A DNA stretch of 64,000 bases from Heptranchias perlo (lineage: Eukaryota). Positions 1 through 64,000 of this stretch are shown here, piece after piece; positions within the stretch are counted from its first letter, which is position 1; the number at the start of each line of letters is the position of its first letter. The DNA lies in contig NC_090330.1 of NCBI RefSeq assembly GCF_035084215.1, forward strand, positions 76,880,001 to 76,944,000. Direction: 5' to 3'. Under the pieces are notes generated by a model. The model had not been told where the DNA came from. It ran no database searches and saw nothing but the letters and a program-made list of their open reading frames with translations. The position numbers were made by a program, and so were the translations under genes.

Positions 1-491
1 ATTTAAGTCTAAGCACCCTTTTAACGGCGTGGTAAGTATCAATGACTGCCAAACAACCTCTCTGGCACTGAAAAGTAACATTTACAAATGTGGAGTCTCA
101 TTCCTTCAGATTTTAATTGTTGTTGGACATTTTAAAAGAAAAAATGTAAATTTTTAATTTTTTTTATTTTCTATTTCTGTCTCTTTTATCGCTCTCTCTT
201 TATTTCGCTTTCTGTACCTGATGTGACATTGAATTCATTATTCTAACTTACGCTTCCTGGTTCTGACACTTCGCTGCTCAGCACATGCTTTAATCTGATT
301 GGCTAAGGAGATAGACAGTTGCTTGCCCCGTTCACATAGGTCTCAGCTGCCCTGTAGAGGGTGCCGTTTTGGATTCAACGCCCCATGAGAGGAATTTACC
401 ATGAAAACAACCAAAAAAAACTTTATGGATAAATGCAGGTCTAACGAGTGGCAGGTGCCGTTTGTTCGCTGCTCAGAGGAAAGTCTGGGCC
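1..491. mobile_element. Right part of a non-autonomous DNA transposon (Harbinger/Tourist-like MITE family), truncated by the window edge
   Basis: Internal blocks (tgccaaacaacc, aatgtggag, ctttctgtacctg, ctgattgg) recur in the same order at 20597-21355 and 54407-55143; ends in a TIR-like ...ggaaagtctgggcc. Confidence 0.5.
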
Positions 492-1228
492 AGTAACAGT
501 TCCTCGTGAAAGAGTTATAAGGCTCTAACTTTATCAAGAGATTACAAGCCCTACACTATATGAGCTAAACATAAGCAACTAACTGCATTTATAAAGAAGT
601 CTTTTTATTTTTTGTTTCATTCGAGAATGTTAAAAAAAAAATGAATTTGCCATGCTGGGCACAGTCAGAAAGTGCACTGTTTTAGAAAAACTAGAACATT
701 GTACCATGTAACACAATGTACTATTCTGCTAAGTATTGGTGTGAGCTCACTTAAGGCTACAAAGTCTAATTAATAAGTACTGAGTGAGTAAATACAAATG
801 TCAGTTAAGAGACTGCAGATATTGTGGTTGATATTTTCTGTTGCTGCAGAGTTTGTACAATTCTTTTGTTTCTTGATACCTTTTTTTATCCAAGCATGAC
901 CCAGAATGTTGTGTTATGATAGTGTGATAGACCTTTGAAATGTAACAGATGGAAGTAAAGTTTTCTTGTGTATGTGTGTCTGTATATATTTATATTTTTT
1001 AAAGAATTATTTTGTTACATGCATGTAAAGTGGTAAGATTGAGGAGCTATGGTCTAATATATTCCACTGAGGAAAAAAGGGTGTAAAAGAAATGACAGCC
1101 ATCCGTGGCTAAGTAAAGAAATCAAGGATAGTATCCGACTAAAAACAAGGACATATAAGGTAGCCAAACTTAGTGGGAGGATAGAAGATTGGGAATTCTT
1201 CAAAAGACAGCAAAAAGTAACTAAAGGA

Positions 1229-3046
1229 TTGATTAAGAAAGGGAAGTTAGATTATGAAAAGAAATTAGCAAAAAATATAAAAACAGATAGCAAGAGTTTC
1301 TATAGTTATATAAAAAGAAAAAGGGTGGCTAAGGCAAACGTAGGTCCCTTAGAGGATGAGACCGGGAAATTAATGGTGGGAAACATGGAGATGGCAAAAA
1401 TGCTGAACAAATATTTTGTTTCAGTCTTTACAGTAGAGGACACTAAGAATATCCCAACACTGGACAAACAGGGGACTCTCGGGGGGGAGGAGCTAAATAC
1501 GATTAAAATCACTCAGGAGATGGTACTCAGTAAAATAATGGGACTCAAGGTGGATAAATCCCCTGGACCTGATGGCTTCCATCCTAGGGTCTTGAGGGAA
1601 GTGGCAGTAGGGATTGTGGATGCTTTGGTGATAGTTTTCCAAAATTCCCTGGACTCAGGAGAGGTCCCGGCAGATTGGAAAACTGCCAATGTAACACCGT
1701 TATTTAAAAAGGGTAGTAGGCAGAAGGCTGGAAATTATAGGCCAGTTAGCTTAACATCTGTGGTGGGTAAAATTTTGGAGTCTATTATTAAGGAGACAGT
1801 AACGGAACATTTAGATAAGCATAATTTAATAGGACAAAGTCAGCATGGCTTTATAAAGGGGAAGTCATGTCTGACAAATTTGCTTGAGTTCTTCGAGGAT
1901 ATAACGTATAGGGTGGATAAAGGGGAACCAGTGGACATCGTGTATTTAGACTTCCAGAAGGCATTCGACAAGGTGCCACATAAAAGATTATTACTTAAGA
2001 TAAAAAATCACGGGATTGGGGGTAATATTCTGGCATGGGTGGAGGATTGGTTATCGAACAGGAAGCAGAGAGTTGGGATAAATGGTTCATTTTCGGACTG
2101 GCAACCAGTAACCAGTGGTGTTCCACAGGGGTCGGTGCTGGGTCCCCAACTCTTTACAATCTATATTAACGATTTGGAGGAGGGGACCGAGTGCAACATA
2201 TCAAAATTTGCAGATGATACAAAGATGGGAGGGAAAGTAGAGAGTGAGGAGGACATAAAAAACCTGCAAGGGGATATAGACAGGCTGGGTGAGTGGGCGG
2301 AGATTTGGCAGATGCAATATAATATTGGAAAATGTGAGGTTATGCACTTTGGCAGGAAAAATCAGAGAGCAAGTTATTTTCTTAATGGCGAGAGACTGGA
2401 AAGTACTGCAGTACAAAGGGATCTGGGGGTCCTAGTGCAAGAAAATCAAAAAGTTGGTATGCAGGTGCAGCAGGTGATCAAGAAAGCCAACGGAATGTTG
2501 GCTTTTATTGCTAGGGGGATAGAATATAAAAACAAGGAGGTATTGCTGCAGTTATATAAGGTATTGGTGAGACCGCACCTGGAATACTGCATACAGTTTT
2601 GGTCTCCATACTTAAGAAAAGACATACTTGCTCTCGAGGCAGTACAAAGAAGGTTCACTCGGTTAATCCCGGGGATGAGGGGGCGGACATATGAGGAGAG
2701 GTTGAGTAGATTGGGACTCTACTCATTGGAGTTCAGAAGAATGAGAGGCGATCTTATTGAAACATATAAGATTGTGAAGGGTCTTGATCGGGTGGATGCA
2801 GTAAGGATGTTCCCAAAGATGGGTGAAACTAGAACTAGGGGGCATAATCTTAGAATAAGGGGCTGCTCTTTCAAAACTGAGATGAGGAGAAACTTCTTCA
2901 CTCAGAGGGTGGTAGGTCTGTGGAATTTGCTGCCCCAGGAAGCTGTGGAAGCTACATCATTAAATAAATTTAAAACAGAAATAGACAGTTTCCTAGAAGT
3001 AAAGGGAATTAGGGGTTATGGGGAGCGGGCAGGAAATTGGACATGA
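1229..3046 (+). CDS. CR1 ORF2 fragment (RT and C-terminal domain), no APE, stop-free
   Basis: 605-aa ORF with all non-LTR RT motifs; the frame is open back to the 5' truncation at about 1061. Confidence 0.9.
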   Translation: MIKKGKLDYEKKLAKNIKTDSKSFYSYIKRKRVAKANVGPLEDETGKLMVGNMEMAKMLNKYFVSVFTVEDTKNIPTLDKQGTLGGEELNTIKITQEMVLSKIMGLKVDKSPGPDGFHPRVLREVAVGIVDALVIVFQNSLDSGEVPADWKTANVTPLFKKGSRQKAGNYRPVSLTSVVGKILESIIKETVTEHLDKHNLIGQSQHGFIKGKSCLTNLLEFFEDITYRVDKGEPVDIVYLDFQKAFDKVPHKRLLLKIKNHGIGGNILAWVEDWLSNRKQRVGINGSFSDWQPVTSGVPQGSVLGPQLFTIYINDLEEGTECNISKFADDTKMGGKVESEEDIKNLQGDIDRLGEWAEIWQMQYNIGKCEVMHFGRKNQRASYFLNGERLESTAVQRDLGVLVQENQKVGMQVQQVIKKANGMLAFIARGIEYKNKEVLLQLYKVLVRPHLEYCIQFWSPYLRKDILALEAVQRRFTRLIPGMRGRTYEERLSRLGLYSLEFRRMRGDLIETYKIVKGLDRVDAVRMFPKMGETRTRGHNLRIRGCSFKTEMRRNFFTQRVVGLWNLLPQEAVEATSLNKFKTEIDSFLEVKGIRGYGERAGNWT

Positions 3047-3047
3047 A

Positions 3048-4647
3048 TCATAGAATCATAGAAGTTACAACATGGAAACAGGCCCTTCGGCCCAACATGT
3101 CCATGTCGCCCAGTTTATACCACTAAGCTAGTCCCAATTGCCTGCACTTGGCCCATATCCCTCGATACCCATCTTCCCCATGTAACTGTCCAAATGCTTT
3201 TTAAAAGACAAAATTGTACCCGCCTCGACTACTGCCTCTGGCAGCTCGTTCCAGACACTCACCACCCTTTGAGTGAAAAAATTGCCCCTCTGGATCCTTT
3301 TGTATCTCTCCCCTCTCACCTTAAATCTGTGCCCCCTCGTTATAGACTCCCCTACCTTTGGGAAAAGATTTTGACTATCGACCTTATCTATGCCCCTCAT
3401 TATTTTATAGACTTCTATAAGATCACCCCTTAACCTCTTACTCTCCAGGGAAAAAAGTCCCAGTCTGTCTAACCTCTCCCTGTAAGTCAAACCATCAAGT
3501 CCCGGTAGCATCCTAGTAAATCTTTTCTGCACTCTTTCTAGTTTAATAATATCCTTTCTATAATAGGGTGACCAGAACTGTACACAGTACTCCAAGTGTG
3601 GCCTCACCAATGCCCTGTACAACTTCAACAAGACATCCCAACTCCTGCATTCAATGTTCTGACCAATGAAACCAAGCATGCTGAATGCCTTCTTCACCAC
3701 CCTATCCACCTGTGACTCCACTTTCAAGGAGCTATGAACCTGTACTCCTAGATCTCTTTGTTCTATAACTCTCCCCAACGCCCTACCATTAACGGAGTAG
3801 GTCCTGGCCCGATTCGATCTACCAAAATGCATCACCTCACATTTATCTAAATTAAACTCCATCTGCCATTCATCGGCCCACTGGCCCAATTTATCAAGAT
3901 CCCGTTGCAATCCTAGATAACCTTCTTCACTGTCCACAATGCCACCAATCTTGGTGTCATCTGCAAACTTACTAACCATGCCTCCTAAATTCTCATCCAA
4001 ATCATTAATATAAATAACAAATAACAGCGGACCCAGCACCGATCCCTGAGGCACACCGCTGGACACAGGCATCCAGTTTGAAAAACAACCCTCGACAACC
4101 ACCCTCTGTCTTCTGTCGTCAAGCCAATTTTGTATCCAATTGGCTACCTCACCTTGGATCCCATGAGATTTAACCTTATGTAACAACCTACCATGCGGTA
4201 CCTTGTCAAATGCTTTGCTGAAGTCCATGTAGACCACGTCTACTGCACAGCCCTCATCTATCTTCTTGGTTACCCCTTCAAAAAACTCAATCAAATTCGT
4301 GAGACATGATTTTCCTCTCACAAAACCATGCTGACTGTTCCTAATTAGTCCCTGCCTCTCCAAATGCCTGTAGATCCTGTCCCTCAGAATACCCTCTAAC
4401 AACTTACCCACTACAGATGTCAGGCTCACTGGTCTGTAGTTCCCAGGCTTTTCCCTGCCGCCCTTCTTAAACAAAGGCACAACATTTGCTACCCTCCAAT
4501 CTTCAGGCACCTCACCTGTTGCGGTGGATGATTCAAATATCTCTGCTAGGGCACCCGCAATTTCCTCCCTAACCTCCCTTAACGTCCTGGGATACATTTC
4601 ATCATGTCTCGGAGATTTATCTACCTTGATGCGCGTTAAGACTTCCA
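3048..4647 (-). mobile_element. Young 5'-truncated CR1 LINE (different subfamily) nested in the 3' UTR of the previous element
   Basis: Stop-free 489-aa RT ORF 3128-4597; (gaatcata)n tail at about 3045-3063. Confidence 0.95.
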
Positions 4648-5489
4648 GCCCTGTGGGTGGCGGAGAGGGCCCAGGGGCTATGTGGCCGGGTCCTGCTCCG
4701 ACTTCTTGTGTTCTTTAGATTTGTGGTTGGGATCAGATCAGCCATGATCTTATTCAATGGCGGAGCAGGCTCGAGGGGCCGATTGGCCTACTCCTGCTCC
4801 AATTTCTTATGTTCTTATGTTCTTAATATAAAGTTTAACTATATGACAACTGCTTTAATTTTTTTTCCGATATAAGTTTAGTAAATGAAAATATAAAATC
4901 TGGCACAATGTAGTCTACCATCAGAACTGAATTGAAAACTGATTCAGTGGCATTCTTTCTCAATTGTTCTGGATTACTCACACAGCATCCTTAATTATTT
5001 TCCCTGGACTATACCCAGAAATAAGACAAGGCAGGCTATGCATGTAAAGTTAAAGGGACTATACTTTGATGCAATGTACATCACCATAAATTCATATGGA
5101 ATGCTGTTGAAAATCATTTATTGAAAATAAGTTTTTAGTAGGACAGTATTCTATTTGGAAAATAGTTATAATCACAATGTTAACTGCTTTATAGCATTTC
5201 CCTTTACAAAGGACCATACATGGGGGTTTTAACCACTTCTTCATGTGTTTGCAAAATCTCTTTAGTTTCAAAGTCACTTGGATGTTTTTCTTGCATTCAT
5301 ATTGTGAGATTTAAAATATTTTATTGCTGTTATCTTGCCCTTAGACTTTATGGCCATTACAGGATAACACTTTAATATATGCTGTGTATTTTTTTCTTTC
5401 TCCCTCCCCTCAGAACAATTCTGGGGTACAGTTTCACAAGTACCATTTTTCATGCATGATGCTAGACGAAGTATCTGCAGGCTGTTTGG

Positions 5490-5710
5490 CTGTGGGAAGT
5501 ATCACTATGTCCACTCCTGTCTTCCCTCAGCATATGTATCCAGCAGGGACACCTGATAGTGATCCCAGGCATCGGAGATCTTGCTGATTTTATTTTCCTC
5601 ACCAGCTTGTAGACTGTGGCCAGTTGCAGCACCTCACTGCTGCCCTGGCTGAGATTATCTAACTCAGCAAAAACAAGATCGAACCACACTTGGTGACACA
5701 GTAGCACTCT
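5490..5710 (-). mobile_element. Ancient tRNA-head SINE-like dispersed repeat (fragment)
   Basis: B-box-like gatcgaacc; body (ggctgagat..ctaactcagca) resembles the copies at 7495-7810, 12597-12955 and 40440-40875. Confidence 0.45.
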
Positions 5711-5856
5711 CCAAAAGCTGAATTGAATTCTGGAAATCAGTGAAAGCCTTCAGTTTTGAAGTTCTGTTTAGGTGGATTCAGCCTTGTGTGCTGGGTGCAT
5801 TTCTCAGGCAATCACCAGTTTGATGTTAGTCAGCTGGTCACCAAAACAAAGTCATA

Positions 5857-6058
5857 GGAGGTGATTTTACAAGTCCGCTTTCAGCAGGGAGCCTAAAGCC
5901 AGCACCACTTATTGGAAATTTGAGCATGCACTGCCCACAATTTTCTGACCATTAAAATGAATGGAAAATTGTGGGCAATGTGCGTCCACATTTCCCACAT
6001 GCACTTGTCAGCCAGACAGGTTATCCGCGAACAGTGCGGACCCGTAAAAACAGCCCTC
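5857..6058. repeat. About 200-bp imperfect palindrome, MITE-like
   Basis: Outer arms ttttacaagtccgc / gcggacccgtaaaa; inner arms gcactgcccacaattttc / gaaaattgtgggcaatgtgc. Confidence 0.6.
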
Positions 6059-7228
6059 TGATATATTCTCCCTCTATCTTAAATTTTAAAAATCTGGTTT
6101 ATTAAAATTGTCACAATTGGTCTGGGTTACTTGGCCAATCAATTAGGAAAACTCTCCTTAATTACTCTGCATGTACTATGCCACTGATATTTTCTCACCA
6201 AGCATATTGGTACCTACATGCTGTAGGAAAACTCATGCTTGAACTAGTATGCCTCAGTGTTGTGCAGTGTGCTAATGTAATTGTTTGAACCCTACATTGC
6301 TACCATCACCACCCCTCCCCTCTTTCCCCCCCCCCCAACCCCCCCACAAACAACGGACAAGTAATCATCGATCTTTTCACCTTAGTGTTCCATAGCTCAA
6401 AATGCACTCTGCTCTTCATACAACCCCAAGTTTGGAAGGACAGAATCTGTAATAGCACTGCTCAGCATTTTTCACAGTTCAGGTTGAAGTGATCATTCTA
6501 CATGTCATAAAAATCACAATGCAGAAGGCCATTCAGCCCATCATGTCTCTTTTTGTAAATACAGCTGTTCAGCTAGATCTAACTGCTCTAATCCAATTTC
6601 TCCTTTTTAACAATTCCTTTGTTAACAATCCAAACTTATCCTGCTCCATTTTAAATGATGGCTATAGTCTCTGACTCAACAGCCACTTGTGGTAAAGCAA
6701 TAACTGTTTGTGTGAAAAATACCTACTGAAATCTTTGCAGTACCAATGCACCAAGTCAGCCATCAAAAAGAAGTTCAACTAACCATATCCTAGCCCTTTA
6801 ATACCTCACATTCCTTCCACATCTCTACTTTTGACACAAACTCCCTCCATTGTCCATTCTGTTCTTCAGTTATGACTAACATGTCTGGGAAAGGGAGAAA
6901 ATTGGACAAAGATTGAGTCGAACTGATCTTCACTCTCATTTCCATTCCATCATGCCACGATCACGCTCATTTATGGGTTGTAATGGAGCAAGTGTGAAAT
7001 TTGACTCATTTTTGTTATGTGATTTGATTTTTAAAAATATTTCCAATTAATTTTGTGGCTAGCTGGAGTGATCATTCAGCTACATAATATAAAAAACTAA
7101 AATATATCTGAAGCTTTCGCTAACAATTACAGTTTGGAACCATTTGTACTAGTGTTTGGGGCGTTTGGTTCTAGATATGGAAAAGTGTTCCACTGGATTT
7201 TATTGGAAGCTCTTCCAGTGCTGATTGG

Positions 7229-7457
7229 CATGATGTGGAGATGCCGGTGATGGACTGGGGTTGACAATTGTAAACAATTTTACAACACCAAGTTATAGTC
7301 CAACAATTTTATTTTAAAATCCACAAGCTTTCGGAGGCTTCCTCCTTCCTCAGGTGAAGACACACATTCACCTGAGGAAGGAGGAAGCCTCCGAAAGCTT
7401 GTGGATTTTAAAATAAAATTGTTGGACTATAACTTGGTGTTGTAAAATTGTTTACAA
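7229..7457. mobile_element. Non-coding Penelope-like (PLE) derivative: 38-nt tail plus perfect inverted pLTR hairpin
   Basis: Arms 7268-7358 and 7367-7457 are exact reverse complements (91 bp, 8-nt loop). TSD GTGCTGATTGG at 7218-7228 and 7458-7468. Homologous to the termini of the GIY-YIG element at 50829-52086. Confidence 0.9.
7367..7405 (+). ncRNA. Minimal type I hammerhead ribozyme motif (identical copy on the - strand at 7320-7358)
   Basis: UUCAC-CUGAGGA-A-GGAGG(AAG)CCUCC-GAAA-GC-UU-GUGGA: core boxes, 5-bp stem II, 5-bp stem I and palindromic AAGCUU stem III, as in PLE-associated hammerheads. Confidence 0.7.
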
Positions 7458-7494
7458 GTGCTGATTGGGTAACTGATGTTTCACTAAGCCACAC

Positions 7495-7810
7495 TGGTCC
7501 CAGATTTAATCCCCAATTAAAACTGGGTTGTTGTTAGAGGCACTGTAGTTGGCTTCAGCACCTTGAAGAAAAAGGGGGAAAAAAAGATTGGCCAAGTTTT
7601 CTTCTACTGTTGACTATTCAGTGTATGCACATGTGAATGTCAGGTCAGGATAGGAAATGGGCACATCATTCATGTCCTTACAGTTGAATAGCCTGTCAAA
7701 ATTTGCTGTCCAGGCTCTCACATGACACATGTCTGCTTTTGTATGGTACTGGAGGACTGTTGAAACTATAGAGGTCAGTGCATCCAGTGGATAAGGGAGC
7801 AAAAAGGGGG
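7495..7810 (+). mobile_element. Ancient SINE-like dispersed repeat
   Basis: Degenerate similarity to 12597-12955 (gaaaa..attggcca, tgcacatg, gaaact.tag). Confidence 0.4.
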
Positions 7811-8559
7811 AAGGAGGTGGAAGAAAACAATTCTGGTGATACAATACTGGATTATTGTTGCTAGAGGCTGCAAAAGTAAACACTCATGCTCTAGCACAGA
7901 GGTTGAGTAATGTAGTCTTCTCTATTTTGTTTTGTAAACTTCAATATTTTGACATGATCAGGACCTGGACTAGAATGGAAACAACACATACTGAGATAAA
8001 AGCTAATAATATATGGATGATGGCTGCAATATGCCAACAATGATTCTTTTAAATTTGCATGTGAAGAATAAAACAGAAACATGTGATGCAGGCACTTGTT
8101 TCATCCTTTTCCAAAATGCTAACACACATTTTGGCACTGGCACATCATGCAACAATTAGTATAAAATAGAAGTGCCTTAGGCCAAGGCATCTCAGAGTTA
8201 TTCATTAAATGTCAAGCACAAGGAGGGTGACGCAGAGGAGGTTTGCTACTGCCTGTAGGCTTTGTGTGCTGTTTGCTCCTGCTCATTGTGTTAATTATTT
8301 TCTTTGAAACTATTGCTTGAACTATGTTAACATGGGTTTACACAGCCACAAATAATATGGTTTGTTACCATTACACCATGCTCACTAAATTGTAAACTGT
8401 GCCAGTACCTGTCTGTCCAAATATTTTGTAGAACATTTAACAGATCACAGTCTTTTTTGGGGGGATTTATGTAAGAAGGGAACTGAATTTAACTAATTAA
8501 TTAAATACACTTTTTAAGGGAGAAATATCAATGGCTCAGAATGAGCATGAACGGTATAT

Positions 8560-9047
8560 TACATGTTGAATGGGTTGTATTCATTTTGGGGTCAGATCAG
8601 AGGACACGGCCTGCGCTTGAAGCAAGGTAAATTCAAAACTAATCTGTGGAAACAATATTTGAGTGAGCGAGCGATCAATCTGTGGAACAGGCTCCCTAGG
8701 GAGACAGTGGAAGCAGTTAGTATTCATTCAAATGCAAATTATGTAGATTTCTTAAAGGAAATAACATTTTGGGATATACTATATGAGTAATTTTAAAAGT
8801 GACGTGGTAAATGTATCATGCTTTGGAGAAACGGGTGACTTTGGACCTGTGTTTCCTCAAGCTCTCCACCACTGGGATTTTCCTTGCATCATGTCTGGGT
8901 CTGTTGTAGACTAATTGATAGAGATTGATAGAGATTGATTGCTATGATCAGTCAATAACTCCATTATCGTTGTACCAAGCAACTACCAGGATGGTAGAAG
9001 GTGAACTAGATGTACTTTTTTCATCTAGCAATTCCTATATTCTTATA
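8560..9047 (+). mobile_element. Old CR1 3' fragment
   Basis: ORF 8563-8790 (RGHGLRL..INLWNRLP) matches the CR1 ORF2 C-terminus; ends attcctatattcttata. Confidence 0.7.
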
Positions 9048-9239
9048 GTTGTCACTCCTTTCTTGCTTTGAGATATTTCCACATTCTGATTTTATTCTTA
9101 TGTTAAACCTATTTAAAAATTTGTCTATTTGCATGTGCATTTTGCCTGCCGGCCTGGACCAGAGTCCATTACTCTTTTTTTTCCCCCTTGGCTCCTCTTG
9201 GACCCTTCTCTCATGTCTCCTCCCATTCTTGTCACCCAG

Positions 9240-10015
9240 TCATGCCACCTTTTACTTCTCCCTTCTTGAATACTTCGCCTCCCCTAATCCCAACCTCAAC
9301 CCATGACTACTCCTCTGCCTCCCTTTCTATACTGTTGCTGCTGTCCAGGATTGAATTCTACCCCCGCCCCCCCATCTCCCTTTTGAATATGCCCACAGCT
9401 ACCTTCTGTGCCTCTCTTGGCATTCTCCAAAGGGCCTACAGAGTTATGTATTGTTGCCTTCTAATGAATAGTATCCTCAACTGCCCCATCCTTCTCTCAT
9501 ACCAGCTTTCCCACCCAGCATATCTGCTGGGGGCTAACCTAGCTATTTCCCTTCCCATATTGTTCACTCCAGCTACTACTACCCCATTAGATTCTGTCAG
9601 CGGTCAATCACCGTCCCTCTTTGCATTTCCTACCAGAATCAACATTCACTCATGTACATGACCTTGCCATCCATGACCTTATTGTGGATAATTGCATTGA
9701 CATCTTTGCTTTGACTAAAGCTTGGCTCCCAGATGGCAATACCTTGCCTTTTATCGAAGCTTCCCGGCCTGGTTATATTTTTCCAGCACTTGCCCCAGTC
9801 AACTGGTATGGAATTTATCATCAAGTTACACATTTGTTTCTCTTTCTACTCCTCTGGCACTTTGTCCTCCTTTGAGTACCTCACCTTGTTCCACGACTCT
9901 CGCCTCTCTTAAAATCTGCATTGTCTCCTGCCCTCCCCCAAGCCCCAAACTGAGCTTCTTCCTATGATATCGCCCCTGTTTTCATTCCTGAGCCTCTGCA
10001 CTGAGTGACTCCTCA
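9240..10015 (+). mobile_element. Degenerate L2-like LINE fragment (APE region)
   Basis: C-rich strand; translation LAIHDLIVDNCIDIFALTKAWL resembles the APE D..A.TETW motif. Confidence 0.55.
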
Positions 10016-10163
10016 TAGTAACATAAGGGGCAAAATGCCTCGCAATCTTTGGCTGTTAAGCTATTATTGCACTGAAAAACATTGAGGGTTATTGAGTTTA
10101 GTGCATCAAGCCGCTTAGGCATCATTATTGCATATAGCACAAATATCCTTTTACTTTTAACCG

Positions 10164-12127
10164 TGCATACAAAAAGGCAAAAAATAGCACAGATCCTGGC
10201 GAATGGGAAAGATACAAAGATCAACAAAGGGTCACAAAACAGATAGTAAGAGCCACAAAAAGAGTATGAAAAGAAACTTGCAAGGGATATCAAAACCAAT
10301 ACAAAGAACTTTTATAGTTATATTAGGAAAAAGAGGGTGGTCAGGAGCAGCGTTGGCCCCTTAAAAACTGAAAGTGGGGATATTGTCATTGACAATGGGG
10401 AAATGGCAGACATGTTGAATAATAACTTTGGTTCAGTATTTACAGTAGAAAAAGAGGATAGCATGCCGGAAATCCCCAGAAAACTAATATTGAATCGGGG
10501 ACAGGGACTTGATAAAATTAACATAAATAAAGCAACAGTAATGACGAAAATAATAGCACTAAAGAGTGACAAATCCCCAGGACCAGATGGTTTCCATCCC
10601 AGGGTTTTAAAGGAAGTAGGTGAGCAGATTGCAGATGCCCTAACTATAATCTTTCAAAGTTCTCTAGATTCAGGAACTGTCCCTCTAGATTGGAAAATTG
10701 CACGTCACTCTGCTTTTTAAGAAAGGAGAGAGAGGGAAACCGGGGAATTATAGACCAGTTAGCTTAACATCTGTTGTGGGGAAATTGCTAGAGTCTATAA
10801 TTAAGGATAGGGTGGCTGAACACCTCGAATTTTCAGTTAATCAGAGAGAGCCAGCATGGATTTGTGAAAGGTAGGTTGTGCCTGACAAACCTGATTGAAT
10901 TTTTTGAAGAGTTGACTAAAGTAGTGGACAGGGGAATGTCAATGGATGTTATTTATATGGACTTCCAGAAGGCATTTGATGAAGTCCCACATAAGAGACT
11001 GTTAGCTAAGTTAGAAGCCCATGGAATCAAGTGAAAAGTACAGACTTGGTTAGGAAATTGGCTGAGCGAAAGGCGACAGAGAGTAGGGATAATGGGTAAG
11101 TATTCACATTGGCAGGATGTGACTAGTGGAGTCCCGCAGGGATCTGTCTTGGGGCCTCAATTATTCACACTATTTATTAGCGACTTAGTTGAAGGCATAG
11201 AAAGTCTCATATCTAAGTTTGCCGATGACACAAAGATTGGTGGCATTGTAAGCAGTGTAGATGAAAACATAAAATTACAAAGGGATATTGATAGATTAGG
11301 TGAATGGGCAAAACTGTGGCAAATGGAATTCAATGTGGACAAATGTGAGGTCATCTACTTTGAATCAAAAAAGGATAGAACAGGGTACTTTCTAAATGGT
11401 AAAAAGTTAAAAACAGTGGATGTCCAAAGGGACTTCGGGGTTCAGGTACATAGATCATTGAAGTGTCATGAACAGGTGCAGAAAATCATCAATAAGGCTA
11501 ATGGAATGCTGGCCTTTATATCTAGAGTACAAGGGGCAGAAGTTATGCTGCAGCTATACAAAACCCTGGTTAGACCGCACCTGGAGTACTGTGAGCAGTT
11601 CTGGGCACCGCACCTTCGGAAGGACATATTGGCCTTGGAGGGAGTGCAGCGTAAGTTTACAAGAATGATACCTGGACTTCAAGGGTTAAGTTACGAGGCG
11701 AGATTACACAAATTGGGGTTGTATTCTCTGGAGTTTCGAAGGTTAAGGGGTGATCTGATCGAAGTTTATAAGATATTAAGGGGAACGGATCGAGTGGATA
11801 GAGAGAAACTATTTCCGCTGGTTGGGGATTTTAGGAGTAGGGGGCACAGTCTAAAAATTAGAGCCAGACCTTTCAGGAGCGAGATTAGAAAACATTTCTA
11901 CACACAAAGGGTGGAAGAAGTTTGGAACTCTCTTCCGCAAACGGCAATTGATACTAGCTCAATTACTAAATTTAAATGTGAGATAGATAGCTTTTTGGCA
12001 ACCAAAGGTATTAAGGGATATGGGCCAAAGGCAGGTATATGGAGTTAGATCACAGATCAGCCATGATCTTATCAAATGGCGGAGCAGGCACAAGGAGCTG
12101 AATGGCCTACTCATGTTCCTATGTTCC
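10164..12127 (+). mobile_element. 5'-truncated CR1 LINE with frameshifts and stops
   Basis: RT fragments 10337-10720 and 11092-12048; CR1 stem-loop and (atgttcc) tail. Confidence 0.95.
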
Positions 12128-12596
12128 ATCCATAGCCCATCAAAACCCCTCAGCTGATATGTACAGCTACACTGTTCAAGTAAACGGAGGTTTCCTGAAT
12201 TTACGCTGTTCCTACAATCGGAGTAACTTTATACCCAAAAAAATGGTATAACAGCTCCCCCTGTCATTTCGGACAAGTGTAAGTGAGAAGTTGGTGAGAT
12301 GACAAGGGCACCAACTTACCTTACTGATTACAGGCCTCCAAGGAACTTTTTAAAATCCTTTTCTTCACTTCATTTTACTGTGGTACTTTCCTCTCTTCCC
12401 TAAAAAAAAGAATTTTGGGACCACCAACTTCCCTCCTTAAAACCCACCTCTTCAACGAACCTTTTGGTCACCTCTCCTGATTTCCCTTTGGTTTGGTGTC
12501 CATTTTCTCCTTGCATTTCTATGTCATGCCTTAGTGTTGGGCCAGTGGATACAGGCAACAACCAGAACATCAGAATATACATCAAAGACCCCCGTA

Positions 12597-12955
12597 CCCC
12601 AGTGGCCTACTGTAAAAGACACCGTTTATGTGTCAGTTACCTTCAGTTTTTATTTCCAGTGTGTACTGAGTTACCTTATCTCAACTAAGGTAGCAGTTGG
12701 GTATGCTGCAATTAACTTCTGGTCTGGGGAAAATATTGGCCAGGGCTGTGGCCTTGATGTCTGTTCAGTGAGCCCTGCTGGAAAATGTGCACATGAGGAT
12801 GATTGCATCAACTCAACTGTGAGGCTGTCCAAAATTGAGCCTGTTCACACAACAATCTGAGATTACTCGTCAAGAATGAGTTATGGGCATTTGCCCGGTC
12901 CATGAAACTGTAGCCCAACTAGAGTCATTGTTGTCAGGAGAGCAGGGGGCAAAAT
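12597..12955 (+). mobile_element. Ancient SINE-like dispersed repeat
   Basis: Shares ctgagtta..atctca..gcag..gg..ctgcaatt and attggccagg blocks with the other copies of this family. Confidence 0.45.
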
Positions 12956-13189
12956 ATTCTTCCTTGACTGGTAAATTTAGAAATCCATCTATAAAAGAAC
13001 ATTTTTTTTGTCAGTATATTGAAATACATCAAATCAATGCTAAAAAAATTGCAGTATTACAGGCTTGATTTTTGTCTACAACATAACACTAAATTTAGAA
13101 TACTTAACATAGAAGGGGTGTGGGAGTTTAGTGTGTACAGAATGCTCTTTGGTATTCTGATAGCAACAACCATTTCCATCTCAGCTGTA

Positions 13190-13440
13190 GTGTGCCAAAT
13201 TTAGTGTAAAGCTCTTCTACTCTGCCCCACAGCAAATCAGAAGAGTATCCCCTCCTGCACAGGTGTAATTTATTTTAATTTCCCATACCAGCCCCAGAGT
13301 GAGATTGGCAATTTAGTAAATTTGAACTGTGTGCTGTCCCCACACCTATCAGGAATTTGGTTTGCATACTTAAACACATTTGACTTGTGACCCTTGCGGC
13401 TGGCAGTCTGAGCTGCATTTGAAGTCAGGTTCCAGAGAAA
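13190..13440 (-). mobile_element. LF-SINE-like ancient SINE fragment
   Basis: Similar to 60560-60735 (agctct..cta.tctgc, tcagaagag, tttccca.accagcc, gattg.caatt). Confidence 0.4.
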
Positions 13441-14247
13441 GTATAGAGTTCCATTTCAAGTAATACCCTTGAAAATAAATGCAGAAATGCACCCCCAACC
13501 ACAGGGAGAAGGGGGCGATTTAGTTTGTAAAAAGCTATTTATTACTTGGAAGTTGAAACTTGTTGTTTCATTAAAAAGACTTTAATTATATACATTATGT
13601 AAAGGCTTTCCAAGCAACAGTTACTAAACTGAAGAAAAGCTGGGTAATAAAGTTGTCAACAATGTGAATTGTGCCTGGTTTGTGAAATGGTTTCACTTCA
13701 GCACGTAATAAATGCTGATTTCATCCTTATAAATGTTGATGTTTGAATAATTAAATGGCAGTTGTGACCATTGCTATTCTGATGGAACCTTAGCAGCAGC
13801 TCTTTCTGTCCCTCTATGCTTAGTACATTTCACACTACTTTCACCTTTTTGCAGTTCTCTTTACAATTCAGTCCTTCAGTTCACAAATTATGAAATTCTT
13901 ATAAATAATTTTAAAATTTTAAGTGATTTTGCAACTGTTTCCTTCCAGCACCAGCTGGGTGTGGACATGAAGTTAGTCTACTTGGGGAAATGCACATTGG
14001 TTTTAATTCATAAGTTTGTAGGTAAACAGACATGACAGACTTGTTGAAGGAGATTATGTGCTCTATAATACCGTGCTTTCAATTATCATTTGCCTATGTT
14101 TAGTTTACACAGGAGATTCTGTTGAACTGTTTGACACTTTTTGTTAGAGCATCAGAGCAAAGGATCCCTCCACTGTGTTCTCCTTTTGATGAGTTTGATT
14201 GTGGGTCATTAGTCTTGATGTGTAACACTTAACCATACACCCCCATT

Positions 14248-16473
14248 ATAGAATCATGGAAAGGTTACAGCATGAAAGGAGGCCATTCAGCCCATCGAGT
14301 CCATGCTGGCTCAATGCAATAGCAATCCAGCTAGTTCCACTCCCCCGTCCTATCCCCATAGCCCTGCAAATGTTTTCCTTTCAAGTATTTATCCAGTTCC
14401 CTTTTGAAGGCCATATTGAATCTGCCTCAACCACACCGTCTGGCAGAGCATTCCAGATCCTAACCACTCGTTGGGTAAAAATGTTTTTCCTCATGTCACC
14501 TTTGGTTCTTTTGCCAATCACCTTAAATCTATGCCCTCTGGTTCTTGACCCTTCTGCCAATGTGAACAGTTTCTCTCTATCTACTCTGTCTAGACCCTTC
14601 ATGATTTTGAATATCTTTATCAAATCTCCTCTCAAGGAGAATAACCCCAGCGTATCCAGTCTATCCATGTAACTAAAGTCCCTCATCCCTGGAATCATTC
14701 TTGTAAATTTCCGCCGCACCCTCTCTAAGACCTTCACATCCTTCCCAAAGTGCAGTGCCCAGAACTGGACGCACTGCCCCAGTTGTGACCGAACCAGTGT
14801 TTTATAAAGGTTCAACATAACTTCCATGCTTTTGTACTCTATGGCTCTATTTATAAAGCCGACTATCCTGTGTGCTTTTTTAACTGCTTTCTCAACCTGC
14901 CCTGCCACCTTCAATGATTTGTGTACATATACGCCCAGATTTTTCTGTTCCTGTACCCCTTTTAGAATGGCTGGAGTCATACCTAGCACAAAGGAAGATG
15001 GTAGTGGTTGCTGGAGGCCAATCATCTCAGCCCCAGGACATTGCTGCAGGAGTTCCTCAGGGCAGTGTCCTCAGCCCAACCATCTTCAGCTGCTTTATCA
15101 ATGACCATTCCTTCACCATAAGGTCAGAAATGGGGATGTTCGCTGATGATTGCAGTGTGTTCAGTTCCATTCGCAACCCCTCAGATAATGAAGCAGTCCG
15201 TGCCCGCATGCAGCAAGACCTGGACAACATCCAGGCTTGGGCTGATAAGTGGCAAATAACATTCATGCCAGACAAGTGCCAGGCAATGATCATCTCCAAC
15301 AGGAGAGCGTCTAACCACCTCCCCTTGACATTCAATGGCATTACCATCACCGAATCCTCTACCATCAACTTAACTGGATCAGCCATATAAATACTGTGGC
15401 TACAAGAGCAGGTCAGAGGCTGGGTATTCTGTGGCGAGTGACTAACCTCTTGACTCCCCAAAGCCTTTGCACCATCTACAAGGCACAAGTCAGGAGTGTG
15501 ATGGAATACTCTCCACTTGCCTGGATGAGTGCAGCTCCAACAACACTCAAGAAGCTCGACACCATCCAGGACAAAGCAGCCCGCTTGATTGGCACCCCAT
15601 CCACCACCCTAAACATTCACTCCCTTCACCGGCGCACAGTGGCTGCAGTGTGTACTATCCACAGGATGCACTGCAGCAACTCACCAAGGCTTCTTTGACA
15701 GCACCTCCCAAACCCGTGACCTCTACCATCTAGAAGGACAAGAGCAGCAGGCACATGGGAACAACACCACCTGCACGTTCCCCTCCAAGTCTCACACCAT
15801 CCCGACTTGGAAATGTATTGCCGTTCCTTCATCGTTGCTGAGTCAAAATCCTGGAACTCCCTTCCTAACAGCACCGTGGGAGAACCTTCACCACACGGAC
15901 TGCAGCGGTTCAAGAATGCGGCTCACCACCACCTTCTCAAGGGCAATTAGGGATGGGCAATAAATGCTGGTCTTGCCAGCGACACCCACATCCCATGAAA
16001 GAATATTTAAAAAATTGTGCCCTCTAGTTTATATTGCCTCTCCTCATTCTTCCTACTGAAATGTATCACCTCGCATTTTTCTGTGTTGAATTTCACCTGC
16101 CATGTGGCCGCTCATACCACCAGCCTGTCTAAATCCTCTTGAAGTCTATCACTATCCTCCTCACTGTTCGCTACACTTCCAAGTTTTGTGTCATCCGCAG
16201 ATTTGGAAATTGTGCCCTATACACCCAAATCCAAGTCATTACTATATATCAAGAAAAGCAGTGGTCCTAGAACCGAGAACTGGGGAACACCACTGTACAC
16301 CTCCCTCCAGCCCGAAAAACAACTGCTCACACTATTCTCTATTTCCTGCTACTTAGCCAATTCTGAATCCATGCTGCTACTGCCCCTTTTGTTCTATGGG
16401 CTTCAATCTTGATGACAAGCCTATTAGGCGGCGCTTTATCAAACGCCTTTTGAAACTCCATATACACCACATC
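14248..16473 (-). mobile_element. CR1 LINE fragment split by a family-B insertion (14968-16012)
   Basis: tagaatcatgg tail; RT C-terminus in ORF 14381-15025; sequence resumes collinearly at 16013. Confidence 0.9.
14968..16012 (+). mobile_element. Family-B non-LTR retrotransposon (CR1/L2 group, distinct from HER1-type), 5'-truncated
   Basis: [26 protein letters not shown]; 3' end gggatgggcaataaatgc...cacatcccatgaa plus A-rich tail. Confidence 0.9.
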
Positions 16474-19400
16474 ATTGGTATGCTTTCTGTTTGTATAGAG
16501 GTGACTTTCTTAGTTCAATGCTAGAGCTGCAATTCTGTTACAGGAGGGGTGGTTGGTAAGTCCATTTATTAAATTACTAGAATTTTTAGAAAAGAAGTGC
16601 AATATCGATGGGCAAATGGATACGAACACAGCAATATGGCACCATTTAATTGTGTGCTTTTATGAAACGTGGTGATCAACGTGCACCTCTACACAGACTT
16701 TTGTGTTCTTGGAGTTCTATTGCTTGAGTTTGCTTTTTAAAAAAAATAGCAACCATAAAATCACTCCACAATATGTACACCAGATTTTAAGTAATAAATT
16801 GTGAAAGCAGTGATGCATTGCATGGTCTAGTAATTTAATACTTAATCAGCTTTATTTAAAACTGTCACAGTACACAGAACAAGGCGTCTAATAGCTGTCA
16901 ACTGATAGATCTGCCCAGTATAATTGCATTTGATTGTAAATTAAATTTTACCCGTGTTTTTCTTTTATCAGTTTAGCTTACTAAAAGCATGAATAGTACT
17001 GAGAATGATAATCTGTCGTTTTTAATGCACCTCTATGTGAGTTATAGAGTTAGTTTGAATTGTTAGTTCTGTGATTCGCACAGAGGTTTGTGTTTGGATG
17101 TGAAAATCAGAGCAATATGAATAAATGTGTTAGTTTCGGTTGCAGCTAAGATGGAAAGTTATGTTTGTAAGGCTACAGTGTTGCAATATTTTTGTAATGT
17201 TCACAGTTGAAGTTGCAGAGCTGGAAATTTAAACTAGTTAACCTTGTGACAAGTGCTTTTGTTTATAAAATTATAATAGTCGAACACCTAGTTGCACACA
17301 GAGTAGAAACCAAGTTGAAGGGTGAGACGTAATTGGACCTGAGCACACAAACTTAATCCAATCCCGATTTTATAATTCCATTTTAAATTGCTGTGTCTGC
17401 ATTTATAACGGAAAATGTCTGTATAAACTTGTCACATAGTAGTTGCTTCTACCTACTAGTAGTGGCAATGCAGTGCCTTTGCTGGCAGGAGGGTGTTATT
17501 TCATTATGATCGATTTACATAGGCAATTTATATTATAAGTGTGGACATAGGAATATAAAATTGAAAAAAAGTTTTGTGCAGATGTAATATTTTTAATGTA
17601 TTATTGGTTGATCACCTGTGGCATTACGCATGGTAAGGTGGCTCTTCTGTTTTTATGTTTCTTCCTCTTTCTCTTTCAGAATTATTTGAAAAACTACTTA
17701 GTAGAAAGTGCTAGAAGCTAATCCAAATTCAGCTTTGAGTCACAGCCCTAGGCAATAATATCTAGTCCGACCCCAGGTGTTTCCGAGAGGTTGAAGCCTG
17801 CAAATAAAAACTTGAATGACGGCATTAAAAGACAGAAATTACAATTCAGTGGATAACCTTAATTGTGAAATATGTATATTTTTCATTGCATTTTGTTTGC
17901 ACACTTATTTTGGACTGAGATATTTCAGTTAGTGAGAAAAAAGGGTGGATGAAATCTTTTTCAGAAAGAAGTTTGAGTGATTGTGGGAATATGATGCCCA
18001 GGTGACCAGTTTAGGCAGCTTCCATTATAAATTTAGATTCAGAAATTTATAATGAGCAAAAGTGGACAAAATTGTAACAAAAACATGACAACCGAAAGTT
18101 AAATTGAAGTGTGTACATTCACAAGATTTTTAATATACCTCGATTGGAGCTTGGGAGTGCAGCAGCTGCAGTGAGCATAAAAGCAATCATAAGTCATTGC
18201 AGCAAAATACAGTTTGCAAATAAAAGACTGGATACCACTATAGTAAAAGACTATAATGTTTCTTTCTGACAAACAACTTGGCTGCTTCCTGTAATCTTTT
18301 AAAATGAAATTAGCCAACAGATTGTGGCGGTCATACATTTTGTATGTTTATAACAAACTTGCTGTAATTAATGTCCCACAACACTAAGCAAAATGTACCA
18401 AGAAAAACTGAAGAACCAAGCTCCAGTAACGATATAATGAAACATAAACGGAAATTGTACATGCAAATGCTGCTAGGATGCTCATTAGAAAGGTTTTATT
18501 TTTGATAGCAACTTTGAAAATAAGGGTGAGAATTTTGTAGTCTTCACAGAACCTGTCCAATTTTCCTTCCATTCAGAACTTGAAGGCTGCATCTGGTGCA
18601 TACAGGACTGCCAATAGCAGGTGAAATTGGCAGTCAGTTTTCTAATCTGAAAGAGTAGTTTCAATAAGTTGATCTTTGACCCTGGGAGAGCTAAATGAAA
18701 TATTTAGAATTTTTGTCTTGCTTCACACATCATAGTGCAACTCCCTTGGAGGCAGACATCAATACTGTGTTTGATAAACTGCCTGTGCCCCAGTCTGAGA
18801 ACCCGCAATTGATATGTAGAAAAAAACACTTCAATTACAAGACATCAGGAAGATGTTATTCTCATTTAAAAATCCCTTGGTTTTTTATAGGTTTCTATTT
18901 GAATTTTCAGGACTTTGAATTGCTTTTCCCATACCTGCTTAACACTTTGATTAGTCAGCCTCTGGAGAGCCTTCAAGATACTGTCAAAGGATGATCCATT
19001 TTCACCAAACAAGGTGGAAAAATCCCTCTACATTATTCCAGCTTTTCTGCTGTTGTAACCACTTCAACTGTGATTTTGTTGTTGCTTTTCTTTGTACGAA
19101 TTAAGGATATCACAATAAGGTACTGCTGCACGGTTTTCAGAACAACACTGAATCCACAGCAGGTGGTGATGACATATTAAAACATTTGCAAAAAACTGCA
19201 CTAAGTATTTATTTGGCCAAATTTTGTAATTGCATTTATATCCAGAAGAGGGGGCCAAATACTGGAGGTAATGCTATAATTAATTTGAGTTAAGCTCTTG
19301 ATGGGCTGTATTCACAAACTATGTTGATCACCTAAAACTGACATTTATCCTGTAAAAGGAATGTCTCTTTAATATTGTTTGAACTCAGTTCCATGCATCC

Positions 19401-19579
19401 AAAAGTGACGTTGAAGACATGTAACATAACATTTCCCATTACTGGAGTTTGAATGGGATGATTTTAAAATTCAGTGCACTGCATTTCATACCGTATGTCA
19501 TGAAATTTGCATTATTAACATTGAAATTTGCTCCATTTACGTTTTGCTAGTCTGCATTTATTGTGGGCAATAATGTAGG

Positions 19580-20380
19580 AAACATAGGAACAGGAGTAGG
19601 CCAGTCAGCCCCTTGAGCCTGTTCCATCATTCAATTAGATCATGGCTGATCTCATAGCATCATATGTAAGGAGTCTTACAACACCAGGTTACAACACCTT
19701 GCATTTGTCCACCCCAGTCCATCACCGGCATCTCCACATCATAGTCATGGTAGGTGCGGCACAGGAGACGGCCATTTGGCCCATCGTGCCTGTGCCAGCG
19801 CTTTGAAAGAGCTATCCAATTAGTCCCATTCCCCTACTCTTTCCTCATAGCCCTGTAATTTTTTCCCCTTCAAGTATTTATCCAATTCCCTTATGACAGT
19901 TACTATCGAAAAGGGTGGTGCATTCCAGATCATTACAACTCGCTGTATAAAAAAATATTTCCTCATGTCACCTCTGGTTCTTTTGCTGTGATCACCTTAA
20001 ATCTGCGTCCTCTGGTTACCGACCCCTCTGCCACTGGAAACAATTTCTCCCTATTTACTTTGTCAAAACCATTCATGATTTTGAACACCTATTAAATTTC
20101 CCCTTAACCTTCTCTGTTCTAAGGAGAACAACCCCAACTTCTCTAGTCTCTCCACATAACTGACATCCCTGGCACCATTCTAGTAAATCTCTTCTGCACC
20201 CTCTCTAAGGTCTGTATCTTAACTCAATCTACCTGCCTTGGTTCCGTAATTCTTGCCTAATAATCTTCTATACTCAAGGGAATACAAGCCTAGTCTATGC
20301 AACCTGTTTTCATAATTTAATCCTTTTAACCTCAGTACCATTCTGGTGAATCTGTGCTGCACCCCCCTACAAGGCCAACT
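19580..20380 (-). mobile_element. Nested CR1 3' fragments (outer 19580-19652 plus 20213-20380; inner about 19743-20212)
   Basis: Two CR1 tails (aacataggaacaggagtaggcc; ggcacaggagacggccat); outer UTR resumes at tctgtatcttaactc. Confidence 0.7.
19664..19742 (+). mobile_element. Tiny PLE terminus remnant (tail plus short inverted segment)
   Basis: catttgtccaccccagtccatcaccggcatctccacatcat is the reverse complement of 50829-50869; preceded by an inverted atgtaaggagtcttacaacaccaggtta. Confidence 0.85.
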
Positions 20381-20596
20381 CTTCGCTCTACCTCCCTCCT
20401 AAGGAACTAGTTGTCTTGGATTCTCGATAAATAGAAAAGTTACATTACTGTTTGCTCTTTTCTTTGTCTAGAAGTTAGTGGAAGCATTAGCTAGGACAAG
20501 TTTTGCTTCATTGAATCTATCCCAAGGCCGTATCCCAAGTGTCTGAGAGGTCAGTTAGTCACATACAGCAGATCTGAAGGATGGTAACAGCAGAAT

Positions 20597-21355
20597 GGGC
20601 AGGATCTTGCTGAAAATATAATGGTGTGTTAATGACGCATGCCCTTACTAATGTGCAACACCAGCAAGTTCAGGGGATTAAGAGATATGCCACGAGTTGC
20701 GAATCTCCAGAACTTGTTGGTCGATTTCCGCCACTCCACTGTTTGTTTTGCACAGTCGGCATCTTGCCCTTAGCCTCCCGGTATTTTTAAGAACGTGCTG
20801 GATTTGCACATTAATTTTCCATTACACTCGCCACAGAAAGTTAAGTCTGGCAATTAAGAATGTAAGTACCTTTTTAACGACATGGTAATTGTTAATCCAA
20901 TGCCAGTCAACCTGTCTGGCCCAGAATAGGAACAATTTAAAGTGTTCAATCTCAATCCTACATGTAGTTAATTGTTGTTAGAGATTTTAAAAATGTCAAA
21001 TTTAATAATTTTTAAAAAGTTTTCATTTCCTTTCTGTCATATTTTTCTCTCCCTCTTAATCCAATCTTCCTTTCCCTTTCTGTACCTGGTTTGACTCTAA
21101 TTCACCCACCATCTCTGTGGTTCCTGTTTCTTTCTGAATCCTTAAATAAATTGGTTAAGGGGACACACTGTTGGCCTTGCTGTTTACTAAGGTCCCAGAT
21201 GCCCTGTTGCCCTTACCATGCCATTATCAGCTCGCATTTCCAGCAATTTACAGTGCAAAAATTTTTCAAGCTGAAGGGTGCAGAAAAAAGTCCAACTAAC
21301 GGCGCATACCTGTGAGATGCCCTGCTCTAACCAGACCTGTCAGAAATGCTTGCCT
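20597..21355. mobile_element. Old Harbinger/Tourist-like MITE
   Basis: Degenerate TIRs (gggcaggatcttgctg / cagaaatgcttgcct), flanking AAT on both sides, internal similarity to 1-491 and 54407-55143. Confidence 0.5.
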
Positions 21356-21429
21356 AATGGATGGTTCTTTGTCATATTGGGGGGGGGGGCTGCTAAAACT
21401 TTTTTTGTCATCAAACTGACGTAACATTT

Positions 21430-21577
21430 TCATAGAATCATACAGCACAGAAGGAGGCTTTTTGGCCCGTTGTGCCTGTGCCGGCTCTCAGAAAGAGCTA
21501 TCCAATTAGTCCCACTCCCCTGCTCTTTCCCATAGCCTTGTCATTTTTTTCCCTTCCAAGTATTTATTCAATTCCCT
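21430..21577 (-). mobile_element. Short CR1 3'-end insertion
   Basis: catagaatcatacagcacagaaggaggc tail and UTR. Confidence 0.8.
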
Positions 21578-22846
21578 GGTGACCTGAAATAAGTTGACCA
21601 CAATACTTGCTCCTCCTCAGCTACAATTTCCTCTGTCCAAACACATTTCATTATACAGAGCTACATTTTTTCCCCAATCTGTTACTTGATCAATTTTTAA
21701 ACAAACAAAACTTTTTTTAGTCTGCCTTTTACCTCTTCCTTCCTTCATTTGTAGCTCATAACAAAGCTATTCAGTGTTAGTAAAATTGCTTTTAAAGGGA
21801 TACAGCAGTTACGCAATCTTGAAAGAATTTGAAGCAAGAGCTGTCCATTACCGTTGATAGCATACGTAGTCAGTGCCTGGAAAGTTATTTTCAAAAACAG
21901 AAGAATTGCCAAAACAAAAATTTTAAAAATTCTGGAGTCGTGCCAGATGTCTTTGATATCATCTACCTGGGTGTGATATTTGTGACAAAGCACCAGTAGC
22001 TCGTAAGTTTAGATGACTGGTTTTAAAACTCGTTGAATTGTGTTGTGTTTTTTGTTGGGAAAACATTCATCTATCTGAACAAAATCTGTGCTATCTTTAT
22101 TGTGACCATATTCTCCACTTTACTTTATAAAGAAATGAACAAGTTGATCACTGTTGGTACTGATACTTCTAGCAATTGTATTATCCTATATTTTAACCAC
22201 TACATGCTGACGTATTACTTTGAAAAAGAGAACTTTTATTTATTATATTTAAATATTAGATTTTGATGTGTTGTATTATAGAATGGAATTTACCTAAGAA
22301 CAAAAATTCTGGTATTAAATTCCTGATGCATGACTACGTAGATTTCTCTTGTTTTTGTATATACAACTACTTTTATAGAGTAGCTGACAAATTTGACACT
22401 GATCTAGATTTATTTAGGAGCAGTGTAGTCGGATAGGATATGAGCTGTCAACTGGGAGGACACAATGTACAATTGTGCCTACACAGCAATCAATAGAGGA
22501 AATTAAAGAATATTGAGGAAGCTATGGTCTGGACTGACTGGAAAAGCTGTTTTCCTTAATTGCTTGTATACTGCAACTTTTCCCCTGGTTTTACTTGCTG
22601 CTCAACTTCATCTCGTGCATCCAAAGTATCTTCCCCAACTAAGTAGTCTGGAAATTCTGGTATCATGCCTCCTTGGGCACTGTGCACAGCTACCCATCCC
22701 GGTTTGGGTTCTAGAAATGTCGTTGCTATTGTGAGGACACGATGAACACCTTGAAAGATTGCTTAAATCACTATATAATTTGGGGTTTTCCATTAGACAT
22801 AATTCAAATGTTTAGGAGATTTTGCCATCCTTGGACCTTTTTAATA

Positions 22847-23042
22847 TGTCAGCTAGCTCAGTTGATAGCACTCTTGCCCTGAGACCAAAGATTCAAGTGG
22901 ATTCAAGCCCCACTCCAGGACTTGAGAACATAATCTAGTCTGACATTCCAGTATAGTGCAGCGGGATTGCTGCATTTTCAGAGGTGCTGTCTTTCTATCT
23001 GCCCATTTCGATTTTCATGGCATTGTTCAAAGAACAGGGAGT
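22847..23042 (+). mobile_element. DeuSINE (SacSINE1/AmnSINE1-like) 5' fragment
   Basis: tRNA-like head (agctcagttgatagca, gattcaagcccca) followed by gaggtgctgtcttt..catggca..ttcaaaga; homologous to 42587-43233 reversed. Confidence 0.65.
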
Positions 23043-24508
23043 TAGAATCATAGAATGGTTACAGCACAGAAGGGGGCCATTTGACCCATTGAGCCCATGC
23101 TGGCTCTTTGTAAGAACAATCCAGTTTGTCCCATTCCCCTGCTCTTTCTCCGTAGCCCTGCAAATTTTTTCCCTTCAAGTATTTATCCAGTTCCTTTTTG
23201 AAGCCACGATTGAATCTGCTTCCACTACCCTTTCATTCCAGGTCATAGCTACTCGCTGCATTAAAAAAAAGTTTTCCCTCATGTCGCCTTTGGTTCTTTT
23301 GCCAATCACCATAAATCTATGTCCTCTGGTTCTCGACTCTTCTGCCAATGAGAACAGTTTCTCTTTACTTACTTTATCTAAACCCTTCATGATTTTGAAC
23401 ACTTCCACCAAATCTGCTCTTAACCTTCTCTGCTCTAAGGAGAACAACCCCAACTTCTCCAGTCTATCCACGTAACTGAAGTCCCTCATCCCTGGAACCA
23501 TTCGAGTAAATCTTTTCTGAACCCCCTCTAAGGCCTTCACATTCTTCCTAAAGTGCGGTGCCCAGAATTGGACACAATACTCCAGTTGTAGTCGAACCAG
23601 TGTTTTATAAAGGTTCAAAATAACCTCCTTGCTTTTGTACTCTATGCCTCTGTTTATAAAGCCCAGCATTCCATGTGCTTTTTCAACCACTTTCTCAACC
23701 TGTCCTGCCACCTTCAAAGATTTGTGCACCTATACCCCAGATCTCTCTGTTCCTGCACCCCTTTAAAATTGTACCATTTCGTTTATATTGCCTCTCCTCA
23801 TTCTTCCTGCCAAAATGTATTACTTTGCAGTTCCCTGTGTTAAATTTCATCTGCCATGTGTCTGCCCATTCCACCAGCCTGTCTGTGTCCTCTTGAAGTC
23901 TATTACTATCCTCCTCACTGTTTACACTTCCAAGTTTTGTGTGATCTGCAAATTTTCAAAATTGTTCCCTGTACACCCAAGTCCAAGTCATTAATACATA
24001 TCAAGAAAAGCAGTGGTCCTAGCACCGACCACTGGGGAGTATACTTTCCTCCAGACTGAAAAACAACCGTTCATCACTACTCTGTTTCCTGACACTTAGC
24101 CAATTTTGCATCCATGCTGCCACTGCCCCTTTTATCCCATGGGCTTCAATTTTTCTGACAAGCCTATTATTTGGCACTTTATCATGCCTTTTGAAAGTCC
24201 ATATACACATCAACCCTCTCTGTTACCTCATCAAAAAACTCAATCGAGTTAGTTAAACACAATTTGCCTTTAACAAATGCCTGCTGACTTTCCTTTATTA
24301 ATCCACACTTGTCCAAGAAACTATTAATTTTGTCCCCGATTATCGTTTCTAAAAGCTTCTCTACCACCAAGGTTAAACTGACTGGCCTGTAGTTGCTGGG
24401 TTTATCCTTACACCCTTTTTTGAACGAGCAATTCTCCAGTCCTCTGGCACCACCCCCGTATCTAAGGAGGATTGGAAGATCATGGCCAGCACCTCTGCAA
24501 TTTCCACC
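23043..24508 (-). mobile_element. 5'-truncated CR1 LINE
   Basis: tagaatcatagaatgg tail; RT fragments 23175-23729, 24019-24213 and 24182-24370. Confidence 0.92.
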
Positions 24509-24769
24509 TGGTTCTTTCAGTGCTAGTTTTCTTTCTCCTTTGGTAAAGAATTCTAAGATTGTGTTCTAGACTCTCTCTTCAGTTAGTTTTCAATGGATCT
24601 TATTCATTGCTTTGTAAGAAGATACTGTTTGGCTTTTCTTTGATTCACATTTAGAAAAGACCAAGCAAGTAAGGATAAAGATCATCTAAAGTCAAGCCAC
24701 ATTGGCCCAGGTCACCTTGGTTCCTAGATGTTTTAGAGCTGATAATCCAGCCCTTCTAGCAGTGTCTTT

Positions 24770-24895
24770 AAAGACAGCCTGACAGAAGTCATACTGACAG
24801 AATCATACCTATTAGCTCCATCCCAGATTCTTTCTTCATCCCTTGGTATCCACCGGCAGATAGACCCACTGAAAGTGTGGGCACAGTTATAAAGA
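24770..24895 (+). mobile_element. Old family-B APE fragment
   Basis: cagcctgaca..catact.acag.atcatacct...agacccac aligns with 29885-30015. Confidence 0.55.
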
Positions 24896-25486
24896 TTCAG
24901 TATTGTGGGAAGCAACATTTTCCATTTTCCATTGCACTTGCATTCCTCTATAACTGACTCTTGAAAAGTCTAAAACTGTTGAGAGTGGGCTCGTTCATCC
25001 ACCAAGTGTCATCAACAATTTTCATCCTTCAGCCAAAAAACCTGTGATTATAAATAGGAACATGTTCATCTCTGGTATCAGGGCCAAGCCATTTGGTGGA
25101 AGGATTTTGTAAACTAAGACCAGTTAAAAATTTGTAGCGCACAACTTTCCAAAAATCATCTATTGCCATAAGTCTTTGGTTTAGTTGACATCAAGGGCCC
25201 GATGTTAGCAGGGCTGCGGGTTCTCGGCGGGGGGGGGGCGCGCGCGCGCGCGCGCTCTATCAGGCGCATGGGTAACGCGCCCGGTGAAATTAGTCAGTTT
25301 CCTGCGCGATTGTAGGATCCAATCCACTAATTGGATTCACTTACCTGCTCCTCCGGGTTCCCCACTGTTGATCTGCGCGTCGGGCGGGCTGCGCATGCGC
25401 AGTGAGATCTGTCAGCTGGAGGCGCTCTATTTAAAGGGGCAGACCTCCACTGACAGATGCTGCAACAAATAGCAAAAATTACAGTA

Positions 25487-25707
25487 TGGAGCGGCCCAGG
25501 GGGAAGGCTGCTCCCAATTTAATGATGCCTCACTCCAGGTATCAATACATGGGGTGAGGAGGAGGGGGAGGACAGAGATCCTCCTCCCGGCGTGCCACCA
25601 GGAAGGCCTGACTCGAGGTGGCAGAGGAGGTCATCAGCGCAACCAACATATCGCCCACCTGCATACAGTGCAGGAGGCGCTCCAATGACCTCAGTAGGTC
25701 AGCCAAA
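25487..25707 (+). pseudogene. Harbinger Myb/SANT-like DNA-binding protein, first exon (disrupted)
   Basis: MERPRGKAAP..FNDASLQV...EVAEEV...TCIQCRRRSNDLSRSAK followed by GTGAGT donor; TATTTAAA about 55 nt upstream. Confidence 0.7.
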
Positions 25708-26214
25708 GTGAGTACACGTAGTCTTTCCCCTACACTCCGGCTGCCACATCACTGCCCCCACCCCACATCTCCTTCAGCACTGCCAACACAACTCTGTCAC
25801 ATCACCCCTCATACCCACTCAAACCTCATCCTCATCTTACCTGCACTTACTCACCTCGCCAGTACTCATCCCGCCACTACCACTCAACCCAATCTCTCAT
25901 ACTCACCCTCTCGTGCATCTCTTTCACGGCCAGCCTCACTCAACCTGCCACTACCTGTGCTGCAGCCACAGGGCATGCATCACATATGTGCAGTAGGCAG
26001 CGTAGGGCAAACGTGTCGTGAGCATGAAGGGGATGCACAAGGGTGTTTGAGGGTTTGTCATGGGTGTTACTAATATTGAATTTCTGACCAACTCACATTA
26101 CATATTATATTGGCACCACTACTGCCATGTCTTCGCGAATCCTGTCTGGTTTGTGCAATAATGCCCTCTCCTGAGGATCACTATGAGGACCCACAACTGA
26201 TGCCACCCACTGTG

Positions 26215-26691
26215 TCACTGCAGAGTGGGTGTAGGTTTATTTGCAGGGCTCCTTTGCGCAGACGACTGAAAGACATCAGCGATGTCCCCGGTTGCACCCT
26301 GGAAGGATGCGGAGGAGAAGTTGTTGAGGGCCGTGGTGACTTTGACAGCGACAGGTAAGAAGATGATGCTCGGGCCAGCCAGGAGCAGCTTGGCATGAAG
26401 GAGGCTGCAGATGTCCACGACTACATGTCGAGTGACTCTGAGCCTCCGTGTGCACTGCTGCTCAGAGAGGTCCAGGAAGCTGAGCCTCGGTCTGTGGACT
26501 CTGTGGCAAGGGTAGTGCCCTCTGCGACGCATCTCTCTCTGCGGTAGCCCTCCCTCCTGCTGTACAGGTGGATGTGTCACAGCACTCTGTTGTCGAGCTC
26601 CACGTGTCAGAGGTGGACGGCGTGGATGGTAAGGCTGGTGATGCTGTTCGCCCTCCGAGGAGGTCATGACTGCAGCTACGGCGGCCCCCAT
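26215..26691 (-). pseudogene. Harbinger (HARBI1-like) transposase N-terminal fragment
   Basis: RVHRPRLSFLDLSEQQCTRRLR...LPVAVKVTTAL..FSSASFQ..GD...QSS matches the HARBI1-family N-terminal HTH region; DDE core absent. Confidence 0.8.
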
Positions 26692-27544
26692 CCGCAAGAT
26701 GTACATCTGAGGGGGTCCGCAAGGTAGGTACATGTCTCCGGACCCCGGGGTAAGTGTGCAGGTTGGTGACTTTGATTGTCAGGAGGAGGGTGGTGGAGGC
26801 CAAACTTTGTCCCAAGTGACAGTGGCCTCCTGCAATGGGTGAGAGTCTCTTTCCCCCCCCCCCCCCCCCCCCACCTGTCAAATGGACCTTTGCAGCTGCC
26901 ACAGGCTGACAGCTGCAACACGTCCATTTGACCTGGGAGTGTTTGCCCCAGTGTCGGAAACAGTCCCACTTTGTTCTGAAATCCCACATAATCCCTTAAT
27001 CAGGTCAGTTAATGACCTGAAATACCTACATAAATACTGTCAAGTGGCATCCCGCTGGCTTTAATTGCCTGAGGGATTCCCACCAGCGGGGGCTGCGCGC
27101 GCACGCCGGCGCGTCAGCGGGGAACCCGGACGTGCGCGGGTTCGGGGCGGGCTCCGGTACCGCGCCGGGATTCTCCGATTTTTGGAGCCCCCCCCCCGCG
27201 GGGAACGCACCCAATAGCGGGTGCTAAAATACAGCCCCAATAATCAGGCTTAGAAGTCTAATACCAATGGATCAGACAGAGCACGAGTTCGTTTAGAGGC
27301 AGAAAGTATACAAATCACATAACACTGCTCAGAATTCTAACAGCATTGCTTCATATCTCCTATTTTTTAGTTTTAAATTTCCCATAGAGTTTTGCTTGAA
27401 ATCTCCCATTTCTAGTTTTTTAAATTTTTAAATGACAGTCTGGCATGCTTGTCCTTGGGAAGATTTTCTATTGCATGTTATGAATGACAATTGCCATGGA
27501 GAACTTACTTCCTAGAAGGGGTTGGGTGAACTAATAATAGTAAT

Positions 27545-27655
27545 AGTAGGTACAGCACAGGAGGAGGCCATTCAGCCCATCGTGCCTGTGCTGGCTCTTT
27601 GAAAGAGCTGTCCAATTAATCCCATTCTCCTCCTCTTTTCCCATAGCCCTGTAAA
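27545..27655 (-). mobile_element. Short CR1 3'-end insertion
   Basis: tacagcacaggaggaggccattcagcccatcg...ccatagccctgtaa. Confidence 0.8.
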
Positions 27656-28373
27656 ACTGTTTATAAGCTAGCGTGTTAGTCGTCTGGTAAGATTTCAAAG
27701 TTTCCTTGTGGATGACAGTTGGCATAGATAAACCACCTCCTGGAAAGCTGATGATAAAGTGATTACATTTTGAGTCAGTAATAACCAGCTATCTTGGAGT
27801 AATTTTATGTCAATCGATACTTTTTTGATGTTTTTATGTGGGAGTTACAGTTTTCTAGGAATGGGGTAGTTTAATATTTATATGTTTCTGCAGTTTCAGG
27901 TTAAAAACACTCCTGGTGTCCCTTACTGAACTGTGTCTCAAAAGACTTCACATTGTTTTTGCAGGTATAATGTTTGAGTTTCTTGGTACAGTACAACAAA
28001 AAATGGTCTGGCAGTGGCTACAGAGCAAAACTTGATTCTGAATTAGGAGAGCACAGATTGACATCTTGTGAAAAATTTTTGTGTGATTGAGCATCAGGTG
28101 CTAACTGAGTTAGGTAAAATTGTAACTGAGAAAATGATTATTTTCTGTTACCTGCCCAAAGGACAGCTGTGTTACAAATTGTTTCTATATGTGGGCTGTC
28201 AGTTCTGTAGGTTGGTTACTGTAGTAAAATCTACTTTTTCAGTAAATTTTTGAATTTAGATTCCATTATAGTTTTTCTAGTGTTTTAAAGATCAAGTTTG
28301 AAAAATTGCTGTTGCAATGTACTCATCACATCCAAATTGATATTTTCTTGTTTTTTTAGGTACTGATCAGATT

Positions 28374-31300
28374 TTAGAATGGTCCCCGTGGATTGGAAGG
28401 TAGCAAATGTAACCCTGCTATTCAAGAAAGGAGGGAGAGAGAAAACAGGGAACTATAAGCTAGTTTGCCTGACATCAGTTGTAGGGAAAATGCTAGAATC
28501 TATTATTGAGGATGTGGTAACAGGGCACTTCGAAAATCATAATATGATTAGGCAGAGTCAGCATGGTTTTATGAAAGGGAAATCGTGTTTAACAAATCTA
28601 TTAGAATTTTTTGAGGGTATAACTAGCAGGGTAGATAAGGGGGAACGGGTGGATATAGTATAAGAACATAAGATCTAGGAGCAGGAGTAGGCCATTGGGC
28701 CCCTCGAGCTTGCTCCGCCATTCAACAAGGTCATGGCTGATCTATTTGGATTTTCAAAAGGCATTCGATAAGGTGCCACAAAAGAGGTGGTTATACAAGA
28801 TTAGGGCTCGTGGGATTGGTGGAAATATATTAGCATGGATTGATGATTGATTAACGGACAGAAAACAGAGTAGGAATAAACGGATAATTTTCGGGATGGC
28901 AGGTTGTAACTAGTAGGGTGCCGCAAGGAGCAGTGGTTGTGCCTCAACTGTTTACAATATATATCAATAACTTAGATGAGGGGACTGAGTGTAATATCAG
29001 CAAACTTGGATATGATACAAAGCTAGGTGGAAAAGTAAGCTGTGAGGAGGACGCAAAGAGGCTGCAAAGGGATATAAACAGGTTAAGTGAATGGGCGAGA
29101 AGGTGGCAGATGGAGTATAATGTGGGGAAATGTGAAATTATCCACTTCGGTAGGAAGAATAGAAAAGCAGAATATTTTTTTAAAAGGTGAGAGACTAAGA
29201 AGTTGATATTCAGAGCGATTTGAATGTCCTTTGAATGTCCTTTTATGTGCATCACATGAAAGTTAACATGCAGGTACAGCAAGCAGTTAGGAAGGCAAAT
29301 GGTATGTTAGCCTTTATTGCAAGGGGGTTGGAGTATAAGAGAATGGAGATCTTGTTGCAATTACATAGGGCTCTGGTGAGACCACATCTGGAATACTATG
29401 TACAGTTTTGGCCTCCTTTCCTAAGGAAGGATATACTTGCCTTCGAGAGGGTGCAATGATGATTCACCAGATTGATTCCTGGGATGAGAGGGTTGTCCTA
29501 TGAGAAGAGATTGTGTAGAATGGGCCGATATTCTCTGGAGTTTAAAAGAATGAGAAGGTGATCTCATGGAAACATAAGATTCTGAGAGAGCTTGACAGAG
29601 TAGATGCTGAGAGCCTGTTTTCCCGGGCTGGAGAGTCTAGAACTCACAGCAATGTGGTTGATTCTTAATCGCCCTCTGAAATGGCCAAGCAAGCCACTCA
29701 GTTGTAAAATCTCACTACAAAAAGTCATAATGAGAATAAAACCGAATGGACCACCCAGCATCGAACCACTAGGCACCGGACACAACAAAGGCAAACCAAG
29801 CCCCATCGACCCTGCAAAGTCCTCCTCACTAACATCTGGGGACTTATACTAAAATTGGAGAGCTGTCCCATTGGCTAGTCAAGCCAACAGCCTGACAAAG
29901 CCATACTCACAGCATCATACCTTTCAGCGTCCCAGACTCTTCCATCACCATCCCTGGATGTGTCATGTCCCAGCGACAGGACAGACCCACCAGAGTTGGC
30001 GGTACAGTGATATACAGTCAGGATGGAGTGGCCCTAGGAGTCCTCAACATTGACTCTGGACCCCATGAAATCTCATGGCATCAGGTCAAACAGGGGCAAG
30101 GAAACCTCCTGCTGATTACCACCTACCGCCCTCCCTCAGCTGATGAATCAGTCCTCCTCCATGTTGAGTACCACTTGGAGGAAACACTGAGGAAAGCAAG
30201 GGCACAGAATATACTCTGGGTGGGGGACTTCAATGTCCATCACCAAGAGTGGATCGGTAGCAACACTACTGACTGAGCTGGCCGAGTCCTGAAGGACAGA
30301 GCTGCCAGACTGGGCCTGCAGCATATAGTGGGAGAACCAACACGAGGGAAAAACCTACATGAACTCATCCTTGCAACCTGTCGCAGATGCATCTGTCCAT
30401 GACAGTATTGGTAGGAATGACCACTGCACAGTCCTTGTGGAGACGAAGTTCCGTCTTCACACTGAGGACACCATCCAATGTGTTGTGTGGCATTACCTCC
30501 ATGCTAAATGGGATAGATTCAGAACAGATCTATCAGCTCAAAACTGGGCATCCATGAGGTGCTGTGGGTCATCATCAGCAGCAGAATTGTATTCCAGGAC
30601 AATTGTATTCATGGCCTGGCCTATTCTTCATTCTGCCATTACCAACAAGCCAGGGGATCAACCCTGGTTCAATGAGGAGTGCAGAAGAGCATGCCAGGAG
30701 CAGCACCAGGCGTACCTAAAAATGAGGTGCCAACCTGGTGAAGCTACAACTCAGGACTACGTGCATGTTAAACAGCAGAAGCAACATGCTATAGACAGAG
30801 CTAAGCGATTCCGCAAACAATGGATCAGATCAAAGGTCTGCAGTCCTGCCACATCCAGTCGTGAATGGTGGTGGACAATTAAACAACTAACGGGAGGAGG
30901 AGGCTCTGCAAACATCCCCATCCTCAATGATGGCGGAGTCCAGCACGTGAGTGCAAAAGACAATGCTGAAGCGTTTGCAACCATCTTCAGCCAGAAGTGC
31001 TGAGTGGATGATCCATCTCAGCCTCCTCCCGATATCCTCACCATCACAGAAGCCAGCCTTCAGCCACGTGATATCAAGAAATGGCTGAGTGCACTGGATA
31101 CAACAAAGGCTATGGGCCCCGTCAACATCCCGGCTGTAGTGCTGAAGACTTGTGCTCCAGAACTAGCCGCACCTCTAGCCAAACTGTTCCAGTACAGCTA
31201 CAACATTGGCATCTACCTGACAATTTGCCCAGGTATGTCCTGTCCACAAAAAGCAGGACAAATCCAATCCGGCCAATTACCGCCCCATCAGTCTACTCTC

Positions 31301-32891
31301 AATCATCAGCAAAGTGATGGAAGGTGTCGTCGACAGTGCTATCAAGCGGCACTTACTCACCAATAACCTGCTCACCGATGCTCAGTTTGGGTTCCGCCAG
31401 GACCACTATGCTCCAGACCTCATTACAGCCTTGGTCCAAACATGTACAAAAGAGCTGAATTCCAGAGGTGAGGTGAGAGTGACTGCCCTTGACATCAAGG
31501 CAGCATTTGACCGAGTGTGGCACCAAGGAGCCCTAGGAAAATTGAAGTCAATGGAAATCGGGGAAAACTCTCCAGTGGCTGGAGTCATACCTAGCACAAA
31601 GGAAGATGGTAGTGGTTGTTGGAGGCCAATCATCTCAGCCCCAGGACATTGCTGCAGGAGTTCCTCAAGGCAGTGTCCTAGGCCCAGCCATCTTCAGCTG
31701 CTTCATCAATGACCTTCCCTCCATCATGTGGTCAGAAATGGGAAGTTCAGTTCCATTCGCAACCCCTCAGATAATGAAGCAGTCCGTGCCTGCGTACAGT
31801 AAGACCTTGACAATATCCAGGCATTGGGCTGATAAATGGCATGTAACATTCGCACCAGACAAGTGCCAGGAAATGATCATCTCCAACAAGAGAAAGTCTA
31901 ATCACCTCCCCTTCACATTCAGTGTCATTACCATCGCCGCATCCCCCACCATCAACATCCTGGGGGTCACCATTGACCAGAAACCTAACTGGACCAGCCA
32001 CTTAAATACTGTGGCTACAAGAGCAGGTCAGAGGCTGGGTATTCTGTGGCGAATGACTCACCTCCTGACTCCCCAAAGCCTTTCCACCATCTACAAGGCA
32101 CAAGTCAGGAGTGTAATGGAATACTCTCCATTTGCCTGGATGAGTGCAGCTCCAACAACACTCAAGAAGCTCGACACCATCCAGGACAAAGCAGCCCGCT
32201 TGATTGGCACCTCATCCACCACCCTAAACATTCACTCCCTTCACCACCAGCGCACTGTGGCTGCAGTGTGTACCATCTACAGGATGCACTGCAGCAAATC
32301 CCAAACTTAAAAGGACAAGGGCAGCAGGCACATGGGAACCACACCACCTACATTCCCCTCCAAGTCACACACCATCCCGACTTGGAAATATATCACCGTT
32401 CCTTCATCGTTGCTGGGTCACAATCCTCGAACTCCCTACCTTACAGCACTGGGAGAACCTTCACCACATGGACTGCAGCGGCTCAAGAAGGCGGCTCACC
32501 ACCACTTTCTGAAGGGCATTTAGGGATGGGCAATAAATGCTGGCCTTGCTAGCGACTCCCAAATCCCATGAACAAATAAAAAAAAATACTAGGGGTCATG
32601 CTCTCAAGATAAGTGGCTGGGCATTTAGGACTGAGATGGGAAAAAACTTCATCAATCGGGGGGTTGTGAATTCTCTTTGGAATACTCTACCCCAGAGGGC
32701 TGTGGATGTTCAGTGGTTGACTATATTCAAGACTCAGATCGACAGATCTTTAGACACGAAGGGAATCAAGGGATATGGTGGATAGAGCGAGAAAGTGGAG
32801 TTAGGATAGAATATCAACCGTGACATTATTGAATGGCGTAGCAAGCTTGAGGGGCATTATGCCTACTCTTGCTCATATTTGTTATGTTCTT
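28374..32891 (+). mobile_element. CR1 LINE split by an 80-bp CR1 tail (28661-28742) and by a family-B element (29645-32586)
   Basis: RT ORF pieces 28379-29459; gagtctagaact|aggggtcat is continuous across the insertion; tail at about 32890. Confidence 0.9.
29645..32586 (+). mobile_element. Near-complete ORF2 copy of the family-B non-LTR retrotransposon (APE plus RT, disrupted)
   Basis: APE motifs (YRPPS, GDFNVHH), RT motifs ([23 protein letters not shown]), poly-A end. Confidence 0.92.
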
Positions 32892-33639
32892 AAGTTGGAC
32901 AACTGGGGTTAGCCTATATATGCTTAGAGCATACTTCAGCTGAGCACCACCAACCTGATTGAGTTAAATATTTGTGAGGAAATGGTTTAAGCTAGTATAG
33001 TTTCATTCACCAGCACACAACACCAGGCTTACGCTAAGCTGGAGAGCATTTTTTCCTCAAGTTTACAACCTCCATCTACTCTTGGTTAAAAAATCATTGT
33101 CCTCACTTCCTGTTTAATGCTTGAGTGTGTTATTTTGTGACTTGAACAGCCTTTTTCTTTCTGAGGCAGTGCAGATCCATAACCACAGTCATAATCTGCC
33201 TGATGTGTACATACAGATCAATTTGAGTGTCCTGCAACCCCTTTGGCTATCGGGAACGTCATATAGTCATTGTGGGAAGGCAAAATAGATTACTGAAGTG
33301 CAGTATAAATCTATTATTGACACCCTACAAGTAAGCATGCATACTGTAGCCAAGTAAATCTGCTGGCTTTCGGTTTAAAGTGCGAAAGACAGGATGTTTG
33401 AAGTTGTTAATACCTCTCCCCTGCCCTTTACAGAAAAGATGATGGGTTTATATGTGCTGAAACAAAGCTGAAGAACTATATTTGGGCGAGTGGTATCTAT
33501 GGAAAAGTTGGTTCGTGGACTATTAGAGCAAGTGAATGTAGTGGAGATTTCATTCCGGGGAAATCTTTCTGGAAAGCCATAGAGAATTTTTAGAAGTTTC
33601 AAGAAGGGATACAGACCAGTCCCACAGACGAATAAAGCA

Positions 33640-34691
33640 ACAGCTTGACAAAAGTCAGACTGACAATCATCCCAAATTTTTTCATCACCATCCCTAGGTA
33701 TCCACTGGCAGAATAGACCCACAAGTAGTGTGAGCACAGTCATATACTGTCAGGTGGGAGTGGCACTGGGAGTCGCCAACATTGACTCTGGACCCCATGA
33801 AGTCTTATAGCACCAGGTCAAACAATGTCAAGGAGACCTTCTGCTGATTATCACCTACCGCAACTTCTCACCTGACAAATTACTACTTCTTCGTGTTGGA
33901 GGAAGATCTTGGAGAAGCAAGGGCACAGAATATAGTCTAGGTGGGAGATTTCATTGTCCACCACCAAGAGTGGCTTACTGCTACTTCCACTGACCAAGCT
34001 GGTCAAGTCCTGAAGCACATGACTGCCAGACGGCGCCTGCATCAGGTGGTGAGGGAACCAACAGGAGGAAATGACCTACTTGACCTTGTCCTCACCAACC
34101 TACCTGTCACAGACATGCCTGTCCATGATAGCATTGGTACAAGTGATGTAGTGCTTGTGAAGACAGGGTCTCATTTCCACCATAAGGGCTTCTTTCATTG
34201 TGTAATATGGCACTACCACTGTGGGAGTGGGACAGACCTAGCAGCCCAAAATTGGGCATCGATGAGGCACTGTGAGTCGTCATCAGCAGAATTGTATTCC
34301 AACTCGTGGCCTGGCATATCCCTCACTGCTTGTTCACCATCAAGCCAAGCGATCAAGCCTGATTCAATAGAGTGTAGGAGGGCGTGCTAGGAGCAGCACA
34401 GGTATACCTTAGGATGAGGTACAAACCTAGTGAAGTTACTACACCTGCATGCTAAGTATCAAAAGTAGCAGACTATAAACTGAGCTCAGCACTCCCCCAA
34501 CCAAAGGATCAGAGCAAAGCTCCATAGTCCTACCAGATCCAGTTGAGAATGGTGGTGGGCAACCAAGCAACTAATGGGAAGTGGAGACTCCATGAATATT
34601 GCCATCCTCAACCATGATGGAGCCAGCACGTGAGTGCAAGAGACCAGGCTGACTTGTTTGCAAGTGTCTTCACCCAAAAGCGCCGAGTGGA
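33640..34691 (+). mobile_element. Old degenerate family-B fragment (APE and linker)
   Basis: ORF 33941-34390 (GDFIVHHQEWL, LLDLVLTNLPV) collinear with 29880-31010. Confidence 0.85.
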
Positions 34692-34692
34692 T

Positions 34693-34766
34693 AGATGCTG
34701 CCTGACCTTCTGAGTGTTTCCAGCATTTTCTGTTTTTGATTGATTCCCAGCATCTGCAGTATTTTA
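34693..34766 (+). mobile_element. 3' remnant of the second PLE family
   Basis: agatgctgcctgacc..tgagt.tttccagcattttctgttttt matches 43058-43130. Confidence 0.65.
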
Positions 34767-34889
34767 CCTATTACTTGTTTCAACTTGAACTTCATCTTAT
34801 CTGTAAAATGGCATTATTTCAGCAAGACAAATTGGGAACTGTCTGCTATGAGTGCAAGTGTAAACCTATTTCCAAGAAAATTTACAATT

Positions 34890-34980
34890 AACAACAATAA
34901 CTTGCATTTATATAGCGCCTTTAACATAGAAAAATGTTCCAAGGTGTTTCACAGACGCATAATCAGACAAAAATGGACTT
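34890..34980 (-). mobile_element. L2-type 3' tail fragment
   Basis: acaacaataacttgcatttatatagcgccttt. Confidence 0.65.
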
Positions 34981-35881
34981 AAGATTTTTTTAGAAAATTC
35001 AGTAAAATTATTTTAACATCACAAAATTGTCATGCAATTACTGTAGAAGAAACTAAAGGAGAAGCAGCTCTGAAGTCATGTCCCAATTCTAATTGCTTTT
35101 GGGGAAAAGAAATAATTACAAGGTTCAGACATGCAGACCGAAAGAGTGTGACCTTTGAGTAGTACATTCTGAACTCTCAGTAATAAGCAACCCACAGAAT
35201 TTTAAGTTGATTGATTTGAGAGAAGCGCCATTAAAAAATTTCTATCAAATGGTGCGGAAGAAGATACAAAGAAATAAATTGCATGAAAATACTGTAGCAA
35301 TTATTCTGTTGAATGTCCAACAATGTTTGACTTAAATGGAAGGTGCTGTTACATCAAAAAGTTGTTTATTGGGGTTCACTTAGATTTTGTTTTACATTTT
35401 GATAGCATATACTTTATTTTTAAAATTGCAGCAGGATTACTGTAGCACCGATGACTATTAGTGTTTCAAATCTGCTGTATGAGAAAATGATTTGAATCAG
35501 TTTTTTAAAAATTAAATTTGACAGGTTGCCCCAAACAACTGCATGACCATTAATTTAAAGATTATTTTTAGTGTATATTATAGAAAGTGCACTAACAGTA
35601 GATGCACTTAACTAATATTTATTATTTCTTTGTGACTTCACATTCCATTAGTGTATTTTAACAATGCTGTTTTCATTGCCTATGAGCAATCTTCTCTCCA
35701 TGTCCATATTTCAATTTTTAGAGTTGCTTTAATCTGATGATCCTATCTGAAGTTGTGGTTCTTTATAGATTATTTGACAAGTTTTGAAATGGTATAATAT
35801 GCATCTAATGGCAAAGTTTAATTGTCTACAGCACAGAAGGAGGTTTATATAAAAAAATACATAATATTCAAAAAGAACACA

Positions 35882-36501
35882 CCGTGTTGTCCAATATATT
35901 AGACAGTTTCCTAGAAGTAAAGGGAATTAGGGGTTATGGGGAGCGGGCAGGAAATTGGACATGAAGCTGAGTTTGGATCGGTCAATGCCCTGTGGGTGGC
36001 GGAGAGGGCCCAGGGGCTATGTGGCCGGGTCCTGCTCCGACTTCTTGTGTTCTTTAGATTTGTGGTTGGGATCAGATCAGCCATAATCTTATTGAATGGC
36101 GGAGCAGGCTCGAGGGGCCGATTGGCCTACTCCTGCTCCAATTTCTTATGTTCTTATGTTCTTATTAGCCACTAACCACATGTGGCTAATTGTTCTGATC
36201 AGGAAATAAAAATTGAGTAATAAATGCTGTCGTTAGGCATGTGATCTCAATACTCCTATTCGCATGGGGAATGCATGTATGGTCTTTGTGCATTGTAAAA
36301 AGCAGATTGCACAATTGTTTTTTTGACTGTTGAGTGCTTTATTTCCTTGGTTACTGATTGGTTTGTGAAATAAATATGCACGTGAAGTACATATACCAGT
36401 ATTATGTAAGGCGTTTTCTACTAAAATTAGTGCATGTGGCTAAAACAGTGTTGCCATAGCCACACCTGTGGCTAGTCAGCAATTTCTATTGGACAGCACT
36501 G
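35882..36501. mobile_element. hAT-Charlie-type MITE resembling mammalian MER3/MER33, interrupted by a CR1 3' fragment
   Basis: TIRs ccgtgttgtccaata / tattggacagcactg; subterminal tagccactaaccacatgtggcta and tagccacacctgtggcta; right flank CTCTAGGT. Confidence 0.6.
35897..36168 (+). mobile_element. Young CR1 3' fragment with the complete double-module 3' UTR
   Basis: Near-identical to 2983-3047 plus 4648-4825; TSD TATTAG at 35897-35902 and 36163-36168. Confidence 0.92.
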
Positions 36502-36560
36502 CTCTAGGTCAAATACCAGGAGCTCCATCTGCAAATTAAAATGATCAGGGTGATCTGTTG

Positions 36561-39500
36561 GATTCCTGGGACATTGGGACCGGTTCTGGGGAAGGTGGGA
36601 CCTGTACAAGCGTGACGGGTTACACCCGAGCAGGACTGGGACCAATGTCCTCGCGGGGGTGTTTGCTAGTGCTGTTGGGGAAAGTTTAAACTAGAGTGGC
36701 AGGGGGATGGGAACCTGAGCGGGGAGTCAGAAGAGAATAAAGCTGAGAGCAGCAAGAGAGGGGAAGACCCAGGGGAAATCTACAATACAAATAGTACAAA
36801 CAGTTGTTCAATAACAAGTGAAAGGGAAAAGCGTAGAACAGCAGAAAGAAAGTGTACTTTAGGCACGACAGATAAAATAAAAACTAGAAGGCGCAAGGCG
36901 ATTAACCCAGCATCAAAGCTGTGGCAGGGGGTTGGGAACCTGAGCAGGGAGACAGAGGAAAGCGTGTCAGGAAGGGACAGAAGGTATGGAGTAAAAGGTA
37001 AAGTGTTAAAAAAGGAAGAAGCAGGAACTAAGTGTCACAAAACATATTTGAAAGTTCTTTATCTGAATGCACGTAGCATTCGTAACAAAATGGACGAGTT
37101 AACGGCACAAATAACTATGTATGGGTATGATCTTGTGGCCATTACAGAAACATGGCTGCAGGGTGACAATGACTGGGAATTAAATATGCCAGGGTATTTA
37201 ACAATCAGGAAGGACAGGCAGGAAGGAAGGGGAGGTGGGGTGGTTATGTTAATAAAGGAAGGAATTACTGTAATACAGAGAAATGATATTGGGACAAAAG
37301 ATCAGGACAATGAAACAGTTTGGGTAGAGATAAGGAATAATAAGGGGAAAAAAAACATTAGTGGGCGTAGTATATAGGCCTCCTATAGTTGCAACTCTGC
37401 TGGAAGAAGTATTAATCAGGAAATAGTCGGGGCATGTAATAAGGGAACAGCTATAATTATGGGGGATTTTAACTATCATATTAACTGGACAAATCAAATT
37501 GGGCAGGGCAGCCTTGAGGAAGAGTTTATTGAGTGTATTAGGGATGGATTTCTTGAGCAGTATGTAACTGATCCTACAAGGGGGCAGGCAACCTTGGACC
37601 TGGTCCTGTGCAATGAGCCAGGATTAATTAATAATGTCCTAGTTAAGGATCCCCTTGGAATGAGTGACCATAACATGGTTACATTCCATATCCAATTAGA
37701 GGGTGAGAAGGTTGGTTCTCAAACAAGCGTAGGCGTACTGAGCTTGAATAAAGGAGACTCTGATGGTATGAGAGCGGAATTGATTAAAGTGGACTGGGAA
37801 AATAGATTAAAGGGTAAGATGGTACATGAGCAGTGGTGTTCATTTAAGGAGTTATTTTACAACTTTCAAAAAATATATATTCCACTGAGGGGAAAAAAGG
37901 GTGTAAAAGAAATGACAGCCATCTGTGGCTAAGTAAAGAAATTAAGGATAGTATCCGACTAAAATCAAGGACATATAAGGGAGCCAAACTTAGTGGGAGG
38001 ATAGAAGATTGGGAAGTGTTCAAAAGACAGCAAAAAGTAACTAAAGGATTGATTAAGAAAGGGAAGATAGATTATGAAAATAAATTAGCAAAAAATATAA
38101 AAACAGATAGCAAGAGTTTCTACAGTTATATAAAAAGAAAAAGGGTGGCTAAGGCAAACGTAGGTCCCTTAGAGGATGAGACCGGGAAATTAATGGTGGG
38201 AAACATGGAGATGGCAAAAATGCTGAACAAATATTTTGTTTCAGTCTTTACGGTAGAGGACACTAAGAATATCCCAACACTGGACAAACAGGGGGATCTA
38301 GGGGGGGGAGGAGCTAAATACGATTAAAATCACTAAGGAATTGGTACTCAGTAAAAATAATGGGACTCAAGGCGGATAACTCCCCTGGACCTGATGGCTT
38401 ACATCTGAGGGTCTTGAGGGAAGTGGCAGTAGGGATTGTGGATGCTTTGGTAATAATTTTCCAAAATACTCTGGACTCGGCAAAGGTCCCGGCAGATTGG
38501 AAAACTGCTAATGTAACACCCTTATTTAAAAAGGGTAGCAGGCAGAAGGCTGGAAATTATAGACCAGTTAGCCTAACATCTGTGGTGGGTAAAATTTTAG
38601 AGTTTATTAAGGAGACAGTAACGGAACATTTGGATAAACATAATTTAATAGGACAAAGTCAGCATGGCTTTATGAAGGGGAAGTCATGTCTGACAAATTT
38701 GCTTGAGTTCTTTGAGGACATAACGTACAGGGTGGATAAAGGGGAACCAGTGGACGTAGTGTATTTAGACTTCCAGAAGGCATTCGACAAGGTGCCACAT
38801 AAAAGATTGTTGCTCAAGATAAAGAATCACTGGATTGGGGGTAATATTCTGGCATGGGTGGAGGATTGGTTATCTAACAGGAAGCAGAGAATTGGGATAA
38901 ATGGTTCATTCTCGAACCGGCAACCAGTAGCCAGTGGTGTTCCACAGGGGTTGGTGCTGGGTCCCCAACTCTTTACAATCTATATTAACGATTTGGAGGA
39001 CGGGACCGAGTGTAGCGTATCAAAGTTTGCAGATGATACAAAGATGGGAGGGAAAGTAGAGAGTGAGGAGGACATAAAAAACCTACAAGGGGATATAGAC
39101 TGGCTGGGTGAGTGGGCGGAGATTTGGCAGATGCAATACAATATTGGAAAATGTGAGGTTATGCACTTTGGCAGGAAAAATCAGAGAGCAAGTTATTATC
39201 TTAATGGCGAGAAACTGGAAAGTACTGCAGTACAAAGGGATCTGGGGGTCCTAGTGCAAGAAAATCAAAAAGTTAGTATGCAGGTGCAGCAGGTGATCAA
39301 GAAGGCCAACGGAATGTTGGCTTTTATTGCTCGGGGGATAGAATATAAAAACAGGGAGGTATTGCAGCAATTATATAAGGTATTGGTGAGACCACACCTG
39401 GAATACTGCATACAGTTTTGGTGTCCATACTTAAGAAAAGACATACTTGCTCTCGAGGCAGTACAAAGAAGGTTCACTCGGTTAATCCCGGGATGAGGTG

Positions 39501-39968
39501 GTGGACATATGAGGAGAGGTTGAGTAGATTGGGACTCCTCTCATTCTTCTGAACTCCAATGAGTAGCGATCTTATTGAAACATATAAGATTGTGAAGGGG
39601 CTTTATTGGGTGGATGCGGTAAGGATGTTCCCAAGGATGGGTGAAACTAGAACTGGGGGGCATAATCTTAGAATAAGGGGCTGCTCTTTCAAAACTGAGA
39701 TGAGGAGAAACTTCTTCACTCAGAGGGTAGTAGGTCTATGGAATTTGCTGCCCCAGGAAGCTGTGGAAGCTACATCATTAAATAAATTTAAAACAGAAAT
39801 AGACAGTTTCCTGGAAGTAAAGGGAATTAGGGGTTACGGGGAGCGGGCAGGAAGTTGGACATGAATTTAGATTTGAGGTTAAGATCAGATTAGCCATGAT
39901 CTTATTGAATGGCGGAGCAGGCTCGAAGGGCCGATTGGCCTACTCCTGCTCCTATTTCTTATGTTCTT
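36561..39968 (+). mobile_element. Long CR1 LINE: ORF1 C-terminus (SGNH esterase-like) plus complete but disrupted ORF2 (APE-RT)
   Basis: HWDRFWGRWDLYKRDGLH..GTNVLA ending TTA AAC TAG at 36694; APE (NARSI, AITETW, GDFN, LDLV, SDH); RT nearly identical to 1061-3046. Confidence 0.95.
36685..36694 (+). promoter_or_regulatory. Candidate -1 ribosomal frameshift site U_UUA_AAC immediately before the ORF1 stop
   Basis: ORF1 codons AGT TTA AAC TAG; the -1 frame (TTT at 36685) is open through the APE ORF annotated from 36964. Confidence 0.6.
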
Positions 39969-40439
39969 GTATATGTTTGTTTGAGGCCATCAGTTGTAGC
40001 AGTGTTTTTTTTTTCTGTTGGGACCTCTGGCACATATTTGCACTGAGATTTTTTGTCCTAATAACTTGCAAAAGACAGTCTCAGCCACCGAAGGAAAACA
40101 GTGCTGTCATTGTAGAAAGTCAGTCAACAAATATGAAAAAGTATAGAAATCTGATACGGAGAGACAGAAATCTGATGACCACGTGGAGCCTCTAAGGTCC
40201 AGTGACCCCAGTTTGTAATCCTGAGTTAAACTACTTTCACTTGTCTTTTTCTCTTTCTTGTATGTCATTGTGCTTTACTCCATTTAATGATCACGAAGGT
40301 GGGCGGGTGAAATGTTTGCAAATCATTGATGATGCTGATTACCACCAAAGTAAATTTGGCCGACTTGCCCTCTGGTTTTTCCTTCTTGATGATTCTGTTG
40401 AAGAACTTATTCTGTTGGGAAACAAGGGGCACAAGCCTT

Positions 40440-40875
40440 TGGTCCATACTTTATAATTTTAATGGAGAAAGTGTCACAGGCTTTATTCCCATTTACTCTA
40501 TTTGTATTTATGGAATGAGTAGTTTCTATGTTTCCTGTGATCTGAAACTGTGTAAGCCCAAACTGAATGCTAGTAGACTACTCAATGATGGCAGAAAGGC
40601 ATCACTGCTACAGCCAAGCCCAATCCTGCTCTCACCAAATGGGCGTGCACTCATAGTTTTCAACATGGATCAGTCGATAGTGTTCAGGAATGCGAACCGC
40701 GTTTGACTTTCTTACCTCCACCCTGAAGACATTTCCAGTTGTAGAGCCCTCATCATTGACCTTGCTAAGATCAGCAAACTGAGCAGAGACCAGAAATTTA
40801 ATTTCAAATCTTTCTGATCTTTGAGGCTCAAGATCAAACGACAATGCATTTCTTCATTGAGCCATTAGGGAAGCG
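40440..40875 (-). mobile_element. Ancient tRNA-head SINE-like repeat just upstream of the nectin-3 Ig-V exon
   Basis: Reverse strand begins ctaatggctcaatg (A-box-like), then ctggtctctgctcagtttgctgatcttagc, shared with the other copies. Confidence 0.5.
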
Positions 40876-40941
40876 GGGGGAAGAGGAATAAGTGAATTTT
40901 TGCTATCAAATGTTATAATACTCATTTATTTTTCTTAATAG

Positions 40942-41283
40942 GTGCCTTGGCTGGACCAGTTGTTGTTGATCGAAAGGTATCTGCAATTTTGGGCAAAAAT
41001 GCCACCTTAAAGTGTTTGGTTATGGTGAAAGAAACTGTAACTCAGATCTCCTGGGAGAAGCAAGAACATGGGACCACAGAAACTGTTGCAGTGTTTAATC
41101 CTATTTATGGAATCTCAATCCAAGGGAACTATCCAGGAAGAGCTGTATTCACAAACCCATCTTTAAAAGATGCAACAATTCTTATTACCAAAGTTGGGTT
41201 TTCAGATTCTGGAAACTACATCTGCAAGGTGGCCACTTTCCCATTGGGAAATTACCAAGAAACAAGCACTGTGACTGTGATCG
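40942..41283 (+). CDS. nectin3: Nectin-3 internal exon encoding the Ig V-type domain (342 nt, phase 1-1)
   Basis: tttttcttaatag| acceptor and |gtatgt donor; GALAGPVVV..GKNATLKC..TQISWEK..DATI...FSDSGNYICKVATFPLGN matches vertebrate NECTIN3 (PVRL3) as I recall it. Confidence 0.93.
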
Positions 41284-41583
41284 GTATGTATCCTATTAAA
41301 ACCCTGTACTAGTAGAAATTAGAAGATTTATTTTGTAATTTGTCCTGTTTGTCCCTGAGTCTTCGATTATCTGCCTACCTATCTATTAACACCAATTTGC
41401 CACTAAAGACACTCAAAAAAAAAAGTCATTGCAACAAAAACTAATTAGTAATACAAATGCTGGGTAGTAAATGAGATTTAAGCCACCCGATTGGTACTTT
41501 CTGGTACAGATTTTATACTTCTAGATATGCTAACATATTGCAGAGCTGTTTAAAAGAAAGAACAAATAAAGTTGCATTTATAT

Positions 41584-42586
41584 TTTTTTTATTCGTTCAT
41601 GGGATGTGGGTGTGGCTGGCGAGGCCAGCATTTATTGCCCATCCCTAATTGCCCTTGAGAAGGTGGTGGTGAGCCGCCTTCTTGAACCGCTGCAGTCCGT
41701 GTGGTGAAGGTTCTCCCACAGTGCTGTTAGGAAGGGAGTTCCAGGAGTTTGACCCAGCGACGATGAAGGAACGGCGATATATTTCCAAGTCGGGATGGTG
41801 TGTGACTTGGAGGGGAAGGTGCAGGTGGTGTTGTTCCCATGTACCTGCTGCTCTTGTCCTTCTAGGTGGCAGAGGTCACGGGTTTGGGAGGTGCTGTCGA
41901 AGAAGCCTTGGCGAGTTGCTGCAGTGCATCCTGTGGATGGTACACACTGCAACCGCAGTGCGCCGGTGGTGAAGGGAGTGAATGTTTAGGGTGGTGGATG
42001 GGGTGCCAATCAAGCGGGCTGCTTTGTCCTGGATGGTGTCGAGCTTCTTGAGTGTTGTTGGAGCTGCACTCATCCAGGCAAGTGGAGAGCATTCCATCAC
42101 ACTCCTGACTTGTGCCTTGTAGATGGTGGAAAGGCTTTGGGGAGTCAGGAGGTGAGTCACTCGCCGCAGAATACCCAGCCTCTGACCTGCTCTTGTAGCC
42201 ACAGTATTTATATGGCTGGTCCAGTTAAGTTTCTGGTCAATGGTGATCCCCAGGATGTTGATGGTGGGGGATTCAGCGATGGTAATGCCGTTGAATGTCA
42301 AGGGGAGGTGCTTAGACTCTCTCTTGTTGGAGATGATCATTGCCTGGCACTTATCTGGCGCGAATGTTACTTGCCACTTATCAGCCCAAGCCTGGATGTT
42401 GTCCAGGTCTTGTTGCATGCGGGCTCGGACTGCTTCATTATCTGAGGGGTTGCGAATGGAACTGAATACTGTGCAATCATCAGCGAACATCCCCATTGCT
42501 GACCTTATGATGGAGGGAAGGTCATTGATGAAGCAGCTGAAGATGGTTGGGCCTTGGACACTGCCCTGAGGAACTCCTGCAGCAAT
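41584..42586 (-). mobile_element. Family-B LINE, 5'-truncated, young
   Basis: ORF 41876-42604; poly-T start; TSD TATAT at 41579-41583 and 42586-42590. Confidence 0.92.
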
Positions 42587-42921
42587 ATATAATGTCTTTT
42601 CCATTCCCAGGACATTCCAAAGCGCATCAAGCTAATGAATTATTTGTAAAGTACAGTCACAGTTGTTACACAGGCAAATACAATTTGTGCACTGCAAGGC
42701 CCAAAAATAATAATGAAATAATGAACAGGTAATCTATTTTGGTGTTGTTAGTCGAGGGATAATGTTGACCAGGACACAGGGAGAACACCTCTGCTCTCTT
42801 TCAAGTCGTGCCATTGGATCTTTTCCATGCACCTAAATTGTCAGTCTTTGGTTTAACGTCTCATCTGAAAGTGGCACCTCTGACAGTGCAGCACTTCCTT
42901 AGTATGGCAAGTAAGTGTCAG

Positions 42922-43142
42922 AGATCTTCCCTTTTGTTCTTTCCTCCCCTTCCTTTCCCTGGCTCTGTACTTGCTTAAAAACTGTTTAATCTTCAACCTC
43001 TTCCAGTTCTGACGAAGGGTCATCGACTTCAAACATTAACTCTGTTTCTTTCTCCACAGATGCTGCCTGTCTTGCTGAGTATTTCCAGCATTTTCTGTTT
43101 TTATTTCAGATTGCCAGCATCCACAGTATTTTGCTTTTGATC
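42922..43142 (+). mobile_element. Second PLE family, 3' fragment with a degenerate hammerhead motif
   Basis: TSD AAGTGTCAG at 42913-42921 and 43143-43151; CTGACGA-AGGGTCATCGACTT-CAAACATTA at 43009-43038; homologous to the 3' end of the GIY-YIG element 52731-53345. Confidence 0.75.
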
Positions 43143-44703
43143 AAGTGTCAGCCTAGATTATGTTACTGGAGCGGGGCTTGAACCCATGATCTTCTGCCTT
43201 AGGCGAGAGTACCATCACTGACCCAAGCTGACATTTGTAATCATTTTTGAATGCTTTTTGCAGGGAAACATGACCCACATAAATATTCTTACTGCGAGTA
43301 CTGGGGCCAGAGCATAATGTGCGATTTTTAAATTTCCTGCAAATGTATGTCCTATCTTTGTGTAAATACAAGCGAATTGGACTCGATCAATTAAATCTAG
43401 AATAGGATTCAATGTATGGCATTTTTGCCCATATACAATAACAACAGTGCACTGGTATTTAAGAATTGGTTTTACAAATGTCAAGTCGAAACAAATGTTT
43501 GCTAGTCGTTTTCTCCTGATTTGTTATGTAGCCAGTTTACTGTGTCATATTAATACAGTAGATTTATTGGTTTTTGATGTCTTGTAGGAGAAATGTAATA
43601 CGTTTTCCTTATCTATTTTAGAAGTTTAGGTTTAATGCAGTGGTAAAGCTCCTCTTGATGTTTGAGTAGTTCTTAACTTGTCAAGAAGTTTCTAAGTATT
43701 TTGATGAACACCACTGAAGTATAGTGTAGCATGCATGGCTTTCTCTTGTAGCCAGGTCATTTGCTTCACAGGCAATCTCTTTGCCTTCATTGAGGCATGA
43801 AGCTGTGAGGTAGAGAGCAAGCAGTAAGATTTCAGGTGAGGTGGCGCCGCCAGGAGACAAAGGGTGAGGTTCAAGCAGTCATGGTAGAGCGGTGTCTCTC
43901 TCTAACTTCTGCTTAGCTTTAAAAGTCTTTTTATCTTTGAACCACACCAGTGGGGTGGTGGCTTGTCAGCAATAGGTTCCTCCAAATACAACCCACGATT
44001 GATTGACTTCACTTGTTTTCTCTGTGTCCACGTAATCAAGTTAAGTCAGCAAGTGTTCAAACTATCTCCAACCATTTCCAGCCGACCTGGGGACGGTTCT
44101 TGTTGCTACGGTCAAGTTACTATCCTCTTCAGTGTGGCCTTCTACAACCTGTAAATTAACAATCCTTTTAACAATCCTTCAGACTTTTTAAAAGAGTCCT
44201 TTTCCTTCAGCATGCTTGAGCCGATTTAATATCAAGCTTTCATTTATCAGATGTATTTTTACTACATCTCATGCTGTGCTTCCAGGTAATGCCTTCCAAC
44301 AGCTGTCATCCTAAGTCTCTGTTTCCCATCAGCTGTACATCGAACATCTGCTTTCAGAATGGTAGAAAAACCTATGCAGAGTACCTGTGATATACCAGCC
44401 ATTCATTTTTCTAGACGTCCAAGTCCAATGCCACATGCCTGGCTTACATGTCAGCAACTGCTTGATCCAGATCCTCATGTGTGAGACTTGGACAAAGAAA
44501 TATGATCATTGTGAGGCAAGTTCCCCTTCCAGGATTCTCACTGAGGTATATCCAGAGCCCTTGCTCCCTGAAACTCTTTTCCTTGTTTGCCTCAAAGCGA
44601 TCTTACACCTTGGCCGTGGATCCTGTGCATGGGTTGAAGGAAGCCCTTCTGGACATGCCTTGGAATTCTGAACTATGAAGGAGAAATGTTTGGACATATG
44701 TCT

Positions 44704-47456
44704 TAGAAACATAGAAAATAGGAGCAGGAGTAGGCCATTTGGCCCTTTTTGAGCCTGCTCTACCATTCAATATGATCATGGCTGATCCTCTACCTCAGTA
44801 CCATATTCCCGCGCTCTCCCCATACCCCTTGATGCCTTTTGTGTCTAGAAATCTATCTAGCTCCTTCTTAAATATATTCAGTGACTTGGCCTCCACAGCT
44901 TTCTGTGGTAGAGAATTCCACAGGTTCACCATCCTCTGAGTGAAGAAATTTCTCCTCATCTCAGTCCTAAATGTCCTACTGTGACCCCTCGTTCTGGACC
45001 CCCCAGCTAGGGGAAACATCCTCCCTGCATCCAATCTGTCTAGCCCTGTCAGAATTTTTATATGTTTCAAAGATATTGCCTCTCATTCTTCTAAACTCGA
45101 GCAAATACAGGCCGAGTCGACCCAATCTCTCCTCATAAGACAGTCCTGCCATCCCAGGGATCAGTCTGGTGGACCTTCGCTGCGCTCCCTCTATGGCAAG
45201 TATATCCTTTCTTAGATAAGGAGACCAAAACTGCACACAATATTCAGGTGTGGTCTCACCAAGGCCCTGTATAACTGCAGCAAGACATCCTTGCTTCTAT
45301 ACTCAAATCCTCTTGCAATGAAGGCCAATATACCATTTGCCTTCCGAACTGCTTGCTGCACCTGTATGTTTGCTTTCAGTGACTGGTGTATAAGGACACC
45401 CAGGTCCCTTTGTACATCAACATTCTCCAATCTATCACTATTTAAATAATACTTTGCCTTTCTGTTTTTCCTTCCGAAGTGGATAACTTCAGTTTATCCA
45501 CATTATACTGCATCTGCCATGTATTTGCCCACTCACTCAAGTTGTCTATATCGCCTTGAAGCCTCTTTGCACCCTTCTCACAACTCATCATCCCACCTAG
45601 TTTTGTGTCGTCAGCAAACTTGTGCCCTCATCCAAATCATTGATATATATTGTGAATAACTGGGGCCCAAGCACTGATCCCTGCGGTACCCCACTAGTCA
45701 CTGCCTGCCACCCCGAAAAAGACCCATTTATTCCTACTCTCCGTTCCTGTCTGTTAACCAATTTTCAATCCATGAAGTGAGGTGAGAGTGACTGCCCTTG
45801 ACATCAGGCAGCATTTGACCGAGTGTGGCACCAAGGAGCCCTAGTAAAATTGAAGTCAACGGGAATCAGGGGGAAAATCAGTGGCTGGAGTCATACCTAG
45901 CACAAAGGAAGATGGTAGTGGTTGTTGGAGGCCAATCATCTCAGCCCCAGGACATTGCTGCAGGAGTTCCTCAGGGCAGATCCTAGGCCCAGCCATATTT
46001 AGCTGCTTCATCAATGACCTTCCCTCCATCATGAGGTCAGAAATGGGGATGTTCGCTGATGATTGCACAGTGTTCAGTTCCATTCGCAACCCCTCAAATA
46101 GTGAAGCAGTCCGAGCTCGCATGCAGCAAGACCTGGACAACATCCAGGCTTGGGCTGATAAGTGGCAAGTAACATTCGTGCCAGACAAGTGCCAGGCAAT
46201 GACCATTTCCAACGAGAGAGAGTCTAACCACCTCCCCTTAACATTCAACGGCATTACCATCGCCGAATCCCCCACCATCAACATCCCGGGGGTCACCATT
46301 GACCAGAAACTTAACTGGACCAGCCACATCAATACTGTGGCTACAAGAGCAGGTCAGAGGCTGGGTATTCTGCAGCGGGTGACTCACCTCCTGACTCCCC
46401 AAAGCCTTTCCACCATCTACAAGGCACAAGTCAGGAGTGTGATGGAATACTCTCCACTTGCCTGGATGAGTGCAGCTCCAACAACACTCAAGAAGCTTGA
46501 CACCATCCAGGACAAAGCAGCCCGCTTGATTGGCACCCCATCCACCACCCTAAACATTTACTCCCTTCACCACCAGCGCACAGTGGCTGCAGTGTGTACC
46601 ATCCACAGGATGCATTGCAGCAACTCACCAAGGCTTCTTCGACAGCACCTCCCAAACCTGTGACCTCTACCACCTAGAAGGACGAGAGCAGCAGGCACGT
46701 GGAAACAACACCACCTGCACGTTCCCCTCCAAGTCACACACCATCCCAACTTGGAAATATATCGCCGTTCCTTCATCGTCGCTCCTTCATCGTTGCTGGA
46801 TCAAAATCCTGGAACTCCCTTCCTAACAGCACTGTGGGAGAACCTTCACCACACGGACTGTAGCGGTTCAAGAAGGCGGCTCACCACCACCTTCTCATGG
46901 GCAATTACGGATGGGCAATAAATGCCAGCCTCGCCAGCAACGCGCACATCCCATGAACTAATAAAATAAAAGGATATTATCCCCAGTCCCATGTGCTTTA
47001 ATTTTGCACACTAACCTCTTATGTGGGACTTTATCAAAGGCCTTCTGAAAATCCAAATAAACCAAATCCGCTGGTTCTCCCTTATCTATTCTACCGGTTA
47101 CATCCTCAAAAAAAACTCCAGTAGGTTTGTCAAACATGATTTCCCTTTCATAAATCCGTGTTGACTTTGTTTAATCCCGTTGATATTTTCTAAGTGTCCT
47201 GTTATCACTTCCTTTATAATATACTCTAGCATTTTCCCGACTACTGATATTAGGCTAAATGGTCTGTAGTTCCCTGTTTTCTCCCTCCTTTTTTTACGTT
47301 TGCCACCCTCCAATATGCAGGAACTGTTCCATAATCTATAGAATTTTGGAAGATGACACTAATGCATCCACTATTTCCATGGCTACCTCTTTTAGTACTC
47401 TGGGATGCAGATTATCAGGCCCTGGGGATTTATCGGCTTTCAGTCCCATTAATTTC
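44704..47456 (-). mobile_element. CR1 LINE split by a family-B insertion
   Basis: tagaaacatagaaaatagg tail; RT pieces 44795-45430 and 47098-47313. Confidence 0.9.
45775..46971 (+). mobile_element. Family-B LINE, 5'-truncated
   Basis: ORF 45881-46663; family-B 3' end with A-rich tail. Confidence 0.92.
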
Positions 47457-48187
47457 TATCGTAGTCTTGTATGTCACCAGCTCATGTTACTGTTACTTGA
47501 AGAAAGATGATAGCGACACCAAAGTGCCCCTTTCTCCTTCCCAATATGGCCTCAAACGATAAAGTTGATATTGACCAGTTTTCCCAGGTACTCAATATAA
47601 TTCGATCAGACCCACCCCACCCCTTGTTTTTCCTTTGACTAGTGCAAAGCAATAAAGCTGCACTTTGGGGGCATCTGCTGCCATATCTTGCTAGTTAAGC
47701 TGTGGTTCAAAATTAGGTTGTGTTGGCCTAGTGCGCAAGCTCATTTGTGGCTAATTTTCTGGTGAGATTTGTTCCCCGTAATTTGAATAGGCTATAAGCA
47801 CAGGAAAAGCTTAGCCTATAACGCATTTGATTGGGGTTGGAAGATCCTGAGAGGCAGCAGCTTTTAAAGGACTACAGTTCGCCATTAGAAGGGAAATAGT
47901 GGTAGGAACAGAAAAATGGGAAAATTGGTCATAGTGGCAGATCAGAGACGTGAGCTATATTTGATGCTGAAGAGTTGGAGGTCATACTACAGGAGATGCA
48001 CCAAAGGAGAGTGGTCCTATTTTGAGCTGAAAACTACCATCCCATAAAGGAACAGATCAGGCTGTATCAGGTGAAATTGCCGGCCAAGTGAATGCATTCA
48101 TCTTGCTCCTTTGCCTTCCCCCGATGCTAAAAAAAAAATTAGAGACATTTTTTGGCATTGGGGAATGCAAAAGTTAGTGTGTTCCCT

Positions 48188-49181
48188 TAGAATCATGGAA
48201 TGGTTACAGCACAGAAGGGGGCCATTCGACCCATCAAGCCCATGCCGGCTCTTTGTAAGAGCAATCCAGTTTTCCCATTCCTCTGCTCTTTCCCCGTAGC
48301 CCTGCAAATTTTTTCCCTTCAAGTATTTATCTAATTCTTTTTTGAAAGCAGTGATTGAATCTGCTTCCACCAACCTTTCAGGCAGTGCGTTCCAGGTCAT
48401 AACTACTCACTGCTTAAAAAATTTTCCCTCATATCGCCTTTGGTTCTTTTGCCAGTCACCTTAAATCTGCGTCCTCTGGTTCTTCACCCTTCCGCCAATA
48501 GGAACAGTTTCTCTTTATTTACTTCATCTAAACCCTTCATGATTTTGAACACTTCTATCAAATCTCCTCTTAACCTTCTCTGCTCTCTGGAGAACAACCC
48601 CAGCTTCTCCGGTCTATCCATGTAACTGAAGTCCCTCATCCCTGGAACCATTCGAGTAAATCTTTTCTGCACCCCCTCTAAGGCCTTCATATCTTTCGTA
48701 AAGTGCGGTGCCCAGAATTGGACACAATACTCCAGCTGTGGCCGAACCAATGTTTTATCAAGGTTCAATATAACATCCTTGCTTTTGTACTCTACGCCTC
48801 TATTGATAAAGCCCAGGATCCTGTATGCTTTTTAAACGCATTCTCATCCTGCCCTGCCACCTTCAAATATTTTTGCACATATACCCCCAGGCCTCTCTGT
48901 TCCTGCACCCACTTTGGAATGGTACCTTTTAGTTTATATTGCCTCCCCTCATTCTTCCTGCCAAAATGTATCACTTCGCACTTCTCTGCATTAAATTTCA
49001 TCTGCCATGTGTCCGCCCATTCCACCAGCCTGCCTATGTCCTGTTGAAGTCTATTACCATCCTCCTCACTGTTTACTACAATTCCAAATTTTGTGTCATC
49101 TGCAAATTTTCAAATTGTGCCCTGTACACCCAAGTCCAAGTCATTAATATATATGAAGAAAGCAGTGGTCCTCGGACCGAC
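48188..49181 (-). mobile_element. 5'-truncated CR1 LINE
   Basis: tagaatcatggaatgg tail; ORFs 48484-48768 and 48792-49025; close to 23043-24030. Confidence 0.92.
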
Positions 49182-49567
49182 TTTTGCAAGGCTTTCTTAT
49201 GGTTCCCATCAAGCATGGCACAAACTTAAATTGGGAACTTCCATATCCTCTATGGGATACCATTTCAAGCATTGTGCATAATCATTTCGCTTTTCTACAC
49301 ACACTTTTATTGTGTCAAAGCTAGATGACACACTTATCTTAAAGATGGGTGACGTGGAATAGCAAACATCTGCTCAGGCTTTCAGCCCAAAGCCCTCCTC
49401 TGCTATTAGAGGGTTTCTCAGTCCTGTAGAGTCAGAGGCCATGGATGAAGAGGTTAGCACTGGTCTCCTAAGAGCCATTGCACTTGCCTGGTCTGCTCAC
49501 CTGTATTGCAGTCAATTCCTTTCGGGGTGATATTTTTCTTTTTTTGCTAATGGACATGGCAGGGAAA

Positions 49568-49573
<6 letters not shown>

Positions 49574-49607
<34 letters not shown>

Positions 49608-49620
49608 TGTGCGTGCGTGT
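49574..49620. repeat. (TG)n microsatellite
   Basis: Directly visible. Confidence 0.95.
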
Positions 49621-50828
49621 TACCTAGCCACCGGGCTACCTCGGCTTCTCCAATCCTTCCTACTCCCATTGTAATTACTCTACACTTTTTCTCCCCATTT
49701 CCCGTACATTCCTCATCTCTGAAACCACGGTTCCCCTCCTCTCGGTTCAATGCTTGTTGACATTATGAAGCTCTTCCGAACCTTTGGCACTTTATCTAAT
49801 TCCTTCAAAACTACCATCAGTCCCTTGTCAAAAAAAAATACCCTTGTTTCCATTATTCTTGACATCTACCACCCTGTATCCAACTTGCTCTTTTATTCCA
49901 ACTTTGTAATCTAGCTTCCACCGTATTCACAGCACTGAGACCAACCTGGTCAAATGTATGACATTCTGTGCAACTGTAATTGTGGTTTGTTGCCTCTCCT
50001 CGTCCTCCCTTGATCTCTCTGATACCATCAACACGGTTGACCACTCCATTCTGCAGCACTGCTTCCAATCTGCAGCACTGCTTGTGCTTCCACTCATACC
50101 TATCCCGACATAGTCACTACATCACCTCAAATGGCTTCTTCTTCTGTACCGGCAAGTCAATTTCTTTGTGCTGCAGGTCTCCATCCTTGATCCCCCATCT
50201 TTTTTACATTCTACCCCCTGATATTCATAGAATGTTACAGCACAGAAGGAAGCCATTCAGCCTATCGTGCCTGTGCCGGCTCTTTAAAAGAGCTATCCAA
50301 TTAGTTCCACTCCCCTGCTCTTTCTCCATAGCCCTGTAATTTTCTGTTTTCAAGCATTTATCCAATTCCCTTTTAAATGTTGCTGTTGAATCTGCTTCCA
50401 CCACCTTTTCAGGCAGAGCATTCCAGATCATAATAACTCTCTGCATAAAAGAATTTCTCCTCATCTCACCTCTGGCACTTTTGCCAATTACTTTAAATCT
50501 GTGCTCTCTGGTCACCGACCCTTCTGCCAGTGGAAACTCTTACTATCTATTCTGTCGAAACTCTTCTTGATTTAACCCGATTAAATCTCCCCTTAACCGC
50601 CTCTGCTGTAAGGAGAACAACCAAGCTTCTGTAGTCTCTCCAGGTAACTGAAGTCCCTCATCCATGGTACCATTGGTAAATCTCTGTATCCTCTCCAAAG
50701 CCTTGACATCCTTCCTAAAGTGTTGTGCAAAGAGTTGGACACAATACACCAACTGAAGCCTAACCAGTGATTTATAAAGGTTTAGCATAACTTGCTTACT
50801 TTTGTACTCTATGCTTCCATTAATAAAG

Positions 50829-51114
50829 ATGATGTGGAGATGCCGGTGATGGACTGGGGTGGACAAATGTAAGGAGTCTTACAACACCAGTCCAACAGTT
50901 TTATTTGAAATCACAAGCTTTCGGAGGCTTCCTCCTTCGTCAAGTGAGTGAGGGATTCCATAAAGGTACAGCATATATAGTCAGAGAACAATGCCTGGTG
51001 ATTAAATAATCTTTCCAACTGCCCGTTATCAATGCAATCAAAGGAGTTGAATGGTGTTCAGACAGAGAAACATTACATACAAGACTACTGAATACACAAA
51101 TGGTCAGAACACAA

Positions 51115-51149
<35 letters not shown>

Positions 51150-52086
51150 TCCGAAAGGCAGAGAAAGAGAGAGAATGACCAGTTGTATTAAAAACAGGTA
51201 ACTTTTTTTCGCTGGTGGGGTTACATGTAGCGTGGCATGAACCCAAGATCCCGGTTGAGGCCGTCCTCATGGGTGCGGAACTTGGCTATCAATTTCTGCT
51301 CGACGATTTTGCGTTGTCGTGTGTCTCGAAGGCCGCCTTGGAGAACGCTTACCCGAAGATCGGAGGCTGAATGTCCTTGACTGCTGAAGTGTTCCCCGAC
51401 TGGGAGGGAACCCTCCTGTCTGGCGATTGTTGCGCGGTGTCCGTTCATCCGTTGTCGCAGTGTCTGCATGGTCTCGCCGATGTACCATGCTCCGGGGCAT
51501 CCTTTCCTGCAACGTATGAGGTAGACAACGTTGGCCGTGTCGCAGGAGTATGAACCATGTATCTGGTGGGTGGTGTCCTCTCGTGTGATGGTGGTATCTG
51601 TGTCGATGATCTGGCATGTCTTGCAGAGGTTGCTGTGGCAGGGTTGTGTGGTGTCGTGGACACTGTTCTCCTGAAAGCTGGGTAATTTGCTGCGAACGAT
51701 GGTCTGTTTGAGGTTAGGTGGCTGTTTGAAGGCGAGTAGTGGAGGCGTAGGGATGGCCTTAGCGAGGTGTTCGTCGTCATCGATGACCTGTTGAAGGCTG
51801 CGAAGAACATGGTGTAGTTTCTCCGCTCCTGGGAAGTACTGGACGACGAAGGGTACTCTGTTGGTTGTGTCCCGTGTTTGTCTTCTGAGGAGGTCTATGC
51901 GATTTTTCGCTGTGGCAGTTGGAAAGATTATCTATAATCACCAGGCATTGTTCTCAGACTACATATGCTGTACCTTTATGGAATCCCTCACTCACATGAC
52001 GAAGGAGGAAGCCTCCGAAAGCTTGTGATTTCAAATAAAACTGTTGGACTATAACCTGGTGTTGTAAGACTCCTTACATTTGTCCA
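50829..52086 (-). mobile_element. Penelope-like element (Neptune-type), 5'-truncated with inverted pLTR
   Basis: Inverted arms 50860-51023 and 51914-52086; TSD TTAATAAAG (up to 13 bp with microhomology); internal (GA)n; GIY-YIG ORF. Confidence 0.92.
51221..51913 (-). CDS. PLE ORF C-terminal part: RT thumb/linker, Cys-rich motif and GIY-YIG endonuclease (open frame, 5'-truncated)
   Basis: Manual translation ...PFVVQYFPG...PPNLKQTIVRSKL...PCHSNLCKTC...SCDTANVVYLIRCRKGCPGAWYIGET-MQTLRQRMNGHR...GLNRD. Confidence 0.85.
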   Translation of the reverse strand, partial: TAKNRIDLLRRQTRDTTNRVPFVVQYFPGAEKLHHVLRSLQQVIDDDEHLAKAIPTPPLLAFKQPPNLKQTIVRSKLPSFQENSVHDTTQPCHSNLCKTCQIIDTDTTITREDTTHQIHGSYSCDTANVVYLIRCRKGCPGAWYIGETMQTLRQRMNGHRATIARQEGSLPVGEHFSSQGHSASDLRVSVLQGGLRDTRQRKIVEQKLIAKFRTHEDGLNRDLGFMPRYM

Positions 52087-52730
52087 TTAATAAAGCCAAG
52101 GATCTCATATGCTTTTTTAACAGCCGTCTCAACTTGTCCTGCCACCTTCAAAGATTTGTGTACATACACCCACAGGGTCTCTCTCTTCCTGCGCCCCCTT
52201 TAAAGTTGTAACATTTAGTTTGTATTGCCTCTCCTCATTTTTCCTACCAAAATGCATCCCTTCACAATTCCCTGCATTAAATTTCATCTGCCATGTGTCT
52301 ACCCATTTCACCAGTATGCCTATGTCTTCCTTAAGTCTGCTCCTATCCTCCTCACTGTTTACTACATTTCCGAGTTTTGTATCATCTGCAAACTTTGAAA
52401 TTATGCCCTGTATACCCAAGTCTATGTCATTAATATATATCAAAAAGAGTAATGGTCCTAATACCAAACCCTGGGGGATACCACTATTCTTCCTTCCAGT
52501 CTGAAAAAGAACCATTCACCACTACTCTCTGCTTTCTGTCTCTTAGTCAATTTTGTAACCACACTGCCACTGCCCCTTTAATCCCATGGGCTTCAATTTT
52601 GCTAACCAGTCTATTATGTGGTACTTCATATTAAATGCCTTTTGAAAGTCCATATACACAACATGAACCATACTACACTCATAACCCTCTTTGTTACTTC
52701 TTCAAAGAACTCAATCAAATTAGTCAAACA

Positions 52731-53345
52731 CAAAATAAAAACAGAAAATGCTGGAAAAGCTCAGCAAGTGAGAAAGAAACAGAGTTAATGTTTCTGGTCA
52801 GAACTGGAAGATATTAAAGTTTTTAAATAAGTACAGAGCTGGGGAAGATGGGAAGGGGAGGAAAGGACAAAAAGGAAGGACTATGATAGGGTAGTGGGCA
52901 AGAGCGATTAAATGACAAAACGGATGATGGTGTAAGGCGAGGAGGGTGGTAATGGGACAAGTAAAGAACCAAAAGATCGGTCTAGAGTAGCTGTGAATGG
53001 CAACAGCAGAACCATTACCAGCACTTGCTGTCCGAAAAAATGGGAGCAGTGGTTATGATCTGAAGTTATTGAAATCAGTGTTGAGTCCAGAAGGTTGTAA
53101 AGTGCCTAAACGAAAGATGAGGTGCTGTTCCTCACGCTTACGTTGAGCTTCGTTGGAACACTAAGAGGCCAAGGTCAGAGTGGGAGTGGAACGGGAAATT
53201 AAAATGGCAAGCGACCGGCAGGTCAGGGTCACGCTTGTAGACAGAGCGGAGGTGTTCAGCAAAGCAATCACCCAATCTGCGTTTGGTCTCCCCAATGTAG
53301 AGAACACTGCATTGTGAGCAGTGAATACAGTATACTACTTTTGAT
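52731..53345 (-). mobile_element. Second PLE family, GIY-YIG plus 3' region
   Basis: VVYCIHCSQCSVLYIGETKRRLGDCFAEH..PVACHFN; TSD TTAGTCAAACA at 52720-52730 and 53346-53356. Confidence 0.9.
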
Positions 53346-54406
53346 TTAGTCAAACATGATTTGCCTTTAACAAATCTGTGCTGGCTATCAATGATTAACC
53401 CATGATTTTCCAAGTGACAATTTTTTTCCTGGATTATTGTCTCTAAAAGTTTCTCCGTCACCGACATTGGGCTGATTGTCCTGTAGTTACCTGGTTTATC
53501 TCTCACCCCTTTTTGAACAGGGGTGAGAGATAATCCTCCAGTCCTCTGGCACTGCCCCCATATCTAAAGAGGATTGGAAGATTGTGGCCAGGGCCTCCGC
53601 TATTTTCACCCTTACTTCCCTCGGTAACGTAGGATGCATCGCATCAGGACTGGGTGACTTTCTACTTTTGAGCACTGCCAACCTTTTAAGTACCTTCTCT
53701 TTATCTATTTTTATCTTATCCAATTTCTCTACTACCTCCTCCTTTACTGTGACATTGGCAGCATTTTCTTTTCTCTGGAATTCTCTCCCACACTCTCCCT
53801 GCCTTGCTGCCTTTCTCCATGGCTTCAAAAGTATCCTAAAACATTATACTTTGTCCCCCTACTCCCCAAATTTAACTTTTACCCCTTTTTCTTGTACCGT
53901 TCGAAGTTCTTATAAACATTCTGAGACACGTTATAGAATTGTAAATTGTTGTGCGTAATGAGGAGGAAAAAATCAGCCAACGTTCCAACTCCTGATCAGT
54001 AGCTCTGCTATGAAGTGCCATGTGTGGGCGATGAATGAGGCAGGACCGGGCTCAGCTGTTGTGCCCCCTGCAGTCGTGTGACCTATAGACAATAATCAGG
54101 GTCAACTATAGAAAATGGCAAAGATTTAAAAAAAATTGACAGTGCTGGAAGTCAAGTCAGTATCTGAAAGAGCAAAGACAGGTTAACATTTTAGATGAAC
54201 ACCCTTTGTCAGAACTGGAAAGTCCCTTTTATAGTACAGTTGTGCCAACTTAATGCCTTAAAAAATTATGCCCTCTTGTTACTGTCTCACTGACCTGTCA
54301 CTACGTATCTCATCATAATTCCTTGTAATCTTGAAGACCTTGATTAGGCCATCTCTTAGCCTTCTCCGTATTATTGTCAATAAATTGACGTACAAACAGT
54401 TACAAT

Positions 54407-55143
54407 GGGGTAGAAATTGCTCACGAAATAACGGAAAGCTCAACAGCGCTCTCCGTTGCTAGTGGCAAAATGGAGGAGCAAGTTCCGGCGTTTGCACATG
54501 CACAGTGAAACATGGAAATCTAGAATTTGTTCCTCCTGGTTTTCCAGTGATATGACAGCTTCGAATTAAAAGTATATCACACGCTGCTATCAGAGAAATC
54601 ATTGAAAAAGTGCAAACTTGCTTATCTGCCTGGCTGGAATGTAACTAATTTACGCCACAAAACAGGTTTGCTTAAAAAAGCAGGTCCAAACTAAGTTTTA
54701 ACAGTAAGTCTTAATTGCCAAACAACCAAAATGAACTTTTAAAAATGTGGAGCCTTATTACTCCTTATTTTAATAGTTTTTGGTCATTAAAAAACGTTTT
54801 ACTTTTTTATTTACCTTAACTGAATTTGTTTAATTCAGTTATTTCTTACCCTCTCTTTTCGCTGTCTATAAATGTTTTTACATTGATTTTAATGTTGACC
54901 TTTCACTTCCTGGTTTAACACTTTAAGCTGGCAGAGACAATGCTGCAACCTGATTGGTTGAGGGGAGAGATCGATCTTCTTGCTTCTCCCAGGGTCCTAG
55001 CTTCGTTTGAACTGAAGCTGGCTCTTTTCTGCTTCCTATTCGAGGAAGTTCCCAACGAAAAGACCACGGTACGTTTGTGTGTTAGTATAAATTTATGGAG
55101 CGGCGAGCAATGTTGGTTTGCTGCTCTGAGCAATTTCTGCCCC
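54407..55143. mobile_element. Harbinger/Tourist-like MITE (737 bp)
   Basis: TIRs GGGGTAGAAATTGCTCA and GGGGCAGAAATTGCTCA (16/17 match); 3-bp TSD AAT at 54404-54406 and 55144-55146. Confidence 0.85.
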
Positions 55144-56299
55144 AATATGATTCACTAGAATGGTACCAAAGTTGAGAGGTTACAGGCATGAGCAGTTGGG
55201 GCTTTCTTCCCTGCAGCTAAGAAGATTAAGGGGTGACCTAGTCGAGGCCTCCAGGATTATGAAGGGTTATGATGAGGTAAATAGTGAAGGATTGTCCCTT
55301 TATTTCCTGTTGAACTAAATTTTTGTGGTACTTTGACTAATTCTGCAATTGCTGCGCAAAGTGGTAGTTGATTCTAGAAGTTAATAGCTCTAATCATAAA
55401 GTCCTTGCATTTTCTTCTAGTTCAGCATAATGAACTGCTCTGTGTACAATGTAGTGATTTTCATGATTTTGGAAACCCTTGCATCGTATTCCTGAATCAT
55501 CATTTATTCTCCTCATTGAAAACCAATTAGCTTCCATAGCTGCTCTTCATAGTTCATTGATCTTTAAAACCCTATACTATCCTTGTTCTTCACTTTGAGT
55601 CCTATAAGTACCTCTGCATTTTTGCAACAAAGGTGCCCAGAACTGGCACGCTACTCCAAATGTATTCACTCTCATTTATATTGTTGATGTGACGTCCTTT
55701 GATTTGTATTGTATAAGACCTACTTATACATCCTAATAGTTTGCTTTGACAACTATTGTACATTTTGATGAAACTTTCAGTATGTTTGTGCTTTGTCACA
55801 CAGGTATGTACCTCGAGAACCAGAGTTATACAAAGTAAGGTTGCAAGAAGGATAAACCTCTAATAAAAGTTTTAGAGCCTTAAGAAGGAATATCCTCCAG
55901 TACAAAAATGTTCCTCTAAACCTAAATGTTATAAAAGGAGATAGCTGCATATTCTTAGTTGTCTCTTAATCACCTATGGTTAATTTTAGAAGGGCTAGTT
56001 ATGAAGCTATGAAGAAGGCATCTTGATGCAACTCCACCAAAACAGCAACATTGAGTTCTGCCAGAGTGACATCACAAATGAGTAATGCTGCCCATAATCT
56101 TAAAATGCATAACATAAGCTGGTAATTTTCCACAGATCACATATCCCAGCCATCAATAAAAGTATAGGAAAGAGTCTGAATTGGAGGAAATAAATTTGCA
56201 GCCATCGGGAAGCATTTGGATTTTAAAAAGTTAGCTTGTATTCTCAGACTTTTTCTGAGAGCAAGCAAAAAATATTTTAGTGCAGGAGACAAAGCCTGT

Positions 56300-56336
56300 G
56301 GGGTATAGCTATGTTGTAGGGGTATAGCTATGTTGT
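56300..56336. repeat. Perfect tandem duplication GGGGTATAGCTATGTTGT x2 (19-bp period)
   Basis: Directly visible. Confidence 0.9.
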
Positions 56337-56337
56337 C

Positions 56338-56455
56338 GGAACATAGGAACAGAAGTAGGCCATTCAGCCCCTTGTGCCTGTTCCGCCATTCAGTTGGCTG
56401 ATCTGCACCTCAACCCCATTTATCCGCCTTTGCTCCATATCTCTTGATGCCCTTA
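56338..56455 (-). mobile_element. Short CR1 3'-end insertion
   Basis: ggaacataggaacagaagtaggccattcagcccc. Confidence 0.8.
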
Positions 56456-57460
56456 TGTACAGTTCAAAATGTTCATTTAGACTCTGGTCTAATTTACAAA
56501 TGCAGCATGTCTAATTGTTCTGCTGAATATATATTCACATTTCAAATGGACAAAATAAGAACATTTTCGCATGGCCAGCATAATGCTTTACATTGTTGCA
56601 TATCATGGCATTGACTTGCCTCAGTCCCTCAAATATATTGGAGTTACCAGCAAAATGTTCTTTCAGCAGTATCTTTCAGACCAGTTCAAGGAAGAAAAAT
56701 TATTTTGCTTATATTGGACACCTCACAAATTGAGTGCTTTCTCCAAGGAGCTGCACAGTAACGGCATGAGGATAATCCAGTCTTGGGCATGGTGCTAGAG
56801 TGCTCGGTGCTATGAAGTTCTATCTCACCCAGTGTTGATGAATTTTGAGAATCTAGTAAGCCAAAAAATTATACAGGTTTTTCACCTTCAGTGCCCATGT
56901 TTCTTCATGTGTGAGCTTAAAAGTCAGTATTGGGTTATTCATCCATAAGAGGCACCACAACTGAAACGCATTCTGTCCTCGCTCAGCATTCAAATTTGTA
57001 CTTTCCAGGTGTAACTGGATGATAAGCAGAAGTCCTGACTGCCTGATTTTTTTCCTCTATATAGCTCCACACCTCTTGTGTAATGCCACGTACAGCTTTA
57101 CCATTACACTGAATTCATGTCAGATATCCACATAAAAAATACTACCTGAACATAATGTAAAATGATTGAACCTAACATGTAATTGTGTTAGTTTTCATGC
57201 CTTTTGAATCTTTTGAAATAGTATAATTGAATTTAGATTTATTATGAGTATGAATGGAAATATTGTAAATCATTAGGCAGCACCAACTATTCATATAAGT
57301 GATGGTATCACAAATACACACTTAACGGGTGAAACTCCCCACCAGTAGTGCACATTTGTAGAATCAGCTGTGTCTAAGTAAATGTTCAACAGTGCTACAA
57401 TATTTTGTGACTACTCTCAGTTGCACTATTCTACAGACTCATTTTTTATTACTTTTATAG

Positions 57461-57760
57461 TTGAACCCATAATAACTGTGGGAGGTGGCCCTGAACCACT
57501 TGTAGATGGTGCCAATGAGACCGTTGCAGCAGTATGCACAGCAGCCAATGGAAAACCTGAAGCAGTTGTTTTCTGGGAAACCGATCTCATTGGAGAACAA
57601 CAGCAGACCAAGATTTCTGCTCCAAATGAAACTGTGACTGTTGTTAATCAGTTCAAGATCATTCCGTCCCGATTTGTGAGGAAGAGACCAATCACCTGCA
57701 TAGTGGTACATCCACCACTGAATACCAGTACTCGAGTCCCATATATCTTGGATGTACAGT
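57461..57760 (+). CDS. nectin3: Nectin-3 internal exon encoding the first Ig C-type domain (300 nt, phase 1-1)
   Basis: ttattacttttatag| acceptor and |gtaagt donor; VEP..GP..LVDGANETVAAVCTAANGKP...PNETVTV...PSRF..ITCIVVHP..ILDVQ matches NECTIN3; splices in frame to the upstream exon (G|TT = Val). Confidence 0.93.
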
Positions 57761-58247
57761 GTAAGTACCTGATGTGTAAATCTGAATATACTGTATAATT
57801 GAAGTTATAATTAGCACAGATCTAATATCAGTAAGTTTGATACTTAAAAATAACATTGTCCTACTGGCGTTATTTTAGTTTACTCATGCTTTCTCAAATT
57901 GGAAGTGTATCCTAAAAGTGCAGTGAAATGTATTTTAAAATTTAGTCATCAAACGTGCTTTGTACAACCATTACATTAAAATAAAATTGATAGAATTCTG
58001 GATGTTTAAAGATATTATAGGTTTGACTGACATTTTGGAGCTTGATTTTTAAATGGCAGCTTATATAAAGATGATGTAGAATGCCAATGCTGAGCAGGAG
58101 ACAGAAAGTTGAGGGGGAAGCATGCTCGGAGTCGTGTTTCTAGGTATTTGAAAGCAGAGAAGGAAGTAGCAAGCAGAAGAACCTAGGAATGGAGCCCAAG
58201 AAGGCATTGGCATAGTGGAGGAAAGAGCAGCCACCAATGGTGGAGTT

Positions 58248-60444
58248 ACATAGAAACATAGAAAATAGGAGCAAGAGTAGGCCATTCGGCCCTTTGGGCC
58301 TGCTCCGCCATTCAAAATGATCATGGCTGATCGTCTAACTCAGTACCCTGTTCCCGCTTTTTCCCCATATCCCTTGATCCCTTTAGCATTAAGAAATATA
58401 TCTATCGCCTTCTTGAATACATCGAATGACTTGGCCTCCACTGCCTTCTGTGGTAGAGAATTCCACAGGTTCACCACCCTCTGAGTGAAGAAATTTCTCC
58501 TCATCTCTGTTCTAAATGGCATACCCCAAATCCTGAGACTGTGACCCCTGGTTCTGGACTCCCCAGCCATCGGGAACATCCTCCCTGCATCTAGTCTGTC
58601 TAGTCTTGTTAGAATTTTATATGTTTTGATGAGATCACCTCTCATTCTTCTAAACTCTAGTGAATATAGGCCTAGTCAACCCAATCTCTCCTCATAAGTC
58701 AGTCCTGCCATCTGAGGAATCAGTCTGGTAAATCTTCGTTGCACTCCCTCCATGGCAAGGACATCCTTCCTCAGATAAGGAGACCAAAACTGCACACAAT
58801 ACTCCAGATGTGGTCTCACCAAGGCCCTGTATAACTGCAGTAAGACATCCCTGCTCCTGTACTCAAATCCTCTTGCAATGAAGGCCAACATACCATTCGC
58901 CTTCCTAACTGCTTGCTGCACCTGAATGCTCGCTTTCAGCGACTGGTGTACAAGGACACCCAGGTCTCGTTGCACCTCCCCTTTTCCCAATCTATCACCA
59001 TTCAGATAATAATCTGTCTTTCTGTTTTTACAACCAAAGTGGATAAGCTCACATTTATCCACGTTATACTGCATCTGCCATGTTCTTGCCCACTCACCCA
59101 ACTTGTCTAAATCACATTGGAGCCTCTTTGCATCCTCCTCACAGCTCACATTCCACCTCAGCTTTGTGTTGTCTGCAAACTTGGAAATGTTACTTTTCGT
59201 TCCCTCATCCAAATCATTGATATATATTGTGAATAGCTGGGGCCCAAGCACTGATCCCTGTGGTACCCCACTAGTCACTGCCTGCCACCCGGAAAAAGAC
59301 CCGTTTATTTCTACTCTCTGTTTTCTGTCTGTCAACCAATTCTCAATCCGTGCCAGTATATTCCCCCCAATTCCATGTGCTTTAATTTTGCACACTAACC
59401 TCTTGTGTGGGACCTTAAAAGCCTTCTGAAAATCCAAGTACACCACATCCACTGGTTCTCCCCTATCTATTCTACTAATTACCTCCTCAAAAAACTCCAG
59501 TAGATTTGTTAAGCATGATTTCCCTTCCAAGCTGACTTTGTCCAATCCTGTTAGTGCCTTCCAAGTGTTCTGTTATCACATCCTTTATATTGGACTCCAG
59601 CATTTTCCCCACTACTGATGTTGGGCTAACTGGTCTGTAATTCCCTGTTTTTTCTCTCCCTCCTTTTTTAAATAGTGGGGTTACATTTGCCACCCTCCAA
59701 TCTGTAGGAACTGTTCCTATAGAATTTTGGAAGATGACCACCAATGCATCCACTATTTCTAGGGCCACTATAGGTTATCAGGCCCTGAGGATTTGTCAGC
59801 CTTTAGCCCCATTAATTTCCCGAGCACTTTTTTTTTACTAATACTGATTTCTTTCAGTTCCTCCCTCTCACTAGACCCTTGGTTCCCTAACATTTCCGGG
59901 AGGTTATTTGTGTCCTCCTTTGTGAAGACAGAACCAAAGTATGTGTTTAATTGTCCTGCCATTTCTTTATTCCCCATTATAATTTCCCCCATTTCTGACT
60001 GTAGGGGACCTACATTTGTCTTCACTAATCTTTTTCTCTTGACATAGTTATAGAAGCTTTTACAGTCAATTTTTATGTTCCCTGCTAGTTTACTCTCATA
60101 CTCTATTTTTCCCCTCTTAATCAATCTCTTTGTTCTCCTTTGCTGAATTCTAAACTGCTCCCAATCCTCAGGCTTGCCGCTTTTTCTGGCAATTTTATAT
60201 GTCTCCTCTTTGGATCTAATACTATCCCGAATTTCTTTTGTAAGCCACGGTTGAGCCACCTTTCCTGTTTTATTTTTGCGCCAGAGAGGAATGAATAATT
60301 GTCGTAATTCCTGCACACGTTCTTTAAATATTAGCCATTGCCTATCCACCGTCATCCCTTTTAGTAAAGTTCCCCAATCTATCCTAGCCAACTCACACCT
60401 CATACTTTCGTAATTTCCTTTATTTAGATTCAGGACCCTAGTTT
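58248..60444 (-). mobile_element. 5'-truncated CR1 LINE
   Basis: catagaaacatagaaaatagg tail; ORF2 pieces 58340-60520. Confidence 0.95.
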
Positions 60445-60559
60445 GGAACAAAGAGTAACCTGTTATCAGAAGTGAGGGCGCATGTGTATCATAGAATCTT
60501 ACAGCACCGAAGGAAGCCATTCAGCCCATCGTGTCTATGCCGGTATGACTGGAAGAGAT

Positions 60560-60735
60560 TATCCAGGTCTGGTATCACACAGCCAGAGGCAGAGTTAAGC
60601 TCTCTCTATTCTGCTCAACAATGTGCCTTAGCCCCAACATCAGAAGAGCAGCCCCAACTGCACCAGTGTCACATTTATTTTCCATTTCCCACACCAGCCA
60701 TCCTGTAGCTTTTCTGAGTCAGATTGCCAATTAGG
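60560..60735 (-). mobile_element. LF-SINE-like ancient SINE fragment
   Basis: Reverse strand ttggcaatctgactcagaaaagctacaggat...ggggctaaggcacattgttgagcag..agctt resembles the LF-SINE 3' half as I recall it; second copy at 13190-13440. Confidence 0.45.
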
Positions 60736-60747
60736 ACCTGGATAGAG

Positions 60748-63700
60748 GCCCATCGTGTCCGCGCCGGCCATCAAGCCCTGTCTAATCTAATCCCATATTC
60801 CAGCATTTGGTCCGTAGCCTTGTATGCTATGGCATTTCAAGTGCTCATCCAAATGCTTCTTGAATGTTGTGAGGGTTCCTGCCTCCACAACCCTTTCAGG
60901 CAGTGAGTTCCAGACTCCAACCACCCTCTGGGTGAAAAAGTTCTTTCTCAAATCCCCTCTAAACCTCCCGCCTTTTACCTTGAATCTATGGCCCCTTGTT
61001 ATAGAACCCTCAACGAAGGGAAAAAGCTCCTTAGTATCCATCCTATCTGTGCCCCTCATAATTTTGTACACCTCAATCATGTCCCCCCTCAGTCTCCTCT
61101 GCTCCAAGGAAAACAAACCCAATCTTCCCAGTCTCTCTTCATAGCTGAAGCGCTCCAGCCCTGGTAACATCCTGGTGAATCTCCTCTGCACCCTCTCCAA
61201 AGCGATCACATCCTTCCTGTAGCGTGGCGACCAGAACTGCTCACAGTACTCCAGCCGTGGCCTAACCAGTGCTCTATACAGCTCCATCATAACCTCCCTG
61301 CTCTTATATTCTATGCCTCGGCCAATAAAGGCAAGCATCCCATATGCCTTCTTTACCACCCTATCTACCTGTTCCGCCGCCCTCAGGGATCTGTGAACTT
61401 GCACACCAAGATCCCTCTGACCCTCTGTCTTGCCTAGGGTCCTCCCATTCATTGTGTATTCCCTTGCCTTGTTAGTCCCTCCAAAGTGTATCACCTCGCA
61501 CTTTTCCGGGTTAAATTCCATTTGCCACTGTTCCGCCCATCTGACCAACCCATCTATATCGTCCTGCAGACTGAGGCTATCCTCCTCGCTATTTACCACC
61601 CTACCAATTTTTGTATCATCAGCGAACTTACTGATCATACCTTTTACATTCATATCCAAGTCGTTAATGTAGACCACAAACAGCAAGGGACCCAGCACCG
61701 ATCCCTGTGGTACCCCACTGGCCACAGGCTTCCAGTCATAAAAACAACCTTCGACCATCACCCTCTGCCTTCTGCCACTAAGCCAGTTTTGTATCCAAAG
61801 TGCCAAGGCACCCTGGATTCCATGGGCTCGTACCTTCTTGACCAGTCTCCTGTGCGGGACTTTGTCGAAGGCCTTACTGAAATCCATGCATACCACATCC
61901 ACTGCGTTACCCTCATCCACACCCCCTCAAAAAATTCAATCAAATTAGTCAGACATGATCTTCCCTTGACAAAGCCATGTTGACTATCCCTGATTAATCC
62001 TTGCTTCTCCAAGTGGAGACTAATTTTGTCCTTCAGAATTTTTTCCAATAATTTTCCTACCACTGATGTTAGGCTCACTGGCCTGTAGTTCCCCGGTTTT
62101 TCCCTACTCCCCTTCTTGAATAATGGTACTACATTAGCGGTTCTCCAGTCCTCTGGCACATCCCCTGTGGCCAGAGAGGTTCTGAATATATGTGTTAGAG
62201 CCCCCGCAATCTCCTCCTTTGCCTCACACAGTAGCCTGGGATACATTTCGTCCGGGCCTGGGGATTTATCCATTTTTAGGCCTGCTAAAACCGCCAATAC
62301 CTCCTCCCGCTCGATGTTAATATGTTAGTATATCACAGTTCCCCTGCCGTATTTCTATGTCCACATCGTCCTTCTCCATCGTGAAAACAGATGCAAAAAA
62401 TTCATTTAGAACCCCTCCTACATCTGCCGGCTCCACACACAGATTGCCATTTTTGTCCCTAATGGGCCCTATTTTTTCCCTAGTCATCCTCTTACCCTTA
62501 ATATACTTATAAAACATCTTAGGATTTTCCTTTATTTTGCTCGCCAGTGTTATTTCATGGCCCCTCCTTGATCTCCTAATTTTTTTAAGTATCCCCCTGC
62601 ACTTTTTGTACTCCTCTAGGGCTTCCTCCGTCTTTAGCCTTTTGTATCTGCCAAAAGCCCTCCTTTTTTTCCTAATCCATTCTCGTATATCCCCTGACAT
62701 CCAAGGTTCCCTGGAGTTCTTGGAACCACCCTCGACCTTTACGGGAACATGTTGCCATTGTATGGTCTCAATCTCCCTTCTGAACGACTCCCATTGTTCC
62801 GATGCGGATTTTCCTACAAGCAGCTGATCCCAGTCCATTTTGGCCAGATCCTGCCTTATCCTATTCAAATCGGCCTTCCCCCAATTTAGAACCTTTATTT
62901 CCGGCCCCTCCCTGTCCTTTTCCATGACCACCTTAAATCTCACCGAATTATGGTCACTGTCACCAAAGTGCTCACCTACTAGCACTTCTTCCACTTGGCC
63001 GGCCACATTCCCTAGAATTAGGTCCAGTACCGCCCCCTCTCTTGTAGGACTTTCTACATGCTGGCTCAAAAAGCTCTCCTGGATGCACGTTAAGAATTTT
63101 GTACCCTCTAAGCCTTTTACACTCTGGGTATCCCAGTTAATATTGGGGAAGTTAAAATCCCCCACTATTATTACCCTATTATTTGCACAATTTTCTGAGA
63201 TTTGCCTACATATCTGTTCCTCTATCTCCCCCTGACTGTTTGGGGGCCTATTGTACACTCCCATCAAAGTGCTTGCCCCCTTTTTGTTTTTAAGCTCCAC
63301 CCATATGGCCTCATTAGAGGAACCTGCTAATATATCATCCCTCCTTATGGCAGTAATTGATTCTTTAATTAATATTGCGACCCCCCCTCCTCTTATACCT
63401 CCCCCTCTGTCTCGCCTGAAGATTCTGTACCCCGGAATATTGAGCTGCCAGTCTTGCCCCTCCCTCAACCATGTCTCTGTGACAGCAACAATATCATACT
63501 CCCATGTGTTTATCAACACCTTCAGTTCATCCACCTTATTCGCAAGACTCCTTGCATTAAAATAGATGCCATCCAGCCTTGCCCGTACATATTTGCCCTG
63601 TCTTCCAAGCTGACTTTTTTTCTTTATATTTGGCTGCACATCACCCCCTATTGTAGCTCCACTCTGTATCCCATCCCCCTGCCAAGTTAGTTTAAACCCC

Positions 63701-64000
63701 CCCCAACAGTGCTAGCAAACCTCCCCGCAAGGATATTTGTCCCGCTCTGGTTCAGGTGCAACCCGTCCGACTTGTACAAGTCCCACCTTCCCCAGAAGCA
63801 GGCCCAGTGATCCAGGAAACTGAAACCCTCCCTCCTGCACCAACTCTTTAGCCACGCATTCATCTGCTCTATTCTCCTATTTCTATACTCACTAGCCCGT
63901 GGCACTGGGAGTAATCCAGAGATTACAACCTTTGAGGTCCTGCTCTTTAATCTGCTACCTAGCTCCCTAAATTCTTGATGCAGGACCTCATCTCCCTTCC
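60748..64000 (-). mobile_element. Long CR1 LINE with ORF1 C-terminus (SGNH esterase-like) and ORF2 (APE-RT, few frameshifts); continues beyond the window
   Basis: ORF 63687-63905 (WCRREGF..DGLHLN); ORF2 pieces 62317-63639 (APE), 61758-62297 and 60787-61920 (RT). Confidence 0.95.
63687..63699 (-). promoter_or_regulatory. Candidate -1 frameshift site: overlapping G_GGU_UUA and U_UUA_AAC before the ORF1 stop
   Basis: ORF1 codons GGG GGT TTA AAC TAA; the -1 frame (TTT starting at 63696) is open into the APE ORF annotated from 63639. Confidence 0.6.

What the first reader, a model, noticed from the sequence alone, without database searches (positions are those of the whole stretch)
7218..7468. 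Perfect 91-bp hairpin mini-retroelement carrying a hammerhead ribozyme on both strands
Seen: a 229-bp insertion bounded by an 11-bp TSD, with no ORF. It consists of a 38-nt tail and two exactly complementary 91-bp arms. Each arm contains CUGAGGA / stem II GGAGG-AAG-CCUCC / GAAA / palindromic AAGCUU / stem I UUCAC:GUGGA. Established: PLE pLTRs carry minimal type I hammerheads with a palindromic stem III thought to act as dimers, and PLE copies often show an inverted 5' pLTR plus a short tail. Inference: this is either an extreme 5'-truncation product or a member of a non-autonomous, retrozyme-like family. The full hairpin and the ribozyme fold are mutually exclusive, so it could switch between self-cleavage and a dsRNA (Dicer/ADAR) substrate inside a host intron. 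Zero mismatches between the arms suggest very recent insertion or arm homogenisation.
Basis: partly seen in the sequence, partly recalled or inferred. Interest (0 to 1): 0.72.

Follow-up and report, generated by a model that had tools for sequence, protein, structure and literature searches.

The report
Dead-end Penelope retrotransposon leader hairpin
This perfect DNA hairpin is one of thousands of short footprints of an abundant protein-coding Penelope-like retrotransposon, each with its own middle joint; it likely formed when both ends of the cut chromosome primed copying of the same RNA and both copies ran off near its predicted start, which offers a testable answer to how these elements make their inverted repeats.

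Summary
The anatomy is real: 91-bp perfect arms, a 39-nt tail, an 11-12-bp target-site duplication and a minimal hammerhead motif in each arm. It is not a separate non-autonomous family. Its 130-nt arm-plus-tail is identical to the end of an ORF-bearing, Neptune-type Penelope-like element (PLE) with at least 30,016 tail junctions in this genome. The hairpin centre is unique genome-wide, and 46 of 50 sampled centres differ, so hairpins are made anew at each insertion. The family points to a mechanism. 47 of 50 hairpins carry exactly one tail. The arms are not nested. 80 of 84 arm pairs share one subfamily haplotype. Arm 5' ends pile up 27-33 nt after a conserved TATA box in four of five subfamily groups, with no peak at the ribozyme cut. 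Best reading (0.7): both target strands prime at the two known internal start sites on one uncut mRNA leader; both cDNAs run off near the start site and are end-joined head to head. The start site is predicted, not mapped. A ribozyme/dsRNA switch is unlikely, because the antisense arm is transcribed first on either strand. The element is ordinary; the mechanistic clue is useful.

The parts
7217..7228 (+). Left copy of target-site duplication (AGTGCTGATTGG)
   Evidence: Family TSD is 12-13 nt in 61 of 95 scored insertions, none found in 11.
7229..7267 (-). 39-nt PLE 'tail' = end of the 5' leader; its last three bases (7231-7229) are the parent ORF's ATG. Inferred RT start site 1.
   Evidence: In L061 the tail runs straight into MATIDTT..., a 902-aa ORF. 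Tail = stretch between two RT start sites in PMC11167929.
7268..7358 (-). Tail-bearing arm (pLTR, sense on minus strand). 5' end at the start of hammerhead stem I, 36 nt after the parent's TATA box. Inferred cDNA 1.
7320..7358 (-). Minimal type I hammerhead motif; predicted cut between 7325 and 7324
   Evidence: Sequence; PMC4209133; activity untested
7359..7366 (+). Junction: 4 nt of filler (GACA) plus 4 nt (CACA) of the element's own leader belonging to the right arm; unique in the genome
7367..7457 (+). Tail-less inverted arm (pLTR, sense on plus strand), ending at TTTACAA = inferred RT start site 2. Inferred cDNA 2.
7367..7405 (+). Minimal type I hammerhead motif (stem I 7367-7371/7401-7405, stem II 7380-7384/7388-7392); predicted cut between 7400 and 7401
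   Evidence: 93.6% of 140 cells paired, core columns invariant in 14 copies
7457..7468 (+). Right copy of target-site duplication (first A shared with the arm end)
50829..52084 (-). Longer insertion of a sister lineage with the same plan: tail arm about 1.09 kb with GIY-YIG end, 171-nt inverted arm, 13-nt TSD TCCATTAATAAAG

Best explanation
The hairpin is a short insertion of an autonomous Penelope-like retrotransposon, likely made when both strands of a staggered chromosomal cut primed reverse transcription on the leader of one uncut mRNA and both cDNAs ran off near its predicted start site. Shown: parent ORF, copy number, unique centres, one tail per insertion, non-nested arms, matched haplotypes, ends piled at TATA+27..33. 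Inferred: the GIY-YIG nuclease makes a 12-13-nt staggered cut; one 3' end primes at the tail/ATG (site 1), the other about 38 nt upstream (site 2); the two cDNAs reach the 5' end of the RNA, lose 0-20 nt, and are joined head to head through microhomology or short templated fillers. The product lacks the TATA box and the ORF, so it is predicted to be a dead end. Long and tandem copies would come from read-through, tandem or circular RNA.
For: Parent: 902-aa ORF with RVT_1 E=3.3e-10, DKG, CX4CxxC linker and GIY-YIG-type end. The window's 130 nt match L071 exactly. Counts: 30,016 tail junctions; 2,471 hairpin centres with spacer <=30. Made anew: 1 genome-wide match to this centre; 46 distinct of 50. 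Two fixed start sites: 47 one-tail, 3 no-tail, 0 two-tail of 50 centre-selected hairpins (p=4e-11 against 0.5); inverted-arm 3' ends at -2..+4 of the tail start in 47 of 50 scored. Non-nested: of 96 two-arm insertions the tail-less arm reaches >=10 nt further 5' in 27, the tail arm in 10. In 26 long one-tail pairs the tail-less arm is longer in 13 and the tail arm in 9 (L104 corrected), e.g. 2,915 vs 85 nt. One source: 80 of 84 pairs share a haplotype, 0.14 expected. Arms stop together: 93 of 95 inverted arms of short tail arms also end after the TATA box; in 28 of 28 long pairs both arms are long. Run-off: per-nt stop rate of tail arms 0.055 at TATA+27..33 vs 0.0006 upstream of TATA (n=171); the edge follows the TATA box in groups with TATA-to-core distances 37, 40, 44 and 46; 23 of 75 scorable arms end exactly at the Inr-like A and 3 go beyond (this set's 30-nt spacer limit caps total extension). 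In vitro, an anole PLE cuts and extends both strands, starts at two internal sites and uses mainly uncut RNA (PMC11167929).
Against: The start site is predicted from TATA/Inr spacing; no raw RNA reads were available. One subfamily group (distance 39) does not fit: 3 of 30 ends in +27..33, 7 in +20..26. 31 arm ends fall at TATA+1..26, upstream of the predicted start. A second peak lies near the start of stem I, where the window's own left arm ends. 14 of 267 arms end 2-7 nt after the ribozyme cut (9 and 4 in the flanking 10-nt bins), so a minor cut-RNA class is not excluded. 32 of 128 short tail arms have no detected inverted arm. L088 has tails on both arms. Haplotype match shows one donor, not one molecule. 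The in vitro data come from another clade (Poseidon). The samples are the first-listed matches on contigs C1-C3 and need exact motifs, so they favour young copies.
Confidence: 0.7

Rival explanations
1. Fold-back or self-priming: one strand is made first, folds back and is copied to give the inverted arm (self-priming on an antisense template was proposed in PMC3846280); later deletions at the palindrome centre make the arms unequal.
For: Explains matched haplotypes and coupled arm lengths. Some centres are perfect palindromes (3 of 50 identical), and several fillers look like snap-back copies of the arm.
Against: Predicts one arm nested in the other. The tail is on one arm only, while the other arm reaches further 5' by >=4 nt in 39 of 96, and by kilobases in L084 and L066. 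Needs a separate reason for the sharp stop at site 2.
Confidence: 0.12
2. Twin priming is right, but the stop is set by RNA structure or processing near the hammerhead, not by the capped 5' end.
For: Second peak at the start of stem I. The leader can pair with the strand after the cut site in a 60-nt fold. One subfamily group misfits.
Against: Modal ends move with the TATA box (-7, -10, -16, -17/-15 from the core for distances 37, 40, 44, 46; -4/-5 is as common in two of these groups). The short-leader subfamily also stops at its own Inr-like A (listing).
Confidence: 0.12
3. A non-autonomous, retrozyme-like hairpin family that is copied as a unit.
For: Stereotyped size and ends among the best BLAST matches (chosen for likeness). 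A few centres recur (L002=L006; three groups).
Against: Unique centre; 46 of 50 distinct. Of the three recurrent groups, one is the palindromic join of two full leaders, one is a 5-nt centre and one pair shares flanks. No head-to-tail repeats. Continuum of arm lengths up to 3.1 kb. Lacks TATA and ORF start.
Confidence: 0.03
4. A working switch between self-cleavage and a Dicer/ADAR substrate in a host intron.
For: Perfect 91-bp stem. Inverted Penelope copies gave matching siRNAs in transgenic flies (PMC3681739 passages). Possibly within a nectin-3-like gene.
Against: The antisense arm is made first on both strands; -172/-160 vs about -11 kcal/mol. A single minimal HHR from Schistosoma was inactive and the anole one needed protein. 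Young copy, one of thousands; intron location not shown.
Confidence: 0.03

Closest known systems
EN+ Penelope-like elements, Neptune type; typical insertion with inverted pLTR, pLTR, tail and TSD (PMC8557442, PMC3846280)
   Same: RT plus C-terminal GIY-YIG ORF with CX2-5CxxC linker; hammerhead in pLTR; 30-40-nt tail at one end; head-to-head inverted copy; TATA and Inr-like motifs in the pLTR (noted for rotifer Pen2a).
   Different: Here about half of the sampled insertions (93 of 171) are leader-only hairpins whose arms both end after the TATA box. I found no description of this run-off class or of twin priming for PLEs in my searches.
Anolis Poseidon PAc in vitro system (PMC11167929)
   Same: Both target strands cut and extended; two internal RT start sites spaced by the tail; uncut RNA as main template.
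   Different: Poseidon clade; start sites lie 111-118 nt inside the ORF, here at and before the ATG. The parts I read do not link the two sites to the inverted arm.
Opposite-strand pairs of minimal hammerheads, 100-700 bp apart (Cervera and de la Pena, PMC4209133)
   Same: Two min-HHRs on opposite strands, attributed to truncated PLEs.
   Different: Mentioned in passing for Schistosoma, with no junction or end analysis in the parts read.
Non-LTR retrozymes (PMC7229834; bioRxiv 10.64898/2026.07.22.740005)
   Same: Type I hammerhead, no ORF, related to PLE pLTRs.
   Different: Retrozymes are head-to-tail repeats cut into circular RNAs; this is a head-to-head pair with a private centre.
LINE-1 twin priming (recalled, not read here)
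   Same: Two primers from both target strands give a 5' inversion with microhomology joins.
   Different: In L1 the second primer lands at variable internal sites and the segments barely overlap; here both sites are fixed and the same stretch is copied twice.

Membership tests
EN+ Penelope-like element (parent family) | Single ORF with RT and C-terminal GIY-YIG endonuclease | tested here: met
   L061 902-aa ORF, RVT_1 E=3.3e-10. The GIY-YIG end was read by eye (SYSC..VVYLIRC..YIGET); Pfam gave no GIY-YIG hit.
EN+ Penelope-like element (parent family) | pLTR, tandem or partial-tandem copies, 30-40-nt tail, inverted 5' copy | tested here: met
   Tandems L093, L107; full pLTR-ORF-pLTR L104; tail 39 nt; inverted arms.
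EN+ Penelope-like element (parent family) | Minimal type I hammerhead in the pLTR | tested here: met
   Core invariant in 14 copies; stems 93.6% paired; covariation weak (3 pairs with two-sided change, 49 of 500 shuffles as high). No Rfam hit.
EN+ Penelope-like element (parent family) | Self-cleavage activity | not testable with these tools
   Needs an in vitro assay.
Neptune/Nematis type | CX2-5CxxC motif before GIY-YIG | tested here: met
   44 of 45 ORF reads have CX4CxxC (overlapping loci not removed); definition.
Neptune clade | RT phylogeny | not tested
   No reference PLE proteins were at hand; Neptune rather than Nematis is inferred from the vertebrate host.
Penelope/Poseidon clade | Absence of the CX2-5CxxC linker | tested here: not met
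   Linker present. My early notes said Poseidon; corrected.
Non-LTR retrozyme | Head-to-tail repeats, each with a hammerhead | tested here: not met
   Head-to-head pair; no direct repeat of the unit.
Non-LTR retrozyme | Circular or linear monomer RNA in cells | not testable with these tools
   Only contigs available.
Non-autonomous family copied as a unit (MITE- or SINE-like) | Copies share internal structure, including the centre | tested here: not met

The most novel reading that the evidence does not exclude
PLEs integrate as a dimer whose two RT sites start at two fixed points on one capped, uncut mRNA, the trailing one displacing the leading cDNA. Most events therefore end as promoter-less leader hairpins (order 10^4 in this genome) that feed dsRNA against the element's own 5' end, and hammerhead cutting and circularisation is the route that removes the 5' end and allows long and tandem copies.
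Probability: 0.3. Interest if true: 0.75.

Novelty: new member of a known kind. Interest (0 to 1): 0.5.

Why it matters
How PLEs form tandem and inverted repeats is called an open task in PMC8557442, and the one explicit model I found is self-priming on antisense RNA (PMC3846280). This young family, with tens of thousands of copies, records both primer sites and both stop points at base resolution. It favours twin priming with run-off and gives direct predictions for the existing in vitro system. It also warns that such hairpins can be mis-annotated as microRNAs or MITEs. The single locus has no sign of a function of its own.

Tried and rejected
Rfam scan: no hammerhead model matched. RNA evidence: no RNA holder listed; runs X1-X4 are contigs of guessed type and show no start or end. 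The left flank 5800-7245 was laid to look for an empty allele or transcription: no cover at the insertion site, uninformative. Host gene: 150 of 256 non-repeat frames were scanned; nectin-3-like V and C2 exons were found; an Ephrin_rec_like hit at 22.6 kb (E=5e-5) had no PDB match and is treated as chance; no first exon or CpG island was found upstream. PDB holds no relative of the ORF. Earlier findings: three look-ups, nothing. My first impression that arms stop at stem I came from copies chosen for likeness and weakened in samples not chosen by 5' end. The Poseidon label was dropped. Arm homogenisation is not needed (4 of 50 pairs skipped). Cut RNA as main template: 0 of 239 arms that reach the cut site end within 1 nt of it. 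Rows dropped: 9 of 180 tails as duplicates, one tail too near a locus edge, 9 of 37 long pairs with under 80% coverage, 25 of 100 arms not scorable, 27 of 50 hairpins without TSD call.

Full report
OBSERVATION. The structure is as described: perfect arms 7268-7358 and 7367-7457, loop GACACACA, 229-nt insert, and a 12-nt direct repeat that shares one base with the arm. The tail is 39 nt. Each arm carries a minimal hammerhead of the kind described for PLE pLTRs (PMC4209133). Rfam found no hammerhead. In 14 natural copies the core is invariant and 93.6% of stem cells pair, but covariation is weak.

PARENT ELEMENT. The window lies in a 3.25-Gb genome with a nectin-3-like gene; that the repeat looks like shark PLEs is recall only. 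The tail junction occurs 30,016 times exactly, the hammerhead core 17,950 times. Long copies carry an ORF: L061 has 902 codons with an RT match, and the tail's last three bases are its ATG. The linker CX4CxxC (44 of 45 reads) makes it Neptune/Nematis-type by the definition in PMC8557442; no tree was built. The window's 130-nt arm plus tail is identical to the end of L071, whose other arm holds a 325-aa ORF fragment. Tandem units of about 3.09 kb exist (L093, L107).

NOT A FAMILY OF ITS OWN. The 30 best matches share ends and have 11-16-nt TSDs in most cases, but nearly all have different centres. There are 2,471 hairpin centres with a spacer up to 30 nt; of the first 50, 46 are distinct. The window's centre occurs once. 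Arm lengths run from under 100 nt to 3 kb. The hairpin is therefore built at insertion.

WHERE THE ARMS START. Of 50 centre-selected hairpins, 47 have one tail, 3 none and 0 two. Tail matches end at -3..+4 of the ATG in 78 of 82 scored; inverted arms end at -2..+4 of the tail start in 47 of 50 scored. These match the two internal RT start sites that bound the tail in the anole PLE, which cuts and extends both target strands (PMC11167929). TSDs are mostly 12-13 nt.

WHERE THE ARMS STOP. I sampled insertions by their tail, independent of the 5' end: 80 regions from the first-listed matches and 90 of the first 100 of 438 matches, giving 171 unique insertions from 180 tails. All subfamilies have a TATA-like box upstream of the hammerhead at distances of 37-47 nt, several with an Inr-like TCATTT about 27-29 nt after it. 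Tail-arm ends: 39 at TATA+27..33, 41 at +34..49, 17 at +1..26, 2 at -70..0 and 43 long; the stop rate is 0.055 per nt at +27..33 against 0.0006 upstream. The edge tracks the TATA box in four groups and fails in one. In centre-selected hairpins 23 of 75 scorable arms end exactly at the Inr-like A and 3 pass it, and some centres are two full leaders joined by a shared AT. No arm of 239 ends within 1 nt of the ribozyme cut; a small bump of 14 arms 2-7 nt after it may be a minor cut-RNA class or an AT-rich joining hot spot, since in 4 of those 11 insertions the partner arm crosses the cut. In the window, the left arm ends at TATA+36 and the right at +32, against +27 for the Inr-like A of this subfamily.

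ONE SOURCE, TWO INDEPENDENT COPIES. Arm pairs share a subfamily haplotype in 80 of 84 cases (0.14 expected; the 4 exceptions differ at one base). They stop together: 93 of 95 for short insertions and 28 of 28 for long pairs (the apparent exception L104 is long/long; 17 of the 28 came from a search needing the leader on both arms). Yet they are not nested: the tail is on one arm, while the other reaches further 5' by 10 nt or more in 27 of 96 (10 the other way; scored only where the tail arm is short) and is longer in 13 of 26 long pairs. Simple fold-back predicts nesting. Junctions show overlap of 1-7 nt in 46 of 95, blunt joins in 7, and fillers in the rest, often copied from the arm.

MECHANISM. 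Inferred: staggered cut, priming from both 3' ends at sites 1 and 2 on the leader of one uncut mRNA, run-off near the 5' end, trimming, head-to-head end joining. Copying the same stretch twice from one RNA would need strand displacement (that PLE RTs lack RNase H is recalled); two RNAs from one donor would also fit. The product lacks the TATA box and the ORF start, which the anole protein needs on its template, so it is predicted to be inert. 126 of 171 tail arms end after the TATA box and 93 of 171 insertions are short two-arm hairpins.

SWITCH IDEA. On either strand the antisense arm is transcribed before the ribozyme arm. The hairpin folds at -172/-160 kcal/mol, the ribozyme-like fold at about -11. 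dsRNA processing is plausible if the site is transcribed (fly precedent), but transcription and intron position were not shown.

LITERATURE SEEN. PMC11167929: parts 1-2 of 4 (abstract, main text, start of methods). PMC4209133: parts 1-2 of 4. PMC8557442, PMC3846280, PMC7229834, PMC2377424, PMC8969392, PMC12910113, PMC3681739: passages around search terms. bioRxiv 2026.07.22.740005: part 1 of 5 plus passages. No supplements were read; Fig. S2 of PMC11167929 may bear on anole copy ends. Ten searches: 'Penelope + twin priming + inverted' gave 2 unrelated papers (listing only), and none of the 11 listed for 'strong stop' held that phrase. Older subscription papers on Penelope were not searchable and may anticipate the model.

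VERDICT. Observation confirmed. The locus is an ordinary, young, dead-end product of a known class of element. The family-wide pattern gives a specific, testable account of PLE inverted repeats. Interest 0.5.

Noticed in passing
window 40896-41309 and 57382-57795 (+): Ig V-set and C2-set exons of a nectin-3-like gene (PDB 4fom E=8e-41 for the V exon); first exon not found in the window.
   Followed up: partly
window 50829-52084: Second PLE insertion of a sister lineage, inverted arms and 13-nt TSD, inserted into another repeat.
   Followed up: partly
window 19665-19742: Tiny 78-nt PLE piece: 27-nt inverted arm plus tail, no hammerhead.
   Followed up: partly
L061 (G000:C1:22730800-22737200): Full-length copy with an open 902-codon ORF and a 2.5-kb inverted arm at 99.4% identity; L104 has arms of 3.2 and 3.1 kb. 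Kilobase palindromes persist in this genome.
   Followed up: partly
L127 3727-3922; L135 259-484; L098; L083: Hairpins with 40-225 nt of foreign sequence between the arms, perhaps captured at joining or inserted later.
   Followed up: no
L088: Insertion with tails on both arms; exception to the one-tail rule.
   Followed up: no
L071 near 2042-2101: The predicted leader AUUUCCACA can pair with the strand after the hammerhead cut and compete with stem I in a 60-nt fold; possible off-state in 5' copies.
   Followed up: partly
window 1057-3048 and 37875-39866, and about 61% of the window: Dense repeats that match each other or fetched loci, including a 2-kb pair at 94.7% identity; LINE-like by appearance, not classified.
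   Followed up: no

What the first reader, a model, noticed from the sequence alone, without database searches (positions are those of the whole stretch)
36667..36730. Candidate programmed -1 ribosomal frameshift joining ORF1 and ORF2 of a CR1 LINE
Seen: ORF1 ends ...GCT AGT GCT GTT GGG GAA AGT TTA AAC TAG, placing U_UUA_AAC (36685-36691) in exact X_XXY_YYZ phase next to the stop. The -1 frame is closed by a TAG just upstream, leaving 22 nt between the two stops. It is then open for about 130 codons to the APE motif NARS with no AUG; the first AUG lies after NARSIRNK. The nearby AUG in GGGATGGG is in the ORF1 frame and stops after 3 codons. A G-rich block UGGCAGGGGGAUGGGA starts after a 5-nt spacer, the usual stimulator distance. 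Established: U_UUA_AAC is the canonical coronavirus-type slippery site; -1 frameshifting is typical of retroviruses and LTR elements, whereas L1 ORF2 uses termination-reinitiation. Inference: these LINEs make a gag-pol-like ORF1(esterase)-APE-RT fusion protein. I know of no experimental demonstration in CR1, but novelty needs a literature check.
Basis: partly seen in the sequence, partly recalled or inferred. Interest (0 to 1): 0.85.

Follow-up and report, generated by a model that had tools for sequence, protein, structure and literature searches.

The report
Slippery frameshift joins CR1 LINE genes
The abundant CR1 jumping genes of this shark-like genome, and their bird, reptile and invertebrate-like relatives, end their first gene with a fixed seven-letter slippery sequence, a stop and a run of five G's, while the second gene continues one base back and often has no usable start codon, so ribosomes likely slip back one base to make a retrovirus-style fused protein.

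Summary
Observation confirmed. The window copy is a dead, 5'-truncated CR1 LINE, but the signal belongs to the family. T_TTA_AAC precedes the ORF1 stop in 137 of 140 own-genome junctions (six families) and in 22 of 23 lineage representatives (one has G_TTA_AAC, a known slip variant). TTA and AAC are fixed in 23 of 23, whereas none of 23 other conserved ORF1 columns has a fixed codon. The endonuclease lies in the -1 frame across 12 linker lengths. In a very young family the first AUG falls 98 codons inside the endonuclease, past two active-site residues. Distant ORF1 proteins end xLN, QGN or SKN, matching three top slip heptamers (no DNA seen for QGN, SKN). Instead of a hairpin, a G5 run sits 10 nt downstream. 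Against: no experiment; one large family has UAAUG and 6 of 23 representatives have an AUG by the stop; the endonuclease Asn codon is also fixed. Best reading: programmed -1 frameshift (0.78); rival: termination-reinitiation. Ten library searches found no CR1 report, but the original CR1 papers were not held, and Dictyostelium TRE5-A/TRE3-A are a stated LINE precedent. This scan noted the same idea before in two other genomes.

The parts
36554..36694 (+). Last 46 codons and stop of CR1 ORF1 (SGNH esterase end); element 5'-truncated here
   Evidence: full ORF1 of a same-family copy hits Pfam Lipase_GDSL_2, E 8.7e-16
36667..36669 (+). TAG closing the -1 frame 22 nt before the ORF1 stop
   Evidence: 22 nt is the commonest overlap in families F1-F4
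36685..36691 (+). Slippery heptamer T_TTA_AAC in register with ORF1
36692..36694 (+). ORF1 stop directly after the heptamer (TAG here; TAA or TGA in other lineages)
36702..36706 (+). G5 run at nt 11-15 after the heptamer; candidate stimulator, followed by NN-GGG
   Evidence: G in 21/22, 22/22, 21/22, 19/21, 19/21 representatives
36685..37065 (+). AUG-less -1 frame linker of 127 codons
36921..36959 (+). Second copy of 36696-36734, 225 nt (75 codons) downstream; keeps the G run and the frame, lacks the heptamer; family F5 has the short form
37066..37068 (+). Endonuclease Asn of NARS, aligned to L1 endonuclease Asn14; 8 codons before the first AUG (37090-37092)
   Evidence: PMC8565326 passage
37066..39864 (+). 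ORF2 remnant, APE endonuclease and reverse transcriptase, broken by stops and frame changes
63675..63696 (-). Second junction in the window, family F3 (80% identical): heptamer 63696-63690, TAA, G5 at 63679-63675; Asn at codon 47, first AUG at codon 145

Best explanation
CR1 LINEs carry a fixed T_TTA_AAC heptamer, a stop and a G5 run at the end of ORF1 with ORF2 in the -1 frame, and ribosomes likely slip back one base there to make a predicted ORF1(esterase)-linker-endonuclease-reverse transcriptase fusion. Shown: the sequence layout, its conservation, the frame and the AUG positions. Inferred: most ribosomes stop and release ORF1p; a minority with tRNA-Leu on UUA and tRNA-Asn on AAC re-pair to UUU and AAA and read on as ...L-N-L-E-W-Q-G; the pause would come from the adjacent stop codon plus the G5/GGG element (a bound protein or a two-tier G-quadruplex); this would set a high ORF1p to ORF2p ratio and tether the enzymes to the ORF1p particle, as with Gag-Pol. 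The window copy itself is dead.
For: 137 of 140 distinct own-genome junctions carry TTTAAAC (L171 re-read by eye). 23 lineage representatives: TTA 23/23, AAC 23/23, preceding wobble T 22/23, the exception being G_TTA_AAC, a form listed for equine arteritis virus (PMC5009743). 0 of 23 other conserved ORF1 columns have one fixed codon (modal share 0.38-0.80); background TTA 15% of Leu, AAC 41% of Asn. The endonuclease Asn is in the -1 frame in 15 of 16 representatives where found, over 12 linker lengths from 117 to 381 nt. No AUG before the Asn in 27 of 28 open F3, 18 of 23 F1, 7 of 12 F2 and 2 of 2 F5 copies; in F3 the usual first AUG is codon 146 against Asn at 48, past the equivalents of L1 Asn14 and Glu43; F3 copies differ by a median 0.6%. 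Among 219 ORF1 proteins that end where expected, 158 end in Asn: LN 120, GN 26, KN 4, other 8; the residue before LN is almost never one whose codon cannot end in T (2 of 120), the residue before GN never one whose codon cannot end in G (0 of 26), Fisher p 8e-14, or 5e-6 after thinning (kin share labels, so p overstates). U_UUA_AAC, G_GGA_AAC and A_AAA_AAC are three of four heptamers named most shifty in mammalian ribosomes (PMC5009743).
Against: No experiment, ribosome profile or peptide. No shared base-paired stimulator: mean fold z -0.21 over 22 sequences, 0 consensus pairs; pseudoknots and long-range pairs were not modelled. The endonuclease Asn codon is AAT in all 16 true representatives, so one fixed Asn codon can arise without frameshifting. 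F4 has an in-frame AUG overlapping the stop in 26 of 31 open copies, and 6 of 23 representatives have an AUG 2 or 5 nt from the stop start. 61 of 219 ORF1 proteins do not end in Asn, including the fish L2-type clade and part of the invertebrate-like clade. The G_GGA_AAC and A_AAA_AAC readings rest on protein ends only. F1 loci were fetched with a DNA query that held the heptamer, and I chose the 8 own-genome representatives after seeing their frames.
Confidence: 0.78

Rival explanations
1. Termination-reinitiation: ribosomes stop at the ORF1 stop and restart a few bases away in the -1 frame, at an AUG where there is one and at a non-AUG codon elsewhere; the heptamer and G run would be a reinitiation signal and ORF2p a separate protein.
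For: UAAUG in 26 of 31 open F4 copies; AUG at +2 or +5 in 6 of 23 representatives, GTG at the same codon in 2. SART1 uses UAAUG with a downstream element and L1 uses unconventional reinitiation (PMC3708506, PMC5972666 passages). That L1 ORF2 tolerates loss of its AUG is recalled; the paper was not held. UGGGA lies within 110 nt upstream in 14 of 23 representatives.
Against: Codons 4 and 5 of the -1 frame vary over 11 and 13 codons; some F4 copies and sister F5 have no such AUG; UGGGA offsets vary from 23 to 110 nt and it is absent in 9 of 23. Reinitiation gives no reason for exact X_XXY_YYZ register or for the LN/GN/KN covariation.
Confidence: 0.14
2. The junction is fixed by protein constraint alone (ORF1 needs a terminal Leu-Asn, the overlap needs Phe-Lys-Leu), and ORF2 is made from a separate or spliced RNA.
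For: Leu-Asn ends 120 of 219 ORF1 proteins; TTTAAAC-like text also occurs in some CR1 5' ends (L037, L039; two Squalus rows), so it might be a promoter-type motif; a conserved Asn codon elsewhere is also fixed.
Against: ORF1 constraint alone does not fix TTA or the preceding wobble. A splice acceptor needs AG, but the stop is TAA in 108 of 141 own-genome rows and TGA in some reptile-like lineages. A separate RNA still needs an AUG, absent in F1, F3, F5.
Confidence: 0.04
3. Both routes operate by lineage: frameshifting is the ancestral route and some families (F4, several bird-like families) add AUG reinitiation as the main source of ORF2p.
For: Families with an AUG by the stop keep the full heptamer and G run.
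Against: The AUG could be an incidental Met in a variable linker codon; 5 of 31 open F4 copies lack it.
Confidence: 0.2

Closest known systems
Dictyostelium TRE5-A and TRE3-A (L1-clade non-LTR elements)
   Same: APE-RT ORF2 stated to need a -1 frameshift (PMC5911963, figure-legend passage)
   Different: Other clade and ORF1 type; I could not read the source papers, so slip site and experimental support are unknown to me
[quoted passage not shown]
   Same: Same heptamers, structural protein upstream and polymerase in the -1 frame (PMC5009743 passages)
   Different: No conserved hairpin found here; stop codon directly after the heptamer; fixed G5 run; host is a LINE
Arterivirus (PRRSV, SHFV) protein-activated -2/-1 frameshift
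   Same: Short low-complexity motif at a fixed 9-10 nt spacer in place of a structure (PMC6675879 passages)
   Different: There the motif is C-rich and bound by PCBP and nsp1beta; here it is G-rich and no binder is known
SART1 and L1 termination-reinitiation
   Same: Two-ORF LINE RNA; UAAUG occurs in family F4
   Different: Most CR1 lineages examined have no AUG near the stop; L1 has a 63-nt spacer (PMC5972666)
Canonical vertebrate CR1 with esterase ORF1 (type IV)
   Same: Zinc-finger-like N-terminus, SGNH esterase, APE, RT (PMC13343379, PMC4120745 passages)
   Different: Neither paper contains the word frameshift in its main text

Membership tests
CR1 LINE, esterase ORF1 | SGNH esterase ORF1 | tested here: met
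   PF13472 E 8.7e-16 on same-family copy L016; homologues in sharks, rays, coelacanth, turtles, lizards, frog
CR1 LINE, esterase ORF1 | ORF2 with APE and RT | tested here: met
   PF03372 E 7.8e-06 and PF00078 E 9.8e-28 on window pieces; L1 endonuclease match E 1e-08
CR1 LINE, esterase ORF1 | RT tree placement and 3' UTR hairpin with short repeat | not tested
   Only an esterase tree was built
Programmed -1 frameshift signal | X_XXY_YYZ heptamer in register with the upstream ORF | tested here: met
Programmed -1 frameshift signal | Conservation beyond protein need | tested here: met
   with the counter-control
Programmed -1 frameshift signal | Downstream ORF open in the -1 frame from the slip site | tested here: met
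   15 of 16 representatives with the Asn motif in -1 frame, 14 of them open
Programmed -1 frameshift signal | Hairpin or pseudoknot 5-9 nt downstream | tested here: not met
   Local folds only; Rfam no match near gathering score; pseudoknots not modelled
Programmed -1 frameshift signal | Transframe fusion protein, slip-dependent | not testable with these tools
   Needs reporter, MS or ribosome profiling
Protein-activated frameshift (arterivirus type) | Unstructured motif at fixed 9-10 nt spacer | tested here: met
   G5 at nt 11-15
Protein-activated frameshift (arterivirus type) | Trans-acting protein needed | not testable with these tools
   No binder identified
Termination-reinitiation (SART1 or TURBS type) | AUG at or next to the stop | tested here: not met
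   6 of 23 representatives only; met in family F4
Termination-reinitiation (SART1 or TURBS type) | UGGGA at a set distance upstream | tested here: inconclusive
   14 of 23, offsets 23-110 nt

The most novel reading that the evidence does not exclude
Probability: 0.35. Interest if true: 0.92.

Novelty: new variant of a known kind. Interest (0 to 1): 0.78.

Why it matters
CR1 is described as the dominant retrotransposon in most vertebrate species (PMC13343379 abstract), and how two-ORF LINEs make ORF2p has been worked out for only L1 and SART1 in the reviews read. A frameshift would make CR1 expression Gag-Pol-like, would mean that ORF2 annotations starting at the first Met lack active-site residues, and would change how intact copies are counted. 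The cassette is about 30 nt and can be tested at once in a standard reporter; the G5 element may be a new kind of stimulator.

Tried and rejected
Viral contigs held no ORF1 relative. Prokaryote genome contigs gave none with A1 and 21 weak hits with A3, mostly bacterial esterases; only L187 has an APE downstream. No RNA holder was listed among 22 runs; four runs laid as contigs showed no GT..AG joint at the junction but cannot show expression or absence (98 variant rows not shown). A search for longer fused proteins gave 5 hits and no fused CR1 family, weak evidence. Rfam: 2 weak matches far below gathering score. Single-sequence PDB search was too weak; the profile worked. Transcriptional slippage was set aside because the only long run (G) lies after the ORF1 stop. 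L057's NARS at codon 14 is linker text and was dropped from the Asn count. Six metagenome loci cut before or unrelated to the junction (L032, L040, L043, L044, L047, L063) and 23 with no anchor were dropped, leaving 15 of 44. Supplement searches for variant motifs were uninformative because cells are cut at 400 characters.

Full report
Setting. The window lies in a 3.25-Gb genome whose closest named ORF1 homologues come from sharks and rays. It is dense with LINE reverse-transcriptase fragments. The finding sits at the 5' end of a CR1 copy at about 36558-39970. That copy keeps only the last 46 codons of ORF1 and its ORF2 is broken into several frames, so it cannot make any fusion. The question is about the family.

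Observation. Every coordinate given is right. The motif alone is not enriched in the window, and 10 of 755 open frames end in some canonical heptamer. The two that end in TTTAAAC are both CR1 ORF1 ends; the second, at 63696-63687 on the minus strand, belongs to a family 80% identical to the first.

Own genome. Five searches gave 140 loci; one duplicate was removed and the second window copy added, giving 140 distinct junctions in six families. ORF1 ends were located with a profile that left out the last 12 residues. 137 read TTTAAAC, 2 TTTGAAC and 1 TTTAAGC (L171 re-read by eye because an indel shifts its frame). Only best-scoring candidates are returned, and the F1 query contained the heptamer, so this count is biased towards the motif in F1.

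Other animals. A metagenome scan with a pattern about 140 codons upstream of the junction gave 44 loci; 15 reach the junction. By protein likeness 13 look bird- or reptile-like and 2 (L031, L034) resemble the invertebrate-like clade; these labels are my reading. 14 read TTTAAAC and one GTTAAAC. In the supplement of PMC13343379, where only 400 characters of each sequence cell are held, 17 of 23 hits for TTTAAACTA looked by eye like ORF1/ORF2 junctions, from alligator, crocodile, bullfrog, coelacanth, bowfin, a halosaur, chimaera, rays and sharks; 2 lay in CR1 5' ends and 4 in L2 or Rex1 rows. These hits were picked by the motif, so they show breadth, not frequency.

Is it more than protein constraint? 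Among 23 lineage representatives (8 own, 15 metagenome; single natural copies) the last two codons are TTA and AAC in all 23 and the wobble before them is T in 22, across Gly, Ala, Ser and Cys codons. In the 18 that could be codon-aligned, none of 23 other conserved ORF1 columns had one fixed codon. The counter-control: the endonuclease Asn is AAT in all 16 true representatives (CpG decay may explain it, my inference), so fixation of AAC alone carries little weight; TTA and the wobble carry more. The stop varies among TAG, TAA and TGA, all of which keep Leu in the -1 frame.

Frame and start codons. The endonuclease Asn lies in the -1 frame in 15 of 16 representatives where it was found, over 12 linker lengths. 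F1 differs from F5 by a 225-nt frame-keeping extension. A profile of 11 endonuclease domains aligns this Asn with L1 Asn14 and the ETW Glu with L1 Glu43, both named as catalytic-site residues in PMC8565326. In F3, whose copies differ by a median 0.6%, 27 of 28 open copies have no AUG before the Asn and the usual first AUG lies 98 codons after it. In F1 18 of 23, in F2 7 of 12 and in F5 2 of 2 have none. Against this, F4 has an AUG overlapping the stop in 26 of 31 open copies, and 6 of 23 representatives have an AUG 2 or 5 nt from the start of the stop; one more has an AUG 16 nt upstream.

Heptamer switching. Three protein searches gave 288 proteins; 240 reach the anchor and 219 end within 10 residues of the expected place. 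158 end in Asn: LN 120, GN 26, KN 4, other 8. Leu, Gly and Lys have XXA codons, as X_XXA_AAC needs. The residue before LN could end in T in 118 of 120; the residue before GN is Gln in 21 of 26 and never one that cannot end in G; all four KN proteins (one cluster) have Ser. On an esterase tree built without the last 12 residues, the vertebrate CR1 clade is nearly all LN, the fish L2-type clade has none, and LN, GN, KN and other ends interleave in the third clade. U_UUA_AAC, G_GGA_AAC and A_AAA_AAC are three of the four heptamers that PMC5009743 calls most shifty for mammalian ribosomes. No DNA was seen for GN or KN proteins, so this step is inferred; 61 of 219 proteins fit none of it.

Stimulator. 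No shared hairpin was found. What is shared is G at nt 11-15 after the heptamer (21/22, 22/22, 21/22, 19/21, 19/21), often followed by two bases and GGG; all 21 representatives long enough have GGGG in nt 4-22, against 13% of 863 background windows. Two of the five positions are wobble positions of the -1 frame. ViennaRNA puts a G-quadruplex in the best fold for 10 of 22 sequences, mostly two-tier. The 10-nt spacer matches the 9-10 nt spacer of the arterivirus C-rich protein-binding motif (PMC6675879). PMC5009743 says G-quadruplexes stimulate frameshifting in synthetic constructs with no natural use known in 2016, and gives a case where a nearby stop codon is needed. Which of these applies is open.

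Mechanism. I commit to programmed -1 frameshifting (0.78). Termination-reinitiation (0.14) is the real rival, and a mixed state in AUG-bearing families is possible alongside the main reading.

Literature. Ten searches of the open library listed no paper on frameshifting in CR1; I saw listings and abstract starts for most. I read matched passages, not whole texts, of PMC5009743 (first 300,000 of 449,034 characters held; no CR1), PMC2881922, PMC11835228 (first 300,000 held), PMC13343379 (plus supplement searches and part 1), PMC5911963, PMC3708506, PMC2734521, PMC6675879, PMC5972666, PMC8565326, PMC4120745, PMC3905857 and PMC4316615. Haas 1997, Haas 2001, Kajikawa 1997, Kojima 2005, Alisch 2006 and Marschalek 1992 were not held. 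The first three describe the CR1 junction and may already mention a frameshift, so novelty is not settled. TRE5-A and TRE3-A are stated to need a -1 frameshift. Two earlier notes of this scan raised the same idea in other genomes; one gave me the TRE5-A lead. They are not independent evidence.

Verdict. A real, deeply conserved signal with a strong but untested mechanism: a new variant of a known kind, interest 0.78.

Noticed in passing
window 40896-41312 (+): Ig V-set exon (Pfam V-set E 2e-15), nectin-like by my recall; the CR1 copy lies just upstream on the same strand, probably in an intron.
   Followed up: partly
window 1057-3048 (+): A second, 5'-truncated copy of the same family (94.7% identical) with a 662-codon open ORF2 stretch.
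   Followed up: no
window 35900-36155 (+): Short CR1 3'-end fragments just upstream of the element, like those at 4658-4816.
   Followed up: no
L124; proteins P0036, P0141: Natural copies in which an indel puts ORF1 in frame with ORF2, reading through F-K-L; single copies, no fused family found.
   Followed up: partly
L039:62, L037:1072: GATTTAAAC upstream in two bird- or reptile-like elements, and TTTAAACTA in the 5' ends of two Squalus consensus rows; may be a TATA-like motif.
   Followed up: no
L187:2001-3184: A distant esterase plus APE element inside a Sedimenticola MAG contig, likely host DNA; no slippery heptamer at its ORF1 stop, but the APE frame overlaps ORF1 and has a late first Met.
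   Followed up: partly
proteins P0104, P0171, P0202, P0276, P0219: A sub-branch of the invertebrate-like clade ends FFR, FFH or FLGRV, possibly U-rich slip sites; no DNA seen.
   Followed up: no
protein P0011: A shark-like CR1 ORF1 (60% identity) filed under Pseudomonas aeruginosa, likely contamination.
   Followed up: no
L075-L104: In family F2 the G run varies in length between copies, and only 12 of 30 copies are open to the Asn in the -1 frame.
   Followed up: partly

What the first reader, a model, noticed from the sequence alone, without database searches (positions are those of the whole stretch)
63640..63720. Independent CR1 subfamily conserves the same frameshift cassette, with tandem slippery sites
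Seen on the - strand: GCT AGC ACT GTT GGG GGG GGT TTA AAC TAA CT TGGCAGGGGGATGGGA. It has the same upstream -1-frame TAG, the same 22-nt window, U_UUA_AAC plus an overlapping G_GGU_UUA, and the identical 16-nt G-rich block at the same spacing. The following linker and ORF2 are clearly diverged from the 36561 element. The -1 frame is open into APE, with the first Met deep inside the domain. Inference: nucleotide-level conservation across diverged subfamilies points to an RNA-level recoding signal.
Basis: partly seen in the sequence, partly recalled or inferred. Interest (0 to 1): 0.8.

Follow-up and report, generated by a model that had tools for sequence, protein, structure and literature searches.

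The report
Slippery frameshift site in CR1 LINEs
An abundant jumping gene (a CR1-type LINE) in this cartilaginous-fish genome ends its first gene with a virus-style slippery sequence plus a stop, kept letter for letter in every subfamily examined, and its second gene has no usable start codon, so the second protein is likely made as a fusion when ribosomes slip back one base.

Summary
ORF1 (SGNH esterase) ends U_UUA_AAC plus stop; ORF2 lies in the -1 frame, its first Met 142 codons in, past the first two endonuclease motifs. Genome-wide, 11,983 of 12,733 ORF1 ends coding Leu-Asn-stop use exactly this heptamer. It is kept in 14 of 14 family representatives, including a clade diverged at 45-69% of fourfold sites, whereas 0 of 9 other invariant Leu columns keep one codon. 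Vertebrate ORF1 homologues end x-L-N (76 of 78); distant ones swap to Q-G-N or S-K-N, as other slippery heptamers would. Best reading: -1 programmed ribosomal frameshifting giving an ORF1-ORF2 fusion (about 0.75; no translation data). Three details are not general: the tandem G_GGU_UUA (5 of 14), the 22-nt window (9 of 14) and the identical 16-nt block; only a G-run 10-14 nt downstream persists, with no stem-loop. The scan noted this before on other DNA (e1-8041403, e1-9568866). Ten library searches found no paper on it; the 1997-2001 CR1 papers were not held.

The parts
63687..64000 (-). 3' part of ORF1 (316-aa zinc-finger-like N-terminus plus SGNH/GDSL esterase; starts outside the window, L031 4637), ending G-L-N-stop
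   Evidence: PF13472 E 5e-16; PDB 4c1b, LINE ORF1 esterase, E 3e-44 with profile A1
63712..63714 (-). -1-frame TAG that bounds the ORF1/ORF2 overlap to 22 nt; common but not universal
   Evidence: 22 nt in 9 of 14 representatives
63697..63704 (-). G8 run, specific to this subfamily; supplies the overlapping G_GGU_UUA (63699-63693); length-variable among copies
63690..63696 (-). U_UUA_AAC slippery heptamer in phase with ORF1; the conserved core
63687..63689 (-). ORF1 stop (TAA) directly after the heptamer; TAA/TAG/TGA in other copies; gives CTR (Leu) as first -1 codon
63669..63684 (-). G-rich block; G5 run 63679-63675 lies 10-14 nt after the heptamer; holds an ATG (63674-63672) in the ORF1 frame, not the ORF2 frame; candidate stimulator
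   Evidence: likeness to other organisms' contigs ends at 63669-63670
62317..63711 (-). ORF2 -1 frame: unconserved linker (about 44 codons), APE endonuclease from 63558, first Met 63264; frame broken at 62319 in this copy
   Evidence: (PF03372, PF14529)
60787..61926 (-). Reverse-transcriptase part of ORF2 of the same copy
   Evidence: PF00078 E 2e-23
36685..36712 (+). Same heptamer, stop (TAG) and 16-nt block in the second element (family F03 type)

Best explanation
This is the ORF1/ORF2 junction of a CR1-type LINE, where ORF1 ends in the slippery heptamer U_UUA_AAC plus a stop and ORF2 follows in the -1 frame without a usable AUG, so a minority of ribosomes likely slip back one base and make an ORF1-ORF2 (esterase-endonuclease-reverse transcriptase) fusion, as retroviruses make Gag-Pol. 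Shown: the layout, the missing start, and conservation of the seven letters beyond what the protein needs. Inferred: tRNA-Leu and tRNA-Asn re-pair from UUA/AAC to UUU/AAA; most ribosomes stop at the next codon and release ORF1p; shifted ones read L-T-W-Q-G-D-G on through an unconserved linker into the endonuclease. The pause that drives the slip is the least certain step: there is no stem-loop, and the only conserved 3' feature is a G-run 10-14 nt after the heptamer, which may act as a G-quadruplex or as a protein-binding site, perhaps helped by slow termination at the adjacent stop.
For: (1) Genome-wide, 11,983 of 12,733 ends matching DGxHL..Leu-Asn-stop have exactly TTTAAAC, and 16,329 of 17,645 when anchored on the downstream block; the 6-7% rest fits decay at four free sites (copies differ 0.5-2.9% per site from their family's commonest letter). 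(2) 14 of 14 family representatives keep all seven letters and the following T, though families differ at up to 69% of fourfold sites; among other invariant columns 0 of 9 Leu, 1 of 14 sixfold and 5 of 16 fourfold keep one codon; only 1 of 87 variable-residue columns keeps an invariant third-position T, as the -3 codon does. (3) 76 of 78 homologous ORF1s (sharks, rays, a teleost, frogs, turtles, lizards, a crane) end L-N at a fixed distance; the residue before takes 12 types but K/Q/M/W 0 of 78 and E 3 of 78, against 37 of 78 one place earlier, as expected if its codon must end in U. (4) Bird and frog gene models read the -1 frame as F-K-L and V-K-L followed by x-x-x-G-x-G, implying U_UUA_AAC and G_UUA_AAC; a turtle-like 257-bp contig shows the heptamer, stop and G-run in DNA (L234); in contigs of four other organisms the only heptamer variant at 3% or more is U to G at the first place. 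(5) Among distant homologues 56 of 58 N-ending ORF1s have L, G or K before N (4 of 29 otherwise), with Q before G in 6 of 7 but a purine-only residue before L in 1 of 48: the pattern of U_UUA_AAC, G_GGA_AAC, A_AAA_AAC (protein only). PMC5009743 lists these three among the most shift-prone heptamers for mammalian ribosomes and G_UU(A) as the equine arteritis virus form. (6) First ORF2-frame Met is at codon 142, after NARS and ETW; the first AUG after the stop is out of frame in 43 of 43 copies of this family. (7) The APE lies in the -1 frame in 40 of 43, 35 of 37, 15 of 26, 13 of 18, 4 of 4, 3 of 3 and 3 of 3 copies of seven families with linkers of 45-131 codons.
Against: No translation data of any kind were available. 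No stem-loop or pseudoknot-like fold downstream (z from -1.5 to +1.6 in 14 of 14). One abundant subfamily has an in-frame AUG overlapping the stop (UAAUG, 18 of 37 F01 copies), the SART1 restart signature. All large DNA counts come from one genome and related families; DNA for bony vertebrates is one 257-bp contig, the rest is inferred from proteins. The Fisher tests ignore relatedness. Two Asn columns elsewhere in ORF1 also keep a single codon (2 of 2), so the AAC alone is not informative. A C-terminal L-N could matter to the protein. 80 invertebrate-type esterase loci from metagenomes show no such heptamer, so it is not general to esterase-bearing elements.
Confidence: 0.75

Rival explanations
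1. Termination-reinitiation: ribosomes stop at the ORF1 stop and restart in the -1 frame at the overlapping codon, at AUG where there is one and at other codons elsewhere, as described for SART1 and L1; ORF2p is a separate protein.
For: UAAUG in 18 of 37 F01 copies; the SART1 UAAUG mechanism and dependence of L1 ORF2 on ORF1 translation are stated in PMC3708506 and PMC2881922; the frame relation fits equally; about 22 of 80 invertebrate-type loci have an ATG two bases after the stop (counted by eye).
Against: The codon at that place is AUG in 1 of 13 families only, and the sister subfamily with AAG is as abundant and as young (19 copies, 1.8% against 2.5% per-site difference); the AUG form is nested among AUG-less families. 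Others have ACT, AAT, GAG, GAA, AAG, GTA, ATT. Restart does not explain the U before Leu, the UUA codon, or the Q-G-N and S-K-N swaps. The first AUG met by scanning is out of frame in this family.
Confidence: 0.15
2. The conserved letters serve something other than decoding: protein constraint on a terminal Leu-Asn plus shared ancestry, or an RNA site for packaging, reverse transcription or recombination; ORF2 starts at a near-cognate codon in the linker.
For: L315 and N316 are invariant in 37 aligned proteins; likeness between families ends sharply at the G block; one family carries a second copy of the block at a chimeric join (36922); near-cognate codons exist in the linker.
Against: Protein constraint cannot fix synonymous letters; the solved LINE esterase 4c1b aligns only to profile position 320 of 324 and 29 of 87 distant homologues do not end in N; the tolerated changes are those that keep a slippery heptamer.
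Confidence: 0.07
3. The frame is joined at the RNA or DNA level: splicing into the CAG/G inside the block, or polymerase slippage on the G run, gives an in-frame ORF1-ORF2 message.
For: This family has a branch-point-like CTAAC just before CAG/G; 16 of 81 scorable copies have one extra base at the G run, which puts ORF2 in frame with ORF1.
Against: 0 of 100 copies show a join at CAG/G; the AG is absent in the diverged clade at that place and in L234; a G7 run inside ORF2 expands similarly (11 of 83 by one base), and +1 copies occur in both SNP classes; most families have no long run.
Confidence: 0.03

Closest known systems
Nidovirus ORF1a/1b -1 frameshift sites (U_UUA_AAC in coronaviruses, recalled; G_UUA_AAC in equine arteritis virus, PMC5009743 passages)
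   Same: Same heptamer in the same phase; both first-letter forms (U and G) seem to occur; polymerase in the -1 frame.
   Different: Those have a pseudoknot 5-9 nt downstream; here no stem-loop is found and a G-run lies 10-14 nt downstream. Host is a chromosomal LINE.
Retroviral gag-pol -1 frameshift (avian leukosis viruses, 5-10%, PMC11835228 passages)
   Same: RNA-packaging protein in frame 0, RT in frame -1, set ratio, fusion product.
   Different: Non-LTR element with APE endonuclease and esterase ORF1; no protease to cut the fusion was seen.
Dictyostelium TRE5-A and TRE3-A (APE-type LINEs said to require a -1 frameshift for ORF2; figure legend of PMC5911963)
   Same: LINE with ORF2 in the -1 frame reached by a proposed frameshift.
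   Different: Another clade and host; I saw only the review's sentence, with no slippery site or measurement; primary papers not read.
Protein-stimulated frameshifts of arteriviruses (nsp1beta/PCBP) and cardioviruses (PMC5009743 passages)
   Same: Stimulator 11-15 nt from the shift site without a classical pseudoknot; spacing resembles the G-run here.
   Different: No trans-acting protein is identified here; the motif is G-rich.
SART1 UAAUG and L1 termination-reinitiation (PMC3708506, PMC2881922 passages)
   Same: ORF2 depends on ORF1 translation; one subfamily here has UAAUG.
   Different: 12 of 13 families have no AUG there; a slippery heptamer is conserved instead.

Membership tests
-1 programmed ribosomal frameshift site | X_XXY_YYZ heptamer in phase with the upstream ORF | tested here: met
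   T_TTA_AAC at 63696-63690, codons GGT TTA AAC
-1 programmed ribosomal frameshift site | Downstream ORF open in the -1 frame from the heptamer, without its own usable start | tested here: met
   457 open codons; first Met at 142, after NARS and ETW; AUG at the junction in 1 of 13 families
-1 programmed ribosomal frameshift site | Heptamer conserved at synonymous positions across diverged relatives | tested here: met
-1 programmed ribosomal frameshift site | 3' stem-loop or pseudoknot 5-9 nt downstream (classical type) | tested here: not met
   Fold z-scores -1.5 to +1.6 in 14 representatives; sequence beyond about +20 not shared. Pseudoknots were not modelled explicitly.
-1 programmed ribosomal frameshift site | Some other 3' stimulator (G-quadruplex, protein-bound motif, long-range pairing) | tested here: inconclusive
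   G at +10..+14 in 12-14 of 14; quadruplex in the predicted best fold in 11 of 14, mostly two-tier; long-range partner weak and picked after the fact
-1 programmed ribosomal frameshift site | Measured shifting or fusion protein | not testable with these tools
   Only contigs were served; no ribosome profiling or proteomics
CR1-type LINE | ORF1 with SGNH esterase domain | tested here: met
   PF13472; PDB 4c1b
CR1-type LINE | ORF2 with APE endonuclease and RT | tested here: met
   PF03372, PF14529, PF00078
CR1-type LINE | RT falls in the CR1 clade rather than L2 or others | not tested
   No RT tree with named references was built; the name CR1 rests on ORF1 homologues in turtles, lizards, birds and frogs and on recalled knowledge
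SART1-type stop-restart | Conserved AUG overlapping or next to the ORF1 stop | tested here: not met
   ACT in 43 of 43 copies of this family; AUG only in 18 of 37 F01 copies

The most novel reading that the evidence does not exclude
CR1-type LINEs, the main jumping genes of sharks, reptiles and birds, have made their reverse transcriptase as a Gag-Pol-like ORF1-ORF2 fusion since before sharks and bony vertebrates split, with heptamer swaps (U_UUA_AAC, G_UUA_AAC, G_GGA_AAC, A_AAA_AAC) in further lineages; the shift is driven not by a pseudoknot but by a G-tract 10-14 nt downstream acting as a natural G-quadruplex or as a protein-binding switch, a stimulator that a 2016 review called anticipated but not known in nature (PMC5009743).
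Probability: 0.3. Interest if true: 0.88.

Novelty: new variant of a known kind. Interest (0 to 1): 0.7.

Why it matters
How LINEs translate ORF2 from a two-gene message is an old open question, answered so far by restart mechanisms in L1 and SART1. If a main vertebrate LINE clade uses a -1 frameshift, its RT would be a fusion with the esterase/RNP protein at a set ratio, ORF2 annotations starting at a downstream Met would be wrong, and the stimulator would be of an unusual kind. The signal is about 40 nt long and can be tested at once in a standard reporter.

Tried and rejected
Tandem G_GGU_UUA as a general feature: 5 of 14 representatives; may add shifting in this subfamily but is not conserved. 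Fixed 22-nt window: 9 of 14. Identical 16-nt block / WQGDG constraint: lost in the K-A-L-N clade (29 of its 30 loci could be read) and in L234. Local stem-loop: none. Long-range pairing of the G block with a C-rich ORF1 stretch about 633 nt upstream: best or near-best partner inside the element in four families, but no preference for the own partner, weak in the diverged clade, and chosen after the fact; kept only as a lead. Splicing at CAG/G: 0 of 100 copies. G-run expansion as a programmed route: like another G run in ORF2. No natural in-frame fusion family among 27 longer hits; those with both parts are spliced gene models or frameshifted copies. A search of the own genome with a Q-G-N protein returned only L-N families (10 of 131 matches read). 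The hosts of the Q-G-N/S-K-N proteins are unnamed. One search counted 8 redundant cluster members by mistake; one search replaces it. Run X21 laid nothing, which proves nothing. Six papers asked for by id were not held.

Full report
What the place is. The window lies in a 3.25-Gb genome whose elements are closest to those of sharks and rays (best named ORF1 hit 70% identical). The finding is the ORF1/ORF2 junction of a LINE on the - strand: ORF1 is 316 aa with an SGNH esterase, ORF2 has APE and RT domains. I call it CR1 from its homologues in turtles, lizards, frogs and birds and from recall; no RT tree with named references was built. The subfamily is young and abundant: 1,607 copies carry a 26-nt anchor just after the junction and 1,244 the exact 50 nt. 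The window's copy is broken further down in ORF2.

Observation. Everything quoted is present: -1-frame TAG 63714-63712, G8 run, U_UUA_AAC 63696-63690 in phase, TAA, and the 16-nt block 63684-63669, identical to that of the element at 36685-36712. The -1 frame is open for 457 codons, with NARS at codon 44, ETW at 71 and the first Met at 142. The first AUG after the stop lies inside the G block and is in the ORF1 frame (43 of 43 copies).

Is the conservation more than protein constraint? Three whole-genome comparisons say yes. With all Leu and Asn codons allowed, 17,645 sites match before the downstream block and 16,329 of them have the exact heptamer (controls 3 and 0). Anchored instead on the upstream DGxHL motif, 11,983 of 12,733 do; of the first 100 listed, 97 have it and 3 end in AAT. 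I grouped 143 distinct junctions from the fetched loci into 14 clusters by linker (one cluster, F11, is a false anchor and was dropped; 136 of 143 have the heptamer). For nine families with readable ORF1 ends, fourfold sites differ by 7-69% between families; 0 of 9 invariant Leu columns, 1 of 14 sixfold, 5 of 16 fourfold and 5 of 14 twofold columns keep a single codon, yet the last three codons are NNT TTA AAC in 9 of 9. Against this, both other invariant Asn columns also keep one codon, and four of the nine families rest on a single copy. A clade found with a distant query (K-A-L-N, about 55% ORF1 identity) keeps heptamer and stop but not WQGDG. In the first 100 copies of the finding's own subfamily, picked by the downstream anchor alone, 92 have the heptamer, 4 have G at its first place, 2 carry point changes and 2 are truncated there.

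Beyond this genome. 77 of 81 homologues with the DGxH motif 20-32 aa from the end stop at L-N. In the 78 with the exact spacing, the residue before L takes 12 chemically unlike types but is never K, Q, M or W and is E three times, whereas one place earlier these five make up 37 of 78 (0 of 25 against 13 of 25 after thinning). These five residues are the ones without a U-ending codon. Gene models that happen to read the -1 frame give S-F-K-L-D-S-K-G-E-G in a stork (4 models) and G-V-K-L-E-E-E-G-T-G in a poison frog (3 models), which, set beside ORF1 ends in A-L-N, implies U_UUA_AAC and G_UUA_AAC and a G-x-G at the shark spacing. One 257-bp contig with a turtle-like ORF1 end shows heptamer, TAA and a G5 run in DNA (L234). 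Contigs of four other coded organisms laid on the junction show four variant places at 3% or more; the only one in the heptamer is U to G at its first letter. In the profile search of 50%-identity representatives (150 listed, 87 with a usable end), 58 end in N; 56 of these have L, G or K before it, against 4 of 29 others; Q precedes G in 6 of 7, and a purine-only residue precedes L in 1 of 48 (after thinning 5 of 6 against 1 of 20). That is what U_UUA_AAC, G_GGA_AAC and A_AAA_AAC would give, the heptamers that PMC5009743 lists among the most shift-prone; it is inferred from protein only and the hosts are unnamed. Not all esterase elements do this: 80 metagenome loci, mostly invertebrate-like, lack the site, and about 22 have an ATG two bases after the stop (by eye).

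What is not general. Among 14 representatives (13 families plus L234) the overlapping G_GGU_UUA is in 5, the 22-nt window in 9, and the 16-nt block only in the WQGDG clade. What persists downstream is G at +10 to +14 (13, 13, 14, 12, 12 of 14) and often at +6/+7 and +17 to +19. No stem-loop is more stable than shuffles (z -1.5 to +1.6). With quadruplexes allowed, the best fold has one in 11 of 14, three-tier in only 2; the G4Hunter score of the stretch is in the top 2% of the surrounding element in the 13 shark families and top 5% in L234. PMC5009743 says that a minority of stimulators start 11-15 nt from the shift site and work with trans-acting proteins, and that natural quadruplex stimulation was anticipated but not known in 2016. 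A long-range partner about 633 nt upstream is a weak lead only.

Mechanism and rivals. Most likely (0.75) is -1 programmed frameshifting to an ORF1-ORF2 fusion: layout, missing start and conservation are shown; slippage, its rate and the stimulator are inferred. Stop-restart (0.15) has one real argument, UAAUG in 18 of 37 copies of family F01; but its sister subfamily with AAG is as common and as young, the AUG form is nested among AUG-less families in a tree of 17 natural copies rooted on the K-A-L-N clade, and 12 of 13 families have no AUG there. Splicing or slippage (0.03): no copy among 100 is joined at the CAG/G, and G-run expansion (16 of 81 scorable copies by one base) is matched by a G7 run inside ORF2.

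What is known. Ten library searches found no paper proposing a frameshift for CR1. I saw passages only, by term search, of PMC2881922, PMC5009743 (first 300,000 characters held), PMC9004415, PMC5911963, PMC5006619, PMC3708506 and PMC11835228; other papers only as search listings; no supplements were opened. PMC5911963 states in a legend that Dictyostelium TRE5-A and TRE3-A need a -1 frameshift, so the idea has a precedent among LINEs. The original chicken and turtle CR1 papers and the SART1, L1 and amphioxus papers were not held; from recall the CR1 papers describe closely spaced or overlapping ORFs, and they may have suggested frameshifting, so novelty is not settled. The scan's own notes report the same site in other genomes; these are unchecked notes, not independent support.

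Verdict. Real feature, a second subfamily of a genome-wide and probably vertebrate-wide signal; new variant of a known kind; interest 0.7, because it gives a concrete, cheap test of how a main LINE clade makes its reverse transcriptase.

Noticed in passing
window 36922-36937 (+): The second element has a second G-rich block (W-Q-G-V-G) 75 codons into its linker; from there on it matches another family (F04 type). Family F03 is a chimera joined at the block, and exists with two different downstream halves.
   Followed up: partly
L275-L374 (first 100 copies of this subfamily on contig C1): 8 of 100 copies have their 5' end between 24 nt before and 5 nt after the ORF1 stop (5 between -24 and -15), against roughly 3 expected by a hand estimate from the rest of ORF1; none of 28 copies of other families ends within 45 nt before the heptamer. 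Possibly an effect of the G8 run or of a paused ribosome; weak and noticed after the fact.
   Followed up: partly
window 63697-63704 (-) and copies: 16 of 81 scorable copies have one extra base in the G run, which puts ORF1 and ORF2 in one frame at the DNA level; seen in both SNP classes and like another G run, so probably recurrent expansion.
   Followed up: yes
L031 about 4325-4340 (ORF1, 633 nt before the stop): C-rich codons before the L-x-N-[KR]-Y motif can pair with the G block over 10-13 bases in the WQGDG clade; variants keep pairing through G-U, but there is no own-partner preference.
   Followed up: partly
L063-L141 (metagenome contigs): Invertebrate-like elements with the same esterase often have an ATG two bases after the ORF1 stop instead of a slippery site, suggesting a switch between restart and frameshift within the wider group.
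   Followed up: no
L234; protein P0008: Vertebrate LINE pieces lie in bacterial assemblies as contamination: a 257-bp contig in a Jeotgalibacillus assembly, and a shark-type ORF1 named as a Pseudomonas hydrolase.
   Followed up: no
window 40896-41312 and 57382-57798 (+): Two exon-like frames with immunoglobulin-domain character (nectin-like by recall), probably the host gene whose introns hold these elements.
   Followed up: no
window 51221-51931 (-): Frame resembling the GIY-YIG end of a Penelope-like element (by recall).
   Followed up: no
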